A stretch of DNA of 64,000 bases, taken from IMG/VR virus record IMGVR_UViG_3300042397_000787; one strand, 5' to 3'. Shown here piece by piece: positions 1 through 64,000 of the stretch. This DNA is from a virus. A program made the translations under genes and the position numbers. Under the pieces are notes generated by a model that was not told where the DNA came from, made no database searches, and saw nothing but the letters and a program-made list of their open reading frames with translations. Each line of letters begins with the position of its first letter. The first letter of the stretch is position 1.

Positions 1-861
1 GTGCGATAGAAACTCTACGTTGAAGAACTCGCAATACTCCACATATTCAGCCGGGATAGTATAGCCACTGAGATTAATCAGCAGAGTTGCATCAAACTGG
101 TCTGAGAAATATTTTACCAAATCACGGACGACAAATGCACTACCAAAGAAAACTCTATCTACCTTCTTTTCTTTGATGAACGTAAAGAAGTTCGGCATAT
201 CATCATAGATATTATAGTAATAGTGCTTATCTGCTACCATAAGAGCAGGTAGCAAGAAGGTCATCATACAACTAACGTGATGCATGTTTCGGGTATGACA
301 AACTACGGATTGTGGTTCGAACTTGAAAACGCCTGTGTTTCTCTTTGAGAGGTCGAAGCAATCTTTCTGCGTGAAGTATACCGGTTTAGGTCTGCTGGTT
401 GTTCCACTTGATGAACCACAAAGAAAGATTTCATCGGGCGAACTATAATCTTCCAACATTTTTTCTGTGACGCTATCAATTTCTGTCTCGAAAATGTTCA
501 TTTTACAGTAGCGATTTACCATTTCCATATATGGTTCGCTTTTTGCAAGATATTCATCTACGACATGGAAGTCAATAGGATTAAATACCGAGGCTTTTGT
601 TCGGTCAATCGTTTCAACGGCCGCTGGCTTATCAAGTAATACCAGTCTCATTGCCAATTCACCCGCTGCAAAAATAAGGGCTAGATGATTTGGGCTTACC
701 ATGACAAGAGAAATGCCAAGGGAGTCTCCTCTCATGGCACCTCTTTTGACTAAGAGAAATTTCCATCGATCAATTAAGCTACACATTTCTTCGCGGGAAA
801 CTACATTTCCTTTTTCATCTTCATATGAAAAATTGTCAGTCAAAATGTTCTTGTTGATCAT
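1..861 (-). CDS. ANL-superfamily adenylate-forming (AMP-binding) enzyme, 3' end truncated by window edge
   Basis: Not in the ORF track. Manual translation from ATG at 861 is open to position 1 (MINKNILTDNF...CGSSSGTTSRPKPV...HTRNMHHVS...). Carries the SSGTTxxPK P-loop; paralog of 4516..5982. Confidence 0.8.
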   Translation of the reverse strand, partial: MINKNILTDNFSYEDEKGNVVSREEMCSLIDRWKFLLVKRGAMRGDSLGISLVMVSPNHLALIFAAGELAMRLVLLDKPAAVETIDRTKASVFNPIDFHVVDEYLAKSEPYMEMVNRYCKMNIFETEIDSVTEKMLEDYSSPDEIFLCGSSSGTTSRPKPVYFTQKDCFDLSKRNTGVFKFEPQSVVCHTRNMHHVSCMMTFLLPALMVADKHYYYNIYDDMPNFFTFIKEKKVDRVFFGSAFVVRDLVKYFSDQFDATLLINLSGYTIPAEYVEYCEFFNVEFLSH

Positions 862-875
862 AGGTTATCTCAAAC

Positions 876-963
876 TGGAGGAAGCGGTGGGATTCGAACC
901 CACGGTACCTTGCGGTACGACAGTTTTCAAGACTGTAGGTTTCAACCGCTCACCCACGCTTCC
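876..963 (-). tRNA. tRNA-Ser(TGA)
   Basis: GGAAGCG acceptor, anticodon loop CTTGAAA, long variable arm, GGTTCGAATCC, encoded CCA. Confidence 0.95.
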
Positions 964-967
964 AATA

Positions 968-1204
968 TTATACGCCCACGGCGCTACGATATGTATCTAG
1001 GATCATATCTTCTTCCTGTCTCACATGTGCTTCCAGCTTACGGAGACGCACAATCTTACGAACGGCCTTGGTATCAAACCCTTCACCCTTCAATTCAGAA
1101 TAGACTTCCTTACGGTCAATCTTCTTCACATCAATCTCGGCTTCGATGTTTTCAATACGCTCAATGAACAGGCGAAGTTGGTCTACTGCAATAATATCAC
1201 TCAT
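968..1204 (-). CDS. gapR: GapR/DUF2312 family nucleoid-associated DNA-binding protein
   Basis: QLRLFIERIENIE...KEVYSELKGEGFDTKAVRKIVRLRK...EEDMILDTY matches the family signature. Confidence 0.88.
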   Translation of the reverse strand: MSDIIAVDQLRLFIERIENIEAEIDVKKIDRKEVYSELKGEGFDTKAVRKIVRLRKLEAHVRQEEDMILDTYRSAVGV

Positions 1205-1225
1205 TATATATGTCCTTAAAAAAGA

Positions 1226-1301
1226 TGGATGCCCCTCCAGGGCTCGAACCTGGACTCTTCGGAATCAAAATCCAACGTGTTGCCAATTACACCAAGGGGC
1301 A
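1226..1301 (-). tRNA. tRNA-Gln(TTG)
   Basis: TGCCCCT acceptor, anticodon loop TTTTGAT, T-loop TTCGAGC, CCA. Confidence 0.93.
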
Positions 1302-1302
1302 A

Positions 1303-1378
1303 TGGTACGGGATGACGGGCTCGAACCGCCGACATTCTGCGTGTAAAGCAGACGCTCTACCAACTGAGCTAATCCCGC
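1303..1378 (-). tRNA. tRNA-Val(TAC)
   Basis: Canonical cloverleaf, anticodon loop TTTACAC, CCA. Confidence 0.95.
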
Positions 1379-2046
1379 GTAATTATGACCAGATCTTGTC
1401 TCCAGTCATTTGATATTATAGTCGTTTTATTGTATTTGTCAAGCATTTTTGAAAAATAATCAACGTTATAATATGTCCACAAGAAACGAACATTTTCTTG
1501 AGGAAACTCTTGTGTTATTTTAGACTTTGTTTTACCATCTACGTCACATTGATAGACGTAACAATAGTCCATATTTTCATGCTCTGGGAAAAATCTAAGA
1601 AGTCCTATTTCACCATAAACGGTTTCAGTATCTTTTCCGTATGCTGTCCAAGAAATTAACATTTTTCCGTTTTCGGCCAAGTGACTATAAAGCCACTCTA
1701 TTAGGGTCAACATCTCTTCTTTTGAAGTATGTGTGAAGACACTATGCGCTATGATTAAATCATACTTTTCTTCTATTACTGGAAGTTGTTCTTTTCCTCC
1801 AGGATTATATTCTGGATTAAATCCGTCATAATGGATGAAGTTTGCACCAGGAAACATACGTCTTCCTGTTTCAATTGCATCCTCACAGATATCAATGCCA
1901 GTATAATTTTCTTGAGGAAAAGATCCGTTAGAAGTTTCTAGAAATATACCATAGTTGCAACCAAAATCTAATACCTTTCGTTCATCGACATCTGGTATCA
2001 TATCTTTTATCACAGTATGAATGGGCAAATAATAGTGTATTAGCAT
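1369..2046 (-). CDS. Class I SAM-dependent methyltransferase
   Basis: VLDFGCNYG motif I, YTGIDI, YDLIIAHSVFTH. Confidence 0.85.
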   Translation of the reverse strand: MLIHYYLPIHTVIKDMIPDVDERKVLDFGCNYGIFLETSNGSFPQENYTGIDICEDAIETGRRMFPGANFIHYDGFNPEYNPGGKEQLPVIEEKYDLIIAHSVFTHTSKEEMLTLIEWLYSHLAENGKMLISWTAYGKDTETVYGEIGLLRFFPEHENMDYCYVYQCDVDGKTKSKITQEFPQENVRFLWTYYNVDYFSKMLDKYNKTTIISNDWRQDLVIITRD

Positions 2047-2487
2047 TTAGTGCCTCACTACATGGTCGGCAGCATGTGTTGCCGCAAACGAATCGGGTTT
2101 GATTTTAGCATCAATCCCTGTTGTTCCCTTAACATACCCCAATGCTTCTTTAACAGCAATGTTAGATTTATGCTTGGGATCTGGATTGATATCAAGGTGG
2201 ATTTCTAGATGCCGATTGCCAATTACATCAACAATTTCAGTTGCTGCTTCGATGGCAAATCCTGCTTCGGTAATCAGACGTTGACGTAAGTTACCAAAGT
2301 CACGCATTTCTACGTTTCTAGAAAATATTTTACCGCCATGCTTAGAATCCATGTGAAGAATAATGACGGTGGAATACTTGGCGTACCACTCACCGCTACG
2401 CTTTTTGAATCTAATAGAATCAGCACCTATATAAACAGATGACGTTTCACTGGAGTTTAGAATTGCTTCTCTTGCCTCATCATACAT
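2047..2487 (-). CDS. RNase H-like YkuK/DUF458 family protein
   Basis: VYIGADS, RLITEA, EIHLDINP, ATHAADH motifs. Confidence 0.75.
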   Translation of the reverse strand: MYDEAREAILNSSETSSVYIGADSIRFKKRSGEWYAKYSTVIILHMDSKHGGKIFSRNVEMRDFGNLRQRLITEAGFAIEAATEIVDVIGNRHLEIHLDINPDPKHKSNIAVKEALGYVKGTTGIDAKIKPDSFAATHAADHVVRH

Positions 2488-2505
2488 GCGTCACCTGTTT
2501 ATAAA

Positions 2506-2579
2506 TGGCGAAGGTGCCGGGATTCGAACCCGGAACGACGGTTTTGGAGACCGTAATGATACCATTTCACTACACCAAC
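2506..2579 (-). tRNA. tRNA-Trp(CCA)
   Basis: Anticodon loop CTCCAAA, T-arm CCGGG-TTCGAAT-CCCGG, CCA; two U-U mismatches in the acceptor stem. Confidence 0.88.
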
Positions 2580-2586
2580 AAAAAAA

Positions 2587-2663
2587 TGGTCTGGAATGTA
2601 GGATTCGAACCTACGACCCCCTGCTCCCAAAGCAGGTGCGCTACCAGGCTGCGCTAATCCCAG
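2587..2663 (-). tRNA. tRNA-Pro(TGG)
   Basis: Canonical cloverleaf, anticodon loop TTTGGGA, CCA. Confidence 0.95.
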
Positions 2664-2672
2664 AAACTTTAG

Positions 2673-2861
2673 TTACTTTGAATCTGCTTGTGGAGTTGCT
2701 TCCGACGCAACAACTTCTACAGTTTCTGTTGCATTTGCTGTAGCAAGTGCAGCATCAGCCGCTGGGCCAGCAGCTTCCGATACAGATGGTGTTTCCGCGG
2801 TAGGAGCGCAAGCGGCAGTAAGAGCGGCAACTGCGAGAACCATAAAAGTCTTGATATTCAT
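2673..2861 (-). CDS. Small Ala-rich lipoprotein
   Basis: Signal peptide with lipobox LTAA-C followed by a low-complexity Ala/Thr/Glu tail; upstream AAGGA RBS. Confidence 0.7.
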   Translation of the reverse strand: MNIKTFMVLAVAALTAACAPTAETPSVSEAAGPAADAALATANATETVEVVASEATPQADSK

Positions 2862-2918
2862 AATTAATTCCTTGGTTGTTATATGAAATTATCGCGCATC
2901 TAACATTCGTGATAATTC

Positions 2919-3000
2919 TGGAGCCCAAGATAGGATTCGAACCTACATCTTACTTCCAGTTACCTTTGGCTCCGTTCGTAGCGGAGAGGGATACTTGGGC
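2919..3000 (-). tRNA. Non-canonical tRNA-like RNA, anticodon ACG (Arg), D-arm absent from its normal position
   Basis: GCCCAAG/CTTGGGC acceptor + TCCA; CTCCG-CTACGAA-CGGAG anticodon arm; GTAGG-TTCGAAT-CCTAT T-arm; 7-nt 5' connector and 23-nt 3' connector. Confidence 0.8.
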
Positions 3001-3005
3001 AAACT

Positions 3006-3078
3006 TGGAGCGACCGATGGGATTCGAACCCACTCCGTCAGCTTGGAAGGCTGAGTCCTCACCCAGGAGAACAGTCGC
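3006..3078 (-). tRNA. tRNA-Gly(TCC), atypical D-arm
   Basis: GCGACTG/CGGTCGC acceptor, U73, anticodon loop CTTCCAA; D region TTCTCCTGGGTGAGGA. Confidence 0.85.
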
Positions 3079-3084
3079 ATTTAT

Positions 3085-3393
3085 CTAAATGCTGGCTCTA
3101 ATAGCTATGACAGTTTGCACATCATAGAAATCATCTTGGTCTAGACCTTCTGATTCAAGAGTTACAACTTCTGCTTCATCGATGAATGTTATTCTGGAAT
3201 CTGCAAGCTCTCTTGCAACACAAGCCTGTGCCGCTGCCTGCGTAGAATACAAAGTGCAGAGAGGATTTCCAGGCTTTACACCTAGAAAATCAGTATCATC
3301 AATTAGACTATCGAACTTTTCAGCCAGATCGTTACCTGCTAGAGAGTTGTAATGGTTAGCATTATTAACAAAAAATTTAGCGATATATGCCAT
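3085..3393 (-). CDS. Hypothetical protein, paralog of 3419..3706
   Basis: ORF with AGGA RBS; shares motifs with its neighbour. Confidence 0.7.
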   Translation of the reverse strand: MAYIAKFFVNNANHYNSLAGNDLAEKFDSLIDDTDFLGVKPGNPLCTLYSTQAAAQACVARELADSRITFIDEAEVVTLESEGLDQDDFYDVQTVIAIRASI

Positions 3394-3418
3394 TGCTTTT
3401 TTCCTGCTCTTTTATGTA

Positions 3419-3706
3419 TTAATTGTCGGGAACATAGAAATCGCTGACCGCTAAGCCATCAGCATCTTCTAGAGGCATTACGGTGGTAGTCGGTTGACCA
3501 CCGATTACAAGAGGATCTGCCCGATGACTTTCTGCAAAAGCATAGGCATTTTCTGCCGTGTCGAATAGAAAATATGTGGTCATGCCGCCTTTTAGGCCGA
3601 TGAAGCCAGTTCTGCTTTTCCAATCATCATTTCGACTCTTTTTTGCCTCGGGTGAATGGTCAATGTGATTAACTTGAACCAAGGTACATTTTACAACATA
3701 AGACAT
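3419..3706 (-). CDS. Hypothetical protein, paralog of 3085..3393
   Basis: ORF with GGAGA RBS downstream of a late promoter. Confidence 0.7.
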   Translation of the reverse strand: MSYVVKCTLVQVNHIDHSPEAKKSRNDDWKSRTGFIGLKGGMTTYFLFDTAENAYAFAESHRADPLVIGGQPTTTVMPLEDADGLAVSDFYVPDN

Positions 3707-3738
3707 AAATTTTCTCCAACAATGGGTATCTCTATCGC

Positions 3739-3746
3739 TATTTATA
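3739..3746 (-). promoter_or_regulatory. T4-type late promoter TATAAATA
   Basis: Exact gp55 consensus upstream of 3419..3706. Confidence 0.65.
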
Positions 3747-3750
3747 ACAT

Positions 3751-3827
3751 TGGCGACTCGGACGGGACTTGAACCCGCAACTTCCAGCGTGACAGGCTGG
3801 TGCTCTAACCAATTGAACTACCGAGCC
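3751..3827 (-). tRNA. tRNA-Asp(GTC)
   Basis: Canonical cloverleaf, anticodon loop CTGTCAC, CCA. Confidence 0.95.
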
Positions 3828-3833
3828 TTATAT

Positions 3834-3918
3834 TGGTGGGCCAGTGAGGTATCGATCCTCCCCCGAAGACGGACGAGATTTACAGTCTCGCTGCTAGAGC
3901 CACTAGCTTTACCGACCC
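3834..3918 (-). tRNA. tRNA-Tyr(GTA), atypical D-arm and T-loop
   Basis: Anticodon loop CTGTAAA, variable arm CCG-TCTT-CGG, T-loop ATCGATA, 5-bp D-stem GCTAG/CTAGC, ACCA. Confidence 0.85.
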
Positions 3919-3923
3919 AAAAA

Positions 3924-3999
3924 TGGTGCTCCCGAACGGATTCGAACCGCTGACACGTGGTTCTTCAAACCACTGCTCTACCAACTGAGCTACAGGAGC
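3924..3999 (-). tRNA. tRNA-Phe(GAA)
   Basis: Canonical cloverleaf, anticodon loop TTGAAGA, CCA. Confidence 0.95.
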
Positions 4000-4006
4000 G
4001 TAATAG

Positions 4007-4089
4007 TGGTACGCCTAGAGGGACTCGAACCCCCACGCTTTCGCACTGGTACCTAAAACCAGCGTGTCTACCAATTCCACCATAGGCGC
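4007..4089 (-). tRNA. tRNA-Leu(TAG)
   Basis: Anticodon loop TTTAGGT, variable arm, CCA. Confidence 0.93.
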
Positions 4090-4098
4090 AAAAAGAGC

Positions 4099-4211
4099 GA
4101 CCACCTGCAGTGTGCCTTGATCGAATTACGTCCGGGCGCTTCGATCTTCCCAGATAAAGAATACTGTTGCAACAGTATCTCTACCCCTTCGCGGGTTCAG
4201 CAGAGGTGGTC
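4099..4211 (-). ncRNA. Unassigned structured ncRNA (multi-stem, possible pseudoknot)
   Basis: Closing stem GACCACCT/AGGTGGTC enclosing three hairpins; fills the spacer between two tRNAs. Confidence 0.65.
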
Positions 4212-4216
4212 TAACT

Positions 4217-4292
4217 TGGTGGAGAATAACGGGTTCGAACCGTTGACATCCAGCTTGCAAAGCTGGCGCTCTACCAACTGAGCTAATTCCCC
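4217..4292 (-). tRNA. tRNA-Ala(TGC)
   Basis: GGGGAAT acceptor with G3-U70, anticodon loop TTTGCAA, CCA. Confidence 0.95.
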
Positions 4293-4300
4293 AAAACTTA

Positions 4301-4534
4301 TTATTTTTTATAAGAGTTAATATATTTTTGGTATTCTTTGTTTGGATGATTTACCAATCGTTTATGGTACAGATCAATTATAGTTTTTGCGGCCGTACCA
4401 GGCAACAGATTAGGAAAAAATCCATGTATGAAACTTGCTAATGCTGCCCAAAGTAATCTCAGTCCAGCCGAATTTGCAAAAACAAAATGGCTTAAATAAG
4501 TTTCTTTGCTTTTTTCTAAGTGTTCTCTAAACAT
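4301..4534 (-). CDS. DUF6356-like small protein
   Basis: HLEKSKETYLSH...ASFIHGFFP pattern. Confidence 0.6.
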   Translation of the reverse strand: MFREHLEKSKETYLSHFVFANSAGLRLLWAALASFIHGFFPNLLPGTAAKTIIDLYHKRLVNHPNKEYQKYINSYKK

Positions 4535-5982
4535 CTAAAAAATTCCCTCATTAATTCTTTATCTAACTTGACTCCAAAATAGTAATCTTTGAAATCCAGA
4601 ATTGCAAACTTATCTATACGAACTAGATTGGTTCCGTGATGAAAGAGAATTGCAGCATCTATTTCCATAACTAATTCGTTTATATCTTTATCATAAGACG
4701 AGTTGATTGCTAGATAGATTTGGTTTTCGATAATATCTATAACAACAGAAACGTTGTTATCATATTTAGCAGAAATATTTTCAAGGAATGGCAAGTCTAC
4801 TGTAGTATCATTGATACGAATGACATCGGTGCGCCCGGTATGTTTATACTCATGCCAGTGGGCTTTTACCTTCACGAACTTATCATTCGTAGCTACCGTC
4901 TTATCATAAACGGGCATGTGAACTAAGAGACCGCCTTCTTCATCGAAAGAAACGCCATAGAAAGCATCTGGTTTAAAAAACTCGGTGTTATCAAAAGTAT
5001 CGGCATTAACCGCGGTTAATCTGGACAACAGAAGTGGTCCAGCAGTTTCATTGCAACCAAAAACACTTTCTATGCTTTCAACATAACCTTCTTTCACATA
5101 TTTCGTATAATCATATGGAATGTAAGACAGAAGATCCAAACGCATATTTGGATATTTTACGCCGTGATTTTCCAACGAAGTAAAAAACTTATCGGAAAGA
5201 TCCCTATATGATAAAGTGGCATGATTGATATCTTGGTCCTTCAAAGTCAGGACTAAGTTATCAAGAATTTCCGCGCGGTGTGACATAAGATAGTGGTTCT
5301 TTACCGCATCGCTATGCAACGAAGGTAAGAAAAACACACTCAAACTACTACCGTGATTAAGGTTTCTGCTATGCAGAACGTTACCCGAAAATCTCGACGA
5401 ATTTCTCTTACACAATTCATAGAAAAATCTATGTGTATGTGTAAGTAGCTTCGGAGTATTTGTGGTACCGCTGCTGGTGCATATCATTAAAGTATCGTCT
5501 GGGTGCGGCCGAATTACAGAGATTTCATCAAATCTTTTTTGATTGTCAACTGTAATAAGACGCAAATCCTCAATGCTAAATGATTTATTGCAATAGTCTA
5601 TGAACCACGCGGATTTAGAATATGAATAACCGGCAGCATCATGAATATAGATGTTGATAGGCGACAGTAACTTAACTTTAGGATTTACCTTATCACTAGC
5701 CAGATATGCTGGCAGTTGATCCGCAATAGTAACTACCAAGGACAACTCGAAACTGGCAAAACAAAGGGCAAGATAGTCACTATCTACCACTAGTAGTCCG
5801 ATAAGAATCCTATCGCCTTTTTTGGCGCCGCATGTTTCAGTTAAAACATACTTCCAATGGTCAATCTTCTTGACCAATTCATCTTTATTAATCGAATCTG
5901 GTGTGGGGTATTCTGTTGCAAGAGGACTAATGTCTACGCTTTGATAATTGTCCGAGATAAAATCTCTCGTTAAAGTCTGCAT
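4516..5982 (-). CDS. ANL-superfamily adenylate-forming (AMP-binding) enzyme
   Basis: TSSGTTNTPK (A3), FGCNET (A5), ATND (A7), TGRTD (A8), GVKLDK (A10). Start moved to MQTLTR, which has a GGAGA RBS. Confidence 0.85.
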   Translation of the reverse strand: MQTLTRDFISDNYQSVDISPLATEYPTPDSINKDELVKKIDHWKYVLTETCGAKKGDRILIGLLVVDSDYLALCFASFELSLVVTIADQLPAYLASDKVNPKVKLLSPINIYIHDAAGYSYSKSAWFIDYCNKSFSIEDLRLITVDNQKRFDEISVIRPHPDDTLMICTSSGTTNTPKLLTHTHRFFYELCKRNSSRFSGNVLHSRNLNHGSSLSVFFLPSLHSDAVKNHYLMSHRAEILDNLVLTLKDQDINHATLSYRDLSDKFFTSLENHGVKYPNMRLDLLSYIPYDYTKYVKEGYVESIESVFGCNETAGPLLLSRLTAVNADTFDNTEFFKPDAFYGVSFDEEGGLLVHMPVYDKTVATNDKFVKVKAHWHEYKHTGRTDVIRINDTTVDLPFLENISAKYDNNVSVVIDIIENQIYLAINSSYDKDINELVMEIDAAILFHHGTNLVRIDKFAILDFKDYYFGVKLDKELMREFFRCLENT

Positions 5983-6010
5983 AACATCTCCATTGTTTAA
6001 AACATAAAGC

Positions 6011-6159
6011 GAAGTGGGTGGATTCGGATATACCACCAAGCAACTAGCCAAATACCTATGTATCTATTTCGTCGCCACGACTCGTTAGCTGGTTAAGCAG
6101 GAGACCAATCCCCGAGTCTACCTTATCCCCTCTGGCAGGAGAGTATTCAGTCACACTTC
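6011..6159 (-). ncRNA. Structured ncRNA, possibly manA-motif-like
   Basis: Closing stem GAAGTG/CACTTC; internal helices GACTCG/CGAGTC, GGCGAC/GTTGCT, TAGATAC/GTATTTG, GGTGG/CCACC. Confidence 0.65.
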
Positions 6160-6185
6160 TTACAGCCTCCGTCGAGGCTGATATC

Positions 6186-6260
6186 TGGTTGCAGGAGTCG
6201 GACTTGAACCGACGACCTTCTGGTTATGAGCCAGACGAGCTACCACTGCTCCACCCTGCG
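6186..6260 (-). tRNA. tRNA-Met(CAT), initiator-like
   Basis: C1:A72 mismatch, anticodon loop CTCATAA, CCA. Confidence 0.92.
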
Positions 6261-6266
6261 TCAAAC

Positions 6267-6341
6267 TGGCTCCCTAAGATGGATTCGAACCACCGACCAA
6301 TTGATTAACAGTCAACTGCGCTACCGCTGCGCCATTAGGGA
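6267..6341 (-). tRNA. tRNA-Asn(GTT)
   Basis: TCCCTAA acceptor, anticodon loop CTGTTAA, GCCA. Confidence 0.95.
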
Positions 6342-6348
6342 ATAAAAA

Positions 6349-6424
<76 letters not shown>

Positions 6425-6428
6425 AAAA

Positions 6429-6517
6429 ACTTATTAGAAGAATGCACTGGACCAGCGCATGCCATTTGCAACTAACATCATCGGAATCGAACCGAGCAAT
6501 GCACTCATCTAATAAGT
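6429..6517 (-). ncRNA. YrlA/Y-RNA-like tRNA mimic
   Basis: About 20-bp terminal stem enclosing a T-arm (TCGG-TTCGATT-CCGA), a second hairpin and a CTGG segment, followed by a U-tract. Confidence 0.6.
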
Positions 6518-6560
6518 CATGTGGGAGAGCCGAAGCCCTCCCGACACAAACTTTATCTAA

Positions 6561-6574
6561 CAATGTCAAAGAAC
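6561..6574 (-). promoter_or_regulatory. boxA-like antitermination element in the tRNA operon leader
   Basis: GTTCTTTGACATTG just downstream of the promoters, followed by a UUCG hairpin (6520..6547). Confidence 0.55.
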
Positions 6575-6582
6575 CGAAACTC

Positions 6583-6620
6583 TATTTATACACTTTACTA
6601 CACTTTTTAGTGTAAGTCAA
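6583..6620 (-). promoter_or_regulatory. Tandem sigma70-type (TTGACT-17-TAAAGT) and late (TATAAATA) promoters of the tRNA operon
   Basis: Consensus matches with an AT-rich UP region. Confidence 0.65.
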
Positions 6621-6640
6621 GTTCTTTTTAAAATTTATTT

Positions 6641-7147
6641 TCAAAAATCTTCTGGTCGATATGGGTCGTAAAATCTTCCCCACATCCAACCAGATGGTAG
6701 TATGAAAGTCAGTGGGTCTACCAAATGCGTTTTACCACTAGGGTCGACACACCACTTTCGTCTTCTATGTCTCGCCTTCATCGCTATGAGATTGCGAGTT
6801 TCCCATGATTGGCGTCTACCATACATAGGATTGTTTTCGTTGCGCCTTGTTCCTCGCATCTTGCGACGAATTTTGGCCTTTGTTTCTTCTTTCAAGCCAC
6901 CCCAGTTGGGGTTGTTGCTACCGCTTAACGCTAGAGCAATCTTTCGTTTATGCTCTGTTGTTAGATTTGGTATCTTCTTTCTAGCAACTTTATCCTTGAA
7001 TGTCAACCCTTTTTTTAAACTGTCTGCTTTTTCTCTGATATATTCGATATTAGAGTTTTGTAGCAACAGTTCTCTGGGTTTTGGTACCTGTTCCGGGTCC
7101 TTGACTAACCAGATTTCGCTTTTGTGTTTAAAGAGGAAGTATCTCAC
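6641..7147 (-). CDS. NUMOD3-motif DNA-binding protein (homing-endonuclease-derived)
   Basis: TEHKRKIALALSGSNNPNWG, EETKAKI...NPMYGRRQSWETR repeats. Confidence 0.7.
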   Translation of the reverse strand: MRYFLFKHKSEIWLVKDPEQVPKPRELLLQNSNIEYIREKADSLKKGLTFKDKVARKKIPNLTTEHKRKIALALSGSNNPNWGGLKEETKAKIRRKMRGTRRNENNPMYGRRQSWETRNLIAMKARHRRRKWCVDPSGKTHLVDPLTFILPSGWMWGRFYDPYRPEDF

Positions 7148-7535
7148 TTATAACACCTTTATCCAGTAATGTCAAGTCATGTTCGCGGTCAATATATTTA
7201 AATTCAACATTTACCGGCATAAAATCACTTAGAGCCAGAAATACATCATCAACATTCAGCTTTGAGCAAGTATAGACATCCAGTTGCATCAAAGCAGGAT
7301 TCACTTCATCCCATACATGCATGGCGATGTGGCTTGTTTCGATAATAGTTACCGCTGTCAAACCTTGATTGCCCACCATATCAGAATACACGGCATACGG
7401 ACCCATAAGAATCTTCATATCAATCTTATCAACCAAAAGTTTCATCCAGTCTTGAATGGCTTCTGCGCACTTAGGCGGATTTTTAAGTTCGGCACGGATG
7501 ATTAGGTGCTTATGTTCCAGTATTTGACCCATCAA
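7128..7535 (-). CDS. speD: S-adenosylmethionine decarboxylase proenzyme
   Basis: IETSHIAMHVW self-cleavage region, DVYTC. Confidence 0.85.
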   Translation of the reverse strand: MMGQILEHKHLIIRAELKNPPKCAEAIQDWMKLLVDKIDMKILMGPYAVYSDMVGNQGLTAVTIIETSHIAMHVWDEVNPALMQLDVYTCSKLNVDDVFLALSDFMPVNVEFKYIDREHDLTLLDKGVISEILPL

Positions 7536-7564
7536 AGTATTTCCCTAGATAGTGGAGAGAACTT

Positions 7565-8362
7565 CTATTTATTAGGTCTCCACCAGATACTTTTGATGAA
7601 GTCATTACCGAAATTTTCTACCGCATATTCATAATTTTGCTTACAGTGAGGAATATTATCGTATATGATTTGTTTCTCTTCGTCTGTAAACTCGTTTATA
7701 TCTAATAATTTGTTTGCTATTTTGGAAAAATTAAAATCAGTATAAGGAATTTGCAAATACTCACATAATTCCATCATACTATTTTCTGTAAACAGCGTCT
7801 CATAAAATCCAATAAAAATATTTTCAAAGACTTGACGATAATTGTCTATCGTTTTTTCCCAGTTTAACAATCGGTATTCAAATGGAACAGGAATGTTCAA
7901 TACATCATCTAACGTAACAGGAACATCGCTTGAAGTATTTTGTCGATATCTTCTAAATGTATCAGACATATTTTCGTTGGAGTCCAGAGACAACTTAGCG
8001 ATTACATCTAATTTTGTTTCTGAAATTTTCTGACTTATTGGATCTCGAAGAATAATTACGGGGCGAACATTGAATCCATACAAGGTTGCCTTCAGTGCAA
8101 ACTCTTTAAGTTGTTCTATTGTTGCAAAACCATTGGAAGGCGACATTTCACCCAGAAGTTTAACTTCGGGATTTTCTGCCAGTTTTTGATAATGATCAAA
8201 GAAATTGGATTTATCAAAATCAGGATTCAGAGTGAACCCATCCATAAAAAGAAAATATTCTTTTATGCTAGATAGGTCACAGTCCCCACGGCCGTTTAAC
8301 TCCCCATACAACCACGTGCTTCCCGCTCTTGCGCAACCCGCGTATAAAAGCAAATTTATCAC
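7565..8362 (-). CDS. Sulfotransferase family protein
   Basis: AGCARAGSTWL PAPS-binding loop, IKEY, GEMSP, ILRDP. Confidence 0.8.
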   Translation of the reverse strand: MINLLLYAGCARAGSTWLYGELNGRGDCDLSSIKEYFLFMDGFTLNPDFDKSNFFDHYQKLAENPEVKLLGEMSPSNGFATIEQLKEFALKATLYGFNVRPVIILRDPISQKISETKLDVIAKLSLDSNENMSDTFRRYRQNTSSDVPVTLDDVLNIPVPFEYRLLNWEKTIDNYRQVFENIFIGFYETLFTENSMMELCEYLQIPYTDFNFSKIANKLLDINEFTDEEKQIIYDNIPHCKQNYEYAVENFGNDFIKSIWWRPNK

Positions 8363-8365
8363 GAA

Positions 8366-8875
8366 TTATTCCGAGAGCGGTTCTGACTTTTTTGATACCT
8401 TCTTCTTCTTAACCTCGGGCTTTTTCCAACCAGTCAGAAAACTATCTAGCACATCGGCAAGAGCAGGATAAATATCAAGAATTGTTTTATCTTTTGCCGC
8501 ATCCAAAAGAACTTGTTCGTCAGGATGAACACCTTGACAAATCTGCATCCAGATTTCTTCGCGGCGCCACTGAGCGACATTTGCTGCGCTGCCGTTAGGA
8601 AGAAGCGTTAGGATCCGTCTAAATTCCATGGTGATAGTGGTGTCAGACATACCAGATGGTAGTCCTTCATTCTTAATGGGTGTCTTACCATCAGGTAGAT
8701 TGTATGGCCCCTGTTCATATCCTACGCCCCAAGCTAGAAAACGCATAAAAATAGAGTTGCCAAGAGAGACTGCCCGAACTCGTTCGCGCAATTCGTCTAC
8801 GTCCTTTACCTCTGTTACCCAATCCAGGGCTTCATTGATATACTTAAACTTCTTCGGCTGTAATCTTGTTGCCAT
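8366..8875 (-). CDS. Conserved T4-like hypothetical protein
   Basis: LPDGKTP...RREEIWMQICQGVHPDE pattern seen next to rnh in T4-like phages. Confidence 0.65.
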   Translation of the reverse strand: MATRLQPKKFKYINEALDWVTEVKDVDELRERVRAVSLGNSIFMRFLAWGVGYEQGPYNLPDGKTPIKNEGLPSGMSDTTITMEFRRILTLLPNGSAANVAQWRREEIWMQICQGVHPDEQVLLDAAKDKTILDIYPALADVLDSFLTGWKKPEVKKKKVSKKSEPLSE

Positions 8876-9284
8876 TGCTAATTCTCTTTCTCAATTCAGT
8901 AGTGCTAAAGCTGTGCCTGCGACTATTGTAATAAACTTCCATATCTAGTTCGTCACCAGTAAACCGCTTACCGTAATAATCTTGGCCGATGATGCGAACA
9001 TCCCAGTCATAACATTGTAGTATATTTAGCAAGTCTTCTTCCGTCGTATATGGAATGATATCGTCCACATACCTACAGGCTTGCACCTGAATATACCGTT
9101 CTACCAGAGATTGAACGGGCTTGTTCTTCTCTGGGCGGTCAATCGTTGGGTCAGTCTGTAACGCCACAACTAATCGGTCACACTGTTCTTTAGCTTCCTG
9201 TAGCATAAGAACGTGACCCGCGTGAAACAGGTCAAAGCAACTGGCTGTGATGCCTACTCGCTCATCGGAACTATTAAAATTCAT
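8844..9284 (-). CDS. TagD-like glycerol-3-phosphate cytidylyltransferase
   Basis: FDLFHAGH (HxGH) motif, RHSFSTTELR. Confidence 0.85.
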   Translation of the reverse strand: MNFNSSDERVGITASCFDLFHAGHVLMLQEAKEQCDRLVVALQTDPTIDRPEKNKPVQSLVERYIQVQACRYVDDIIPYTTEEDLLNILQCYDWDVRIIGQDYYGKRFTGDELDMEVYYNSRRHSFSTTELRKRISNGNKITAEEV

Positions 9285-10155
9285 CGATCAAATCAATCAT
9301 CTGCTTCATACGATTTGCAATAAAGTAGTTTAGAAGACCACTGCGGTCGCCACCTTTCTGCTTCTCGTAACTATCTATAACATCATTTTTGATGTCTTCA
9401 GGAATACGCGACAGGTCGACCAGTTCGCGGTTGCGCTGAAAGTTGCGCCACATCTCATCGCTAGTGATGAAGTCTTCTGGCTTCTGGTGCTTCCACTGAG
9501 CAACCTTATCTTTCTTCATGGGACGCTGGCGTGAACCAGTGACAAAAGTATCATCGTCTGATAGGATGTTAGGAACACCGTCACCCTTATCGCCCATGAT
9601 AATGTGTTCCATAAGAACAGCGGCAGGCGTCTCTGTTATCTTAACAAACTTCTTTTGAACCGGAGCATACTGCTTGACGTTGGACCATTTCTGTAACTGA
9701 TTGAAGTCATGGTCACCAGAAAGAACGAGAAACGGCTCTGCACTGGGCAGAAGGCCATCGACATTCGAAGTCTGACTATATTCAGCCAAAACACCTATTA
9801 CATCATCTGCTTCTGCGCCGTCAACATCGATGACAGGATACGGAAAGTGTTCTGACAATTCAGCACGAACCTGGTGCAATGCTTCGAAGATGGAATTCCA
9901 ATCAAAGCCACTATCGGCGCGGTTCTTCTTACGATTAGCCTTGTAGTTAGGGAAGAACTGACGGCGCCAGTAGTGGCGATTATCACATGCAATAACAATC
10001 TCGCCAAACTCTGGTCCGAACTTACGCTTATAAGAACGGATTGAATTGATAATCATGTGGCGTATCAGAGGTAGATTGACCTCTACATCACGGCGACCAC
10101 CAAGTTCTGCCATCATATTGCTAATTGCAACTTGATTAAAATCTACTACAATCAT
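9274..10155 (-). CDS. rnh: T4-type RNase H (5'-3' exonuclease)
   Basis: YKANRKK, EADDVIG, SGDHDF, GDKGDGVPNI. Confidence 0.93.
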   Translation of the reverse strand: MIVVDFNQVAISNMMAELGGRRDVEVNLPLIRHMIINSIRSYKRKFGPEFGEIVIACDNRHYWRRQFFPNYKANRKKNRADSGFDWNSIFEALHQVRAELSEHFPYPVIDVDGAEADDVIGVLAEYSQTSNVDGLLPSAEPFLVLSGDHDFNQLQKWSNVKQYAPVQKKFVKITETPAAVLMEHIIMGDKGDGVPNILSDDDTFVTGSRQRPMKKDKVAQWKHQKPEDFITSDEMWRNFQRNRELVDLSRIPEDIKNDVIDSYEKQKGGDRSGLLNYFIANRMKQMIDLIDEF

Positions 10156-10487
10156 TCGCTTTCACCCTTGCTTTTAGTTAAGACTTCGCGAATGTCATCC
10201 AGAAGATTTATTTCTGGACAGTGGACGCCAGCTTGACGCATATACATGCCTTGAATCATAACAGCAATAACGGCACAATCGCCGTTAAAGTTGTCATTCA
10301 ACTTACCCAACTTCTTGTCTACGGCCCTCAAAATGCCATTCAGACAAGCATGGGCAAAAGCCTCAGCGTCCTGATATGCAGAATATTCGGTAGCACCTTC
10401 AAGAAAGTAATTGTAGGATTCCAAATCTTCTTTCGTGGGCGGCGCCGAACGAGGTCGAAGATATGTAATGTTATCATTATCTGACAT
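10152..10487 (-). CDS. Hypothetical protein
   Basis: Translationally coupled ORF. Confidence 0.6.
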   Translation of the reverse strand: MSDNDNITYLRPRSAPPTKEDLESYNYFLEGATEYSAYQDAEAFAHACLNGILRAVDKKLGKLNDNFNGDCAVIAVMIQGMYMRQAGVHCPEINLLDDIREVLTKSKGESE

Positions 10488-11611
10488 TAAAAGACTTTCA
10501 AAATTAAAGTTGTTGCCGTGAGTCGAGGGCGCACATTCGCATTCTTACTTTTAACAGAAGAATACCATTTTGTCAAGTCTTTTTTAGCGGTCGCAGAAAA
10601 TGCAGGAATCTGTTCTTCTGGCTTTCGAAGCAATTTGCAACTGGACATGGCCTCATCATAACCCACGAGAGATGCACCCTTTACAGTGATGCCACCACCG
10701 ACTGGACTATAATACTTGGAAATCTTGCGGGTCTTTGTATCGAACGCCCAGACTTCACTACAGTTAAGAAGGTTGATGGGGTCAACGCTCTTGCCGAACT
10801 TAGGGTCTTCTACCAAGAACTTGACTGCCCGTACCAGTTTAGTTTTATCTTTGGGCTTCTTACTGCGAACCTTGGCAACTTGCTTACTAACATAAGCCTT
10901 CTTGAGGTCATTGACATAACCTTCGATAAGCTGGACAATCTTCTTGATGAGTGTGATACCAGGGAACGGGAAAGAATCCATGAACTCAATCTGTTCTTCG
11001 GTCAAAGTCTTTCTATCTGTCCGACGAAGTTCCAGAACTTCTGAATATTCTGCCAGAAGAGGCTGGAGCTTATCAGCACAAGCCGCATACTGCTTATCAT
11101 TCATCTTATATGGCATTAGAATTTGAGCCATGTTCTTATTGTCTTCGCCAGTGATAAGATTTTCGATTTCATCATTTACAAGAGACAAGATGTAGGTAGA
11201 AGCCAGTTTAACGGGCTTGACTACCTTGATCACAGGAGAGGCAACAGGCTCATCATCGTCATCTGACTTGATGCGCTTGTTTGCCACTTCCTGAATCTTT
11301 TCCCAGATGCGGTTCTGGTGAACCTCGCTTACTGGGAAACCACGCATGGCAATTCGAGCCGTGTTGGCATAGGTTCTAGGTAGAAACTTATCTGGTACCT
11401 GACTGACAGCCTTTAGCTTCTCTTTATCGGCTTTGAACCAATCAGTAAGAAAAGCGCGGCAGTCTTTGGCATCTACAATATAGTTATACCAGTTAAGAGC
11501 ATTGCTAAATTCGCTTTGATAGTTTACAGGTTCGTAACTATCGGCCCAGATAGGCTCGACACCGACGAACTTCGACTCAGCAACAGGTACCTTAAGTTTA
11601 TACATAATCAC
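10487..11611 (-). CDS. Conserved T4-like hypothetical protein
   Basis: Long ORF; ALNWYNY and KLLRKPEEQ motifs; has its own strong promoter. Confidence 0.75.
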   Translation of the reverse strand: MIMYKLKVPVAESKFVGVEPIWADSYEPVNYQSEFSNALNWYNYIVDAKDCRAFLTDWFKADKEKLKAVSQVPDKFLPRTYANTARIAMRGFPVSEVHQNRIWEKIQEVANKRIKSDDDDEPVASPVIKVVKPVKLASTYILSLVNDEIENLITGEDNKNMAQILMPYKMNDKQYAACADKLQPLLAEYSEVLELRRTDRKTLTEEQIEFMDSFPFPGITLIKKIVQLIEGYVNDLKKAYVSKQVAKVRSKKPKDKTKLVRAVKFLVEDPKFGKSVDPINLLNCSEVWAFDTKTRKISKYYSPVGGGITVKGASLVGYDEAMSSCKLLRKPEEQIPAFSATAKKDLTKWYSSVKSKNANVRPRLTATTLILKVF

Positions 11612-11629
11612 TCCTTGTCAATATATCTC

Positions 11630-11658
11630 ATTATACGATATATCAAGGTATTTGTCAA
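11630..11658 (-). promoter_or_regulatory. sigma70 consensus promoter
   Basis: TTGACA-17-TATAAT. Confidence 0.75.
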
Positions 11659-11948
11659 CCCTCAAATTTTACTGAAATTACAGTATCATAGCGAAAAGAA
11701 CGCCATGCATTCTTATCGAGGTCCCATACGGCCAGCGAATCAGTAGGACCCTTTTTCTGAATTGATTCTTCGAGATCGGTTTGCTTTGGTAATACCGATT
11801 CTTGTAGGGTGCAACGCATTACCCGCTCATCACCATTCTGCTTCGTAAAAGTAACTGTGCCTACCTTAGCACGAAGATTGTTTGTAAGGTCTTCGCGCAT
11901 TGCTTCAACGTCGGTCATCATTTCACATTCTCCTAATATTTTTTTCAT
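11655..11948 (-). CDS. WYL_2/SH3-like beta-barrel protein
   Basis: VTFTKQNGDERVMRCTL...VWDLDKNAWRSFR. Confidence 0.75.
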   Translation of the reverse strand: MKKILGECEMMTDVEAMREDLTNNLRAKVGTVTFTKQNGDERVMRCTLQESVLPKQTDLEESIQKKGPTDSLAVWDLDKNAWRSFRYDTVISVKFEG

Positions 11949-12894
11949 CGACTATAATTTGACCTCTTGCATTTTTGCGAGGAGGGTCTGGCATAGAAAC
12001 ATCATGAGTAGAACCATGCTTCTCAAACTGAAAGAAGTCTGGAACTTCTGGTATGAGGGCTTTTGGTTTCTGCTTACGTGTTTTCTTAGCTTTTGGCGTC
12101 TCGGTTGGAGCTTTCGGTTCATCCACTTCAACTGAGACAATATTCACTATATCTGATTCTTCTCGTTTTGTCAACCCTAAAAATGTCATATTTGCTGCAA
12201 TTATCAAAAGAATTGCCAGCGGGTCAAAAACAAAGATAAGAATGATAATCATCATACGGACGGCCTTGTCGATGGTGGCATTATCACCACTACCATAGAA
12301 TAGTTCCGCTACATATTTGATTGGTCCTACTTCCGCTTCGAGTATGAGGTTCTCTGTTTTGAGCGGTATGAGATTAGTCTCAATAGTCTCAATGTTTGTA
12401 GTTGCACCCTCAATTTCTTTATTGAGCGCCGCACGTTCCCTCTTTTGTCGATTTCTAATGAAGTTAGCATCGAGGATATTTTCGCCAGTAGTGAGTCTGT
12501 CCAGAGTATCCAAAGATGTTTGCGCATTCTTTAGTCTCCTTTCAGCCGAAGTCTTCTGACTTTCTAGTTGTGCAATCTGTAATTGTGCTGAACCGCCAAC
12601 TGTGGTGTGTTCAATATGCGCTTTACTTAGATAGCCGAACACACCCATGCTGGTGATGAACGACAAGACTACCACTGCTATCGTAAAGTATGTCTTCAAT
12701 AGTCTGTTAGCAATCTTCCAGTTACGATACACCCAACTTGCTGTCACAAGTTTAGCTAGTTCTAGGACAATACCCATAGCAGCGATTGCAATAGGTGAAG
12801 CAGGAAAGATGGCCATCAAGCCTAATATAGAAAAATAACCAGCTACACTAGTAATCGCTAGTGCTACCAGCATCAAGAGGGCTGCGAAAAACAT
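11923..12894 (-). CDS. Multi-pass membrane protein with coiled coil
   Basis: Three N-terminal TM segments, coiled coil, C-terminal TM (FVFDPLA). Confidence 0.75.
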   Translation of the reverse strand: MFFAALLMLVALAITSVAGYFSILGLMAIFPASPIAIAAMGIVLELAKLVTASWVYRNWKIANRLLKTYFTIAVVVLSFITSMGVFGYLSKAHIEHTTVGGSAQLQIAQLESQKTSAERRLKNAQTSLDTLDRLTTGENILDANFIRNRQKRERAALNKEIEGATTNIETIETNLIPLKTENLILEAEVGPIKYVAELFYGSGDNATIDKAVRMMIIILIFVFDPLAILLIIAANMTFLGLTKREESDIVNIVSVEVDEPKAPTETPKAKKTRKQKPKALIPEVPDFFQFEKHGSTHDVSMPDPPRKNARGQIIVDEKNIRRM

Positions 12895-13226
12895 CCAGGT
12901 CTCCAGTCAGGTAACTTTAATTCTTTCAAGTGCGATAGTCGTAATCTAACATTCCACATGTCATTGATACACCGATCATCAAATCGATACTCCCATTGTA
13001 GAATATGCTCGACTGCTTTTGCGTGAGATTTGCCGGCATATTCTGCAACAACTTCTTTACGCATTTCGCCTTCATAGTTAGTAACATATGTAGAACTACC
13101 AAAATATTTTTCAAATAGTTTATCAGTCTTACATGAATAACCAATATAGTATTTGCCGTCGTCAAAGTAGGTGCAATAAACTCTATGCACTTTCTTTGGC
13201 AACGGCTTCTTCTTTTTAATAACCAT
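12873..13226 (-). CDS. Stand-alone GIY-YIG (Seg-like) nuclease domain
   Basis: VYCTY...KYYIG...YFGSS...E...CIN. Confidence 0.65.
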   Translation of the reverse strand: MVIKKKKPLPKKVHRVYCTYFDDGKYYIGYSCKTDKLFEKYFGSSTYVTNYEGEMRKEVVAEYAGKSHAKAVEHILQWEYRFDDRCINDMWNVRLRLSHLKELKLPDWRPGCFSQPS

Positions 13227-13250
13227 TAGTTCACTCCGAGTGTGAACTAT

Positions 13251-13403
13251 TTATTCGTCCTCGTCCCAGTCATCAAACTCGAGGTCTTCTTCGGCTATCT
13301 TGGTTCCACAAAACGGACAGTATTTAGTTTTGTAGTATTCTTCATCCAATTCATGCTCCACCAAAAACACGGCATCACATGAAAAGCATTCCTGTTCTTC
13401 CAT
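13251..13403 (-). CDS. Small zinc-ribbon protein (50 aa)
   Basis: Manual translation MEEQECFSC...YCPFCG...acidic tail; coupled to the nrdB stop. Confidence 0.7.
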   Translation of the reverse strand: MEEQECFSCDAVFLVEHELDEEYYKTKYCPFCGTKIAEEDLEFDDWDEDE

Positions 13404-14389
13404 TATGCAGCTCCCCAAACACTTTCCCATGTACCAGATAGAGCGCCCTTGGCATAATCGGTAGCACGATTTTCAAAGAAGTTGGTATGAGTAGGCGCAT
13501 TGATCATTTCTTCAACCCATGGTAGAGGATTCTTCTTTACTTTAAAGATACCTTTAAGACCAAGACTAATCAATCTACGGTCGCAAATGTAACGAATATA
13601 CTTTTTAACATCATCTTCCGTCAAATCTTCCATAGCTCCCATGGAGAATGAAAGTTCAATAAACTTGTCTTCCAGGTCTACCATTTTCTCGGCAATAGTA
13701 TATATGCTAGACTTTAGTTCGTCGTTCCATATATCTCTATTCTCTTCAACATATGCACGGAACAACTTAATCATCGACTCGGCATGCATTGTTTCATCAA
13801 CGATTGACCAAGTAACGATCTGTCCCATTCCCTTCATTTTCCCGTGACGAGGGAAGTTGAGGAGCATGATGAAGGACGAGAACAACTGCATACCTTCAGT
13901 GAACGCCGAAAATGCAGCAATGTTAGTGGCGACAGATTCCTTTGTGCCATTTGAATTCGACAAATCTGTAAAGTAGTCGTGTTTTGCCCGCATTGAGTCG
14001 TATTCAAGGAATTCTTGATACGTTGTTTCAGGCATACCCAACGTCTCAATAAGGTGTGAGTAAGCGGCGACATGAAGAGCCTCCCTTGCTGCAAATCCCA
14101 TCAACATCATACGGATTTCAGGTTGAGGGAAATATGGTAGATAGTTCTTTACATAACCACCCGCGACATCGATATCACCTTGTGTAAAGAAACGAAAAAT
14201 GTTAGTGAGAAAATGCTTTTCGCCGTCAGTAAGACGTTTCTTCCAATCGTTTACATCTTCAATCATAGGAACTTCTGTATGAAGCCAGTGGGATTGTTCA
14301 TGCTTCAACCAGGCATCATATGCCCACGGGTAATTAAATGGCTTAAAATAAGAACGTTCATCCATAAGAGTAATCGAAGGTTTGGTCAT
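13403..14389 (-). CDS. nrdB: Ribonucleotide reductase class Ia beta subunit
   Basis: EALHVAAYS, FTEGMQLFSSF, DETMH, NFFENR; start moved to MTKPS. Confidence 0.95.
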   Translation of the reverse strand: MTKPSITLMDERSYFKPFNYPWAYDAWLKHEQSHWLHTEVPMIEDVNDWKKRLTDGEKHFLTNIFRFFTQGDIDVAGGYVKNYLPYFPQPEIRMMLMGFAAREALHVAAYSHLIETLGMPETTYQEFLEYDSMRAKHDYFTDLSNSNGTKESVATNIAAFSAFTEGMQLFSSFIMLLNFPRHGKMKGMGQIVTWSIVDETMHAESMIKLFRAYVEENRDIWNDELKSSIYTIAEKMVDLEDKFIELSFSMGAMEDLTEDDVKKYIRYICDRRLISLGLKGIFKVKKNPLPWVEEMINAPTHTNFFENRATDYAKGALSGTWESVWGAA

Positions 14390-15108
14390 TTGTTGGCTTT
14401 CGTAAATAACATGTAAGTCTGGTCGTAGGTGGAATCGAAAAGTTTTTCTACTTGCCAAGTAGTCTCGTCGGCAATAGCATATACTATATCTTCACTATAT
14501 CTATATGGCTCGGCAATTTCAACCTTTTTATATTCTAAATCCGGTGTTTCTGAAAATAAAAAAGTAATTATAAGTTTAGCATCATCATTGAATAGGTTGT
14601 GAGAACGAGACAAAAATAATTTTAGTTTATCGTAATGTAAATGAGTAAATACAGAATGGGCAAATCCAAAATCAAACTTTACATTAAAATCTTCAAATGA
14701 AAAATCGTCAGTAATTATAAAATTTTCGGATGTTATCTTATTCTGTAAATTATATTTCGGAACTTCGTAATTAAGACCAGCTTCAACTAATCCTAGATTA
14801 ACATCTATACCATAATAATTATTAGGGTCAAGATATTCGATTAATTTGCAACCAACTCTCATACTACCACAACCAACATCTAGTATTTTCATGTTGGATT
14901 GTAGTCCATGAGACTTTAATATATCAAGATGATGAGTTCCTATTTCATCCCAATGTTCTATTGGTCCACCTACTAATTTTCTATGGTCATTATCTTGTTT
15001 TCTGTAATCACTGAGTATTTCAAATGGAGAATAATAACCATTGTCTAAATCAATAGGAGTCTCTGCTAATATCTCACATTTATTCAAAATCAATTTTCGG
15101 CGGCCCAC
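14386..15108 (-). CDS. Class I SAM-dependent methyltransferase
   Basis: ILDVGCGSMRVG, YYGIDVN, FDFGFAHSVFTHL. Confidence 0.85.
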   Translation of the reverse strand: MGRRKLILNKCEILAETPIDLDNGYYSPFEILSDYRKQDNDHRKLVGGPIEHWDEIGTHHLDILKSHGLQSNMKILDVGCGSMRVGCKLIEYLDPNNYYGIDVNLGLVEAGLNYEVPKYNLQNKITSENFIITDDFSFEDFNVKFDFGFAHSVFTHLHYDKLKLFLSRSHNLFNDDAKLIITFLFSETPDLEYKKVEIAEPYRYSEDIVYAIADETTWQVEKLFDSTYDQTYMLFTKANK

Positions 15109-15326
15109 TTAACAAGATCGTCATAACCACCAACATGTTCACCATTGATCCAAATCTGTGGAACAGTGGTCACATTAGGAAGTTGTGCAGTAATGTCTTC
15201 CCAAAGGCAGTCTTTTCCGACTACCATTTCGGTATATTGAATGTCCATACCCTGCATAAACTCTTTTGCTTTTACGCAATAAGGGCAATCTGGTTTTGAA
15301 ACTATTTGTGCAAACAATTGTGTCAT
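15090..15326 (-). CDS. nrdC: Glutaredoxin
   Basis: CPYC, TVPQIWINGEHVGGYDDL. Confidence 0.93.
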   Translation of the reverse strand: MTQLFAQIVSKPDCPYCVKAKEFMQGMDIQYTEMVVGKDCLWEDITAQLPNVTTVPQIWINGEHVGGYDDLVKWAAEN

Positions 15327-15330
15327 TTAC

Positions 15331-17130
15331 TTATCCTTCGCAAGCTATGCAAGCATCGCCATCGATCATTGCTTTAAAGTCAATTTCCTTAATTGCATCT
15401 CGTTCGATGCGCTTGGAAATCTTATCTGCCTTACCGAGTTTTTCTGAACGGCAATAATATAAAGTCTTTAACCCCTGCTTCCATGCTAGGAAGTGGACAG
15501 CATGAAGATATTTGATATTTGCATCGGGACGGAAGAATAGATTGAGAGACTGTGCCTGATCAATAAACTTCTGTCTGTCTGCCGCATGTTCAATGACCCA
15601 CCGTTGGTCAATTTCCATGGAGGTCTTATAGACTTCCTTGGTTGTTGTATCCATCCAAGTAAGGTGTTGAACCGAACCATCATTGGCGATAATAGAAGAC
15701 CAAACTTCGTCATACCAACCATCTTTCTGGTTTACTGATTCAAACTTAATGATTCCGTCAAGGTATTTATTCTTATTCAGAAATGAACCCGATAATGTAT
15801 CTTGACGATATGCGTTGGCTCTCCACGGTTCAATCGATGGACTTGTATTACCCATGATGATAGATGAAGATGCATTAGGCGCAATAGCTTGCATGTGGCT
15901 GAAACGACGACCCGTACCAGCAGCATCAGGTGCTTCACCGCGTTCTGTGCCTAGTTCTAGGTTAGCAACATCTAAGCGTGTCTTAATGTGCTTGAAGATA
16001 CGCATATTGGTACCCTTAGCAACTGCCGACTCCCATGCAACACCCTTACGCTGGAGATAAGCATGAAAGCCTAGAGCGCCAATACCGATAGAACGTTCGC
16101 GCTTGGCCGAGTAAATTGCTCTGGAAACTTGCTTTGGTGCATTATCAATGAAATACTGAAGAACATTGTCAAGCATCTCTGCCATATCTTTCAAGAACAG
16201 AGGGTCCTTGGACCACGCATCATAATATTCTAGATTGACTGAGGACAAGCAACAAACAGCCGTGCGTTTTCTATCGGTAGGAAGAATAATTTCAGAGCAA
16301 AGATTGGACTGGTGTATCTTTAGACCCAAGGCCTTTTGAAAATCTGGCAACGCACGGTTCGAGGCATCGATAAAGTGAATGTAAGGCTCACCTGTCATCA
16401 TTCGAAGTTCGAGTATCTTCTGCCAAAGTTCCTTAGCAGAAACAGTATCACGAATTTCACCCGACTTTGGATCAGTCAGATTCCAGCTATCATCTGTATC
16501 GTCATCTGCCATACAACGTTCGATGATTTGCATGAAGTCGTCGGTGATATTGATTCCGTGGTGCAAATTGAGCGCCCGCATATTGGGGTCGCCAGTTGGC
16601 TTGCGCATTTCTAGAAATAGCCCAACATCAGGGTGAGAAATATCCAGATAAGCAGCATAAGAACCACGGCGAGTGCGACCTTGACGGTAAGCCATAGAAG
16701 AAGCATCATAAGTGCGAAGATGAGGCATAACACCAGTAGACTTATCATCTGCGGCGCGAATACCAAAACCAATACCAACGCCGCCACCAAGCATAGACAA
16801 CCAGTTAGTTTCTGAAAGATTTTCAACTAGACCCTCCGCAGTATCATCAATGAAGTTTAGGAAACAACTGATTGGCATACCACGCTTCGACCGACCAAAC
16901 GAGAGGATCGGAGTTGCATATGACAACCAGTGCTTTGACGCATATTCGTATAGACGCTGCGCATGTGCAGGATTAGAACCGAACGTCTTTGAAACAAAAG
17001 CGAACCGATGTTGCGGAGACGTTTCGTCGTCCTTCATGTATGATTCTTGAAGTCGCTGAATACCTAGTTTGTCAAACAGGGAGTCCCGTGATAGGTCAAT
17101 CTCAATATCCAGATAATTCTCTCTTGCCAT
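15331..17130 (-). CDS. nrdA: Ribonucleotide reductase class Ia alpha subunit (no ATP cone)
   Basis: ISCFL, SNLCSEI, APNASSS, KTLYY, C-terminal CIAC. Confidence 0.96.
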   Translation of the reverse strand: MARENYLDIEIDLSRDSLFDKLGIQRLQESYMKDDETSPQHRFAFVSKTFGSNPAHAQRLYEYASKHWLSYATPILSFGRSKRGMPISCFLNFIDDTAEGLVENLSETNWLSMLGGGVGIGFGIRAADDKSTGVMPHLRTYDASSMAYRQGRTRRGSYAAYLDISHPDVGLFLEMRKPTGDPNMRALNLHHGINITDDFMQIIERCMADDDTDDSWNLTDPKSGEIRDTVSAKELWQKILELRMMTGEPYIHFIDASNRALPDFQKALGLKIHQSNLCSEIILPTDRKRTAVCCLSSVNLEYYDAWSKDPLFLKDMAEMLDNVLQYFIDNAPKQVSRAIYSAKRERSIGIGALGFHAYLQRKGVAWESAVAKGTNMRIFKHIKTRLDVANLELGTERGEAPDAAGTGRRFSHMQAIAPNASSSIIMGNTSPSIEPWRANAYRQDTLSGSFLNKNKYLDGIIKFESVNQKDGWYDEVWSSIIANDGSVQHLTWMDTTTKEVYKTSMEIDQRWVIEHAADRQKFIDQAQSLNLFFRPDANIKYLHAVHFLAWKQGLKTLYYCRSEKLGKADKISKRIERDAIKEIDFKAMIDGDACIACEG

Positions 17131-17673
17131 TTATAGTCCCTGTTCCTTCAAAACTTTTTCGATGTCTGGTTTAAAGTAAGTATCTGGTTTCAGAATCTTA
17201 CCATCTGCCCGTTTCTTAATCTTTCCACTCTCGGAAACCTTGCTCATATTTGATGCTCGAACTTCTTCCCATACCGCATCAAAATTAATACCCAGAGTTG
17301 CGAAAAGTCCTTTTACGACCCAGACTAAATCTGCGCCACCATCTGCAACGTCACCGATGTGCCGACGAAGAAATCCGTCACACAGTTCGCGGAATTCTTC
17401 ATCAATTAGATCAATATATAGCTTGGCTTGAGCCTCATTATTTTCATTTAGATGTGGAGTTGCACCGATATACTGGTCGGCCGCTGCCATAAACTGTTCA
17501 ACATCATTCTGATAATTATTATTCTTCTTACTCAATGTATAACTCCCATCTTCATTTTCTATCCAAATTATTGTATCACCGGGCTTCCACCCAGTTTCTT
17601 CCTCAAGGCCATCCCAGGCAATATAATGTTCATCTGAAACTGCATCATACTGCACTGTAACTGTATCCACCAT
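17131..17673 (-). CDS. MazG-like NTP pyrophosphohydrolase with N-terminal AbrB-like domain
   Basis: LIDEEFRE, DGGADL, EVRASNMSK, DGKILKP; N-terminal GWKPGDTIIW. Confidence 0.8.
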   Translation of the reverse strand: MVDTVTVQYDAVSDEHYIAWDGLEEETGWKPGDTIIWIENEDGSYTLSKKNNNYQNDVEQFMAAADQYIGATPHLNENNEAQAKLYIDLIDEEFRELCDGFLRRHIGDVADGGADLVWVVKGLFATLGINFDAVWEEVRASNMSKVSESGKIKKRADGKILKPDTYFKPDIEKVLKEQGL

Positions 17674-17674
17674 T

Positions 17675-18520
17675 TTAATACTCCAAAGCTGATTTACAAA
17701 TATCTTCTAAAGATTTAGTTTCAGTGAAAAACTTGCTTACTTCTGGTAGAACAGAAACTACAACTTCTCCAGGTCTTCTATCACAATACACTTTTTTGAT
17801 GGGTTTGTCAATGACATTTTCCATGGCAGACACAACTTCTAGCACAGAACTTCCTGTTGTGCTTCCCAGACATTCTACATTATTTGTTGCACCATTTTCT
17901 ACTATTCTATAAAGAGAATCCACAATATCTGTAATATGCGTATAATTTCGAATAGTAGTTCCGTCTCTAGTATCATAATCAGTACCAAAGATACCAACTT
18001 CTGGATACAAACCATTAGCAACTGCGGCCAATTTACGAATTAAGTGATAGTGACTGTCATCGAACTTGTCGAATCCGTCGTTACCACTGACATTATAAAA
18101 TCTAGCAATACTATAAGACGGAAGTAATGTAACTAAGTCTTCGCCTGCTCGTTTACTTCCGGCGTATGGACTACTTCCAGGATTAAATGCGGAGCCTGTG
18201 CTACAGTAAACAAAATTATCTGTTCTAGTTGAATCTAGAACGTTTTGAGTGCCTAAAAGATTTGTCTTATAATAAGGAATAGGCATTGTAACCGATTTTG
18301 ATACCATCGTCAATGCCGCTAGATGAACAACAGCATCATAATCCCCAGCAAAAGTGGCAATTCTGATATCCCAAGGAATTACCTTACCCTCAATATACTT
18401 GGAAATTTCATTCTGTTGCAAATTGAAATCTGTTGCGTAAACTTGATGTCCACCCTCTGCCAACTTTTTGACAAGATGACTACCAATATAGCCAGTTGCA
18501 CCGGTAACTAGGACTTTCAT
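17675..18520 (-). CDS. NAD-dependent epimerase/dehydratase (GalE-like)
   Basis: TGATGYIG, HLAA, YAGSK, RYFNV-like RFYNV, DGTTIRNYTH, RRPG. Confidence 0.88.
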   Translation of the reverse strand: MKVLVTGATGYIGSHLVKKLAEGGHQVYATDFNLQQNEISKYIEGKVIPWDIRIATFAGDYDAVVHLAALTMVSKSVTMPIPYYKTNLLGTQNVLDSTRTDNFVYCSTGSAFNPGSSPYAGSKRAGEDLVTLLPSYSIARFYNVSGNDGFDKFDDSHYHLIRKLAAVANGLYPEVGIFGTDYDTRDGTTIRNYTHITDIVDSLYRIVENGATNNVECLGSTTGSSVLEVVSAMENVIDKPIKKVYCDRRPGEVVVSVLPEVSKFFTETKSLEDICKSALEY

Positions 18521-18603
18521 CTATCTTCCCGACTTTTTTGAGTTAAAAATTTGGCGAGAAAAAAATGTCACTTGCCGTTTTTCAAAGGTTCCTGGCTTTT
18601 TGG

Positions 18604-19314
18604 TCAAGGTAGTTTTCTTTCGAACTCTGCCCATGCCGCCATGTCATCTAGTGCCTTGATTACATCGGGAAAGTGTTGACCAATAATCTCCCAGCACTGT
18701 TCTGCTACGATGCGGTGTTCTTTCTGTGTGGCTTTGTCCATACGAAGTTGGCAGTAGTGAACCCACGAACGTAGCGAACCTGCCATGATAATGATGGACT
18801 CTGTATTACCTTCAGGTAGAACGGCGCGGGCCTGTTCTTTGGCAATACCATTCTCAATTGCCCACTCATAAGCATCTAAAGCGGCATCAGTGGCGTTTAC
18901 CTGTCTCATTGCCCATTGTTCGGCCAATTCATTGTTTCCGGATCCCAATTCCACCGAGTTTTGTCGGTTATTGGCGTCCTGTAGTCTTGCCTCTCTAGTG
19001 ACAAATTCAAGGCTTTTAGTCGGGTCTGCATATCTCTGCGAAAATTCTTGGAACGAAAAGGATCGATGGCGAAGAATTTGCCGAGCGATGTCACGAGTTG
19101 TTTTAATTTCCATTGATACATGTACCATCTCCAATGGTGACCAGTGTTGGTTCTTGATAAGATATTGAACCAACTTAGGTGCTGTTGCTGTATTGTTTTG
19201 ATTCGAGGGATTCGATACTCTTGCTGCCCATGCAACAAGTTCATTGGCAGTATTACATTCTGTGTAGGCACTTGGCTTTGTAATACCAATTAAATTTACT
19301 TCACTCAACTTCAA
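18604..19314 (-). CDS. thyX: Flavin-dependent thymidylate synthase
   Basis: RHRSFSFQEFSQRY motif. Confidence 0.95.
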   Translation of the reverse strand: MKLSEVNLIGITKPSAYTECNTANELVAWAARVSNPSNQNNTATAPKLVQYLIKNQHWSPLEMVHVSMEIKTTRDIARQILRHRSFSFQEFSQRYADPTKSLEFVTREARLQDANNRQNSVELGSGNNELAEQWAMRQVNATDAALDAYEWAIENGIAKEQARAVLPEGNTESIIIMAGSLRSWVHYCQLRMDKATQKEHRIVAEQCWEIIGQHFPDVIKALDDMAAWAEFERKLP

Positions 19315-19579
19315 ATTCCTTCACTGCTTGGAACTGTGCCTTACTTACGAAACCAACACCCAATAGATGGTCTACACGGTCAGTTGCGTCGGCATAATCT
19401 GCATATCTACCATCATCGAACCACCACCAGCGGTCGAGACCAAGGAACCAGCGAGGTTCGCGTCGGTATTCGACCAGCCACATATCGTCGGTTCGATGGA
19501 TACGCAACTTTGTAATCTTAATACGGTGTATCTCTACACCATATTCATTAGCGACCAATTCGCTCATATCTTTCTCCAC
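19301..19579 (-). CDS. Hypothetical protein
   Basis: Coupled ORF between primase and thyX. Confidence 0.55.
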   Translation of the reverse strand: MEKDMSELVANEYGVEIHRIKITKLRIHRTDDMWLVEYRREPRWFLGLDRWWWFDDGRYADYADATDRVDHLLGVGFVSKAQFQAVKEFEVE

Positions 19580-20604
19580 ATGGCATATCTTGCCTTTGCT
19601 GCTAACCCTTGAAACGTATTATCATTTATAATAGCATGAATTTCATCGGGTGTCAATCCATTTTCAATCATCTCATTGATATCTTTACCGGGAACACTGT
19701 CTGGCCAGATTACCATCTTATAACTCATATCTATATACTTATTCATCAACTTACCGACTTCTCGGTTTTTAGGTTGATTGTCAAAAATAATTGTTATTTT
19801 TTCTTTTTGTATCGGGAGTTGGTCGATTTTTCCGAATGACGTTCCAGCACAAGCGATAGAATTATCCAGAAAAAGGGAGTCAAGGGGCCCTTCGACAACG
19901 AGTATTTCTTTTGTAGGATCGACCTTATCCAGACCGAAAATGGATGGCGCATCTTCATCTACCTTAACATTAATATAACGTAACGACTCGCCTCGGATTC
20001 CGCGAAGGCTAACAACCAAGAGTTTACCAGAGCCATCAAAAAAAGGAATCGCAAGCCTCGGCTCGGTTGTGATGATGGACTCTTTGTATTTGGCATTAAG
20101 TTGTATGATGTCTTTAACATTAGGTATGAAATACAGCCGACTAAAAGCATCGCGAGGGATTTTGCGGTCAGTAACATATTGAATTACCTCGTGGTCATCT
20201 GGTAGTGTATCAAGTCGATCCATAATTTGGTCGATTGGTTTAGGGTCTGGTTTCTTAGTGAATACAGGCGGTGAAAAATCTAGAACGTCTTGAATATTCT
20301 TGTGAGACTTAGCAGGTCCAACTTTGGCAGTATCTGCATAGCGTTGTATGACATACTGCCTATATTGATTGTCATCAAACTGCTTTAGAAAGTTGCCGAA
20401 GCCCATAGATACGCCACAGTTGTGACACTTATAGTTTAGGTCATTCTTTCCTAAGAAGAAATAGCCGCGAGATTTTCTTTTGTTACGCGAGGAGTCACCG
20501 CAGATGGGACACCTGCAGTTCCAAAGATCGTTAGATTTTTTCTTGAAGTTCTCCAGACGATACGAAATGGCATGGAGAAACTGAATATCAATATATGCAC
20601 TCAT
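19564..20604 (-). CDS. 61: DNA primase (gp61)
   Basis: CPICGDS...CHNCG zinc finger; TOPRIM VEGPLDSLF; KDINEM. Confidence 0.95.
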   Translation of the reverse strand: MSAYIDIQFLHAISYRLENFKKKSNDLWNCRCPICGDSSRNKRKSRGYFFLGKNDLNYKCHNCGVSMGFGNFLKQFDDNQYRQYVIQRYADTAKVGPAKSHKNIQDVLDFSPPVFTKKPDPKPIDQIMDRLDTLPDDHEVIQYVTDRKIPRDAFSRLYFIPNVKDIIQLNAKYKESIITTEPRLAIPFFDGSGKLLVVSLRGIRGESLRYINVKVDEDAPSIFGLDKVDPTKEILVVEGPLDSLFLDNSIACAGTSFGKIDQLPIQKEKITIIFDNQPKNREVGKLMNKYIDMSYKMVIWPDSVPGKDINEMIENGLTPDEIHAIINDNTFQGLAAKARYAMWRKI

Positions 20605-20610
20605 AGATTC

Positions 20611-20639
20611 ACTATACACCTTTAGACGGTGTAAGTCAA
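20611..20639 (-). promoter_or_regulatory. sigma70-type promoter of primase (probably leaderless)
   Basis: TTGACT-17-TATAGT, then 6 nt, then ATG. Confidence 0.65.
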
Positions 20640-20644
20640 CCCTT

Positions 20645-21109
20645 TTAGAAGAACTTCATCACCATCGGTAATATTTTTGTGATGATGGCACCGAGAACAA
20701 TGCCACCACCTATCATAATATACTTGGTTCTTTCCAATTTGTCAATACGATTTTTATGTTTTTCTTCTTCTTTATCAACTGAACCCTTGAGGTCTTTGAT
20801 AGCAGCAAGCATCTTGTCTTCGGTAGACTGAATTTTTGCTTCAAGTTCACGAGTGGTTGTTGTGATACGCGAATGTAACTCGGCGTTACTTGCCTTGGTT
20901 TCTTGTCTATGCACCTCTAAACTCTGGTAGATATCTTCGTTGACATTTTCTTGTGCTTCGAGTTTAGTATCATGAACAGCAAGCATCTTATTGATGCAGT
21001 TGGAAACATCACCAATCTTTTCGATTGCGAGGTCAAGGCGACCGAACACCACCTGAATTTGCTTCAGGTCATGTTCGATTACCGCGACTTTGGTTTCCAA
21101 AGATTCCAA
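20645..21109 (-). CDS. Coiled-coil protein with C-terminal TM anchor
   Basis: Heptad repeats and hydrophobic C-terminus; lies in the lysis neighbourhood. Confidence 0.65.
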   Translation of the reverse strand: MESLETKVAVIEHDLKQIQVVFGRLDLAIEKIGDVSNCINKMLAVHDTKLEAQENVNEDIYQSLEVHRQETKASNAELHSRITTTTRELEAKIQSTEDKMLAAIKDLKGSVDKEEEKHKNRIDKLERTKYIMIGGGIVLGAIITKILPMVMKFF

Positions 21110-21280
21110 TTACTTTGCCTTTGGTTTACGTGCTTTTTTGACAACTGCTTTAACTTGTTCAACCTTTGCTTCTGCCTTATCAACTGCGGCAGTAACCTCA
21201 GCGAGGTCAATCTTACCGTCCTTGTTAGCGTCTACAAAACCAAAAAGTTTTTTCAGTGCATCTTTGATTTGATTAAGCAT
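21110..21280 (-). CDS. Small EF-hand-motif protein
   Basis: DANKDGKIDLAE canonical 12-residue Ca2+-binding loop; Lys-rich tail. Confidence 0.65.
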   Translation of the reverse strand: MLNQIKDALKKLFGFVDANKDGKIDLAEVTAAVDKAEAKVEQVKAVVKKARKPKAK

Positions 21281-21284
21281 ATTC

Positions 21285-22460
21285 TTATCCCCAGTTTGCG
21301 TATTGTTTAGTTTTCTTAATACGGTCATCAAGACCATGCGTACCACCGTTTACTCGGCGAGTAATCTGGCCGATGACTGCATCTGTTACACCCTTATCTG
21401 CAATAGCGAATAGACCATTCTTATTGAAGAACCAAAGAGCGGATTCGAAAGCAAGTTCTGTTGCTACGATGTCTGGGTTTGTCAGGACATCAGGGCGCTT
21501 GATTGATTGTGAGAATGCAGTGTAGTTATCCTTACCAGTTAACTGGATTGGACCACGGCCACGGAACTTATATCCGTCACCCGATGACTCTGGTCCATTA
21601 CCCATACGATTAGCATACACTTTGTTTGCAATCTTTTCTGGCTTACGAGCATATCCGGCAGTCGATGCGATGGTCGGAAAATACTTCTTGAAGATGCCGT
21701 TGAGGCCCTTGTCAGAGTAGTTTAGATTTTCTGAGAACACCTTGAAGCCACCGGACTCATGAGCGCATTGTCCAAAGAAGTGCGCAGCCTGTGCAGTAGA
21801 AAGTTTGTAGTAATCCTTAGCACCCTTGAATGTTCCTGGGCCCCACTTACCATCGGCTGGAATACCACACTTCGCTTGAAGTGCCGCCATTGGTCCAAGA
21901 CCAGCAGTTGATGTTGCTTGAACGGCGGCCTTAGCAACTTGCGCTACTGCTTGAACAACAGGCGCACCCGCTTCTCTAGTAGTCGATGGGTCAAAGTCAG
22001 CAACAGGTGTATACTTTGTACCACCAGCCTTAGACTTAGTGGCAATCAAACGTTGTTTACGATTGCCGCCTTCTTTCTTAATTGATGCGTGAACCCAACC
22101 AGAATTCTTATCGCCCGCTGCATAGAACTCAAGGATAACCTGATCGAACTCAAGGTTATCGGCAACCCAGTCAGCAACCTTCTTGTTGTCTACACCCTTA
22201 ACTTCGAAGTCAATTGCTTGACCGTTAACGTGTTGAGAAGTCTTCGAACCACCTACTGCCTTGTTGACAAGTGGTGCGCGATAAGACGAGTTGATTGTAA
22301 CTGGCCCAAACTTGGCTCTTACTGGCTCAAGAATCTTCTCGCAACAGTAGCGCATATTTTCGATATGCTCTGCGGTTGGAGTGTTAGGGATGCCTAGTCG
22401 CTTGGCGGTAGGCGATACTGTCATTTCTTCCAGTGCAAAATGTTCTGTTAGCTTTGTCAT
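21285..22460 (-). CDS. Dual-catalytic endolysin: peptidase M15 + PG-binding segment + GH19
   Basis: SSYR...SQHVNGQAID...WVH (M15); ADGKWGPGT; HESGGF...FRGRGPIQLTGKDNY...VNGG (GH19). Confidence 0.9.
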   Translation of the reverse strand: MTKLTEHFALEEMTVSPTAKRLGIPNTPTAEHIENMRYCCEKILEPVRAKFGPVTINSSYRAPLVNKAVGGSKTSQHVNGQAIDFEVKGVDNKKVADWVADNLEFDQVILEFYAAGDKNSGWVHASIKKEGGNRKQRLIATKSKAGGTKYTPVADFDPSTTREAGAPVVQAVAQVAKAAVQATSTAGLGPMAALQAKCGIPADGKWGPGTFKGAKDYYKLSTAQAAHFFGQCAHESGGFKVFSENLNYSDKGLNGIFKKYFPTIASTAGYARKPEKIANKVYANRMGNGPESSGDGYKFRGRGPIQLTGKDNYTAFSQSIKRPDVLTNPDIVATELAFESALWFFNKNGLFAIADKGVTDAVIGQITRRVNGGTHGLDDRIKKTKQYANWG

Positions 22461-22912
22461 TAGAATGGTCCGTGGTCTTCGTCTGAATCTTTATACTTAT
22501 CAATTGCTGCCATCAGTTTAATTTCTGTGTCAGCTTCAATTGATTCCGCTTGGGCATTGGTAACATGCGCTTCTGCTAGTGCCTTATGGTCAGTCTTACC
22601 TAGCTCTTGAACTTTGACATTAGGGTCAAGTTCTGAAACTTTCATACCCATCATCGTCGCAAACGCACCGACGAAAGCACCAACGATGGTAGAGAATGCT
22701 GGACCAATAATCTTAAAGATTTCGTTGTTATCGATTGTCTCATTAGGAACAAAAAGGCCAATCATCATGGTCACAACAACAGACATCATAATGATGCCAA
22801 GAATAGCCGCGGCCATCTTCATGATGGTAAGTTGAATCTTACCCTTCTCAATTTCTAGTTCTTGGAGGGTATCAATTTGTTTACCCACCGAGAAAAAATT
22901 TGACAAACTCAT
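22460..22912 (-). CDS. Two-TM membrane protein (holin/antiholin candidate)
   Basis: Two hydrophobic segments; coupled to the endolysin. Confidence 0.55.
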   Translation of the reverse strand: MSLSNFFSVGKQIDTLQELEIEKGKIQLTIMKMAAAILGIIMMSVVVTMMIGLFVPNETIDNNEIFKIIGPAFSTIVGAFVGAFATMMGMKVSELDPNVKVQELGKTDHKALAEAHVTNAQAESIEADTEIKLMAAIDKYKDSDEDHGPF

Positions 22913-23448
22913 TGTGCATTCCTTCTTATAATTTTTTTCTTCTTTTTATAATTTGCTTGTGCCTTCTTAGAGACACCAGGTTCTGCTTGGTTGGCTTTAG
23001 TTGGATTTGGAATACCAATCCCAGCTATTCCACCACCACCGACACCCATCTCTTCAACAAACTGTCTGAATGATAGTGTTCTGTTCTCTAGGTCTTCTGC
23101 TAAAGCAATAGCGTCTGGTTCTTGGTGTGCCATGTAGAATAGTTCCTCTAAAACATCGTCATCATATTCTACCCCTTCTTTTACCAATGCAACCGCAGCG
23201 GCAAAAGAAAGAAAGTTCTTACTTTCTACTGGCACCATATGAATAATTCTTTTCAATCTAAAAACTAAACGATGGAGATAAGTATATGCTTCTCTCTCAA
23301 CATCTGTATTTAGTTTTGAAATTGGTGTGATTTCTTTACCCTTCTTGTCGATAATGCCCAAGCGGTATGCGTCCGTTCTTTCAAACGGAGTAGTGAGCAT
23401 CCATAGGACGCGCAGTGCAATAGCATTATCGATCAACTTAGCCATCAA
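22909..23448 (-). CDS. Conserved T4-like late hypothetical protein
   Basis: TPFERTDAYRLGIIDKKG; internal LSFRQFVEE segment. Confidence 0.7.
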   Translation of the reverse strand: MMAKLIDNAIALRVLWMLTTPFERTDAYRLGIIDKKGKEITPISKLNTDVEREAYTYLHRLVFRLKRIIHMVPVESKNFLSFAAAVALVKEGVEYDDDVLEELFYMAHQEPDAIALAEDLENRTLSFRQFVEEMGVGGGGIAGIGIPNPTKANQAEPGVSKKAQANYKKKKKIIRRNAQ

Positions 23449-23800
23449 TATTCCTTAAAGTTCTCGCTATGTTTAAATCTAAAGGTATTTCTGGTATATC
23501 ATCTACAGTCATTCTATTTAGATAAACTAGAAATGTTTTCAGGTATGACCAATACTTATTTTCTAATTTATATAAAAGCATCAAAGTGGTTTCATTACCA
23601 AATACGTTATACAAAACTATTAAGTGATTGAGTATCAATCTTTCACTTAATATATCTGTTGTTACATATCTACGAAATAATCGTTTGATATACTTAAATC
23701 GTTTTAAATCTTCTTCAAGGTCAGACATACCAAGGCAACCTCGATTGTCATAACTCTTAATAGCAAAGATCAAAAAATTATCATCATTTAATTCAAACAT
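23438..23800 (-). CDS. Conserved T4-like hypothetical protein
   Basis: EDLKRFKYIKRL...LILNHLIVLYNVFG. Confidence 0.75.
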   Translation of the reverse strand: MFELNDDNFLIFAIKSYDNRGCLGMSDLEEDLKRFKYIKRLFRRYVTTDILSERLILNHLIVLYNVFGNETTLMLLYKLENKYWSYLKTFLVYLNRMTVDDIPEIPLDLNIARTLRNIDG

Positions 23801-23801
23801 A

Positions 23802-24254
23802 TTATGTTACTGTCGCCGTTCCTCCAATGAAATACCACAATGTTCCTTGGAACATAAGTGTCGCGGTATCTCCTGCCCCATTAAAAACAATACTAGAATG
23901 ACCAATATTGGACGTAATACTTAGTGTATGATTTGCGGAATTTGATTGCATGATGATAGTTTTAATTTGGCCATCAACACCATCAACGATGGTTAATGTA
24001 CCACTAGCATCAGGTGACGTAATCCTTGTTACCAAAGATGTAATTGAAATGGCACCCGCAGCCGATAAAGTCTGCGGAGTGCCACCCAATACTAATTTGT
24101 CTTCTAAAACTACCGGGACAGGAATGCCGCCGAACAGATTAGCAACAGTAATCTTATGATCATATGGACTTGTATTTGGTTTCACTAGATAAATCACATC
24201 AGCCGAATTCGCTTCGGTTGCTGGATTCATCGCTGTTACTTTGCTATCTGCCAT
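23802..24254 (-). CDS. Putative virion structural protein
   Basis: MADSKVTAM N-terminus, beta-rich DGVDGQIKTI domain. Confidence 0.6.
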   Translation of the reverse strand: MADSKVTAMNPATEANSADVIYLVKPNTSPYDHKITVANLFGGIPVPVVLEDKLVLGGTPQTLSAAGAISITSLVTRITSPDASGTLTIVDGVDGQIKTIIMQSNSANHTLSITSNIGHSSIVFNGAGDTATLMFQGTLWYFIGGTATVT

Positions 24255-24260
24255 TAGTTA

Positions 24261-25832
24261 TTAATCCTCTGGGAATTCGATATCGTCAGCGGCATCACCG
24301 GTGATGCCGTTCTTCGAAAGGGCGCACAGAACTTCATACTGGATACGACCAGCATGAGCACCAGTTAGAACCTTACGCTTTACCCAACCAGTGTGAGCAA
24401 CAGCACCACTAAGTCCTTCTTCATCACCTTGGTTTACACCAAGTGCTGCATTAGCAGTAGCAGTTGTTGCAGTCATCAGATCGAAATACTGATCATTATT
24501 ACCAGTACCAGAAATCAGAACGAGTGTAAATGGCGTATATGTTAGACCAGTTGGCGTACCTACTGTTGTAGTAAGTGCAGAACCATCTTCACCCGTCAGA
24601 GTAAATCCAGTTACGGATGGCGATGTACCTGTAACAGCAGAAACAGTATAGATGCTGCCCGTCGCATATCCAGAAATAGTACCAGTTCCACCTAGTGTAC
24701 CAGTAATACGAATACGATCACCAGCTGCTAGAGTAGTTGCGGTGCAAGTAAACTGACCGCCAGTTCCAGAGATAGCAACACCAGCAAGTGCGGTACGACC
24801 AGCAGCAGCAGAGGCAGAAGCAGCCAAACGGAACAGACCAGTTGTAAACCCTAGAGCAGAAACAAAGTATGAAGTTCCGTTTACTAAACCAGTAACAGCA
24901 GTACCACCATTATGATAATACTTAATTTCTTCACCAGAAACTAAACCGTGAGTAGCATAAGTAAACTTCTCTTCAGCAATAGTAACAGCAGATGTAGGCA
25001 CAGTTCTGCGTGGAACTGAAAGATTTACAGTAGGAGCAGTTTCATATGAAGAACCATTGTCTGTTACAGTGATTGCAGTAACTACGCCACCAGAGATGGT
25101 CGCTGTTGCCTCAGCATCAGCACCACCACCACCTGAGAAACCAACAGCAGGGGTTTCAAGGTAACGTGTACCACCTTGGATTAGAGCAACCGCTGAAATG
25201 TAACCACCCGATTGGTCGCCATGAATTTCGCTGCTTCTTACACCAAAAACTTGTGTCGATTCAAAGTCAGTTGATCCAACAGAGGCAACGAAAGTTGGTT
25301 TTTCGTGGGCTCTATATGTTTGACCAGAGAATGTAGTCAGAGTTGTTCCTGGATTTGCATTGATAACAGTCGCCACTGTTTCACTAGCAACGGCGATTAC
25401 AATCATTTCCTGAGTACCAACACGAACGATATCATTAACAAGAAGAAGATCCGTCACGAACAAGGTGTCTGTACCTGTTAGAGTTCCGCGACCGTAATCT
25501 AGACTTAGTGTGAAAGTGTGTGAAGCACCTGAACCATCTGTCGAGGCGATTACTGTTGGATTATTATGTAGTGCCTGTGCTTCAGTAGCAGCAACCATGA
25601 AAGTATCTGTAGTAACATTAGTTACGTAGTATGTGCTGCCAGATGTCAGACCTACAACAGAAGTTCCTCCACCGTTTGCATATGCAACAGGATCGCCTAG
25701 TTGAAATGGATGGCCTGACGAATTATAAACGCCGGCAGCATGACCTGTGGCGCCATTGAATGTGATAGCAGGTGCAGTAAGAGTTACTGTACCCGACACT
25801 GATTTACTATCTGCTTTACCCCATGCGGACAT
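24261..25832 (-). CDS. Gly/Thr/Ala-rich virion structural (fibre/decoration) protein
   Basis: Repeated H-x-x-x-x-G[DE]...GL..G..Y[YF]V modules and GxxY...P.V repeats. Confidence 0.7.
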   Translation of the reverse strand: MSAWGKADSKSVSGTVTLTAPAITFNGATGHAAGVYNSSGHPFQLGDPVAYANGGGTSVVGLTSGSTYYVTNVTTDTFMVAATEAQALHNNPTVIASTDGSGASHTFTLSLDYGRGTLTGTDTLFVTDLLLVNDIVRVGTQEMIVIAVASETVATVINANPGTTLTTFSGQTYRAHEKPTFVASVGSTDFESTQVFGVRSSEIHGDQSGGYISAVALIQGGTRYLETPAVGFSGGGGADAEATATISGGVVTAITVTDNGSSYETAPTVNLSVPRRTVPTSAVTIAEEKFTYATHGLVSGEEIKYYHNGGTAVTGLVNGTSYFVSALGFTTGLFRLAASASAAAGRTALAGVAISGTGGQFTCTATTLAAGDRIRITGTLGGTGTISGYATGSIYTVSAVTGTSPSVTGFTLTGEDGSALTTTVGTPTGLTYTPFTLVLISGTGNNDQYFDLMTATTATANAALGVNQGDEEGLSGAVAHTGWVKRKVLTGAHAGRIQYEVLCALSKNGITGDAADDIEFPED

Positions 25833-27160
25833 TAGTTGTCTCCCTTTTTATATTCTTGATCTACAAAGTTAAAAAATTGTTTGCGTTTTTCTTCATCAAG
25901 TTCCGAGGGAGACTTGATACCATACTGTGTAAGTGCTGCGTCAAATGTGGTCTTATAAGATTCATTCATCTGTGTGAAGGCAGCGATATCAGCCAGTGCT
26001 TCGCCGCGGCGAGATTCCTTTGCAAGAATTTTACGGCCAGCACGGATACGACTATTTAAACGGTTTCCATACTTTCTCATACTATCCAGGTCATTAACAT
26101 TTGCAACGACTTCACCCGGTTTAGTCTTTGCCTTATCCATATAAGATTGAAGTTTACCCTTTGAAAGTTCATCGATTGTTTCGACTTCTTCTTTCACACC
26201 AGCATTCATTTTTTTAGCATGAGCATGTGCAGCCTTGTGCTGGTCAGGAGATGTTTGCTTTGATTGGGTGTCTCCATAAGGAAACGACTTGACCACCTTT
26301 GATGTCATCAATGCCTGACCCATCGCATCTTTTTTCCCAGTAGGAATTTTTTTGTTCACATGATGTGCGTTATTGGCTGTGTGAACGAAATATGTTGCTT
26401 CTTCCAGATCGACTTCCTCAGTGCGAGAGTTTTTCAAATCGGCGGCGCTAGGTGCACCTTCTGAACCAGGCTTGCGCATACGTTCACCAGATCCTGATTT
26501 AATGCGCTTACGCTTTGCATGAATGTTATCCCAGAGGCCGCGCTTCTCTTCGACTGGCTCGGCTTCTTCATTCTTCTGGGTATTCATTGCCTTCTTAGCA
26601 AGATGTTTGGCAACGTTCTTTACCTTATTGCCGTATTCGTCTTTGCGCTCTCCGGCTTTTTTATATGGACCTTCAAACGGCATTTTTTCTTCATTCATTT
26701 CGCTTTGGAGATAGTTCGCTGCGGTTGAGATATAGTCTTCTGCTAGGGTAATCTTTGATTGAACCCACTCAGGAAGATTTGTATCTTCGCTCATCGAATC
26801 ATGCATACGTTGCGAGTTAGCAATGATTGACTTTAGTTGGGACATAGCCATGTCACCTTCATAGTCATACTCTTGCTTCTCTTTAGCTTCGGTTGCATAC
26901 GATTTAGCACCAACTCTGGCCTTATTAAAGATAGAATCATCACCCAGAACGATGAACATCATGGAATTTAAGAAGTTTGCCATGATGTCGCGCTCGGCGC
27001 CTTGAAGTGGATAACCACCTTGTATCTTAGTAATAGCTTTGCGCAATAGAGGAATAGTATTCGATGGCATTAGTCCAGCACGGACTAGTTGCTGCAAACG
27101 CATATCCAAATCTACTGACTCTGCCATTACAGTGTCTTTAATTGTTTGTTCGAGTGACAT
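25832..27160 (-). CDS. Modular putative capsid-internal polyprotein
   Basis: Basic modules separated by EExExxxE linkers; start moved to MSLEQ (GGAGA RBS). Confidence 0.65.
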   Translation of the reverse strand: MSLEQTIKDTVMAESVDLDMRLQQLVRAGLMPSNTIPLLRKAITKIQGGYPLQGAERDIMANFLNSMMFIVLGDDSIFNKARVGAKSYATEAKEKQEYDYEGDMAMSQLKSIIANSQRMHDSMSEDTNLPEWVQSKITLAEDYISTAANYLQSEMNEEKMPFEGPYKKAGERKDEYGNKVKNVAKHLAKKAMNTQKNEEAEPVEEKRGLWDNIHAKRKRIKSGSGERMRKPGSEGAPSAADLKNSRTEEVDLEEATYFVHTANNAHHVNKKIPTGKKDAMGQALMTSKVVKSFPYGDTQSKQTSPDQHKAAHAHAKKMNAGVKEEVETIDELSKGKLQSYMDKAKTKPGEVVANVNDLDSMRKYGNRLNSRIRAGRKILAKESRRGEALADIAAFTQMNESYKTTFDAALTQYGIKSPSELDEEKRKQFFNFVDQEYKKGDN

Positions 27161-27186
27161 TAGTATCTCCTTATCCTCTATATTTA

Positions 27187-27624
27187 TCACTTAGAGGATG
27201 CACGGATCATCCAACCGTGTTTTGCATGAACATCTAATCTCTCTTCGAGTAAGTTCAATAAGCCTCTATTATTTTCCGCGTCTGCCAATTTATGAGCCGA
27301 ATTAAGTGCTTCAATCACAGAGGCATTTGCGTCATTAAGGTCAGATAACATACCAGATACATCTACACCATAGATATTAGATTCTTTGATAGTAGTAATA
27401 GAAGCAAGTTCTGTCATATTATATGGCGCATATTCATCCAAAGCTCTAATTTGTTCCGCCACGGTGTCTATAGCCGCAAACAGTTCTTCGTAGATGTCAG
27501 AAAAGAAATCGTGCAGCTGGGAGAAGTCTTTACCTTCTACATTCCAGTGAAAGCCATGCGCCTTAAAATACATTGCATATGTATTTGCCAGAACAATTTT
27601 AAGGGAAGTATTCAACTCATCCAT
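27187..27624 (-). CDS. dps: Dps/ferritin-like DNA protection protein
   Basis: KAHGFHWNVEG, LHDFF, DTVAEQIRAL, KHGWM. Confidence 0.92.
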   Translation of the reverse strand: MDELNTSLKIVLANTYAMYFKAHGFHWNVEGKDFSQLHDFFSDIYEELFAAIDTVAEQIRALDEYAPYNMTELASITTIKESNIYGVDVSGMLSDLNDANASVIEALNSAHKLADAENNRGLLNLLEERLDVHAKHGWMIRASSK

Positions 27625-27625
27625 A

Positions 27626-29884
27626 TTATTTCTTCTTCGTTCTTGCGTTGGTCACGCGGCTCTGGTCACGCTTTCTTTCGCTTTGTTGTAGGCGGATTGA
27701 AAGTCTTGATACCATTGGTGCCATGCGCTTTACTTGTGCTTCGATACGTGCCTTTTCAGAGGCTGATACAGAAGATGGGTCGCGGTTACGAAGAATGCGC
27801 TTGTAAACCATTCTACGAGCGGCGCGAATTGAACGAGATTTAATTCTATCAGGTGTAGCAATACGCTTTAGCGCCATATTCTTTGCAAGATTGCGGCGAG
27901 TCTTGTTGCGCATTGCAGCAAATCTTTTCTTTAGACGACCCTGAGGAGTGATGGCTTCATCTAGTTCGCCTTCATTCTCATCTTCGTCTTCTACATCTTC
28001 GGCATCATAGTATTTACTTAGGTCTTGCCATGAAGAAGATTCAATTTCATTAGTGACATCAGCCTCAATTGCAGCCAAGTCACCCTCGGTCCATTGATTT
28101 ACCGTATCGTCGGCGCTCATATCATCTAAACCAGGTAGAGGTGATAGTTGATACGGCGAAGGATAATTTGCAGGTGAGATATTGTCAGTGCAAGGTCCCA
28201 TTGTCTGACCCATGGTCTCTTCTGAGATTGCTCTCATAAAATCAGCATGTGATTTGTGGGCGCGCTTGACTAGACTTTCTTTTTCGATTGAAGACTTCAA
28301 CGAGTGATAGCGGTCATTGAACTTCTCTACATGGTTAGGAGCTACGTGGTGTTCTGCACCATCATAGAACTTAACCTTGGAACCAATAGAAGTGGCTTTA
28401 CGAAGTTGCATAACAAGATGCTTAGGTTCTTCTGCTCTCTGGACTGCCTTTTTCTTTGCAATATCTTTCTTAGCCTTTGCGATTTTTTTCGGATCGGCAA
28501 GTGTCTTTCGTAGTTTGGCAGCAAATTCAGAACGCTTCTTGGCACCTAGGGCCGAGATTTCGTCGAGTTGTTGTTCTTGGATAGCATCACCAGAAAATGG
28601 ATTCATTGCTGGAATCTTATCAGCCGCTAGACCTTCTTGTCCTGGTGTCATAGCTGCCCACTTCTTGCGAAGTTCTGGGCTACCCCATTCGTCTTCTTTA
28701 CCTAGTTCTTCTTTGACAGTGCTGTTGTTTAGACGTTTTGCCATAGCACCACGAATTCGCGAGAGAGACCCGACACTGCTCTGTGGTGTTCTTGGTTTTT
28801 CAGCAGCAGGATGCATCGTAGGTTTAGCAATCGGCGGACGTTTTGGTGGCGTTTTCGGCGTATAACCATTACTAACGCTGTGTGCATTTTGGTCAATACC
28901 ATACTCGTTTATCTGCTCGATTTCTTCGTTACAATTCCAGCGGCGTAGTGACATAGCCTTACGGGTTGGACGACCCTTCTCATCCTTCATAGGACCTTTC
29001 ATGCCACCCATGCGGGCGCAGAATGACTTGCGACGACCAGCAGCTTCACCTTTTGGATCCAGCTTACTAGGAGGTGTAGTAACAGCCGTCTTGATACCCA
29101 TGGCCTTGGCACCCTTACGAGTTAGACCAGCGCCATCTTCTGTGGCACGGTAGTGACCCTTAGAGTCTTCGCCGCGCTCTTCTGGAAGAATTGAAGACTT
29201 AGTTACCTTTGATTTGAATACAGTGTGGTCAACACCGACTCTCTTTGCTGCAACCTTATGTGCATGAGCGGTGTTCTGAGCCTTAACATGGACCGAACCA
29301 GCAGCAACAGCTTTACCAGCATGTTGTTTAGGAAAGTCTACCTTCCACATGCCATATGCTTCTTCGACTTTGTTTGAGACTTCGATGGTCTGTGCATTCA
29401 ATGGCTTCTTGGCTTCATCGCCGTTTGCCGCCTTGTATGCTTTGTCCATATCTTCGTCGCTATCACTTTCTTGTGGCTTTAGACCAGCATTTGAATGGTA
29501 GCCATACTCACCTTCTTTAGGAAAGCCTTCTCTTGGATAATTATCAGCGGCTTCTTTGACATGACGACCCATGCCACTGGAATAGGTATTGAGTTCGTAT
29601 GGGTGTGTGCCGCCCTTGTTGAATACTTGAACATGTACCATGTGCTTCTTGCCACTAGTATGAGTGGCTGGCATACTTACAGAGGTGGTATTACCTTCGC
29701 TTGGCTTCTTTGAGCCAACACCAACGTGCTGGAATCTATCATCGTCACTTACACTAAGACCAGCCTTTTGGTGGTGTGATAGTGCGTGATTGATTGCATC
29801 GGTATATGATTTGTGATACAGTGTGTAATCAGAACCACGAGCCTCTTTCAGTCGCGCCTTTGCTTTCTCAATAATATTAGCCAT
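27626..29884 (-). CDS. Large modular putative capsid-internal polyprotein (includes RRKSFCARM module)
   Basis: About ten basic modules separated by [LIV]xE[AE]-type linkers; late promoter upstream. Confidence 0.7.
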   Translation of the reverse strand: MANIIEKAKARLKEARGSDYTLYHKSYTDAINHALSHHQKAGLSVSDDDRFQHVGVGSKKPSEGNTTSVSMPATHTSGKKHMVHVQVFNKGGTHPYELNTYSSGMGRHVKEAADNYPREGFPKEGEYGYHSNAGLKPQESDSDEDMDKAYKAANGDEAKKPLNAQTIEVSNKVEEAYGMWKVDFPKQHAGKAVAAGSVHVKAQNTAHAHKVAAKRVGVDHTVFKSKVTKSSILPEERGEDSKGHYRATEDGAGLTRKGAKAMGIKTAVTTPPSKLDPKGEAAGRRKSFCARMGGMKGPMKDEKGRPTRKAMSLRRWNCNEEIEQINEYGIDQNAHSVSNGYTPKTPPKRPPIAKPTMHPAAEKPRTPQSSVGSLSRIRGAMAKRLNNSTVKEELGKEDEWGSPELRKKWAAMTPGQEGLAADKIPAMNPFSGDAIQEQQLDEISALGAKKRSEFAAKLRKTLADPKKIAKAKKDIAKKKAVQRAEEPKHLVMQLRKATSIGSKVKFYDGAEHHVAPNHVEKFNDRYHSLKSSIEKESLVKRAHKSHADFMRAISEETMGQTMGPCTDNISPANYPSPYQLSPLPGLDDMSADDTVNQWTEGDLAAIEADVTNEIESSSWQDLSKYYDAEDVEDEDENEGELDEAITPQGRLKKRFAAMRNKTRRNLAKNMALKRIATPDRIKSRSIRAARRMVYKRILRNRDPSSVSASEKARIEAQVKRMAPMVSRLSIRLQQSERKRDQSRVTNARTKKK

Positions 29885-29916
29885 TAAAAGTATCTCCAGA
29901 AGCTAAACGTTTGCTA

Positions 29917-29924
29917 TATTTATA
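29917..29924 (-). promoter_or_regulatory. T4-type late promoter TATAAATA
   Basis: Exact consensus. Confidence 0.7.
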
Positions 29925-29928
29925 ACAA

Positions 29929-30444
29929 TTACTTCTTCGATTTCTCGGAGTTGATACGGTCAACCTCAGTTTTGTTATCTGCAATCCACTTCTGTAGAGC
30001 AATCAATTGCTGGGCGTTTTGCTGGCATCTGGAGTAGTTTGTGATGATTCCGACGAGGGCCGTAGTGTCTGTAATTCCTGAGGAGGACGCATCAGAAGCT
30101 CGGGTGGGGTCGGCATCACTGGCAGTGGCACTAGAGTCGTGCGTGAACACCCAGCCGTTAGACATAACAGACTGGCTAGGAACAATGTTTTTGGCGGTAT
30201 CAATGTAAACATATTCTTTCTCTCTAATTGTGTTTGTTCTATCAACATATTCAGTAACTACATTATTACTTATTTCAGCATTCTTTTTCTCAAGTTCGGC
30301 AACTTGTGTGCTTGCCTTAGCAGCAAATCTTTGTAGTTCTGCTTCGGCGTAGGCAGAGCCCTTCATATATCCATATAGGAATACACCAAGTATTAAAGCA
30401 GCGCCTGCTAGTAACTTATATGGGAGAGGGATCATACCAAACAT
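29929..30444 (-). CDS. i-spanin (Rz-like)
   Basis: N-terminal TM, periplasmic coiled coil, embedded lipoprotein ORF. Confidence 0.75.
   Translation of the reverse strand: MFGMIPLPYKLLAGAALILGVFLYGYMKGSAYAEAELQRFAAKASTQVAELEKKNAEISNNVVTEYVDRTNTIREKEYVYIDTAKNIVPSQSVMSNGWVFTHDSSATASDADPTRASDASSSGITDTTALVGIITNYSRCQQNAQQLIALQKWIADNKTEVDRINSEKSKK
30003..30212 (-). CDS. o-spanin (Rz1-like), embedded in an alternate frame
   Basis: Lipobox LTAG-C followed by Pro-rich PLPVMPTPPELLMRPP. Confidence 0.75.
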   Translation of the reverse strand: MFTLIPPKTLFLASLLCLTAGCSRTTLVPLPVMPTPPELLMRPPQELQTLRPSSESSQTTPDASKTPSN

Positions 30445-30454
30445 ATTTAATTCC

Positions 30455-30703
30455 TTATTCTTCTTCTGACTTCTTTGTTGGTTTCTTAGGCGCAAACTTT
30501 TCTACACCAGTAATACCAAGAGTGCCGATAACAATATACATTACACCGTTGAAGATAAACTCTTCAATGGTGAAGTCCCAGAATAGATTAGCAATGTAGC
30601 CAATGGCAATAAGTAGTGTAGCAACAACTGCTACCATACGTTTAGAAGATGGATTACCATTTTCTGACATCATATCTTTGATATATGTTAGAAATTTGCC
30701 CAT
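30455..30703 (-). CDS. Putative holin (2 TM)
   Basis: SSKR followed by two TM segments and a charged C-tail; directly upstream of the spanins. Confidence 0.65.
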   Translation of the reverse strand: MGKFLTYIKDMMSENGNPSSKRMVAVVATLLIAIGYIANLFWDFTIEEFIFNGVMYIVIGTLGITGVEKFAPKKPTKKSEEE

Positions 30704-30704
30704 G

Positions 30705-31313
30705 TTAGAGTCCTAGAAACGTTTTGAAGGACAAGGCTTCATGGAGGCCCATGCCACGGCGAACATCTTTATAGAGTTCGCTCTTATGCTTTGTGGACAT
30801 TGCACTAGGTGCCATCTTATGAAATTCTTTTTCGTTACCAGCGGCTGCATGTTGGCGCATCTTGGTACCAGAAGCGCCTGCTACACCTGTGTCAGCATCC
30901 GAACGTTCTTTACCAACGGTATGAATGGTAATCTTCTTAAAGTTGTAGTGGCCGTGACGACCTTCTTTGCCATTATACTTATGCGCGAGAGCATGGAATT
31001 CATGTGCGCGGTCTGAACCAACGTGTAAGTGTAAGTGTGTAACACCTTCACTATGAAGTCTTGACATTTGGTGTAGGAGAGTGGGATGTTCTTTATCTAG
31101 AAGACGAACATTGGCACCTGGAAATGCTCTCTTAGCATGTTTCAACTTCTGTTCAGGCGTCAAAGGATTCTTTTTAGAATCGTGTGTGCCAGTAAGAACG
31201 ATGGTATGTCCGTGGGTACCAGCCGTGTTACGAACTTGGTTTACAACAGCTTCATGACCCACGGTGATTGGGTTCATTCTACCTTGTGTGATATGATGAT
31301 GAACGTCAGCCAT
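30705..31313 (-). CDS. His-rich HIGH-type nucleotidyltransferase (cytidylyl/adenylyltransferase-like)
   Basis: GRMNPITVGH, KNPL, VGSDR, SGTKMR. Confidence 0.8.
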   Translation of the reverse strand: MADVHHHITQGRMNPITVGHEAVVNQVRNTAGTHGHTIVLTGTHDSKKNPLTPEQKLKHAKRAFPGANVRLLDKEHPTLLHQMSRLHSEGVTHLHLHVGSDRAHEFHALAHKYNGKEGRHGHYNFKKITIHTVGKERSDADTGVAGASGTKMRQHAAAGNEKEFHKMAPSAMSTKHKSELYKDVRRGMGLHEALSFKTFLGL

Positions 31314-32446
31314 TATTTGCCCTTGCTTGCTCTTAGAATTGCACTGCGCTCTCGGTTAGCTTTCGAGAAGCCTTCGCGGTCAACAACCTTCAGACCATGG
31401 GCGACATAACCTTCGCCGCCAGCGGCTGCACCATTAATATGCGTCGAGAACCCACCACCGGCGGCACGATCTAATCCTCTAGCAAGATGATTGGTCGCTT
31501 GTTGTAAATGGTGGTGAATTTGAAACGATCTTTGAAAGTGCTTTTTGCTGGCATCTACCTGCGATAGATGAGTATTCATAGTGGCAGTCTTGCGCTCTTT
31601 AGCAGCCGGAGTCTTGACGGCATCTATCAGTTTCTGGTGCGAAGTTTCTAAATGCTTCCTGTATCCTTCGACTGAAGGTTTTTCACCGCTTGTAACAGTT
31701 CTATTGATATAAGTTCTTAGATGTATTTCATGACCAGGCAGATGCTGATACGAGTGACTTTTCATCAACTTTTCTGCCGCACTCAGATGCTCTTCTGCTT
31801 GGGACTTAACTGTAGAATGAAGTTTGCGCTCTTTGTCTGATACAAGATGTTGTACCATGTGAACATCAGGATGTGATTGAAAGTGCGACATGTCCGTGAT
31901 AGGATGTGCGGTTCTTTCTGGACCCTTTAGCTCCGTATGTATAGTAACACTAACCTTGGATTTCTTTAGCTTCTTCGCTTCTTCGCTACCAGCATCCGCA
32001 CGATATTCAATCGTATTTGGAGTATGCGAGATGTGTGAGGTGTATTCTGATCTTCCAGAAGGTTCGCTCATATATCCGCCCTGGTATTCACCGGGCTTTT
32101 TTGGAATTACTTTACCCAGGTGGGCATGAAGTGCTTTCAGAGGACCAACAAGATATGGTTTATGGCCATGTTGCTTTTCAATATCTGCGGCAGAATAGTT
32201 GTAGTGAGAACCAGCACCCTTATACTTGACACCAATCTTACCATCAGGTGTTCGAATTACATGGAAAGACATTCTATCATCTATCTTACGAGTAGATGGT
32301 GTTTTCCCACGTGCAACACCACGCAAAGTTTCCAATGCGTGGTGTGCAGCGTCTTGACTATCAAATGATCTATCAGAGGGATGCTCTATATGAGCAATAC
32401 CACCAGTGTGGGTCGCCTCAGTGATAAATTGTGTAAAGGATAACAT
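31313..32446 (-). CDS. DUF6267-like His-rich protein with ligase-like motifs and N-terminal capsid-targeting-like peptide
   Basis: MLSFTQFITE; HIEHP; KIDD; PNTIEY; EGYV; KVVDR. Confidence 0.7.
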   Translation of the reverse strand: MLSFTQFITEATHTGGIAHIEHPSDRSFDSQDAAHHALETLRGVARGKTPSTRKIDDRMSFHVIRTPDGKIGVKYKGAGSHYNYSAADIEKQHGHKPYLVGPLKALHAHLGKVIPKKPGEYQGGYMSEPSGRSEYTSHISHTPNTIEYRADAGSEEAKKLKKSKVSVTIHTELKGPERTAHPITDMSHFQSHPDVHMVQHLVSDKERKLHSTVKSQAEEHLSAAEKLMKSHSYQHLPGHEIHLRTYINRTVTSGEKPSVEGYRKHLETSHQKLIDAVKTPAAKERKTATMNTHLSQVDASKKHFQRSFQIHHHLQQATNHLARGLDRAAGGGFSTHINGAAAGGEGYVAHGLKVVDREGFSKANRERSAILRASKGK

Positions 32447-32474
32447 AAGGGTCTCATCTCTATTGATTACCCTA

Positions 32475-32551
32475 TATTTATAATACTTTCGAATCACACT
32501 CTCTCTTTTCCATCTACTATTATATAGTAGCAGATTCTGAGGAAATGTCAA
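32475..32551 (-). promoter_or_regulatory. Late promoter (TATAAATA, 32475-32482) and upstream sigma70-type promoter (TTGACA-16-TACTAT)
   Basis: Consensus matches. Confidence 0.6.
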
Positions 32552-32560
32552 GCGGTATTT

Positions 32561-32911
32561 TTATGCCAGTATAGCACTCAATTCTTCGGTAACATCCACT
32601 GCGGTAAGATCGATAGGAGGAAAATCGATTGCACCATTTAGATTGGCTTGGAATGTTTCAGAATTTGTAGGGGCTTCTGCAAAATAAATTTCAAATCCAG
32701 CTACAGTTTCACGAACAAATGAATCGCCACCTTCAAACATGTGGGAAACTTTATCAAGTTCTTCATTAATCATTTCAAAGGTGGGTTCACCAGTAAAATA
32801 CTTGACGATATATTCTTTTGCACCAACTGTCTTCCATAATGGAAGGTCAGCACTACCAACATTTGTCCATACAAATGAGGATACTACAAGTTTAAGATTC
32901 AATTCGTCCAT
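32561..32911 (-). CDS. Hypothetical protein
   Basis: ORF with RBS downstream of tRNA-Arg; WKTVGAKEY motif. Confidence 0.65.
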   Translation of the reverse strand: MDELNLKLVVSSFVWTNVGSADLPLWKTVGAKEYIVKYFTGEPTFEMINEELDKVSHMFEGGDSFVRETVAGFEIYFAEAPTNSETFQANLNGAIDFPPIDLTAVDVTEELSAILA

Positions 32912-32927
32912 ATTATTTCCTAAAAAC

Positions 32928-33004
32928 TGGTGCGCCGTGCAGGACTCGAACCTGCTGCCTCAAGATTAGAAGTCTCGCGCTCTATCCAGATGAGCTAACG
33001 GCGC
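32928..33004 (-). tRNA. tRNA-Arg(TCT)
   Basis: Canonical cloverleaf, anticodon loop CTTCTAA, A20, CCA; own TTGACA promoter upstream. Confidence 0.95.
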
Positions 33005-33042
33005 ATAACTATTGTATACTACATTTATAACAGTTTGTCAAG

Positions 33043-34434
33043 TTAAAACTCAAACTTTGAAAAATCTCTTCGCTTACCAATGGTAGTATTTTCAAACACT
33101 GGAACATCGTCTTGCCCAGAGTCCATAATACCAGCCTGAGCATCATCTTCCAAGTCATACAGTTTCATCTTACCACGGTCGATACCAATCATGAAGCGTT
33201 TGTTCATACCTGGGTCGTTGTAACGATTCTTCAACTGCTTTATCATCAACTGGCCCATCTTGTCAAGTTCTTCTGTTGCGATAAGGGCAAACATCAAGTC
33301 AGCCGTAGCTGGTAGACCAAATGATTCTGAAGTATCTGTCAGTTCGACATCTGAATTGGCATAACCACTGCGGGTTGTCTGTGTAGCAGAAACGATTGGC
33401 AAATCAAACTCTACTGCCAGACCACGAAGTTCTTCTGCGATACCCTTAATGACTGTGTAAGAATTGGCACCAGACGATGCTTTGTAGCGACTAGATGCAC
33501 AAATATTCAGATAGTCAATGAAGATAACATCTGGCTTGAAGTTCCGCTTCAACTGGAGTTCGTTCAACAGAGCCTTGAAATGGCCTACATGGGCGCTGGC
33601 GGTTGGATATTCTTTGACAATCAAACGACCTTCTGTCTTCGAACGAATCTTTGCAATGCGCTGGTCAAACATAGACTTAGATAGGTCTTTGAGTTCTTGA
33701 ATGTTAACGTTCATCAAGTTGGCGTCAATACGTTCTGCGATACGTTCTTCTGCCATTTCAAGGGTGATATACAAAACGTTCTTGTTCTGACCCAATGCAC
33801 CAGCAGCCATGTGGCACATGAACAGAGACTTACCAACACCAGTACCAGCAAGAGCAATGTTCAATGTCTTATTTGGTAGACCACCATTGGTAATCTTGTT
33901 GAACATCTCGAGGTCAAACGGCAACTTAGTTTCTGCCCGGTGATAGAAATCAAAACGGTCTTCGGCGTTATCAATGTAGTCATGTCCTACGTTGTTATCA
34001 AACCCAACTGCCAATGCATCTTGGAGAATGGAAGGAATACCATCTTGCGAATGTACCTTGTCTTCGCCATCAATGATTTGAATCGATTGCATAATGGCAT
34101 TATACACCGCTCGGTCTTTGCAGAACTTTTCGGTCTGGTCTAGAAGCCACTTCTCATTGGCATCCACATCATCATCAAGTGCGGTTAGAGTTTCTGTAAC
34201 GTGCTGATACTCTTTTTCATTTACCTTGCGGTCATTTTGTAGAGCAATGTTTATGGCATCGATGGTAGGAAGAGAATTATATTTGGTAACAAATTCGTTG
34301 ATGTAACGATAGATTAACTTCTCGGCGTTGTCTGTAAAATATTCATCTTTAATGAATGGGATTACCTTACGCAGGTAATCCTCATCCGAAATCAACTTAC
34401 TTAGGATAATAGTTTCAATTTTCTTCTGCAACAT
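33043..34434 (-). CDS. 41: Replicative DNA helicase (gp41)
   Basis: AGTGVGKS, LEMAEE, IDYLNI, SESFGLPATAD, KNRY. Confidence 0.96.
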   Translation of the reverse strand: MLQKKIETIILSKLISDEDYLRKVIPFIKDEYFTDNAEKLIYRYINEFVTKYNSLPTIDAINIALQNDRKVNEKEYQHVTETLTALDDDVDANEKWLLDQTEKFCKDRAVYNAIMQSIQIIDGEDKVHSQDGIPSILQDALAVGFDNNVGHDYIDNAEDRFDFYHRAETKLPFDLEMFNKITNGGLPNKTLNIALAGTGVGKSLFMCHMAAGALGQNKNVLYITLEMAEERIAERIDANLMNVNIQELKDLSKSMFDQRIAKIRSKTEGRLIVKEYPTASAHVGHFKALLNELQLKRNFKPDVIFIDYLNICASSRYKASSGANSYTVIKGIAEELRGLAVEFDLPIVSATQTTRSGYANSDVELTDTSESFGLPATADLMFALIATEELDKMGQLMIKQLKNRYNDPGMNKRFMIGIDRGKMKLYDLEDDAQAGIMDSGQDDVPVFENTTIGKRRDFSKFEF

Positions 34435-34642
34435 TCACATCCTCTAGTTCAAAATATTCTTCATAATCATTAGCAATCTTCATACAACAATCTTCACATA
34501 CCCACTTCTCAAAAGTTAGGCCATGTTCTGAACCATGAAGACAGATTGCAGCATCTTTCTTAGGATTGATGCCGCAACCACATTCGTCACAGATTTTCGT
34601 ATTCTTCTGAAACATCTTCGTCAAGAATTTCCACATTTTCAC
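34415..34642 (-). CDS. Small Cys-rich hypothetical protein
   Basis: CDECGC...CEDCC, between uvsX and gp41. Confidence 0.5.
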   Translation of the reverse strand: MKMWKFLTKMFQKNTKICDECGCGINPKKDAAICLHGSEHGLTFEKWVCEDCCMKIANDYEEYFELEDVNVAEEN

Positions 34643-35651
34643 CCTCCATCATTTGTCCGCCTGCCATGCGGTATCGCTTTTCAATCCAATCACTGAATGT
34701 TGGGTCGGTCAGAACTGGCATCCAGAATTCTTTGTTGTATGTATCATTCAGGCGATGCTTCTTTTCTTCTGTTGCCAACTGGTACCAACCATTCGATGGC
34801 TTGATAACGTGGCCGCTTTCTAGTGCCATATCAAGTAGACCAGACCACTTACTGATACCACCTTGAAAGGTTACTTCGATTGGAATCTTTGACTTCTCAC
34901 GAACATAACGAGACTTCTCGACGTTAATGATAAAGTTGTAACCAACTACTTCGGTGCCTTGCTTCTCTTGCTGGCGACCAATGATAAAGATATTATCGGC
35001 TGAGTAGTAGATGCCCGTACCACCAGAGACGATTGCCTTGGGGAACATACCAATTTCCATATAAGTGTGATTGACCACGACCATAGGAATGTCTTTAATG
35101 GTAAGATGTGGTGTAATCATACGGAACAAGGACTTCATCTGCTTGGCGCGGGTCATATCTGCAACCGACTTACCATCTAGGGCATCATCAACTTCTTTCT
35201 TAGAAGCAAGGTTACCCACAGAGTCAACTACAATCATGACACGGTCCTTACGTTCAAGTTCATTAACTTGCTTCATAATATCATGTTTCAATTGTTCAAT
35301 GTCAGTGATGGGAGTATGAACAACCTTACCTGTATCAATGCCAAAGTTCTCAAAGTATGACTGAGGAGCACCAAACTCGGAGTCGTAAAACAAAACAATA
35401 CCATCATCATACTTGTCCAAGAAACTCTTAACCAACATCATGGCGAATGCAGTCTTAAAGTGTTTAGATGGGCCAGCAAAGATGGTTAGCCCTGGTGTCA
35501 GACCACCATCTAGTTTACCAGAGAGAGCCACATTTAGTGCAGGAACAGAAGTCTGAATTAAATCTTTGGTACTAAAGAGTTTACTTTCTGATAATACATT
35601 CGTTTCTTTGATAGTAGTATTCTTTTTCAGTTTGTCAAGTAGTGCGTTCAT
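34587..35651 (-). CDS. uvsX: RecA-like recombinase
   Basis: GPSKHFKT, YDSEFG, DMTRAK, SGGTG. Confidence 0.95.
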   Translation of the reverse strand: MNALLDKLKKNTTIKETNVLSESKLFSTKDLIQTSVPALNVALSGKLDGGLTPGLTIFAGPSKHFKTAFAMMLVKSFLDKYDDGIVLFYDSEFGAPQSYFENFGIDTGKVVHTPITDIEQLKHDIMKQVNELERKDRVMIVVDSVGNLASKKEVDDALDGKSVADMTRAKQMKSLFRMITPHLTIKDIPMVVVNHTYMEIGMFPKAIVSGGTGIYYSADNIFIIGRQQEKQGTEVVGYNFIINVEKSRYVREKSKIPIEVTFQGGISKWSGLLDMALESGHVIKPSNGWYQLATEEKKHRLNDTYNKEFWMPVLTDPTFSDWIEKRYRMAGGQMMEGENVEILDEDVSEEYENL

Positions 35652-38173
35652 GCGAATAGGTCCTCCAATGTTGCTTTAGGTTCAGTAGACCAGCCTAGAC
35701 CGTCTACAATCATGTTAAGTGGGTCAAGAAATGCTTTCTGGAACATCATCTTATAATCTATATATCGGTGAATGTCAAGTTCTTTTGGCATTATTCCGAG
35801 AAAAGCAATACAATTTTCATGCATTGTATTAGGCTCTTTGAGATAAAGGAACTTAATCTTTTCACCCTCTTGTATTAATTCATACTTCTTGTCAAGGTTG
35901 GCTTTCTTGATCATATGGTTATACATCAGGGCACCGCGAACATGCATCGGTGTTCCCTTGCCATAAATATCAGCCGTAGATGTATACTTAGACAACCCAT
36001 TTACACCTCGTGGGAATGCAATCTCTTCAGGTGTCATCTTGTAGAAGGCTTCGCGGGTTTCTTCAATGAACTTCTGTAGAGTTGCTTCGTCGGAGGTCAG
36101 GCAGAGTCTGACGGCTTCTTTGAGGCTCTTGCGGACGGGCGCAGGCGTAGACGAGCGGACGATTTCGAGACCCATGACTTTGAGTTTTGGCTCATCGTAA
36201 CGGACGCCTTCGTTGTCATAGACATTAAGTGCGTACCTCTTTTTTGCAACCCAGATGCCACGTTCCGCGATTGCCTCGCGTTTGAATATAATTTTCTTCT
36301 GAAATGCATTCGTGTAGTCCGCAAGTCCATCGCAACTCTTGTTGATCGCCTCTGTGATTTTCTCTTCGCAGATTTTATCGAGAACGCCAATGAGTTTGTC
36401 GCGGTCCATATCAGGATAAAACTTACTAACAAGAGGCTCCAGGGAAATATAACAAGAATCAGTATCACTGTAGAAAGAGTAGTTGTGTCCATTTGTTCCT
36501 ACGACCTTGTTGAGATATGCGTCAAGTGCCTTACCTACTTCCTGAATAATATACTGACCAGTCATAGTGATGCCTTCAGCCACTCGGGCATCATAATAAC
36601 GGAAGTATTCATTACCCATGGCACCGAAGAGAGAGTTCAACTGAATCTTTCTTGCCATTTGAAAGTTGTTATACTTCGAAATGTTGTTCTTTAGTTTTTC
36701 GTCTTTAGTAAGTTCATATTCTTTCTGCGCGGCAATCATTAACTTCTTGTAGCGTTGACGGTCATCAAAGAACTTCTCTACGATTTCTGGAAACAGACCT
36801 TGCTTAGTGCGATTATAGCAATACCCATTTGAAGTCATGCAATAATCATTGTCTTTTAGGTCATCAAGGTCAAAGGTCTTATCAAGAAGGCCGCGCACGG
36901 TGGTGTCTTTGACATAACCATTTACCATGGTCTCAGGCGACATGTTATACTGCATAATGATTGACGGATACAGAGAGGTAGCATCGAAAGAAACTACCCA
37001 GTCATACTTACCGGGCTTAGGTTCTTGAACATACGCACCTTCAATGCCGCGGCCCTGTTGGTCTCTCTTCTGAGGAATGTGAATGTTCTTATCATACAGG
37101 TGATTATAGAGAAGGCAATCCCAGGTGCGAACCTGTGAGAAAACGTCATTGTAATTACACTTGGCGTCATAGGCCATCGTGAGGATAAGTTCAATCAACT
37201 TCAACTTACGTTCAAGTTCGTCCACAATTTCAACGTCTCGAACGTTGTATTCAACAAACTTCTGCCAGTCTTTAGTGTAAAACTCACGGAAACTTTCATA
37301 GGGATTTTCCAGCTTGTTCTTACCAAGTTCTACAGAAGCAATATGGTCTAGCTTGTAGGACTCTTGGTTAGAATACGTGAACTTCTTAAAGAGGTCCAGA
37401 TAATCTAGAACGGCAATACCCTTCATTTCATAGGTAAACATTTCGCGACCCATGACGTTCATGTTCTTGCGCTGCACTAGACCCCAAGGAGAAAACTTCT
37501 TCTTAGTGGCATTTTCATCATTGAACAGCCGCTCTACACGGGCAATCAAGTATGCAATATCGAAAAGTTCAACGTTCCAACCAGTGATGATATCTGGATG
37601 ATTATCAGAATGAAAACGGACATAAGTTTCTAGCAGGTCACGTTCATTATCACACTTGACATACAGAAACTTGTTGCCAGTGGCACGAAGGGCTGCAATT
37701 TCTTCTGAGTTTACATCATCAAATTCACCGCAACCAAAGGTAATAATCTGGCGAGAGACTAGGTCCTTGACAGTGATGAGAAGTATCTCTTCAATCGGAT
37801 TATTGATATCTGGAAAGCCAAACTCGGCTCTCGTTTCGATATCGATTGTCTGAATCTTTAGAGCATTCATATCCCATTGAATTTCACCAGGAAACTTATG
37901 CGTGATATACTGGTAGCCAAAGTTTGTCTGACCATAGATAGGAAAGTTATCTACTTCACCATAGGTTTGAATAAACTCTTTGGCGTCATTATTACTTTGA
38001 AACTCAACTGGCTGAAGATTGTCGCCATACAGAGACTTATGGACACCTTCTTCTTTGCTCTTCACATAGAGAACAGGAGAGAAGTCTTCCCTACGATTGA
38101 AGCGCACACCATTATGAACACCTCGAACGAGAATCTTGGAGCCATATTGGTGTGCGCTGGTATAAAACTTCAT
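35648..38173 (-). CDS. 43: Family B DNA polymerase (gp43)
   Basis: DIET exonuclease motif, FDATSLYPS, KIQLNSLFG, YSDTDS, KKRY. Confidence 0.97.
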   Translation of the reverse strand: MKFYTSAHQYGSKILVRGVHNGVRFNRREDFSPVLYVKSKEEGVHKSLYGDNLQPVEFQSNNDAKEFIQTYGEVDNFPIYGQTNFGYQYITHKFPGEIQWDMNALKIQTIDIETRAEFGFPDINNPIEEILLITVKDLVSRQIITFGCGEFDDVNSEEIAALRATGNKFLYVKCDNERDLLETYVRFHSDNHPDIITGWNVELFDIAYLIARVERLFNDENATKKKFSPWGLVQRKNMNVMGREMFTYEMKGIAVLDYLDLFKKFTYSNQESYKLDHIASVELGKNKLENPYESFREFYTKDWQKFVEYNVRDVEIVDELERKLKLIELILTMAYDAKCNYNDVFSQVRTWDCLLYNHLYDKNIHIPQKRDQQGRGIEGAYVQEPKPGKYDWVVSFDATSLYPSIIMQYNMSPETMVNGYVKDTTVRGLLDKTFDLDDLKDNDYCMTSNGYCYNRTKQGLFPEIVEKFFDDRQRYKKLMIAAQKEYELTKDEKLKNNISKYNNFQMARKIQLNSLFGAMGNEYFRYYDARVAEGITMTGQYIIQEVGKALDAYLNKVVGTNGHNYSFYSDTDSCYISLEPLVSKFYPDMDRDKLIGVLDKICEEKITEAINKSCDGLADYTNAFQKKIIFKREAIAERGIWVAKKRYALNVYDNEGVRYDEPKLKVMGLEIVRSSTPAPVRKSLKEAVRLCLTSDEATLQKFIEETREAFYKMTPEEIAFPRGVNGLSKYTSTADIYGKGTPMHVRGALMYNHMIKKANLDKKYELIQEGEKIKFLYLKEPNTMHENCIAFLGIMPKELDIHRYIDYKMMFQKAFLDPLNMIVDGLGWSTEPKATLEDLFA

Positions 38174-38234
38174 GTAACCCTCTTTTCAATTCAAATACTA
38201 CTATACTATAAAACATAACAAAAGTAAAGAGGTT

Positions 38235-38657
38235 TTAGTTACACCATGATGCTTTCTTTTCGCCCATATAGGCGCGGGCAAGACCAGCCTTGATTAGTTC
38301 TGTTGATAGGTCCTTGCCATTATACTTGACATAACCAAGAACACGGCCGCCAAACTTGTCCCATTCTTTTAGATCAACCTGAATAATCTGACCAGGTTTA
38401 ATCACAGACTTAGTAAAGTTTGTTGCTGCTTCTCCACCAGCAGCTTCCTTAGGACACTGGGCACGTCCACCCTTTTCAGGTGTATCAACACCCAATACTC
38501 GGATTTTAATTACGGGTGGAATTGGAGCTGGCACCCATGGTGCTTCGACTTCGATTGTGTCGCCGTCCATAACTCTTGTTACCTTCCATGAATGCTCTAC
38601 TGCCAGAGCTGGAGTGGCAATCAGGGCTGCGGCTAGAAATGCGGTAAATAATTTCAT
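38235..38657 (-). CDS. Secreted thermonuclease (SNase-like)
   Basis: Signal peptide; DGDTI, RVLGVDTPE, DKFGGRVL, GLARAY. Confidence 0.88.
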   Translation of the reverse strand: MKLFTAFLAAALIATPALAVEHSWKVTRVMDGDTIEVEAPWVPAPIPPVIKIRVLGVDTPEKGGRAQCPKEAAGGEAATNFTKSVIKPGQIIQVDLKEWDKFGGRVLGYVKYNGKDLSTELIKAGLARAYMGEKKASWCN

Positions 38658-38953
38658 ATGATAATCTTACTTTCTGGAATAACGATACCACTACCGAAAC
38701 GAGTATTATATTCGTTCTTCATTCCAGTATCTGGTTCGAAAATAGAAACAACTGCACCAGCACGAATAGGAATATCTCCGGTCTGGGCATACGGGCAGAA
38801 GGGTGCTAGTCCAATACCAAACTGATTGTTCTGGTTAGGTACCATCATAATCAACAGAGGCTTTTGTAGGATTACAAGACCCTCAGCACTTTCATCAATG
38901 TCAGCAATGATTTCCTCACCGCTGATTAGCTTTATACATTTAATATTGGACAT
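38654..38953 (-). CDS. Conserved T4-like small protein (Sm-like fold likely)
   Basis: IKLISGEEIIA...YNTRFGSGIVIP. Confidence 0.65.
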   Translation of the reverse strand: MSNIKCIKLISGEEIIADIDESAEGLVILQKPLLIMMVPNQNNQFGIGLAPFCPYAQTGDIPIRAGAVVSIFEPDTGMKNEYNTRFGSGIVIPESKIII

Positions 38954-38974
38954 AGCATTCACCTTCTTAAATTA

Positions 38975-39463
38975 TTACTTAGTTTTACCTTCTGCCAAGA
39001 ATTCGGCAGCTTGTGATGGATATTCATTATCCTCATCGGTAATGTCGATCTTCTTGGCTTTCTTTTCTTCTGGAATAAATGCTTCAAGCCAAATCTTTAG
39101 CATACCATTTACCAGAGTAGAACTTTTTACTTCAACATTGTCGGCAAGAGTGAATTCACGTTTAAATCCTCGCTCGGCAATACCTTTGTAAAGGTATTCA
39201 GTATTGTCAGTGGCATCGATTTTACCACGAATACTCAACAGACCTTCTTGCAATTCAATATCAATCTCGGACTTACCGAAACCAGCAACGGCTAGTTCAA
39301 TAACGTAGCGGTCTTCATCGACCTTCTTGATATTGTATGGGGGATATTTAATTGGCATCATCTGGGATGATTGGTCGGCAATATCTGCCAGCCTCTTCAT
39401 AACACGGTCTGCGCCAACGAAATAACGATCCATCTGTGGGATCATTGTTGTATCAAATTTCAT
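38975..39463 (-). CDS. Small heat shock protein Hsp20 (IbpA-like)
   Basis: YPPYNI, ELAVAGF, YLYKGIAERGFKREF, NGML. Confidence 0.93.
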   Translation of the reverse strand: MKFDTTMIPQMDRYFVGADRVMKRLADIADQSSQMMPIKYPPYNIKKVDEDRYVIELAVAGFGKSEIDIELQEGLLSIRGKIDATDNTEYLYKGIAERGFKREFTLADNVEVKSSTLVNGMLKIWLEAFIPEEKKAKKIDITDEDNEYPSQAAEFLAEGKTK

Positions 39464-39529
39464 ATTTTTGCTCCTATTAAGCGAGTTTAAAAAAGTGTGC
39501 CATCCGAAGCATGACACACTTTATTTATA
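39464..39529 (-). promoter_or_regulatory. ROSE-like RNA thermometer 5'UTR with late promoter
   Basis: Upstream hairpin, then CTCGCT-TAAT-AGGAG SD-sequestering hairpin with bulged G. Confidence 0.6.
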
Positions 39530-39552
39530 CTATACTTTTAGAAGAAAGTCAA

Positions 39553-39969
39553 CTACTTTTTGCGACCGATGTTATACTTTTGAATAAGTTCCCACTCGTT
39601 CTTTTCTTTGTAAGCAATTACTTTGATTTGATTTAGAGGTGCCTTGTCCTCATGAATTTCTGGATTGAGAATGGTAATCAAACCCCAGTCCGAAAGTAAA
39701 TGCGCAACAGTATTTCTACGTTGCAAGTCATTATCGCTAAAGTCCGCATCTTTACCATCTAAGGCAAAGAGTTCCTTAAAGTGGACAATGAAATACCTAC
39801 CCTGCTTATGAAGGATATGGCATGACTGATAAAGAATCTTATCCTTACGAGACGCTACCCCAATACGTGAAAGAGTTTCACGAACCTTTAGAAAGTCGTC
39901 TGGATTCTCCAACTTAACTTCCAAGGGAGCATACCCAGGATAGTTAATATCAAAAAAATCTTCGCTCAT
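39553..39969 (-). CDS. regA: Translational repressor RegA
   Basis: DDFLKVRETLSRIG, LYQSCHILHKQGRY, HFKELF. Confidence 0.95.
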   Translation of the reverse strand: MSEDFFDINYPGYAPLEVKLENPDDFLKVRETLSRIGVASRKDKILYQSCHILHKQGRYFIVHFKELFALDGKDADFSDNDLQRRNTVAHLLSDWGLITILNPEIHEDKAPLNQIKVIAYKEKNEWELIQKYNIGRKK

Positions 39970-40421
39970 TTTCTACCACCTTTATACAATTTCTCTTTTA
40001 TTGTTTTCTTTTGTTCTTCGGAGAGAATTGTAAGAGCTTGACTAGCTTTTTCATTACTATAGCCATAATACTCCTTGATCATCTCAACTTCGGCATCGTC
40101 TTCAATTTTGATCCATTTATCAAAACGCTTTCTAGACCTAATTGTATTTATAAGAAAAGTATTTTGCAGAGCTTTATCAAGGTGTGGGCGGCAGTTCATC
40201 TCGTTGGCTGGAATGACAGTATCAGCACTGAAACTCAGTCCACGATTGATGATCCAAGGGTTGTATTGCTTCTCTGACCACTCATCTACTATGAGATTAG
40301 TCTTCTTGTGGTTAATATCGTTGATGAAATCAAAGGGAGAAATCTTGGCTTTTTTCTCCACATAATCTTCTGGCTTGTATTCTACCTTTGGATCACCAAG
40401 GCCCTCTAGAATACCGTCCAT
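39966..40421 (-). CDS. 62: Clamp loader small subunit (gp62)
   Basis: YNPWIINRGLS, ANEMN, IKEYYGYS. Confidence 0.9.
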   Translation of the reverse strand: MDGILEGLGDPKVEYKPEDYVEKKAKISPFDFINDINHKKTNLIVDEWSEKQYNPWIINRGLSFSADTVIPANEMNCRPHLDKALQNTFLINTIRSRKRFDKWIKIEDDAEVEMIKEYYGYSNEKASQALTILSEEQKKTIKEKLYKGGRK

Positions 40422-41353
40422 TACTTCCACTCCACTCCAGCCATAATCTCAACCAGACAGGCTACGAGATTGATTTCTTGGTTGGTGGCGAAAGCAGACT
40501 TGTATTGATAGTCGGCCAGCAGAACGATAAGAGCCGCAGGATACTTAACATCATCAAGAAGGGTATCATAAATCTTACGGAAAATGATGCCAGCATCGTT
40601 GTCGATATTATCTACAACCCACTGACGGACTTTCTTGAAGTCCTTACCACGAAGGGCATCAACCAGTTCTTTCATATTGATTTCTTGGACATTGGCCAAG
40701 ATACCAGCATCGATAGTACCACTTACACTGTAACGCTGTAGTTCATTAAGAACACGGCGATAATCAGGGAAGTGCTTCTTGAGGACTTCGGCAACAACCT
40801 TGTCATCATACTGCACACTCTCGGCTTCAAGAATATCACCAAGACGTTTCATAAAACGTCCAGCCATCTTTGGTCTATCGGCCTTAGTCAGCTTGAATTC
40901 AATCACCGCAGTTCGACTATGCAGAGGTGCAATGATACGGTTCTTGAAGTTACAGGTAAAGATGAAGCGGCAGTTGTTGGCAAACTCTTCAATGAAGGCA
41001 CGAAGGGCTGGCTGAGTGGAATTTGGATTCAGGTAATCGGCTTCGTCTAGAATAACAACCTTAGTCTTGCCGCTAAACGAGACAGAGGATGCAAACTCAC
41101 GAATCTTGGTACGGAGAACATCAATACCAGATTCTTCTGAACCGTTAATAACGATATAATCACAACCCAATTCTTCACAAATGGCTCGGGCGATAGTAGT
41201 CTTACCTACACCAGCCGAGCCACACAGGAGCATATTGGGAATCTCACCAGTTGCCACAAACTGGCGAAAGGTATTCAGTTGTTCATCGGGAAGGATACAA
41301 TCGTCCAGCTTACGAGGACGATACTTCTCAACCCAGAGGAAGTCTTCACGCAT
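40421..41353 (-). CDS. 44: Clamp loader large subunit (gp44)
   Basis: WVEKYRP, GSAGVGKTT, DEAD, PLHSR. Confidence 0.95.
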   Translation of the reverse strand: MREDFLWVEKYRPRKLDDCILPDEQLNTFRQFVATGEIPNMLLCGSAGVGKTTIARAICEELGCDYIVINGSEESGIDVLRTKIREFASSVSFSGKTKVVILDEADYLNPNSTQPALRAFIEEFANNCRFIFTCNFKNRIIAPLHSRTAVIEFKLTKADRPKMAGRFMKRLGDILEAESVQYDDKVVAEVLKKHFPDYRRVLNELQRYSVSGTIDAGILANVQEINMKELVDALRGKDFKKVRQWVVDNIDNDAGIIFRKIYDTLLDDVKYPAALIVLLADYQYKSAFATNQEINLVACLVEIMAGVEWK

Positions 41354-41439
41354 AATGATTCTCCATAATAAAATAAAATGTCCGTCGCGATGTGTAAGGG
41401 CATCCACGGACTCTGGCTTAGTGACCAGTATTCACTATA

Positions 41440-42024
41440 TCAGTTGTTGCGCAACCAGTCAAGAATATTTTCGGGTGAAGTTACACCATAAGGATCATCC
41501 GCGCAGTTGTCCTCAACTACATCACCTTCAATGAACCACTTCTCAATCTGACCGTTATTCACCACAACAGCATATCGCCATGAACGTTCACCAAAGCCAA
41601 GATTGTCCTTCTGGACATTCATTCTCATCTTACGAGTGAACTTACCAGAACCATCAGGAATCATCTTAACCTTCTTGATCTTCTGATCTTTCGCCCAGCA
41701 ATTCATGACAAAGGAATCATTGACAGATACACAGTAGATGTCCTTGATACCAAGTGCCTTAAACTCAGCAAAGTTCTTTTCGAAACCAGGTAACTGGTAG
41801 GTCGAACATGTTGGAGTAAAGGCACCAGGAAGAGAGAACAGAACTACACGTTTACCAGCGAAGTAATCATAGGTTGTCTTATCTTCCCAACGGAATGGGT
41901 TAGGACCTTCAATCGAGTCATCGCGGACACGGGTCTTGAAGACTACTGCAGGAACAATCTCAGGTAGTTCCTGATCGCTGGCTTCATCGTCCCACTCCCG
42001 CTTAAATTTAAACTTCTCTGCCAT
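41440..42024 (-). CDS. Peroxiredoxin (Prx5/redoxin type)
   Basis: PGAFTPTCS, SVNDSFVM, RSWRY. Confidence 0.92.
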   Translation of the reverse strand: MAEKFKFKREWDDEASDQELPEIVPAVVFKTRVRDDSIEGPNPFRWEDKTTYDYFAGKRVVLFSLPGAFTPTCSTYQLPGFEKNFAEFKALGIKDIYCVSVNDSFVMNCWAKDQKIKKVKMIPDGSGKFTRKMRMNVQKDNLGFGERSWRYAVVVNNGQIEKWFIEGDVVEDNCADDPYGVTSPENILDWLRNN

Positions 42025-42191
42025 TATACCACAGCTACCTGCGCATCAAAGTCATTAAGAATGAGGAGCTTGTTAAACTGGCGAACAACTTCATCAAGGT
42101 CACTGGTGGTAAACGCAATGGTTACATCACGAGGGTCTTCTTCTGCATCATAAGGAATGCGGGCATTAAATGTGAATTCAAACTTAGTCAT
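42024..42191 (-). CDS. Hypothetical protein (55 aa)
   Basis: Manual translation MTKFEFTFNARIPY...; AGGAGA RBS; coupled to the peroxiredoxin gene. Confidence 0.6.
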   Translation of the reverse strand: MTKFEFTFNARIPYDAEEDPRDVTIAFTTSDLDEVVRQFNKLLILNDFDAQVAVV

Positions 42192-42202
42192 ATTATTTCT
42201 CC

Positions 42203-42862
42203 TTAAATAGAGGACGCAGGGTCCATTGCAATGTAATAAACGAGTTCGCGACCCTTGCTCTTAAACTCCATGGCGCGCTTCTTACCAAGCGTGACAGTGT
42301 AGTTATCAGAGAGGACTTTGAGGTTCTCGGTCTTCACTCGGCAATCAAACACAGGAGCGGGGTCGGTGCTGATAGTCTTAGTGTAGGAGTTTGCCGATGA
42401 ATTAGTGGGGTCGCCAACCTTGAGTTGAACCTGGGCGCCATCCGATACAATGCTGATGATTGGTGCCGAGGTGATTGATGCGGCGCGGAGAATCATGCTG
42501 ATTGCATCCGCAGAAAGATCGAACGACCACACAGGTTCAATCTCAAGGTTTTTGTCGGGAGCAGCGGTCACGGTGCCAGGATCGGAATAGAAGTATTCAA
42601 ACTTCGAGCCGTCCTTACTAACCTTGATGCTAGTCTCGCCAAAATCTACGTCCTGATCTTCCATAAGGGTCAGAAGTGCCAGAAGGCTGTTCAGATCATA
42701 GACGGCAATTTCACGCGGAAAGGTTTCAGTAACCGTGGCACGTGAAAAGATGTTCTTCCCAGGACTTACGGTACCAATCACATTACCCTGCCGAAACAGA
42801 ATATTGGTATTGATACCAGCGTAGTTCTTTAGAAGTGAAAGTGTTTCATTAGAAATTTTCAT
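42203..42862 (-). CDS. 45: Sliding clamp (gp45)
   Basis: MKISNETLSLLKNYAGIN, YDLNSLL, YYIAMD. Confidence 0.92.
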   Translation of the reverse strand: MKISNETLSLLKNYAGINTNILFRQGNVIGTVSPGKNIFSRATVTETFPREIAVYDLNSLLALLTLMEDQDVDFGETSIKVSKDGSKFEYFYSDPGTVTAAPDKNLEIEPVWSFDLSADAISMILRAASITSAPIISIVSDGAQVQLKVGDPTNSSANSYTKTISTDPAPVFDCRVKTENLKVLSDNYTVTLGKKRAMEFKSKGRELVYYIAMDPASSI

Positions 42863-42868
42863 AATATA

Positions 42869-43381
42869 TTAACCTTTTTTCTTGTTGGTCTTATTACCAG
42901 TATTTGTTATAACAGAAATTGTGTCGTTTGTCAAGAGAGAACTGGTGCCCATGTTGTAATTATTCCAGTCTGGAACAATAGTATCGTTAAGGTTTAGCGT
43001 AATAGTATCATAACCATTTGGATGAGCAGACAAAGTTGTAGTAGACAAGGCTGTAGCAAGAGCAGGTTTTAGGTTGACATCCTCGTAAAGTCCTGCTAGA
43101 CTAGGCTGTTGTGCCTTATCATGAACATGCAATGCAATGATGGCATAGTGAATGACCTTCATGAGGTCCTTGCGCCAGTCTTCGGGAGTTCCCTTATGAC
43201 CGTATCGCTGGGCATACTTCATGATGTTTCCAACCGTGAAGCCTACACCATGTCCACCATCAATGATAAACTCGGTAGCTTGGTACTTGTTCTGCGAATA
43301 GTGCTGCCCATAAGTGGCATTCACATACTCGGTAACCTGCCGAAGCAGGTCACCTTCGTTATACTTATATTTAATTGTCAT
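42869..43381 (-). CDS. DUF3310-like protein
   Basis: TYGQHY, GNIMKYAQRYGHKG, DLMKVIHY. Confidence 0.75.
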   Translation of the reverse strand: MTIKYKYNEGDLLRQVTEYVNATYGQHYSQNKYQATEFIIDGGHGVGFTVGNIMKYAQRYGHKGTPEDWRKDLMKVIHYAIIALHVHDKAQQPSLAGLYEDVNLKPALATALSTTTLSAHPNGYDTITLNLNDTIVPDWNNYNMGTSSLLTNDTISVITNTGNKTNKKKG

Positions 43382-43390
43382 ACTATCTCC

Positions 43391-44560
43391 TTAGAAAGGT
43401 GTTTCTTCAAAAAATGCGTCTTCATTGACGTTATCGGTAGGGCCAGTATCAATCTTGGCATCAACCTTGGTGTAGAGGTCGAGGAATGCTGACTTGGTAT
43501 CAGCATCAAAGCGGTTAACGCAGAGTTCGACTGCCTTCTGGCGAGACTTGAACATGGCGAAGGCATTGACAATGTGTTCCAGACGGCGAGTCGAAATCAG
43601 GTCGTCAATGCCACCATCGTAAAAAGTCTTACGGATGATTTCAGCCCAAGTAACAAGGTTGTCGGCGAATTCTTCATCAATCGCGCCAGCCTTTTCCATC
43701 TTGTTCATGACAATCTTCTTTTCGACCTTAGCCGATGGGTATTCTTGTTCGACTGTGATGGCGAAACGCTCAAGGAAGGCATCATCAAGAATCTGAGCCG
43801 AGATGAACTTGCCGTCATCGGAACCACGACCCTTGGTGTTAGCAGTTGCAACCACGTTGAAGCCCTTGGCGGGGAAGACAGTCTCGCCAGTCTTCTTATT
43901 GAAGTATGGCTTGCCTTCAAGAATGGCCTGGATGCACATCAACTTGTTCGAACCGCGGTCGATTTCATCAAGAATAAGAATTGCCCCACGCTTCATGGCA
44001 GTCAGAACAGGACCTTCGCGGTACACTACGTTACCATCGACAAGGGTGTTGCCACCAATCAGGTCGTCTTCATCGGTTTCTACCGAGATGTTGACGCGGA
44101 GACATTCGCGCTTCAACTTGGCGCAAGCCTGTTCAATCATTGTGGTCTTACCGTTACCAGACAGGCCAGAGATGAACGTGGGATAGAAGGCTTCTGCCTT
44201 GAGAACCTTAATCAGGTCGGTGTAAAAGCCAAACGGAACGTAGGTCGCATCAAGACGGGGAACCAGATTGTCAATGATTACCTCTAGCTTAGGCTGCATC
44301 ACCGTCTTAGCAACGGGCTTCGAGATAATCTCAGCAACTGGCTGAGGCATCACGGGTGCAGGCTTGGCAGTCACGCCAACCATTGCAGCAGACAAATCGT
44401 AAACGCCACGAGAAACCACATTGTCCTTTGACAGGAGCCAGTTCAACTTCTCAATACCCATGGGGTGGGCGACGGCAAAAACATCTTTCTTGCGGAAAAT
44501 ACCACCATTCGTATCAGCGGCACGAAGGGCGGCAAGCAGGTCTTCACGGGTACTAATCAT
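43391..44560 (-). CDS. CobS-like MoxR AAA+ ATPase
   Basis: GLSGNGKT, LDEIDRG, ATANTKG, AFLERF, STRRL. Confidence 0.9.
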   Translation of the reverse strand: MISTREDLLAALRAADTNGGIFRKKDVFAVAHPMGIEKLNWLLSKDNVVSRGVYDLSAAMVGVTAKPAPVMPQPVAEIISKPVAKTVMQPKLEVIIDNLVPRLDATYVPFGFYTDLIKVLKAEAFYPTFISGLSGNGKTTMIEQACAKLKRECLRVNISVETDEDDLIGGNTLVDGNVVYREGPVLTAMKRGAILILDEIDRGSNKLMCIQAILEGKPYFNKKTGETVFPAKGFNVVATANTKGRGSDDGKFISAQILDDAFLERFAITVEQEYPSAKVEKKIVMNKMEKAGAIDEEFADNLVTWAEIIRKTFYDGGIDDLISTRRLEHIVNAFAMFKSRQKAVELCVNRFDADTKSAFLDLYTKVDAKIDTGPTDNVNEDAFFEETPF

Positions 44561-44602
44561 AATAAAATCACCTTTTCACAAACAAACATCATCAATCACA
44601 TT

Positions 44603-44636
44603 ATTTACTATAGTCGATTCGCGACCAAATGTCAAG
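44603..44636 (-). promoter_or_regulatory. Early promoter, 34-bp exact repeat copy 1
   Basis: TTGACA-TTTGGTCGCGAATCGAC-TATAGT. Confidence 0.8.
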
Positions 44637-44642
44637 TGTTTT

Positions 44643-46874
44643 TTACGCCACAGCCTCAACCATTTTTGTAAGAATTACACGACCAATAGATTTCTTATCC
44701 TGAAACGCCTTGAACGCCTTGGTCAGTTCTTTCTTATCGTTGGAGTCCACAGTCAGAGTGTCTTCTGAAATTTGCAGACTACTGCCAGCTTTAATCAGAA
44801 ACTGGTCATCAAAGCCGTTGCTGTCCTTGAGAAGTGCCGCACCTTCCTTCTTGAAAGCCTTGCGGGTCGCATCACTGACTGTGCCAGGGACGAGCGAACG
44901 AGCCAAGAAATACTTGAGGTCATAAGAACCCATCAGGTAAAAGTTAATCATCCGCGAACCAGTGGTTTCACGATACAGTTCAAGAAGAGCCTTACAGTAA
45001 GACCGGCTGCGGTAGCTAACACCGTCATATTGCTGCGAAAAGGTGCGACGAGTCTTAGAGTCAACAATAGCTAGGTTCTTACGGTGATAATCATTATGAT
45101 TATGACCAACAGTTTCGAAGTTGCAATCACCTTCACCATCGGTCAAGAATACCGACGAAAGAACTTCAACGCGATTGCGGTTCTTGAAATCTTCGGCGAT
45201 GTAACGGCCAAGCAGAATGGCTTCTTCTAGCGGAGTGCTGCCAAGACCAAAAGAATTGGCAGCGGTACCGTCTAGATAAAGGTCATGATAGCTACGATTA
45301 TAAGACTGGCCAAGAGCAAGAATATTTGCCATCTGGGTCTTGAACTTACCACCAGAAACGCCGGTAGCCACCAACTGGAGCATACGGAAACTGGGGTCAG
45401 AAATCATCAGGTTGTTAGGGTCAGACAAGTTATTACGGCTGCGCACTGTATCGAAATACGTTTGTGGTGCGCTAGAGTTCGTAATGAAACCGTAAACTTC
45501 AAACGGAATGCGAACTTTCTGGCAGAACGAAGCCAGTAGAACCAGCTGCTCCATGGTACCAGACATGTTGGAAGACATGCTGCCCGACATATCAAGGTAC
45601 AGAAGCATGCCGTGGTTCTGACCGTTAGGAACAACCGTGTTCTGTAAGAACAGGTCTTCTGTAATCTTGTAAGCCCACACTTTGTCCATGTTGATGCGGC
45701 CAGTCTTGGAAGTCTGGGCGCGCATAAGCGACTTGGCTTTTTTCTTACGTTCAAAGTCCTGTGCCATTGAACTAAGGTACTTGCTGTTCTTGGCAAGAAA
45801 CTCCTTGTAGAGTTCCATCTTGACTTGTTCGGCAGTCTTGCCTGCTCGGTATGCGGCGCCACCAACAGAGAACTTCAACATCTTTTCGACGGTGTTAATA
45901 CCGACAATAAAATCAGCCGGGTTCAGAATAGGGAGCTTGGCATAAAACGTCTCACGGGCGTTTGCATCAAGCAGGCTGTCTTCATTCCGACGAAAGTTCT
46001 CATCGGTGAACGAAGTCGGCTCAGGGCTTTCTTCTGTATCATCGGACTCACTGTCACCAGACGAACCGTCTTCTTTCTCTTCTGACTTTTCTTCTGACTT
46101 TTCTTCGGTATCATCGGACGATGAAGACTTAGGTTCTTCTGTTTCGTCTTCTGATTTCTGACCCGTAGAGGAAGGCGTCTGTGGCTTTTCCTTGTCATCT
46201 GAGTTGTCCGAATTAGGAACTTCAACGTAGTCTGCACTCGGATCGAATTCACCGTCACCATCTTCCATGATATCACCAAGGGCGTTCATGAATTGTTCGA
46301 AGTCAAGTTCCTCGGTTGAATTTTCGGCACGTTCATAGAGTTCGCTAGCCAGCGCTACCACATCTTCCCAGGTGTCGAGGCTGTCAAGACGATTGACAAT
46401 CGCTTGTTCTTCGTCCGAGAACTTGACGTTCAAAAACGAACCGACCTTGGCGTGAAGGTTGATGCGGTCAATGAACTTTAGCTTATTGACATCCATACCT
46501 TCGACACCGAAGAAATTCTTTTCGAAGAGTTCTTGGTAACCATTGTAGAACGACCGACGAAGACCGGGGTAACGGTTCTTCATCTTGCGTTCGATACGAG
46601 CATCTTCAATGATGTTGAGGAAAGACTTGAAGCCCACACCCTTCTCAGAGATGCTGGAGTGCCAGCCGTCAGCAGGCGTTTCAAGAGCGTGACCGACTTC
46701 ATGGCCGATTAGCAGGTCATAAAGGTCAGCCGAAGTCTCTTTGAAGATCGGCAGCACGACCGTGCGGGTCTCCAGATTGAAGTAAGCGGTACTTGTCTTC
46801 TGGTGTTCTACATGGATATTTTCTGTCGCCAACAACTTGGCGAGAATCGACTTTTCAGCAAACTGGGACATCAC
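44643..46874 (-). CDS. CobT-like protein: HExxH peptidase-like domain + acidic linker + VWA domain
   Basis: HEVGH, EDARIE, D/E/S-rich linker, LDMSGSM, LTDGEG. Confidence 0.85.
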   Translation of the reverse strand: MMSQFAEKSILAKLLATENIHVEHQKTSTAYFNLETRTVVLPIFKETSADLYDLLIGHEVGHALETPADGWHSSISEKGVGFKSFLNIIEDARIERKMKNRYPGLRRSFYNGYQELFEKNFFGVEGMDVNKLKFIDRINLHAKVGSFLNVKFSDEEQAIVNRLDSLDTWEDVVALASELYERAENSTEELDFEQFMNALGDIMEDGDGEFDPSADYVEVPNSDNSDDKEKPQTPSSTGQKSEDETEEPKSSSSDDTEEKSEEKSEEKEDGSSGDSESDDTEESPEPTSFTDENFRRNEDSLLDANARETFYAKLPILNPADFIVGINTVEKMLKFSVGGAAYRAGKTAEQVKMELYKEFLAKNSKYLSSMAQDFERKKKAKSLMRAQTSKTGRINMDKVWAYKITEDLFLQNTVVPNGQNHGMLLYLDMSGSMSSNMSGTMEQLVLLASFCQKVRIPFEVYGFITNSSAPQTYFDTVRSRNNLSDPNNLMISDPSFRMLQLVATGVSGGKFKTQMANILALGQSYNRSYHDLYLDGTAANSFGLGSTPLEEAILLGRYIAEDFKNRNRVEVLSSVFLTDGEGDCNFETVGHNHNDYHRKNLAIVDSKTRRTFSQQYDGVSYRSRSYCKALLELYRETTGSRMINFYLMGSYDLKYFLARSLVPGTVSDATRKAFKKEGAALLKDSNGFDDQFLIKAGSSLQISEDTLTVDSNDKKELTKAFKAFQDKKSIGRVILTKMVEAVA

Positions 46875-46898
46875 AAAACCTCATCAATCAATCATATA

Positions 46899-46932
46899 AT
46901 TTACTATAGTCGATTCGCGACCAAATGTCAAG
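46899..46932 (-). promoter_or_regulatory. Early promoter, 34-bp exact repeat copy 2
   Basis: Identical to 44603..44636. Confidence 0.8.
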
Positions 46933-46940
46933 CGATTCTT

Positions 46941-47303
46941 TTAGAAACAACGGCGCTCACGGCGAATATATCGATTGCCGTAGTAGTCATATTCAGTAAC
47001 TTCTGTGGTACGGCAGTTACGGTCGCGGCGATAATATGCATCACGGTTGCGATAGTGATATTCATACTCGCGGTCATAAACTTCGCGCTCAACTTCCTCG
47101 TCGCGGCTATTGTTGTTTTTAATAGCAGCACCAAGAATAAATGCGCCTAGACCGATAGCAATAGCTTCGCCGGTATTAATATGATTGCCGCGCTTGCGCT
47201 CGTGGCGTTCAGTGCGGTGTTCACCACGACCCTTGGCTTCTGCTACCACAGGAGTAGCAAGAACACTGACCGCAATAATACTAGAAATAACAGACTTAAA
47301 CAT
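46941..47303 (-). CDS. Exported glycine-zipper-type protein
   Basis: Signal peptide, AIAIGLGAFILGAAI segment, Arg/Tyr-rich tail. Confidence 0.65.
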   Translation of the reverse strand: MFKSVISSIIAVSVLATPVVAEAKGRGEHRTERHERKRGNHINTGEAIAIGLGAFILGAAIKNNNSRDEEVEREVYDREYEYHYRNRDAYYRRDRNCRTTEVTEYDYYGNRYIRRERRCF

Positions 47304-47324
47304 AATCATTCTCCTTATATTATT

Positions 47325-47352
47325 AGTATACACGAATCGATGGTAATGTCAA
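47325..47352 (-). promoter_or_regulatory. sigma70-type promoter with CGATTCG in the spacer
   Basis: TTGACA-16-TATACT. Confidence 0.65.
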
Positions 47353-47353
47353 G

Positions 47354-47959
47354 TTAAAAACGTGTCATTGACCCATCGGCATGAGCCAAAAATGGCTCAA
47401 ACTTAATGTTGGGATATTCATCTGCCAAATCTTTGAACATCTGGAGATTGGAAACAGCATCATCAAAGAGACGAGCGCGAGTAAATTTACCAGTATCAAG
47501 GTATTGTTTAATAAAGATTTTCTTGGCTGGAGCAGACGGCATAGCGCCTAGATTGCCAGCACGGTGAACATGTATATCATCAATATCGATACCTTGTTGA
47601 CGAAAGGTATCTAGAAAAATATCACGGTCATCAAAATCTGACCGAGCGGTAATGACAATCATCTTACTGCCACGGGCCTTAATATTTTTATGCATTGCAA
47701 TCAATTTGCGAATCGCTTTAGCGATAGGTTCGCTGGTGTCACGAAAATGCCGGGCGTCCCTAAACTCGCTAAAGTCAAAGGATTCACCCGGCTGTAAATT
47801 ATATGTATTGTATTGCTTGTTACCCAGTGTCTTGATTATCTTACCGCCTTTGACGATATGGACACGGGCTTTGGTACGGAACAATGTCTCGTCAATATCC
47901 CAGATAGTTAATCCGGCACTGTCTTGCGACTCACTTATAAACTCTTTAAAACCAATCAT
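47354..47959 (-). CDS. HAD-superfamily phosphatase
   Basis: WDIDETLF, ITARS, K, LFDDA; N-terminal MIGFKEFISE. Confidence 0.8.
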   Translation of the reverse strand: MIGFKEFISESQDSAGLTIWDIDETLFRTKARVHIVKGGKIIKTLGNKQYNTYNLQPGESFDFSEFRDARHFRDTSEPIAKAIRKLIAMHKNIKARGSKMIVITARSDFDDRDIFLDTFRQQGIDIDDIHVHRAGNLGAMPSAPAKKIFIKQYLDTGKFTRARLFDDAVSNLQMFKDLADEYPNIKFEPFLAHADGSMTRF

Positions 47960-47965
47960 ATTTAT

Positions 47966-47994
47966 ATACTACTCGATTCGTGAGTGAATGTCAA
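47966..47994 (-). promoter_or_regulatory. sigma70-type promoter with CGAATCG in the spacer (probably leaderless)
   Basis: TTGACA-17-TAGTAT, then 6 nt, then ATG. Confidence 0.6.
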
Positions 47995-48001
47995 GTAGTA
48001 T

Positions 48002-48598
48002 TTATACAGGCGGGGCTTTCTTTCGAGTTTTCTTGGGCTTTGGAGCCTCTTCTTCCGCGTCTGCTTCGATACGGTTCTTCAAACGCTTGGCAACTTCTTC
48101 CGCATCAAGCCAGATGTCCTTGTTATCAAGCATAGACTTAATTTCTTCTGGCGTCAGGAAGTCTTTATAGAAAGAAGCAAACAACTTCTCAGACCATGCA
48201 CGGAAGTGTGTGATTTGGTCATACATTTCGCCGCCCTTACCAATGGTGCCACTTGAATAGTTGTGGAACATGAACATGGTATGGTCAGATAGTTCAAAGC
48301 GATCCGCACTAAGGAAGATAAGAGTTGCAGCCGACATACAGATGCCTTCTACCGAACAAACGATAGTAGCATTTGATTCTTGAATTGCTCTTACTATCTG
48401 GAGAGCGGCAAACAGGTCGCCACCTTCACTGTTGATACGAATGTAGATAGTATCTGTCTCGCCAGCCGCTCGAAATAACTGGAACCATTCTACATATTCT
48501 TCGGCGGCTTTAATTTCGCCGCACAGATATAGATTTACGACAGTAGCTACAGGTTGCGCAAAGTATCTAGCCTTAGAAGGACCATCAAACTCGTTCAT
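48002..48598 (-). CDS. ClpP-like serine protease
   Basis: INSEGG, CMSAAT, FMFH, DIWLDAEE. Confidence 0.85.
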   Translation of the reverse strand: MNEFDGPSKARYFAQPVATVVNLYLCGEIKAAEEYVEWFQLFRAAGETDTIYIRINSEGGDLFAALQIVRAIQESNATIVCSVEGICMSAATLIFLSADRFELSDHTMFMFHNYSSGTIGKGGEMYDQITHFRAWSEKLFASFYKDFLTPEEIKSMLDNKDIWLDAEEVAKRLKNRIEADAEEEAPKPKKTRKKAPPV

Positions 48599-48962
48599 AG
48601 AATCTTGTGATTGCGGTGATCTTTTCAATTTGGTTATCAATTATGGGTGTCCTATTCGGCCAGTGGATGTATTCCTTTTCAGGATTTTTCATCAGGTTAT
48701 ACATTAAAGGTAAAATTAAGTCTTCTACCTGCTTCAACTTTTCAGAAACTTCCATTTCGACCAGTCGCTTATGTTCTGAGATAAGTGTTGACTGGTCTAC
48801 ATTAAGAAGTCTAGCTTCTAGGTCATATAGTTTGGCCATAATCTCATCTTTAAGATCGCTGGCACCTATATCGTCGTTAGGATTATATGGTTCTCGAACG
48901 TGAACCACAGTTTCGGTTGGGTCTTCGAATGTAAATCCGAAATCATAGGTTGTGTTGGACAT
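48585..48962 (-). CDS. Conserved hypothetical protein
   Basis: DFGFTF...PLMYNLMKNPEKEYIHWPNR. Confidence 0.7.
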   Translation of the reverse strand: MSNTTYDFGFTFEDPTETVVHVREPYNPNDDIGASDLKDEIMAKLYDLEARLLNVDQSTLISEHKRLVEMEVSEKLKQVEDLILPLMYNLMKNPEKEYIHWPNRTPIIDNQIEKITAITRFYERV

Positions 48963-49534
48963 ATTTTCTAGTATACCTTTCGTGGGGATAAAATATATTC
49001 ATTTCAACATTTTCCAAAAATTAAAAGCCATGGAGACTCTTTCGCCATCACCTTCGTTCGGTAAAACCCGATGCATCAAATCATCAGGAAATAATAATAA
49101 CAACCCAGCATATGGTTTAATCTGAAAGATTTCTTTTTTAATCTCATACTCAAAATGACCAGCATTTTCTGGAACTTGGAGATAAAGAACTCCACACATC
49201 TCATCTGTGGCACCCCTATCGTGATGGTGCCACTCATTATAATCGCTACCAGTATTGATATTATACCAGCAAGTTATATCTCCAGTAACACCCGCTACAG
49301 CTTGAACATTATCTATAACTGATTCTGCCCAGGAATAAGTTTTTCTATTACAACGTTCACTGTGCCATCCACCTTTATTACTTCGTTTAACAGACTTGGT
49401 TATGCCACGCAATGCTAAAACATTATCGGTGAAATTTTCTGGTAAAGTAAGTTGAACCAATCGCATAGTCATAAAAATAATTAGTCAACTGTAAATTCAA
49501 AGGTTGTTTTGGACATATTTTCTAATATACCTTT
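48943..49534. repeat. 38-bp imperfect direct repeats (48943-48980 and 49497-49534) flanking the 2OG-Fe(II) gene
   Basis: tcataggttgtgttggacatattttctagtataccttt versus tcaaaggttgttttggacatattttctaatataccttt, 3 mismatches. Confidence 0.8.
48999..49472 (-). CDS. 2OG-Fe(II) oxygenase (TIGR02466-like)
   Basis: SNKGGWHS, WYNIN, HHH, GVLYL, FP..LMHRV, RVSMAFN. Confidence 0.8.
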   Translation of the reverse strand: MTMRLVQLTLPENFTDNVLALRGITKSVKRSNKGGWHSERCNRKTYSWAESVIDNVQAVAGVTGDITCWYNINTGSDYNEWHHHDRGATDEMCGVLYLQVPENAGHFEYEIKKEIFQIKPYAGLLLLFPDDLMHRVLPNEGDGERVSMAFNFWKMLK

Positions 49535-50012
49535 TTGCTCGTTTTTCTAGTGACTTCATAGCCATCTTCATTTTCATTTCAGAAGCATGGTCAGAGAAAT
49601 TCAACCCAAGCATATGATCATATTCATGCTGAAAAATTCTGGCGGGTAATCCCGTGAACTCTTCTACTATATATTCACCTTCTACGTTCTGATATGAGGC
49701 AGTGATTGCGGCTGGGCGTTTGATAGAAAGCCATAGACCTGGATAACTTAGACAGCCTTCTTTAGCAAGATTAGTTTCGGGTGACCATGAAACAATCTTG
49801 GGGTTAAAAATATTCTTGCGATTATCATCATCTGAACCCATTACAAAAACTTTAGCATCGATTCCCACCTGATTTGCAGACAGTCCTAGACCTCGAAGGT
49901 CACGAGATTTTGTCCATAGCTTATCAACCAGATCGTTTGCGTCACCAGCATCAAAGTCAAATGCAGACGGCTCTTTGCGAAGCTGCGGATCAGTAAACTT
50001 AATTAATTCCAT
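49497..50012 (-). CDS. def: Peptide deformylase
   Basis: GLGLSANQVG, EGCLS, QHEYDH. Confidence 0.95.
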   Translation of the reverse strand: MELIKFTDPQLRKEPSAFDFDAGDANDLVDKLWTKSRDLRGLGLSANQVGIDAKVFVMGSDDDNRKNIFNPKIVSWSPETNLAKEGCLSYPGLWLSIKRPAAITASYQNVEGEYIVEEFTGLPARIFQHEYDHMLGLNFSDHASEMKMKMAMKSLEKRAKRYIRKYVQNNL

Positions 50013-51727
50013 TATACCACCATTTCACTATAGTTATTTTTCTTTTCAAACTTAATTAGACTGCGGAACTTATCAAACAGTTGGTCGCCCTTATGACTGA
50101 TAACAAATACATTAGTATCTTCACCCAATGTATCAAGTAGAGACATAATATAATCTGTCCCATTGTTGTCTAGTGAACTATCAAATACTTCGTCCAGGAT
50201 TAGAAGATTGGTAGCTACACTGTTCTTCATCTTAGCGATTGTTCGCCACGTAAAGAGAAGAGCCAGGTCGATGCGTTGCTTTTCGCCTTCAGAGAAGGAT
50301 GCGTAACTGAAATCGTCACGATGGCGAGACTTAATCGTTTCATCAAACTTCTCATCAAGATTAAACTGCACAAAGAAGTCCATTGCTTGTAGATATTTAT
50401 TCACCAACTTATTGATAACTGGAAGATACTGCCGAATAATCTTAGTCTTAATACCAGTGTCCTTGAGGAGAGTGGAGACAGCATCCATGTAATGCTTTTC
50501 TTCATTCAACTTGGCCTTTTCTTCGTTCTGAACCAGAACTTCTTTAGCATAAGTCTTTAGCTTATTCTTTTCAGTATCTATATCACCAGTTTTAGATGAA
50601 ATATCATTCAGTTCCAGATTGAGTGCTTGGATTAATCTCTGTTGAACAATCATTTCATTATGATGAGTTATAATCGAAGCATTCAGCCCAGAAATTTGTT
50701 CGGAAAGAACCGCATTTTCCGCGATAAGTTCTTCAAGTTTTGTAAATTCTTCCTGGAGTTTCTCCATTCCCGAAGATAGTTCTTGCATTTTCTCTTGTCT
50801 GGATGATACGATGGTTTCTTTATGATCGTGAGCAATGCCTTGCCGACATGTCGGACACTCATCTGTTTCCTCGTAGAATGCCACCTCCTTTTGGAGATCG
50901 CGGAGTTGGGTGGAAAATTTGGTTTTAAAGGAGTCGAGTTTCTTTTGCTTGTCTGCAAGGTCTCCGAGACTTTGTTGGGTTTCTTCAACAGAAAGTTTTT
51001 GCCCTTCCAAATCGTTAGCGAGGCTTGTAAGACTTGATATCTTTTCTTCGCCGGTCTGAATACGCTCCAATATTTCATCGACTCTCTTCTCTCGGTTCGC
51101 TTCTAGGGTGTCAACATATTCTTTCTGTATCGAAGCCTTTTGTTTCAAGACTTCCAGCTTACCGTCGGCATCCTGTAATTGATCTTTAAGAGCATTCATC
51201 TTGTCACGCAACACCACATTCATTGTGGTAAAAATTTGAATGTCCAGCAGGTCTTCGATGATTTCTCTACGGGTTCCAGAGGGCAACTGCATGAACGGGG
51301 TGAATGACGCCGAACCTAGAATGACAATCTGGGTAAAAGACTTGTAGTTCAACTTGAGAATGGATTCCTCAAGATACTTTTGATAATCTCTAGCGGCCGC
51401 ATCTTGATTCAACAGTTCGCCATCAACATAGATTTCAAAAAGACCGGGCTTGATACCACGAACAATCTTATACAATTTACTACCACTGTGGAATTCTACC
51501 TCAACCAGAAGTTGCTTCTTGTTAATGGAGTTTACCAACTGCGGCTTGTTGATGTTGCGAAACGGCTTACCGAAAAGAGAGAAGCACAATGCATCAAGCA
51601 TCGTGGACTTGCCGCCGCCATTCTCACCGACTATGAGGGTACTGGGTGAACGGTCTAGTTTAATTTCAGTAAACTGATTGCCAGTAGAAAGAAAGTTCTT
51701 CCAACGAATAGTGTTAAAAATAATCAT
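50012..51727 (-). CDS. 46: Recombination endonuclease ATPase subunit (gp46, Rad50-like)
   Basis: GENGGGKST, CPTC hook, FSEGE, LDEVFD. Confidence 0.95.
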   Translation of the reverse strand: MIIFNTIRWKNFLSTGNQFTEIKLDRSPSTLIVGENGGGKSTMLDALCFSLFGKPFRNINKPQLVNSINKKQLLVEVEFHSGSKLYKIVRGIKPGLFEIYVDGELLNQDAAARDYQKYLEESILKLNYKSFTQIVILGSASFTPFMQLPSGTRREIIEDLLDIQIFTTMNVVLRDKMNALKDQLQDADGKLEVLKQKASIQKEYVDTLEANREKRVDEILERIQTGEEKISSLTSLANDLEGQKLSVEETQQSLGDLADKQKKLDSFKTKFSTQLRDLQKEVAFYEETDECPTCRQGIAHDHKETIVSSRQEKMQELSSGMEKLQEEFTKLEELIAENAVLSEQISGLNASIITHHNEMIVQQRLIQALNLELNDISSKTGDIDTEKNKLKTYAKEVLVQNEEKAKLNEEKHYMDAVSTLLKDTGIKTKIIRQYLPVINKLVNKYLQAMDFFVQFNLDEKFDETIKSRHRDDFSYASFSEGEKQRIDLALLFTWRTIAKMKNSVATNLLILDEVFDSSLDNNGTDYIMSLLDTLGEDTNVFVISHKGDQLFDKFRSLIKFEKKNNYSEMVV

Positions 51728-52779
51728 ACGGTAACGTTCTGTGCCTCAACATAGAGTGTCTGTAGAATAGACTTAATACGGTTCTTTTCCAAATCGGTTT
51801 GAATGGTGTCAACAAAATCTGAGAGAACCGACATAGTATCTTCTACATTTAACTCTTCATCATCCGTCGCTTCTGTTTCAAATTCAGAAAAGTCTTCGAT
51901 GATTTTAAGTTCGATTAGATTTAAATCATATAGCTTATCAACGAAGCGGTCAAACTTATAGAAGTCAGTTTTCTTCACAACTACCAAACGAACACAAGAT
52001 CCGACCATAGGTAGAAGGTCGATAGCAGAGGGGTCACCATTAGTATCGTCATAATAGATTTTATGGAAGATTTGAAATGGGTTCTCAAAGAATTCTACCT
52101 CATTTGTTTCCGTATCATATAAGTGATACCCTCTCTTATCATTATAATCAGACCAAGTAAACTCATAGGTATTACCAAGATAAAGAATATTACCAGTGCG
52201 ACTACGATGGTGGAAATGACCACTACAAACGAGAGGAAATCTATCAAAGTCCACAGTATCCATTCCGTGATCATTTTTATGCCCACGGTACATTTCAAAA
52301 CCTGAAAATTCAAAGTGTCCAAATACTGCTTGTGCATTACTTTTCTTTACTACCTCCATAGTTTCTGAATAATTACCAGAACAAATCCATGGAACAAGTA
52401 GTAGATTTTTTCCGTCTAATCTAATTTCTTCTGCTTCCGAATATGTAATAATGTTTTCATACTCACGGAGCAGAAGGTCCAGTGAGTTTACATCGTTAGT
52501 ATTCTTGAAGAAAGTATCGTGGTTTCCAGCAATCATATGAACATCGATGCCCAAATCACTGGTCTTGTCAAAGAAATACTCACGGCACTTCTTCAACGTA
52601 TTATAATTTATAAACTTGCGCCGATCAAAGACATCACCCAAGTGAATGATAGTCTTGATACCTTCTCGTTCCATATGAGGAAAGAATGTTTCCGTGTAGA
52701 ACTTCGCAAAGAAGTTATCGAAGGGAATAGAATCCGACCTAGCACCAAAGTGAGTGTCAGTAATTAGCGCAATCTTCAT
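51724..52779 (-). CDS. 47: Recombination endonuclease nuclease subunit (gp47, Mre11-like)
   Basis: DTHFG, GDVFD, GNHD, GHFH. Confidence 0.95.
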   Translation of the reverse strand: MKIALITDTHFGARSDSIPFDNFFAKFYTETFFPHMEREGIKTIIHLGDVFDRRKFINYNTLKKCREYFFDKTSDLGIDVHMIAGNHDTFFKNTNDVNSLDLLLREYENIITYSEAEEIRLDGKNLLLVPWICSGNYSETMEVVKKSNAQAVFGHFEFSGFEMYRGHKNDHGMDTVDFDRFPLVCSGHFHHRSRTGNILYLGNTYEFTWSDYNDKRGYHLYDTETNEVEFFENPFQIFHKIYYDDTNGDPSAIDLLPMVGSCVRLVVVKKTDFYKFDRFVDKLYDLNLIELKIIEDFSEFETEATDDEELNVEDTMSVLSDFVDTIQTDLEKNRIKSILQTLYVEAQNVTV

Positions 52780-53315
52780 GACTTTAGAATTCCAAGTAGA
52801 GTATTGGTCTGGCTGATAGCATCATCAAGTGCATGGTGATGCGTATCATTTTCAGCGGCACGAATCTTAGCATTGCTAAGCCCCATAAGGTTCATCACAG
52901 TGCGATAACACATGATGTTACTAAAGCGCCAAGGGTATGGCATACCGACCGCTGCATATCCAGACTCCAGAATAGAGATGTCAAACGATGCACCATTACC
53001 CCACGGCATTACCTTGTCTCTACCAATCCAGTCAGTGAAATTTTGTAGTGCGTCCACGAGTTGCAGTTGGTCGACCAGAAGAGCATCTCTAGCCGCCGCA
53101 CTTTGCTGCATCCACCAATCAATAGTAGACTTGTCAACGTGAAGACCCGCGGCCTTACAAGATTTGGCATCGATGTTACAGTAGAACTTATCGATAATGC
53201 CTTCACCGATAGTGAACTTGGTAGCACCAATAGAAAGAATGGTCGCGTTGGCTCTTGTCGAAAGAGTTTCCAAGTCAATCATCACATGAACGGTAGTAGG
53301 ATCAGTTACTTTCAT
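52776..53315 (-). CDS. DEDDh 3'-5' exonuclease (DexA/RNase AS-like)
   Basis: IDLET, WGNGASFD, HHALDDA. Confidence 0.88.
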   Translation of the reverse strand: MKVTDPTTVHVMIDLETLSTRANATILSIGATKFTIGEGIIDKFYCNIDAKSCKAAGLHVDKSTIDWWMQQSAAARDALLVDQLQLVDALQNFTDWIGRDKVMPWGNGASFDISILESGYAAVGMPYPWRFSNIMCYRTVMNLMGLSNAKIRAAENDTHHHALDDAISQTNTLLGILKS

Positions 53316-53479
53316 TTACGCTTCTCTTTTGCATATTGTGATAATGCCTTATCGCAGTAGTCACGAATATTTTCTACCGTCACCATATAGTTATGTCTGA
53401 TATTAGACGGCGTTGCCTTGTCCTGCATAGTATCGACCATCTGCTGGACGATTGCAGGAACAATTAGTTCCTTAGTCAT
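53312..53479 (-). CDS. Hypothetical protein (55 aa)
   Basis: Manual translation MTKELIVPAIVQQM...ENIRDYC; ATGA overlap with the exonuclease gene. Confidence 0.6.
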   Translation of the reverse strand: MTKELIVPAIVQQMVDTMQDKATPSNIRHNYMVTVENIRDYCDKALSQYAKEKRK

Positions 53480-53487
53480 ATTACACC

Positions 53488-53844
53488 TTATTTTTTATCT
53501 GCCCCCGACGTGGGAGTTGCAGCATTTGCGACATCAGGAATAGCTTTCTCTAGCGCCTGTTCCGCATCAAGCTCTTCACCTTCTTGAAGGCGCTTCAATG
53601 CAATTTGACCGTTACAAATCATGTAGTGCTGACCTTCACCGAGTTTAGAAGATTCGAGGTAGATGCACCCGGCATTCTGAACCGAAATAGTCTGCACTTC
53701 TTCGCGATGACCTGCAATGCTATTGCCAACAGAAATCAAAGCAGTAGAAACAACGCCCAGAATCAACAGGGAGAACCAGTTATCAGAAACAAACTTGACA
53801 GCATTATTAGTTTTTGGAGAATCAATCATAAATGTACCTTTCAA
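53488..53844 (-). CDS. Membrane-anchored hypothetical protein
   Basis: Single TM segment, two Cys in the exported part. Confidence 0.6.
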   Translation of the reverse strand: MKGTFMIDSPKTNNAVKFVSDNWFSLLILGVVSTALISVGNSIAGHREEVQTISVQNAGCIYLESSKLGEGQHYMICNGQIALKRLQEGEELDAEQALEKAIPDVANAATPTSGADKK

Positions 53845-53863
53845 TTAGAGTGATGTTCTCATC

Positions 53864-54448
53864 TTACTCTAAATCTAGTCCAGAGTCAATAGTTTTTTGT
53901 TTATCCAGATATTTTGGTCGGCGCTTAGGAATATTACTGACCTCCGCTGGCTTATCAAAGTCTTCTACCAGGTCAATCGTCTTTTTAAGATAGTCAATGA
54001 ACTCGTTGCCATAATCACCACCGTCATGGTCTTGGGTAATCAAATCATGAACATCTAGATTGCGGATGTATCGGTACTTTGCAGCCTGTTGCTTCTTCTC
54101 TTTCGCAATACGGCGTAAGAAGGCATAATACGTAATCTGTGTGAAGTATGCAAAGGGGTTCTTAGACTTAGCAGGATCGAAGTTATCGATGTAAGTAATA
54201 CAGTTTTCAATTCCATCAAGGATCATTTCCTCACGATAGGTATAATTGATGAAGTTAGATTTATATGCCAAGTGATTAGCAATCTTGAGGAAGCATTCGC
54301 CTAGATAATTGGGCACACGAGGCTTCTTACTACGATCATAGTCCGGTTCAGCTTTAGCAGCCAAAACCTTTTCTCTATACTCTGTAATCTTTTCTAGAAA
54401 CAAAGCATTGTCTACATAGTGAACATTATTTTTTCTATTCTTGACCAT
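53864..54448 (-). CDS. 55: Late-transcription sigma factor (gp55)
   Basis: HYVDN, NFINYTY, NPFAYFTQI, RRIAKEKKQ. Confidence 0.95.
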   Translation of the reverse strand: MVKNRKNNVHYVDNALFLEKITEYREKVLAAKAEPDYDRSKKPRVPNYLGECFLKIANHLAYKSNFINYTYREEMILDGIENCITYIDNFDPAKSKNPFAYFTQITYYAFLRRIAKEKKQQAAKYRYIRNLDVHDLITQDHDGGDYGNEFIDYLKKTIDLVEDFDKPAEVSNIPKRRPKYLDKQKTIDSGLDLE

Positions 54449-54576
54449 AGGGCCTCCATCATGATATAATCTGTTATACTACATTTTTTTGCATATGGCA
54501 ACATTTTTATTGAAAAAAGTATTTACAACTAGTGATTCTTGGTGTATAAGAAGAGTGTAGCTCTTCAAGAATAACT

Positions 54577-54939
54577 TCAATTAAGTAATCCTTTGCTTCT
54601 TAGTATTCTTGCTTGAAGCATTTCCATCTCATCAAAGTCTTCAATGTCTTCTACCGGTTCGGGGTAATTCCCCGTGTAGGAGAGATACTGTTGTAGCAGA
54701 TTTTCTTTTAAAGAGCAAGAGGTAAGTATCTCTTTGGCACTTAAAAGAAAACTTTTATCTGGTGAAATTCCAATCCATGGCTTCAAGAGAAAAGTTTCTC
54801 CGTTTATTCCGTCATGGTTGACTTGAACCGCAATGACGGCAATAGGATCGTCTAACCAATAATTATTAGGGTCTGCTAGGCGAACACTTGCTATTAGTGT
54901 TTCGCCATTTTTTAATCTTAGGACGGTCACTTCACTCAT
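54577..54939 (-). CDS. Conserved T4-like small protein (Sm-like fold likely)
   Basis: LRLKNGETLIA...PW; resembles 38654..38953. Confidence 0.6.
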   Translation of the reverse strand: MSEVTVLRLKNGETLIASVRLADPNNYWLDDPIAVIAVQVNHDGINGETFLLKPWIGISPDKSFLLSAKEILTSCSLKENLLQQYLSYTGNYPEPVEDIEDFDEMEMLQARILRSKGLLN

Positions 54940-56417
54940 AGCTTTATTCTCACTAATTTGTAGTTGAAACCTTCTTCATTATATATCTTAATTCTTTCCA
55001 CCATATGGGAAAGGGTATAGTTCTTTCGGCTCTTCCATGTTAGGTCATCACCGATATCAAATAGTCTGCACATTGTCTTGTCGGTACCCTTTCGTAGTCC
55101 TCTACCAATCGATTGTAAATTTCGGATACGCGATTTGGAAGGTGATGCAAAGATGACGTTGTGTAGATTTCTTATATTTATACCCGTTGAAAACGTGCCA
55201 TAGGACGCTATGATAATGGCATCTTTTTCTTTTTCTGTGATATCTCTAATGGCTTCTCGCTGTTGCGTATCCGTTCCACCATGGACAAAGAAAACTTGGC
55301 GAGTATCTCCAACCTTATTGTTGATTAGGTCATACAAAACTTGGCCATGCTTTTCAACAAACTGAAATAGAACAAGTGTATTACCCTTTTGAGTGGTAGC
55401 AAGGTTTTTAATCACGTTGTTGCGCTTGGGGTGTGTAACCAGCCAGTCCATTTCTTCTTGATATGTGTAGGTCTTTAGAGCCTTCTTTTCCTCGTCTGTG
55501 TAGTCCAGAAGAATACAGTGAATGTCAAGATCGGCTACTGAGCCTTGGTCCATCAGTTCCTTAGTAGAGATGACTTTCTTTACCTTACCGAACAGACCCT
55601 CAAGAATAAGTTTATGAGTCTTCATTCCATCTAATGTGCCGGTGGTACCGATACGATACTTTGTGTTGACGCACTTATCAAAGATTGATGTCAATGACTT
55701 TGCTTTAAACAAGTGGGCTTCATCGCCATAGATTACATCAAATTCATCAAAGAATTTTTTAGGTAACTTGTAGATAGACTGCCAAGTGGAGATAACAATA
55801 GAGGCTTCGTTTGACTTTTCATGGCCAGCGTAAATCTTGGCGCAGTTCTGAGATACGTACCACTCGGTGTGTGATGCATAGTCTTGAAAGTCTTTATACA
55901 TTTGTTCTACCAGTGAAGTGGTGGGAACAATGATAAGTTGTTTGCGACCGAACTGTTGATGGTATCTCATTAGTAGATAGATGATTAGAGACTTACCAGA
56001 TGCGGTAGGCGATAGTAGCAATGTGCGACCGATACGTATAGCGTATTTAACGGCTTCTAACTGGTAGTCTCTTGTCTCAATTGGCTTATCTTGGCTATGT
56101 AAGTTCAAAGATTCCGCGAACTTCTGCACATCCTCCATAGTAACTGGATCACCGATACGCTCCATGTCAACGTCTACGCTGTAGTCTAGACGCTCGGCAA
56201 ACTCTCTGAGGTATGGCAGAAGGCCAACATAAAGTTCTTTTGTCCAGATATTAAACAGTCTGGCTTTACCGTCCCATAGTTTGGCGCGATACGTTGGCAT
56301 GAAACGTGCGCCCGGGACTTCAAAAGTGAAGTAATCATTTATTTCTTGTGCAATACCTGGGTCACAATCGACCTTTAGGTGCACCTCATTTTTCTTGGAA
56401 ACTTTTAGATCACTCAC
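54936..56417 (-). CDS. uvsW: DNA helicase UvsW
   Basis: PTASGKS, DEAH, TGT, QSIGRGLR. Confidence 0.95.
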   Translation of the reverse strand: MSDLKVSKKNEVHLKVDCDPGIAQEINDYFTFEVPGARFMPTYRAKLWDGKARLFNIWTKELYVGLLPYLREFAERLDYSVDVDMERIGDPVTMEDVQKFAESLNLHSQDKPIETRDYQLEAVKYAIRIGRTLLLSPTASGKSLIIYLLMRYHQQFGRKQLIIVPTTSLVEQMYKDFQDYASHTEWYVSQNCAKIYAGHEKSNEASIVISTWQSIYKLPKKFFDEFDVIYGDEAHLFKAKSLTSIFDKCVNTKYRIGTTGTLDGMKTHKLILEGLFGKVKKVISTKELMDQGSVADLDIHCILLDYTDEEKKALKTYTYQEEMDWLVTHPKRNNVIKNLATTQKGNTLVLFQFVEKHGQVLYDLINNKVGDTRQVFFVHGGTDTQQREAIRDITEKEKDAIIIASYGTFSTGINIRNLHNVIFASPSKSRIRNLQSIGRGLRKGTDKTMCRLFDIGDDLTWKSRKNYTLSHMVERIKIYNEEGFNYKLVRIKL

Positions 56418-56854
56418 ATCAATCCGTTTGTAAATTTAGTCCACTCAATGGCATTCTTAATGTCCCATGTTCTACTATTTAGTGAGCGTATAATTTGCTC
56501 CAACTGATAGAGCAGGGCTTTAACATATTCTACTTTATCCATAGCACGAATGATATCCTCATCGCAATTGATACGATCTTCCATATCATGCTTCAATGGC
56601 TTTAGGCCTTGATACTGGTTCCAACCCTTATCTTGTAGTTCATCTAGGGTCATTTCACCGCGAAAGTATTTACCTTTATCGCGCCGTAGACGATAGTAAT
56701 CTGCTTCTGCTTTTCGCAGTTGCAGTTTAGTATTTGAAAGAATATTCAAATACTTTGCATGTAATTCTGGCGTTTTAGTGGATTCTCTACCTAGATTTAG
56801 CTCATCTATTTTAGAATCGCCTGTCCACATTTCTTGGACTTCTGATAATTTCAT
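56414..56854 (-). CDS. uvsY: Recombination mediator UvsY
   Basis: PELHAKYL, RTWDIKNAIEW. Confidence 0.9.
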   Translation of the reverse strand: MKLSEVQEMWTGDSKIDELNLGRESTKTPELHAKYLNILSNTKLQLRKAEADYYRLRRDKGKYFRGEMTLDELQDKGWNQYQGLKPLKHDMEDRINCDEDIIRAMDKVEYVKALLYQLEQIIRSLNSRTWDIKNAIEWTKFTNGLM

Positions 56855-56870
56855 AATATAACCTCAATAG

Positions 56871-57407
56871 TTATTGAATAAACTTATACATCGTATATTT
56901 AAAAGTGACCTGTGCTGTTAGATACTGGACATTACCATCACTGATATCAAATTCCAGTCCCTGTAAACTTGTTGGATAACAATCAATGAATTTAATTTCC
57001 ATGGCTTTATTTAGATCGGAATCTAGAACGATTAATGTACCATCAGAATAATCACCAGAGCTACTAAATCCTTTTTCAGTTCCGCCCCTGGCTTGTTTGA
57101 ATTCTTTATACTGGTTACGCTCTTCTGGAAAGCCTAGACCAATTAGCCAATCGTGTAACTCAATATAGTTTTGGAAGTTTTCTTGAACGATAAACTTTAT
57201 GGTCAATTCATCATACGTAAGATTGGTACCAGGAACAGTGAAGTCTACCAATGGATTGGCAACATATGCATTACCGATTGATAATGCAGGAATCATAGCA
57301 GACTGACAAAAGAAAGATACATTAGGAAGCGTGTCAATATTAAACTGAAAACCATTTGGCCTCAGATAATTTAAAGTATCCGGTGTATCTAAAATTCGTC
57401 TTGACAT
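56871..57407 (-). CDS. 3: Tail completion/sheath stabilizer (gp3)
   Basis: NYLRPNGF, FFCQ, NYIELHDWL, SDGTL, YPTSL. Confidence 0.85.
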   Translation of the reverse strand: MSRRILDTPDTLNYLRPNGFQFNIDTLPNVSFFCQSAMIPALSIGNAYVANPLVDFTVPGTNLTYDELTIKFIVQENFQNYIELHDWLIGLGFPEERNQYKEFKQARGGTEKGFSSSGDYSDGTLIVLDSDLNKAMEIKFIDCYPTSLQGLEFDISDGNVQYLTAQVTFKYTMYKFIQ

Positions 57408-57423
57408 ATCTTTCTCCGTCTAT

Positions 57424-57431
57424 TATTTATA
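57424..57431 (-). promoter_or_regulatory. T4-type late promoter TATAAATA
   Basis: Exact consensus upstream of gp3. Confidence 0.7.
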
Positions 57432-57434
57432 ACG

Positions 57435-57462
57435 AAAAAGGGGAGAGCATTTCTGCTCCCCC
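57435..57462 (-). terminator. Rho-independent terminator after the major capsid gene
   Basis: GGGGGAGCA-GAAA-TGCTCTCCC hairpin followed by TTTTT. Confidence 0.85.
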
Positions 57463-57501
57463 CAGTTTTTTGCAACCCTTCCTCTAATGGGAAGGTATCG
57501 A

Positions 57502-58794
57502 TTACATAAGGTTAGTAACCTTAACGCGACGATAGTATTGGTTACGGTTGGCAGTGAATGTATCACCGTCAGTTGTGCCGTTCGACTGTGTTACGTATGG
57601 GTTAGCAATCATGCCGTAACGTGTCTTGAAGCCAATCTTTGGCTGGAAGCTGTTAGGGTCGATAGCACGAACCATTTGTAGTGGAACGTATGGGCAATAG
57701 AAGAGACCAGCATCATATGCTGTAGCGCCCTTATAACCAACAACGTAGAACTGGCTAGCAGCGCCTGTGTTAGCTGAGTAAGGGTCGATGTAAACCTTCT
57801 TACCACCGATTGTACCAACAAAGGTGTTACCTGTGTCGTCCGACTCAAGAGTTGGCGAACCTTGTAGGGCGCGACCAGTGTCAAGAACACCAGCCATAGC
57901 TAGAGCAGCCGCAACATCTGACGAACAGATGATGAAGTTACCCTTACCACGACGGGTATCTTGTGCGATTACGTTAGCGTCACGTTCGATGTTGAACAGA
58001 AGACCCTTGAAACGCTCAACGCTCCAACGACCGTTCGAGTCAACGTCAAGGTCGAAAGTACCAGCTGTTGCTGTTGAAGCAGCACCGGTCTTAGCAACCT
58101 TGTAGATTGTGCGAACAACTTCACGGTTGATTTCGTTCAGAATTTCTTGCGAAAGAATGTTCGAAAGTTCTGATTCAGCATCAAGACCGTGAATAGCCTT
58201 AAGATCCTGTGCCAGTTCAACTGTGTATTCTGCCTTTAGAGCGCGTGTCTTAGCAGTAACAGTTGTCTTTTCGATGCTGAATGCCATTTCGCCGAAATCG
58301 CCGTCACCTTCGCCGCCAGCGCCTAGACGTTCTGCCGCAGAAGTAGCCAAGCCAGTACCTGTGGTGTAGCTACCGTCAACTGGGTTCGAACCAGCGTGAG
58401 TACCAGTACCAGAGAAGTCTGTATCGGCTTCGTTGAAGAGAGCTTCTGTGCCGTCTTGTGTGCTGTAGTTTGACTTCATAGCGAAGATCAAGCCAGTTGG
58501 GCCAGTCATCGGCTGAACGCCAGCTACGTCATAAGCCATTAGGTTAGGAAGAGCGCGACGAACGAGCGAGATGAGAATTGGGTCATAACGGTCGATGTTT
58601 GCTGCACCCGAACCAGCAATGTTATTTGCTGGAGCGTCTTCGAAAAGTGCAGACTTTTCTTCGCGTAGGGCCTTTTCTTGGTTTTCAAGAACGACGGCTG
58701 TAACTGCGCGACGGTAGTTGTCCTTAATCTCGCCGAGACCGCCGTGATTTAGAACAGGTTCCCACTTCTTCTGTAGTTGTTCTGAAAGAAACAT
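57502..58794 (-). CDS. 23: Major capsid protein (gp23)
   Basis: GVQPMTGPTGLIFA, ELAQDLKAIHGLDAE, FQPKIGFKTRYG. Confidence 0.98.
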   Translation of the reverse strand: MFLSEQLQKKWEPVLNHGGLGEIKDNYRRAVTAVVLENQEKALREEKSALFEDAPANNIAGSGAANIDRYDPILISLVRRALPNLMAYDVAGVQPMTGPTGLIFAMKSNYSTQDGTEALFNEADTDFSGTGTHAGSNPVDGSYTTGTGLATSAAERLGAGGEGDGDFGEMAFSIEKTTVTAKTRALKAEYTVELAQDLKAIHGLDAESELSNILSQEILNEINREVVRTIYKVAKTGAASTATAGTFDLDVDSNGRWSVERFKGLLFNIERDANVIAQDTRRGKGNFIICSSDVAAALAMAGVLDTGRALQGSPTLESDDTGNTFVGTIGGKKVYIDPYSANTGAASQFYVVGYKGATAYDAGLFYCPYVPLQMVRAIDPNSFQPKIGFKTRYGMIANPYVTQSNGTTDGDTFTANRNQYYRRVKVTNLM

Positions 58795-58824
58795 TTAGTT
58801 TTCTCCTTGTGTGTCAATATCTTT

Positions 58825-58832
58825 TATTTATA
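58825..58832 (-). promoter_or_regulatory. T4-type late promoter TATAAATA
   Basis: Exact consensus upstream of gp23. Confidence 0.75.
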
Positions 58833-58837
58833 AAAAA

Positions 58838-59998
58838 TTACTTTTGAGCAGCAATCTTATCCAGTGCTTGGACATACTTACTGACTGTCGATTCGTCTAA
58901 GACTTCCACGCCTTCATCTTCTAGTTTGTCTTCCACGATAGTAGTTGACTTAGAAGCAGGGAAATAATTTTCCTTGATGACGTTTAGCTTTTCTTCAAAG
59001 ATGTCTGCGTTCTCGAATTCTACATCAGCTACCAACGACTTAAACTTTTCAGCATCGGTCTTTGCAAGGTCCTCAGAAACAACGGCGAAAACGCCTTGCT
59101 TCAAAAGAGCTACATTGTTATTGTGCAGTTCTACATTTGCAGAAATTTGTTCGTCCAACTTAGCAGATACTTCTTCTAGTTGGGCTTGCATTTCACCAAG
59201 CACATCATATTTCTCTTCGGGAACATCAATGTAATGTTCTGCGAACAGGTTCTTCATGCTGTTGATGAATGATTCCGCGATGTCGGTGCGAAGACCATTT
59301 TCAACAGCAAGTGCGTTGTCTTCAACCCACTTTTCAATTACATAACCAAGATAAGAATCGACCTTCTCGGTCAAGTCGGCCTTGAACTCTTCCATCAATT
59401 CAGCCGCTTCAGAGATTAGACTTTCTTCGATTTGCTGAACTTGATTGGATACACGGGCAGTTACCATTGCTTCAAAGAGCGACGATGCTTTGCCACGGAA
59501 TTCTTCTGATAGGTCTTCGTTACCATCAAAGAGAGTAGCGAGATCAGTAGTGAAATCTTCTTCGATCATTTCGCCATCTTCCTCTGTTTCTTCTTGATGA
59601 ACATTACCTCTTGACGATGCCATGTTTACAACCGAAGTTGGGTCACTATGGGTCGTGAAGTTAGGTGCTGCACCGGCGCCGCCCTGAGAAAGTGTAGCCT
59701 GATTGCTGGAAACTGGAGCAGCTTCCTTAGCACCTGGATTATCAGTTTCTTCATCACGCTCACTGGAAATAGTAGCATCTTGTGAATCGCCTTGGCGAGG
59801 TTGAGTTTGATCGCCTGCAACCTTAGCTGGGATGGATGTATCCTTACCACCGGCAGCGCCTAGTTTGCCAGCAGCAGGTGCGTCTTCGGAAGAACCCTGT
59901 TTAGGGTTAGTTGCATCACCTGCAACCTTCTCATCTAGAACTTCCTCGGATAGTTGCTTCTTAGTTAGCAACTCTCTGATTTTGTTTTCTACACTCAT
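58838..59998 (-). CDS. 22: Prohead core scaffold (gp22)
   Basis: LSEEFRGKA..LFEA, VDSYLGYV, ENYF; position between gp21 and gp23. Confidence 0.92.
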   Translation of the reverse strand: MSVENKIRELLTKKQLSEEVLDEKVAGDATNPKQGSSEDAPAAGKLGAAGGKDTSIPAKVAGDQTQPRQGDSQDATISSERDEETDNPGAKEAAPVSSNQATLSQGGAGAAPNFTTHSDPTSVVNMASSRGNVHQEETEEDGEMIEEDFTTDLATLFDGNEDLSEEFRGKASSLFEAMVTARVSNQVQQIEESLISEAAELMEEFKADLTEKVDSYLGYVIEKWVEDNALAVENGLRTDIAESFINSMKNLFAEHYIDVPEEKYDVLGEMQAQLEEVSAKLDEQISANVELHNNNVALLKQGVFAVVSEDLAKTDAEKFKSLVADVEFENADIFEEKLNVIKENYFPASKSTTIVEDKLEDEGVEVLDESTVSKYVQALDKIAAQK

Positions 59999-60027
59999 TT
60001 GCGTCTCCTAAATGGATTTTTATATTC

Positions 60028-60035
60028 TATTTATA
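60028..60035 (-). promoter_or_regulatory. T4-type late promoter TATAAATA
   Basis: Exact consensus upstream of gp22. Confidence 0.75.
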
Positions 60036-60041
60036 AAAATA

Positions 60042-60698
60042 TTACTTTGAAGAAAGATGACGCAAGAAACGTTCAAAGATTTGGATCTTTGCTTCTTCAA
60101 GTTGTTTCTTACTTGCTTTCTTAATATACTTCTTAGACATATCGCAATGCTGTTCGGTCCAAACACCATTCACAACTAGCCATTCTTTATTTTCCATGAT
60201 ACCACGAACAAAGGCATCTGGTGCTGAAGGGTCAGCTACGATATCAGCCGCTGTTGCTAGATGAAAATCATCTTGCACAACTTGAACGCCGTCTCTGTTT
60301 TCCTTCAAAGTACCGAGGCCTCTTGACGAAACGCCAAGTTGACCGCCAGACTCAATTAGACCACGAGCGATATTGCCCATTGGTGTTTCTGTTAGTTTCG
60401 CTTTACCAATCCAGTTATCACCATCTTGGCGAAGTTCTGTAATGATATGCGATACTCTATCTAGATTGATTGATGGACCATCTGGATGTCCCAATTCACC
60501 AAAGGCTCTATTGTTCTCAACTGCTTCCTTCATGTAACGATTGATTTCTTTACCCATGATGTCTCCTGGGTACATACGGCCGTTACGATTTTTAATGTTG
60601 GACTGCAGGAAAACACCCTCGATATAGAGAGTCTTTTTACCTTCTTTTTCTTCTGTGATATAACGAACTTGTTCGTTGACTTCGGTAATAAGTTTCAT
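60042..60698 (-). CDS. 21: Prohead protease (gp21)
   Basis: NRNGRMY, GELGHP, GVSSRG, DIVADPSAP. Confidence 0.96.
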   Translation of the reverse strand: MKLITEVNEQVRYITEEKEGKKTLYIEGVFLQSNIKNRNGRMYPGDIMGKEINRYMKEAVENNRAFGELGHPDGPSINLDRVSHIITELRQDGDNWIGKAKLTETPMGNIARGLIESGGQLGVSSRGLGTLKENRDGVQVVQDDFHLATAADIVADPSAPDAFVRGIMENKEWLVVNGVWTEQHCDMSKKYIKKASKKQLEEAKIQIFERFLRHLSSK

Positions 60699-61075
60699 TA
60701 GCCTAGGTCTCCTTGATCTTGATGTTGTTGTGGACCATAACCGGAAACCTTAGCAAGTTCTAGGACTACTGCACCTGAGCCAGAAGAAAAGTCAACTACA
60801 ATATCTGAGCCATTTTCTTCGTTGTCTGACCAGCCCAAGAATTCCATCTTGCCTGTACCAGAAAGATAATATAGAACTTCACTGTCTCTAGTAACCGTAG
60901 CGGTATCTCCATCTGACATTCCCCAATGAATGGTACGAATGTTTACTTTAGGTGAAGACTGTGTTTCAGATGTCTTCTTTAGGTCGGTAGCAAGGGCAAT
61001 AGTGGCAGACCCAGTCCCGCGCACTTTCACCACGCCATGAACTTGTGTTAGTTTTAGAATTGCTTTAGTCGCCAT
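60698..61075 (-). CDS. Conserved head-region protein
   Basis: Coupled upstream of gp21; VLELAKVSGY. Confidence 0.65.
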   Translation of the reverse strand: MATKAILKLTQVHGVVKVRGTGSATIALATDLKKTSETQSSPKVNIRTIHWGMSDGDTATVTRDSEVLYYLSGTGKMEFLGWSDNEENGSDIVVDFSSGSGAVVLELAKVSGYGPQQHQDQGDLG

Positions 61076-61091
61076 TTACTATTCCCTTTAA

Positions 61092-61565
61092 TTATTTCTT
61101 CTTACCGCGAAGAAGTTTAAAATCGTGTCCGTCAACTTTACCATTCTTATTGGCGTCAATCTTATGCTGATCGCCCTTTAGTTCTTCGTCAGTCTGTTCT
61201 ACTTCTTCGTTGGCTTTCTTAGCCCTCTCAATTGTTTTGAGCGCACGCATAGAACCCATCATGTCTTTGTTCATCTTGGCAAAAGACTGTGGTTTCTTTA
61301 ACGAGCTGGATTTACCATCTGCACTAGTATTATAATCTCTTTCGTGCTTTCCTTTTAGGTAACGATTCGCCATATCGGAAGAGATTTCATCGATTGTTTC
61401 GACTTCTTCGTTCGACAACTTGGCAGCAATAGCCATCTGACGGCGCTTCTCGTCGCTCTTACCCTTGAATTGAGGAGCATCGGAGTCCTTGAAGTCTTTG
61501 ATAACATCACCCATCTTGGCTTTCGCCATGTTGATGCGCTCTTGAAGTTGTTTATAGGTCTTCAT
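61092..61565 (-). CDS. Prohead core/internal protein (gp68 position), modular
   Basis: MKTYKQLQE capsid-targeting-like start; SDAPQFKGKS module; DANKNGKVDGHDF EF-hand-like module. Confidence 0.7.
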   Translation of the reverse strand: MKTYKQLQERINMAKAKMGDVIKDFKDSDAPQFKGKSDEKRRQMAIAAKLSNEEVETIDEISSDMANRYLKGKHERDYNTSADGKSSSLKKPQSFAKMNKDMMGSMRALKTIERAKKANEEVEQTDEELKGDQHKIDANKNGKVDGHDFKLLRGKKK

Positions 61566-61812
61566 CGGTGTCCTCTATTTCTTCTAAATCGCCATGGTCA
61601 TTTTCGTCGGTTACTTCGTAGTGATCGAAATCTTCGACATCATTATCTTCTGGCGTATCGTTATAAATTCCAGCTGCCATATCTTGTCGCATTTGATCTA
61701 ATTGTTCGCCTGCTTTAAGGTCCATAATATCATTAAAAACTTGTTCGGCATCTGCAAAGGTGCCGCTTTCAATGTTATTTATTAAGTCACTAATGTTACT
61801 GTTGTCCATCAT
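61552..61812 (-). CDS. Prohead core protein (gp67-like)
   Basis: Small acidic protein directly downstream of portal. Confidence 0.7.
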   Translation of the reverse strand: MMDNSNISDLINNIESGTFADAEQVFNDIMDLKAGEQLDQMRQDMAAGIYNDTPEDNDVEDFDHYEVTDENDHGDLEEIEDTDEDL

Positions 61813-63370
61813 CTTGTCCTTGGTTTTGCTGTTGATCCGCTGCTGGCGGTTCACCCTCTAGTGAAGAAAAATCGGGCGGCGAAACTTCAGGAGGACTTGC
61901 ATCATTTTGCTTCTTAATCTCACCAATTTCGTCGTCCGACAATTTAAGAATTTTATCTTGAACATACTCTCTACTATACATTGTGCCGATAAACGGTGCA
62001 ACACCTTGAAGAATTTCAACTCTAGACTGTAGAATTTGTTGTTCTTTGGATTCTGTATAGAAAGCATCGGTTGCAAAAACATACTTGATATCATATCTCA
62101 TCTTTTCCCAATCGGCTTCGGTAATGATACCTTTGAGAATAAGTTGGGTCTTTAGTAGATCATCAAATAGAAGTGTGAAACGACGGCGCAGTTTAGAAAT
62201 AAACTTTGTAAACTTCCATTCGTCTCTATTGATTTCAGCAGCACGACCAAAGTTAAGGCCAGTTTGCTGTTCAAGTCTTGACATCGGAACGTTCAACGCT
62301 TGATATAGTTTGCGCTGAAAGTATTCGATGTCTCCCATTTCGCCTAAACCCTGACCACCTGGTAGAGTTTCAATCTGTGTTCCTCTGCCACCTTCGCGGC
62401 GAGGCAACCAGAAATCTTCAAGCATTGACATAAACTTTTTATCATCACGGATTTCGCCAGTCTGAGAATCGTAAACAACCTTGTTACGATACTGGTTCAT
62501 GATACCCTTGAGATACTGTTCGGCTTTAATCTTTGGAAGATTGCCAACATCAACGTAGAATACACGGCGCTCTGGCGCTCTCGTGATACGATAGATGACT
62601 GCGGCATTTTCCATCATACGCAACTGATTTGCTGGGCGAATAGCCTTATGCAAATAAGAAAGCGGCATATTTCTGTCCATGTCCTTCAAGCCAGAAGGAA
62701 CAAAGCAGATAGAATCTTTTTCGATGCGCATGGTGGCACCGGCGGTAGCAGAGATTGAGGCAGCTGGCGTAAAAGTTTTGTTTGGAACTAGGCCGCGTTC
62801 ATTGTATATAAAATATTCTTTAATCTCTTTAATGAACTCTACGCCTGTTTTTGTATCCTTTTCTTTTAGGATCTCTCTCATCTTCTTAATTTTTCTTGGG
62901 TCAATATAGCGAATGTCTGCTAGACCCTTCTTTAGATTTGCAGTATCAACAACTTTATGGAAGAACAATCTTCCGTCAATGTACCAATGTCTAAAGTAAT
63001 CTTGCGCTCTTAGATTGAAGTCCAACATGTTAAGTAGCAGTTGAAATTCATCTTGCACCATTTTTTTAATATTCTTTGACAATTCTACTTCGTCAAGATC
63101 AATTTTTACTGGAACTTCATCGTCAAGATTTGCAATTGAATCGTTTACGATATCATCAATAGCAGTATCGATATCTGCCATCATAGAAATTTCACGATAC
63201 TTACGAATTAATTCTATTTCATTATTTGCGGTGCCATCGATATCGATGTATGTGCCATAGTAGCCACCGGCTCTGATAGTTTCTACACCACCATCGTCCG
63301 TTGGCGCCACAAACGATTTCTCAGTTTGTGACGCCGTAGACTTTTCAATTTTATAACCAAATATCTGCAT
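61796..63370 (-). CDS. 20: Portal protein (gp20)
   Basis: WYIDGR, YRITRAPERRVFY, EDFWLPRREGGRGT. Confidence 0.97.
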   Translation of the reverse strand: MQIFGYKIEKSTASQTEKSFVAPTDDGGVETIRAGGYYGTYIDIDGTANNEIELIRKYREISMMADIDTAIDDIVNDSIANLDDEVPVKIDLDEVELSKNIKKMVQDEFQLLLNMLDFNLRAQDYFRHWYIDGRLFFHKVVDTANLKKGLADIRYIDPRKIKKMREILKEKDTKTGVEFIKEIKEYFIYNERGLVPNKTFTPAASISATAGATMRIEKDSICFVPSGLKDMDRNMPLSYLHKAIRPANQLRMMENAAVIYRITRAPERRVFYVDVGNLPKIKAEQYLKGIMNQYRNKVVYDSQTGEIRDDKKFMSMLEDFWLPRREGGRGTQIETLPGGQGLGEMGDIEYFQRKLYQALNVPMSRLEQQTGLNFGRAAEINRDEWKFTKFISKLRRRFTLLFDDLLKTQLILKGIITEADWEKMRYDIKYVFATDAFYTESKEQQILQSRVEILQGVAPFIGTMYSREYVQDKILKLSDDEIGEIKKQNDASPPEVSPPDFSSLEGEPPAADQQQNQGQDDGQQ

Positions 63371-63393
63371 TAAATTATCCTAGTTGGATGGAA

Positions 63394-63906
63394 TTATGCA
63401 GTCAGATAATGTGAGTAGTTAAAGGTTACGGTGAACTCTTCAATTACGTCATTCTGACCATACTGTAAACCAATTTCCGACATGTTAATCGGGAAAGCAT
63501 TATAAAGAACATACGTCATAAGTGGATCGTCATTACGATCTAGATGTTCTACTGACATATCAACTTGATAGTCAATTGGATTTAGAATACCAGTGTTGGC
63601 TTCTAGATCATTCATACCATTCATCCACTCTTCGAATGGGCGACGAAGCGACATAGCAGTGTCGTTGACAACTGTGATTGTGAACGGATCAAAGATACGC
63701 TCACCTGCCAACTTAACTTCGCGGCCGCGGTATTGAATGATTGTTGGGTTTACTGTTGACGCAGGAAGTGCTGCACCAGTAACTAGTAACGAGTATTCTG
63801 TATCCGGTACCGAAGAAACGTAGCCTGGGAATGTTAGAATAACACGGAACTGGTTTGGTCTAGCACCGCCAGCCCCTAGTAACCCTTTAAATTTTGAAAT
63901 ATCCAT
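63394..63906 (-). CDS. 19: Tail tube protein (gp19)
   Basis: GGARPNQF, RGREVKLAGER, IEEFTVTF. Confidence 0.95.
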   Translation of the reverse strand: MDISKFKGLLGAGGARPNQFRVILTFPGYVSSVPDTEYSLLVTGAALPASTVNPTIIQYRGREVKLAGERIFDPFTITVVNDTAMSLRRPFEEWMNGMNDLEANTGILNPIDYQVDMSVEHLDRNDDPLMTYVLYNAFPINMSEIGLQYGQNDVIEEFTVTFNYSHYLTA

Positions 63907-63939
63907 TTATAAATCTCCTATTTCTATTTAGTCGGGTTA

Positions 63940-64000
63940 TTAGGCGCCAACTTCTGTGAACGATACTGAGGTACGAACCGCAACAAAGTTCAGATAGATG
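63940..64000 (-). CDS. 18: Tail sheath protein (gp18), C-terminal fragment
   Basis: IYLNFVAVRTSVSFTEVGA-stop. Confidence 0.85.
   Translation of the reverse strand, partial: IYLNFVAVRTSVSFTEVGA

Follow-up and report, generated by a model that had tools for sequence, protein, structure and literature searches.

Cytosolic and bacterial tRNAs are generally considered to form a cloverleaf without exception, and to our knowledge departures from it are limited to organellar tRNAs which have lost arms and tRNAs with altered stem lengths. The D-armless mitochondrial tRNAs rely on a specialised organellar translation system, and processing of permuted tRNA genes restores a canonical mature tRNA. In D-armless mitochondrial tRNAs, a connector replacing the D arm, together with a short T arm, provides flexibility (PMC7609411), and a circularly permuted tRNA gene is permuted as a whole, with the 3' half located upstream of the 5' half (PMC3728597). 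A 2020 review of non-canonical tRNAs makes no mention of phages (PMC7609411). We describe here an 82-base element located in a 64,000-nt stretch of viral DNA (IMG/VR record IMGVR_UViG_3300042397_000787), the whole of which is referred to as the window, in which segments of a tRNA-Arg are present in a rearranged order; no description of this layout was found in the literature searched, including the same review (PMC7609411). Comparison of the element with its homologues indicates, with a probability of roughly 0.8, that it is a functional phage tRNA-Arg(ACG) with a circularly permuted anticodon/D domain, probably read as ICG.

The element extends from position 3000 to position 2919 on the minus strand. 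Inspection of this strand confirmed the preliminary description with respect to the acceptor, anticodon (ACG) and T arms and the CCA end, all of which are paired or intact, and to the usual D-arm site between position 9 and the anticodon stem, which is reduced to 7 nt and thus cannot form a D-arm hairpin. The 5' strand of the acceptor stem, GCCCAAG (tRNA positions 1-7; 2994-3000, minus strand as for all parts of the element), pairs with 2923-2929 and is followed by the 7-nt connector TATCCCT (UAUCCCU as RNA; 2987-2993), which joins the acceptor to the anticodon arm. The connector consists of U8 A9 (2992-2993) and of UCCCU (2987-2991), interpreted as canonical positions 22-26, in which C2990 and C2989 (positions 23 and 24) form strand A of a D-stem analogue. 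The anticodon arm, CUCCG-CUACGAA-CGGAG (2970-2986), carries the ACG anticodon at 2977-2979 and is followed by the linker CCAAA (2965-2969), the first four bases of which are interpreted as variable-loop positions 44-47 and the last A as position 10. Strand B of the D-stem analogue, GG (2963-2964; positions 11-12), covaries with 2989-2990 and is succeeded by the D-loop-like UAACUGGA (2955-2962), read as U13 A14 A15 C16 U17 G18 G19 A20 and represented in the family by the motif UAAYUGGA. This segment, situated 3' of the anticodon arm, has both the sequence and the position that a D-loop containing G18, G19 and A20 would be expected to have, in agreement with the preliminary description. The variable AGUAAG and an invariant AU follow (together 2947-2954), the U being interpreted as position 48 and the A possibly as position 21, and the element is completed by the T arm, GUAGG-UUCGAAU-CCUAU (2930-2946), and by the acceptor 3' strand CUUGGGC, the discriminator U and the encoded CCA (2919-2929). 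The 23 nt separating the anticodon arm from the T arm read CCAAAGGTAACTGGAAGTAAGAT as DNA and CCAAAGGUAACUGGAAGUAAGAU as RNA.

In the window element the D-stem analogue is limited to two G-C pairs, C2990-G2963 and C2989-G2964, flanked by U.U at 22-13 and C.A at 25-10, with position 26 unpaired. A canonical tRNA-Gly(UCC) is located 5 nt upstream on the same strand (3006-3078, minus); of all tRNAs in the cluster this neighbour scores lowest with Rfam (41.4 bits), and it has an irregular-looking D stem.

Standard finders overlook the element, as had been anticipated. Default ARAGORN detects 14 canonical tRNAs in the window, 13 of which form a minus-strand cluster at 876-6424, and across the whole window the element is absent from its calls; it is also missed by the mitochondrial and intron modes, and a forced 92-nt Arg(acg) call is obtained solely in the relaxed -ps mode. 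In the whole-window scan Rfam RF00005 remained below its gathering score at the element, and on the element alone it yielded 25.0 bits versus a gathering cut-off of 29, from an alignment in which the D arm (15 model positions) is deleted and 20 nt past the anticodon arm are treated as an insertion. The remaining cloverleaf features are all present: a 7-bp acceptor, a 5-bp T stem with a T-loop and a 5-bp anticodon stem with a 7-nt loop. Within related loci, default ARAGORN overlaps 2 of 169 rewired elements, both of which are miscalled. No feature was annotated at the corresponding spot in any of the six phage records inspected, four of which were also confirmed with the covariance model described below (R1). 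Folding of the single sequence produced another 3-bp hairpin in place of the D-stem analogue (z-score -0.97), and RNAalifold returned three arms only, without the 2-bp D-stem analogue, the support for this helix being comparative. If such tRNAs function, phage inventories prepared with ARAGORN or cloverleaf models miss them, and decoders of Arg(CGN) codons are systematically undercounted.

BLAST of phage records revealed the same layout in Rhizobium phage RHph_I1_18, where the element is unannotated and compensatory substitutions are seen in both its acceptor stem and its T stem. Three pattern scans of viral contigs produced several hundred loci, from which 119 distinct full elements were extracted and aligned (alignments A1 and A2). 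One strand of the D-stem analogue was specified (AAGG) in two of the three patterns and neither strand in the third, the partner strand being left free throughout. The covariance model R1 was built from 84 of the 119 elements. The window element matched R1 over its full length (positions 1-82) with 96.3 bits, its own sequence being included in the seed (same genome as L002), as compared with at most 28.4 bits for the 14 canonical tRNAs of the window. Independent members outside the seed scored 64-90 bits, and canonical tRNAs in the window and the cultured-phage records did not exceed 32 bits. Applied to all collected loci, R1 returned 208 matches, of which 157 are distinct; they come from viral contigs, cultured phages and bacterial tRNA arrays. 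The 103.6-kb record of the phage itself contains a single copy. Cultured phages with R1 matches include Rhizobium RHph_I1_18 (86.7 bits), Xanthomonas XacN1 (77.8), Microbacterium A3Wally (69.7) and Streptomyces Mildred21 (64.5). Further cultured carriers were detected by BLAST only, namely Stenotrophomonas CM1 and RAS14, Xanthomonas Xoo-sp13 and many additional Streptomyces phages. For both groups of cultured phages, none of the listed records has an annotated feature at the matching site. In bacterial assemblies the rewired gene was observed at 15 loci, including three Bradyrhizobium isolates, where it lies within arrays of 13-22 tRNA genes. Identical or near-identical copies of the window element are present on contigs of many separate metagenomes, which excludes an assembly artefact.

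Several features of individual loci were also recorded. In the Bradyrhizobium arrays (L223, L225 and L232, from Bradyrhizobium sp. C9, sp. Ai1a-2 and B. embrapense), the rewired Arg(ACG) occurs among 13-22 tRNAs within 8 kb, together with canonical Arg CCU, UCU and CCG; canonical ACG is absent. Just upstream of the tRNA cluster of RHph_I1_18 (L001, 1948-2414), ARAGORN reports two genes, one tmRNA-like and the other a tRNA whose anticodon has four bases (tatg), and the locus tag EVB91_035 is missing from this record exactly at the place of the rewired tRNA. At L075:5533-5617 (+), a weak R1 match (44.6 bits) has a connector and a linker of 11 nt each and an unusual anticodon loop; it may represent either another variant or a copy in decay. 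A subfamily (L003, L008, L015, L016, L033, L072, L088, L136 and others) contains an extra covarying hairpin between A20 and the AU preceding the T stem, for example GGACA-GAAA-UGUCC or GGAUA-GAAA-UAUCC, at the site where a class II variable arm would project.

Conservation across the 148 parsed members follows the proposed parts closely. U8 A9 is present as TA in all 148, the anticodon loop CUACGAA in 121 and UAAYUGGA in 133, nearly all remaining variants of the latter retaining GGA. The AU immediately 5' of the T stem is found in 146 members and an encoded CCA in 125, and the T-loop is canonical, being UUCGAAU in 71/148 and UUCRAnn in most others. Linker and strand B together measure 7 nt in 102/148, and the stretch following the D-loop motif varies from 4 to 21 nt across the family.

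The three conventional helices and the D-stem analogue are each maintained by paired substitutions. In the 84 sequences of A2, 99.8% of positions in the acceptor stem, 100% in the anticodon stem, 100% in the T stem and 99.4% in the D-stem analogue are paired, and nearly every pair of the structure has changes on both sides, including 7/7 acceptor and 5/5 anticodon-stem pairs. The D-stem analogue joins connector columns 11-12 with columns 37-38, directly 5' of UAAYUGGA, and occurs as CG, GC, UA and AU pairs. None of 500 shuffles of A2 matched the observed covariation values, and sliding the structure by 1-3 columns reduced pairing from 91% to 34-44%. In a second, more divergent set, the D-stem analogue is 98.6% paired. 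Thus, covariation between the connector and the post-anticodon segment, which the preliminary description had proposed to seek with a covariance model built from homologues, is indeed present, as are abundant homologues of the same layout; the lack of either had been named as counting against its reading.

Counts anchored on the anticodon stem and the D-loop motif in the 148 parsed sequences define the register. Pair 23-12 is Watson-Crick in 147/148 (CG 105, AU 26, GC 11, UA 5) and pair 24-11 in 146/148 (CG 116, GC 23, AU 5, UA 2). The proposed pairing of the connector with the post-anticodon segment was therefore upheld by these counts, while its CCT/AGG register proved to be one base off: in the element the pairs are C11-G38 and C12-G37, one base further 5' on the connector, and among the 69 sequences which discriminate between the two, the first pair is Watson-Crick in 1 for CCT/AGG versus 69 for the shifted register. 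A shift of one base in the other direction fails as well. Extension of the element's helix by 22-13 and 25-10 was dropped, these positions being mostly U.U (Watson-Crick in 27/148) and mostly C.A (Watson-Crick in 51/148), respectively. Position 26 is paired with the second linker base in 99/148 members (CG 86, GC 10, UA 3); in the window element this combination is U.C. Other pairings were rejected. A CCA...UGG hairpin inside the 23-nt segment appears in the single-sequence fold, yet is not conserved in RHph_I1_18 or other members, and a T-like hairpin on the plus strand would not abut the acceptor stem.

Expressed in canonical numbering, the conserved bases suggest that the element follows the order [1-9][22-47][10-21][48-76], in which segment 10-47 would be circularly permuted at the 21|22 boundary. 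More fully, the chain would run [1-9][22-43][44-47][10-20][variable insert][A, U48][49-76]. The core bases retained under this numbering are U8, A14, A15, G18, G19, A20 and U48. Past U8 A9, the connector would supply D-stem positions 22-25 and position 26 and run straight into the anticodon stem; beyond this stem and a 4-nt linker, the chain would supply D-stem positions 10-13 and the D-loop bases A14, A15, G18, G19 and A20, before entering U48 and the T arm. Removal of any single stretch fails to restore the canonical order, and an intron, or processing back to a cloverleaf, was rejected on this basis. The mature RNA itself would consequently be non-canonical, since the permutation is limited to internal segment 10-47 and leaves the acceptor ends where they normally lie. 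Such a gene may have arisen when segment 10-47 was duplicated in tandem within the gene and the two outer halves were then lost.

The permuted chain appears compatible with an L-shape. In canonical tRNA, the positions concerned are brought into proximity by two base triples, 9-12-23 and 45-10-25, and by two stacked layers, 8-14-21 and 15-48, and by analogy the three new junctions (9 to 22, 47 to 10 and 21 to 48) would each join neighbours in the L-shape. The short D-stem analogue is predicted to stack on the anticodon stem, giving a branch of ten stacked layers, as counted for canonical tRNA. Partners for the U8-A14, A15-U48, G18-Psi55, G19-C56 and U54-A58 contacts are all present in the family sequences, and the relocated D-loop would still be able to make the first four of these and to present A20 to the host ArgRS. 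That the relocated D-loop would be equivalent in space to the canonical one is reasoned from canonical tRNA structure.

The family is nearly restricted to arginine anticodons, ACG occurring in 125 of the 148 sequences, UCU in 11, UCG in 7, CCU in 2 and GAU in 2. C35 is present in 145/148 members, and the base at position 36 is G in 132 of them and U in 15. In nearly all members an A directly follows the GG of the relocated D-loop motif, where it may be the spatial equivalent of A20. The discriminator is U in 71, G in 45, A in 32 and C in none; the window element has U, which is not the commonest discriminator of bacterial tRNA-Arg. The identity set of bacterial tRNA-Arg comprises A20, C35, G/U36 and A/G/U73, with A20 being the main bacterial ArgRS determinant (PMC9976931). 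Judged by this set, the ACG anticodon of the element provides C35 and a G36/U36 base, and its U73 is an accepted discriminator (PMC9976931). In sequence, the family thus matches the bacterial arginine identity set. The only clear Ile(GAU) member, L147:2425-2504 (-), has U and not A after G18 G19, and its discriminator is A. U20 and A73 are bacterial isoleucine determinants, and this single example, L147, suggests that position 20 contributes to identity in its relocated place as well.

Genomic context is consistent with a role in decoding. A canonical tRNA is located within 1.5 kb of 166 of the 169 rewired elements, and all 166 share the strand of their neighbours. Of the 156 loci that contain a rewired ACG gene, no more than 3 also have a canonical Arg(ACG). 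Among 55 loci with at least 18 canonical tRNAs, canonical acg was found in 1, and arginine is the least represented amino acid; the rewired gene fills this gap in the tRNA set. Where at least two rewired genes share a locus, as observed in 15 loci, their anticodons always differ. The 103.6-kb phage record encodes 24 canonical tRNAs for 18 amino acids, and since its sole canonical Arg tRNA is UCU, the phage has no canonical CGN reader. In 20 long ORFs of the phage, arginine codons are CGT (38.5%), CGC (29.3%), CGA (7.7%) and AGA (18.3%), CGU, CGC and CGA together accounting for 75%. The phage is T4-like, having a family B DNA polymerase, a portal protein, a gp41-type helicase and an SbcCD-like nuclease. 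An ArgRS gene was not found in the 103.6-kb record and charging would therefore fall to the host enzyme. We envisage that the RNA would be cut from a polycistronic tRNA transcript and charged with arginine, and that deamination of A34 would generate ICG, allowing the charged RNA to read CGU, CGC and CGA, the phage's commonest arginine codons.

Other features of the cluster region were observed in the window. A manA RNA motif (Rfam RF01745, 65.1 bits) at 6007-6179 (-) is situated immediately upstream of a 511-aa ORF (4516-6051, -) and overlaps its start; this ORF has a weak match to AMP-binding (ANL) proteins, and another ANL-like ORF (1-861) runs off the window. Two ORFs are interspersed between tRNA genes of the cluster (1369-2487, -), one of SAM-methyltransferase type (1369-2046) and one RNase H-like (PF04308; 2047-2487). 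At the cluster edge, an ORF at 6641-7147 (-) contains motifs of NUMOD3, a homing-endonuclease DNA-binding module.

Rejection by standard finders is what a decayed or mis-assembled tRNA-Arg, with its D arm deleted and a chance insertion, would also produce. This explanation is refuted by the comparative data and retains a negligible probability, as 157 distinct homologues have the same layout with compensatory changes in all helices, identical copies are present in many separate metagenomes and the element occurs in finished genomes of cultured phages. The preliminary view that the element is a rewired tRNA-Arg(ACG) and not a product of decay is thus sustained by abundant homologues with covarying helices. 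A role other than decoding is harder to dismiss but is still improbable. A tRNA-like RNA could be maintained as a regulator, or as a decoy or sponge directed at a host nuclease or at a defence protein that binds tRNA, mimicking tRNA-Arg while remaining uncharged and off the ribosome; its unusual core could in principle block some translation step, and phage tRNAs are known to interact with tRNA-targeting defences, those of T5 differing from the E. coli tRNAs around the D-loop (PMC12475279). A decoy would, however, need none of the translation features that are conserved here, namely the 7+5 bp acceptor/T branch, the CCA in 125/148, U33, A37, the ArgRS determinants as far as sequence goes and the ten stacked layers predicted. 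Nor would it need copies sharing a locus to differ always in their arginine anticodon, the rewired gene to replace canonical Arg(ACG) in otherwise near-complete tRNA sets, or the anticodon to fit the main arginine codons of the phage. The decoy role, which the preliminary description had offered beside decoding, is therefore disfavoured, the arginine anticodons, complementary isoacceptors, filled gap and codon match all pointing to a working decoder.

Whether a working tRNA-Arg was rewired under selection is a refinement of the preferred reading, not an alternative to it. Rewiring may have allowed escape from a host factor that reads the canonical D arm or elbow, or may have rendered the gene immune to a homing endonuclease cutting canonical tRNA-Arg genes. 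The layout occurs only in phages and in tRNA arrays of phage-like character, with hosts from several bacterial phyla, and many phage tRNA clusters carry homing-endonuclease genes, such as a Seg-like gene in RHph_I1_18, the HNH genes in A3Wally and the NUMOD3 ORF at 6641-7147. Against this, 121 of the 125 ACG members retain CUACGAA, the usual Arg(ICG) anticodon loop of bacteria, so a nuclease reading this loop would not be escaped, and the evasion of anti-tRNA defences suggested in the preliminary description gains no support from the data. In addition, no endonuclease gene adjoins the element, the nearest candidate lying 3.6 kb away. No defence system targeting the D arm of tRNA-Arg was found in the literature searched, and we know of none. 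Taken by itself, this selective scenario is doubtful. For the working decoder in general, sequence comparison makes it likely that the element exemplifies a natural elongator tRNA which serves ordinary bacterial translation and has no cloverleaf, with the order [1-9][22-47][10-21][48-76], in which the L-shape and the ArgRS contact with A20 would be rebuilt, and which has become dispersed among phages of Proteobacteria and Actinobacteria and has also entered bacterial tRNA arrays; in its boldest version, this layout would have been selected to defeat a host factor or endonuclease that recognises the canonical tRNA-Arg D arm or the corresponding gene. If this is true, the L-shape can be reached from another chain topology, and ArgRS, RNase P, EF-Tu, the ribosome and probably TadA tolerate a permuted one. 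The rewired tRNA would represent a natural scaffold for orthogonal tRNA engineering and a test case for the evolution of tRNA architecture.

Like the metazoan mitochondrial D-armless tRNAs, for example mt-tRNA-Ser(AGY/UCU), the element has a short connector in place of the D arm and an extended anticodon helix (PMC7609411). Unlike these, the family keeps the D-loop motif G18 G19 A20, in a relocated position, and a canonical T-loop, and it occurs in phages of ordinary bacteria. With respect to the mitochondrial D-armless type, in which the D-loop is lacking and the T arm is short, as in A. suum mt-tRNA-Ser (PMC7609411), the element differs in that a G18 G19 motif and UUCGAAU are present. Its segment order departs from the canonical one, as does that of the circularly permuted tRNA genes outlined for Cyanidioschyzon merolae and some archaea (PMC3728597, PMC5733544); unlike in those genes, the acceptor ends occupy their normal place and only internal segment 10-47 is permuted. 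The allo-tRNAs and the 8/4 or 9/3 tRNAs of bacteria and phages are likewise natural non-canonical tRNAs, some of them encoded in phage tRNA clusters, in which acceptor and T stem lengths are altered but the cloverleaf remains, whereas the present family retains 7/5 and alters the order of the core (PMC5389517). The element also resembles canonical class I tRNA-Arg(ACG/ICG) of bacteria and phages, such as E. coli argQVYZ (RF00005), with which it has in common the 7-bp acceptor, 5-bp T stem, UUCGAAU and CUACGAA loop, as well as U8, A14, G18 G19, a putative A20, C35, G36, the encoded CCA and location in a tRNA cluster. Unlike canonical tRNA-Arg, it has no D hairpin between 9 and 26, positions 10-13 and the D-loop being located 3' of the anticodon arm, and its secondary structure is a three-way junction with a long 3' strand, in contrast to the cloverleaf of canonical tRNA-Arg.
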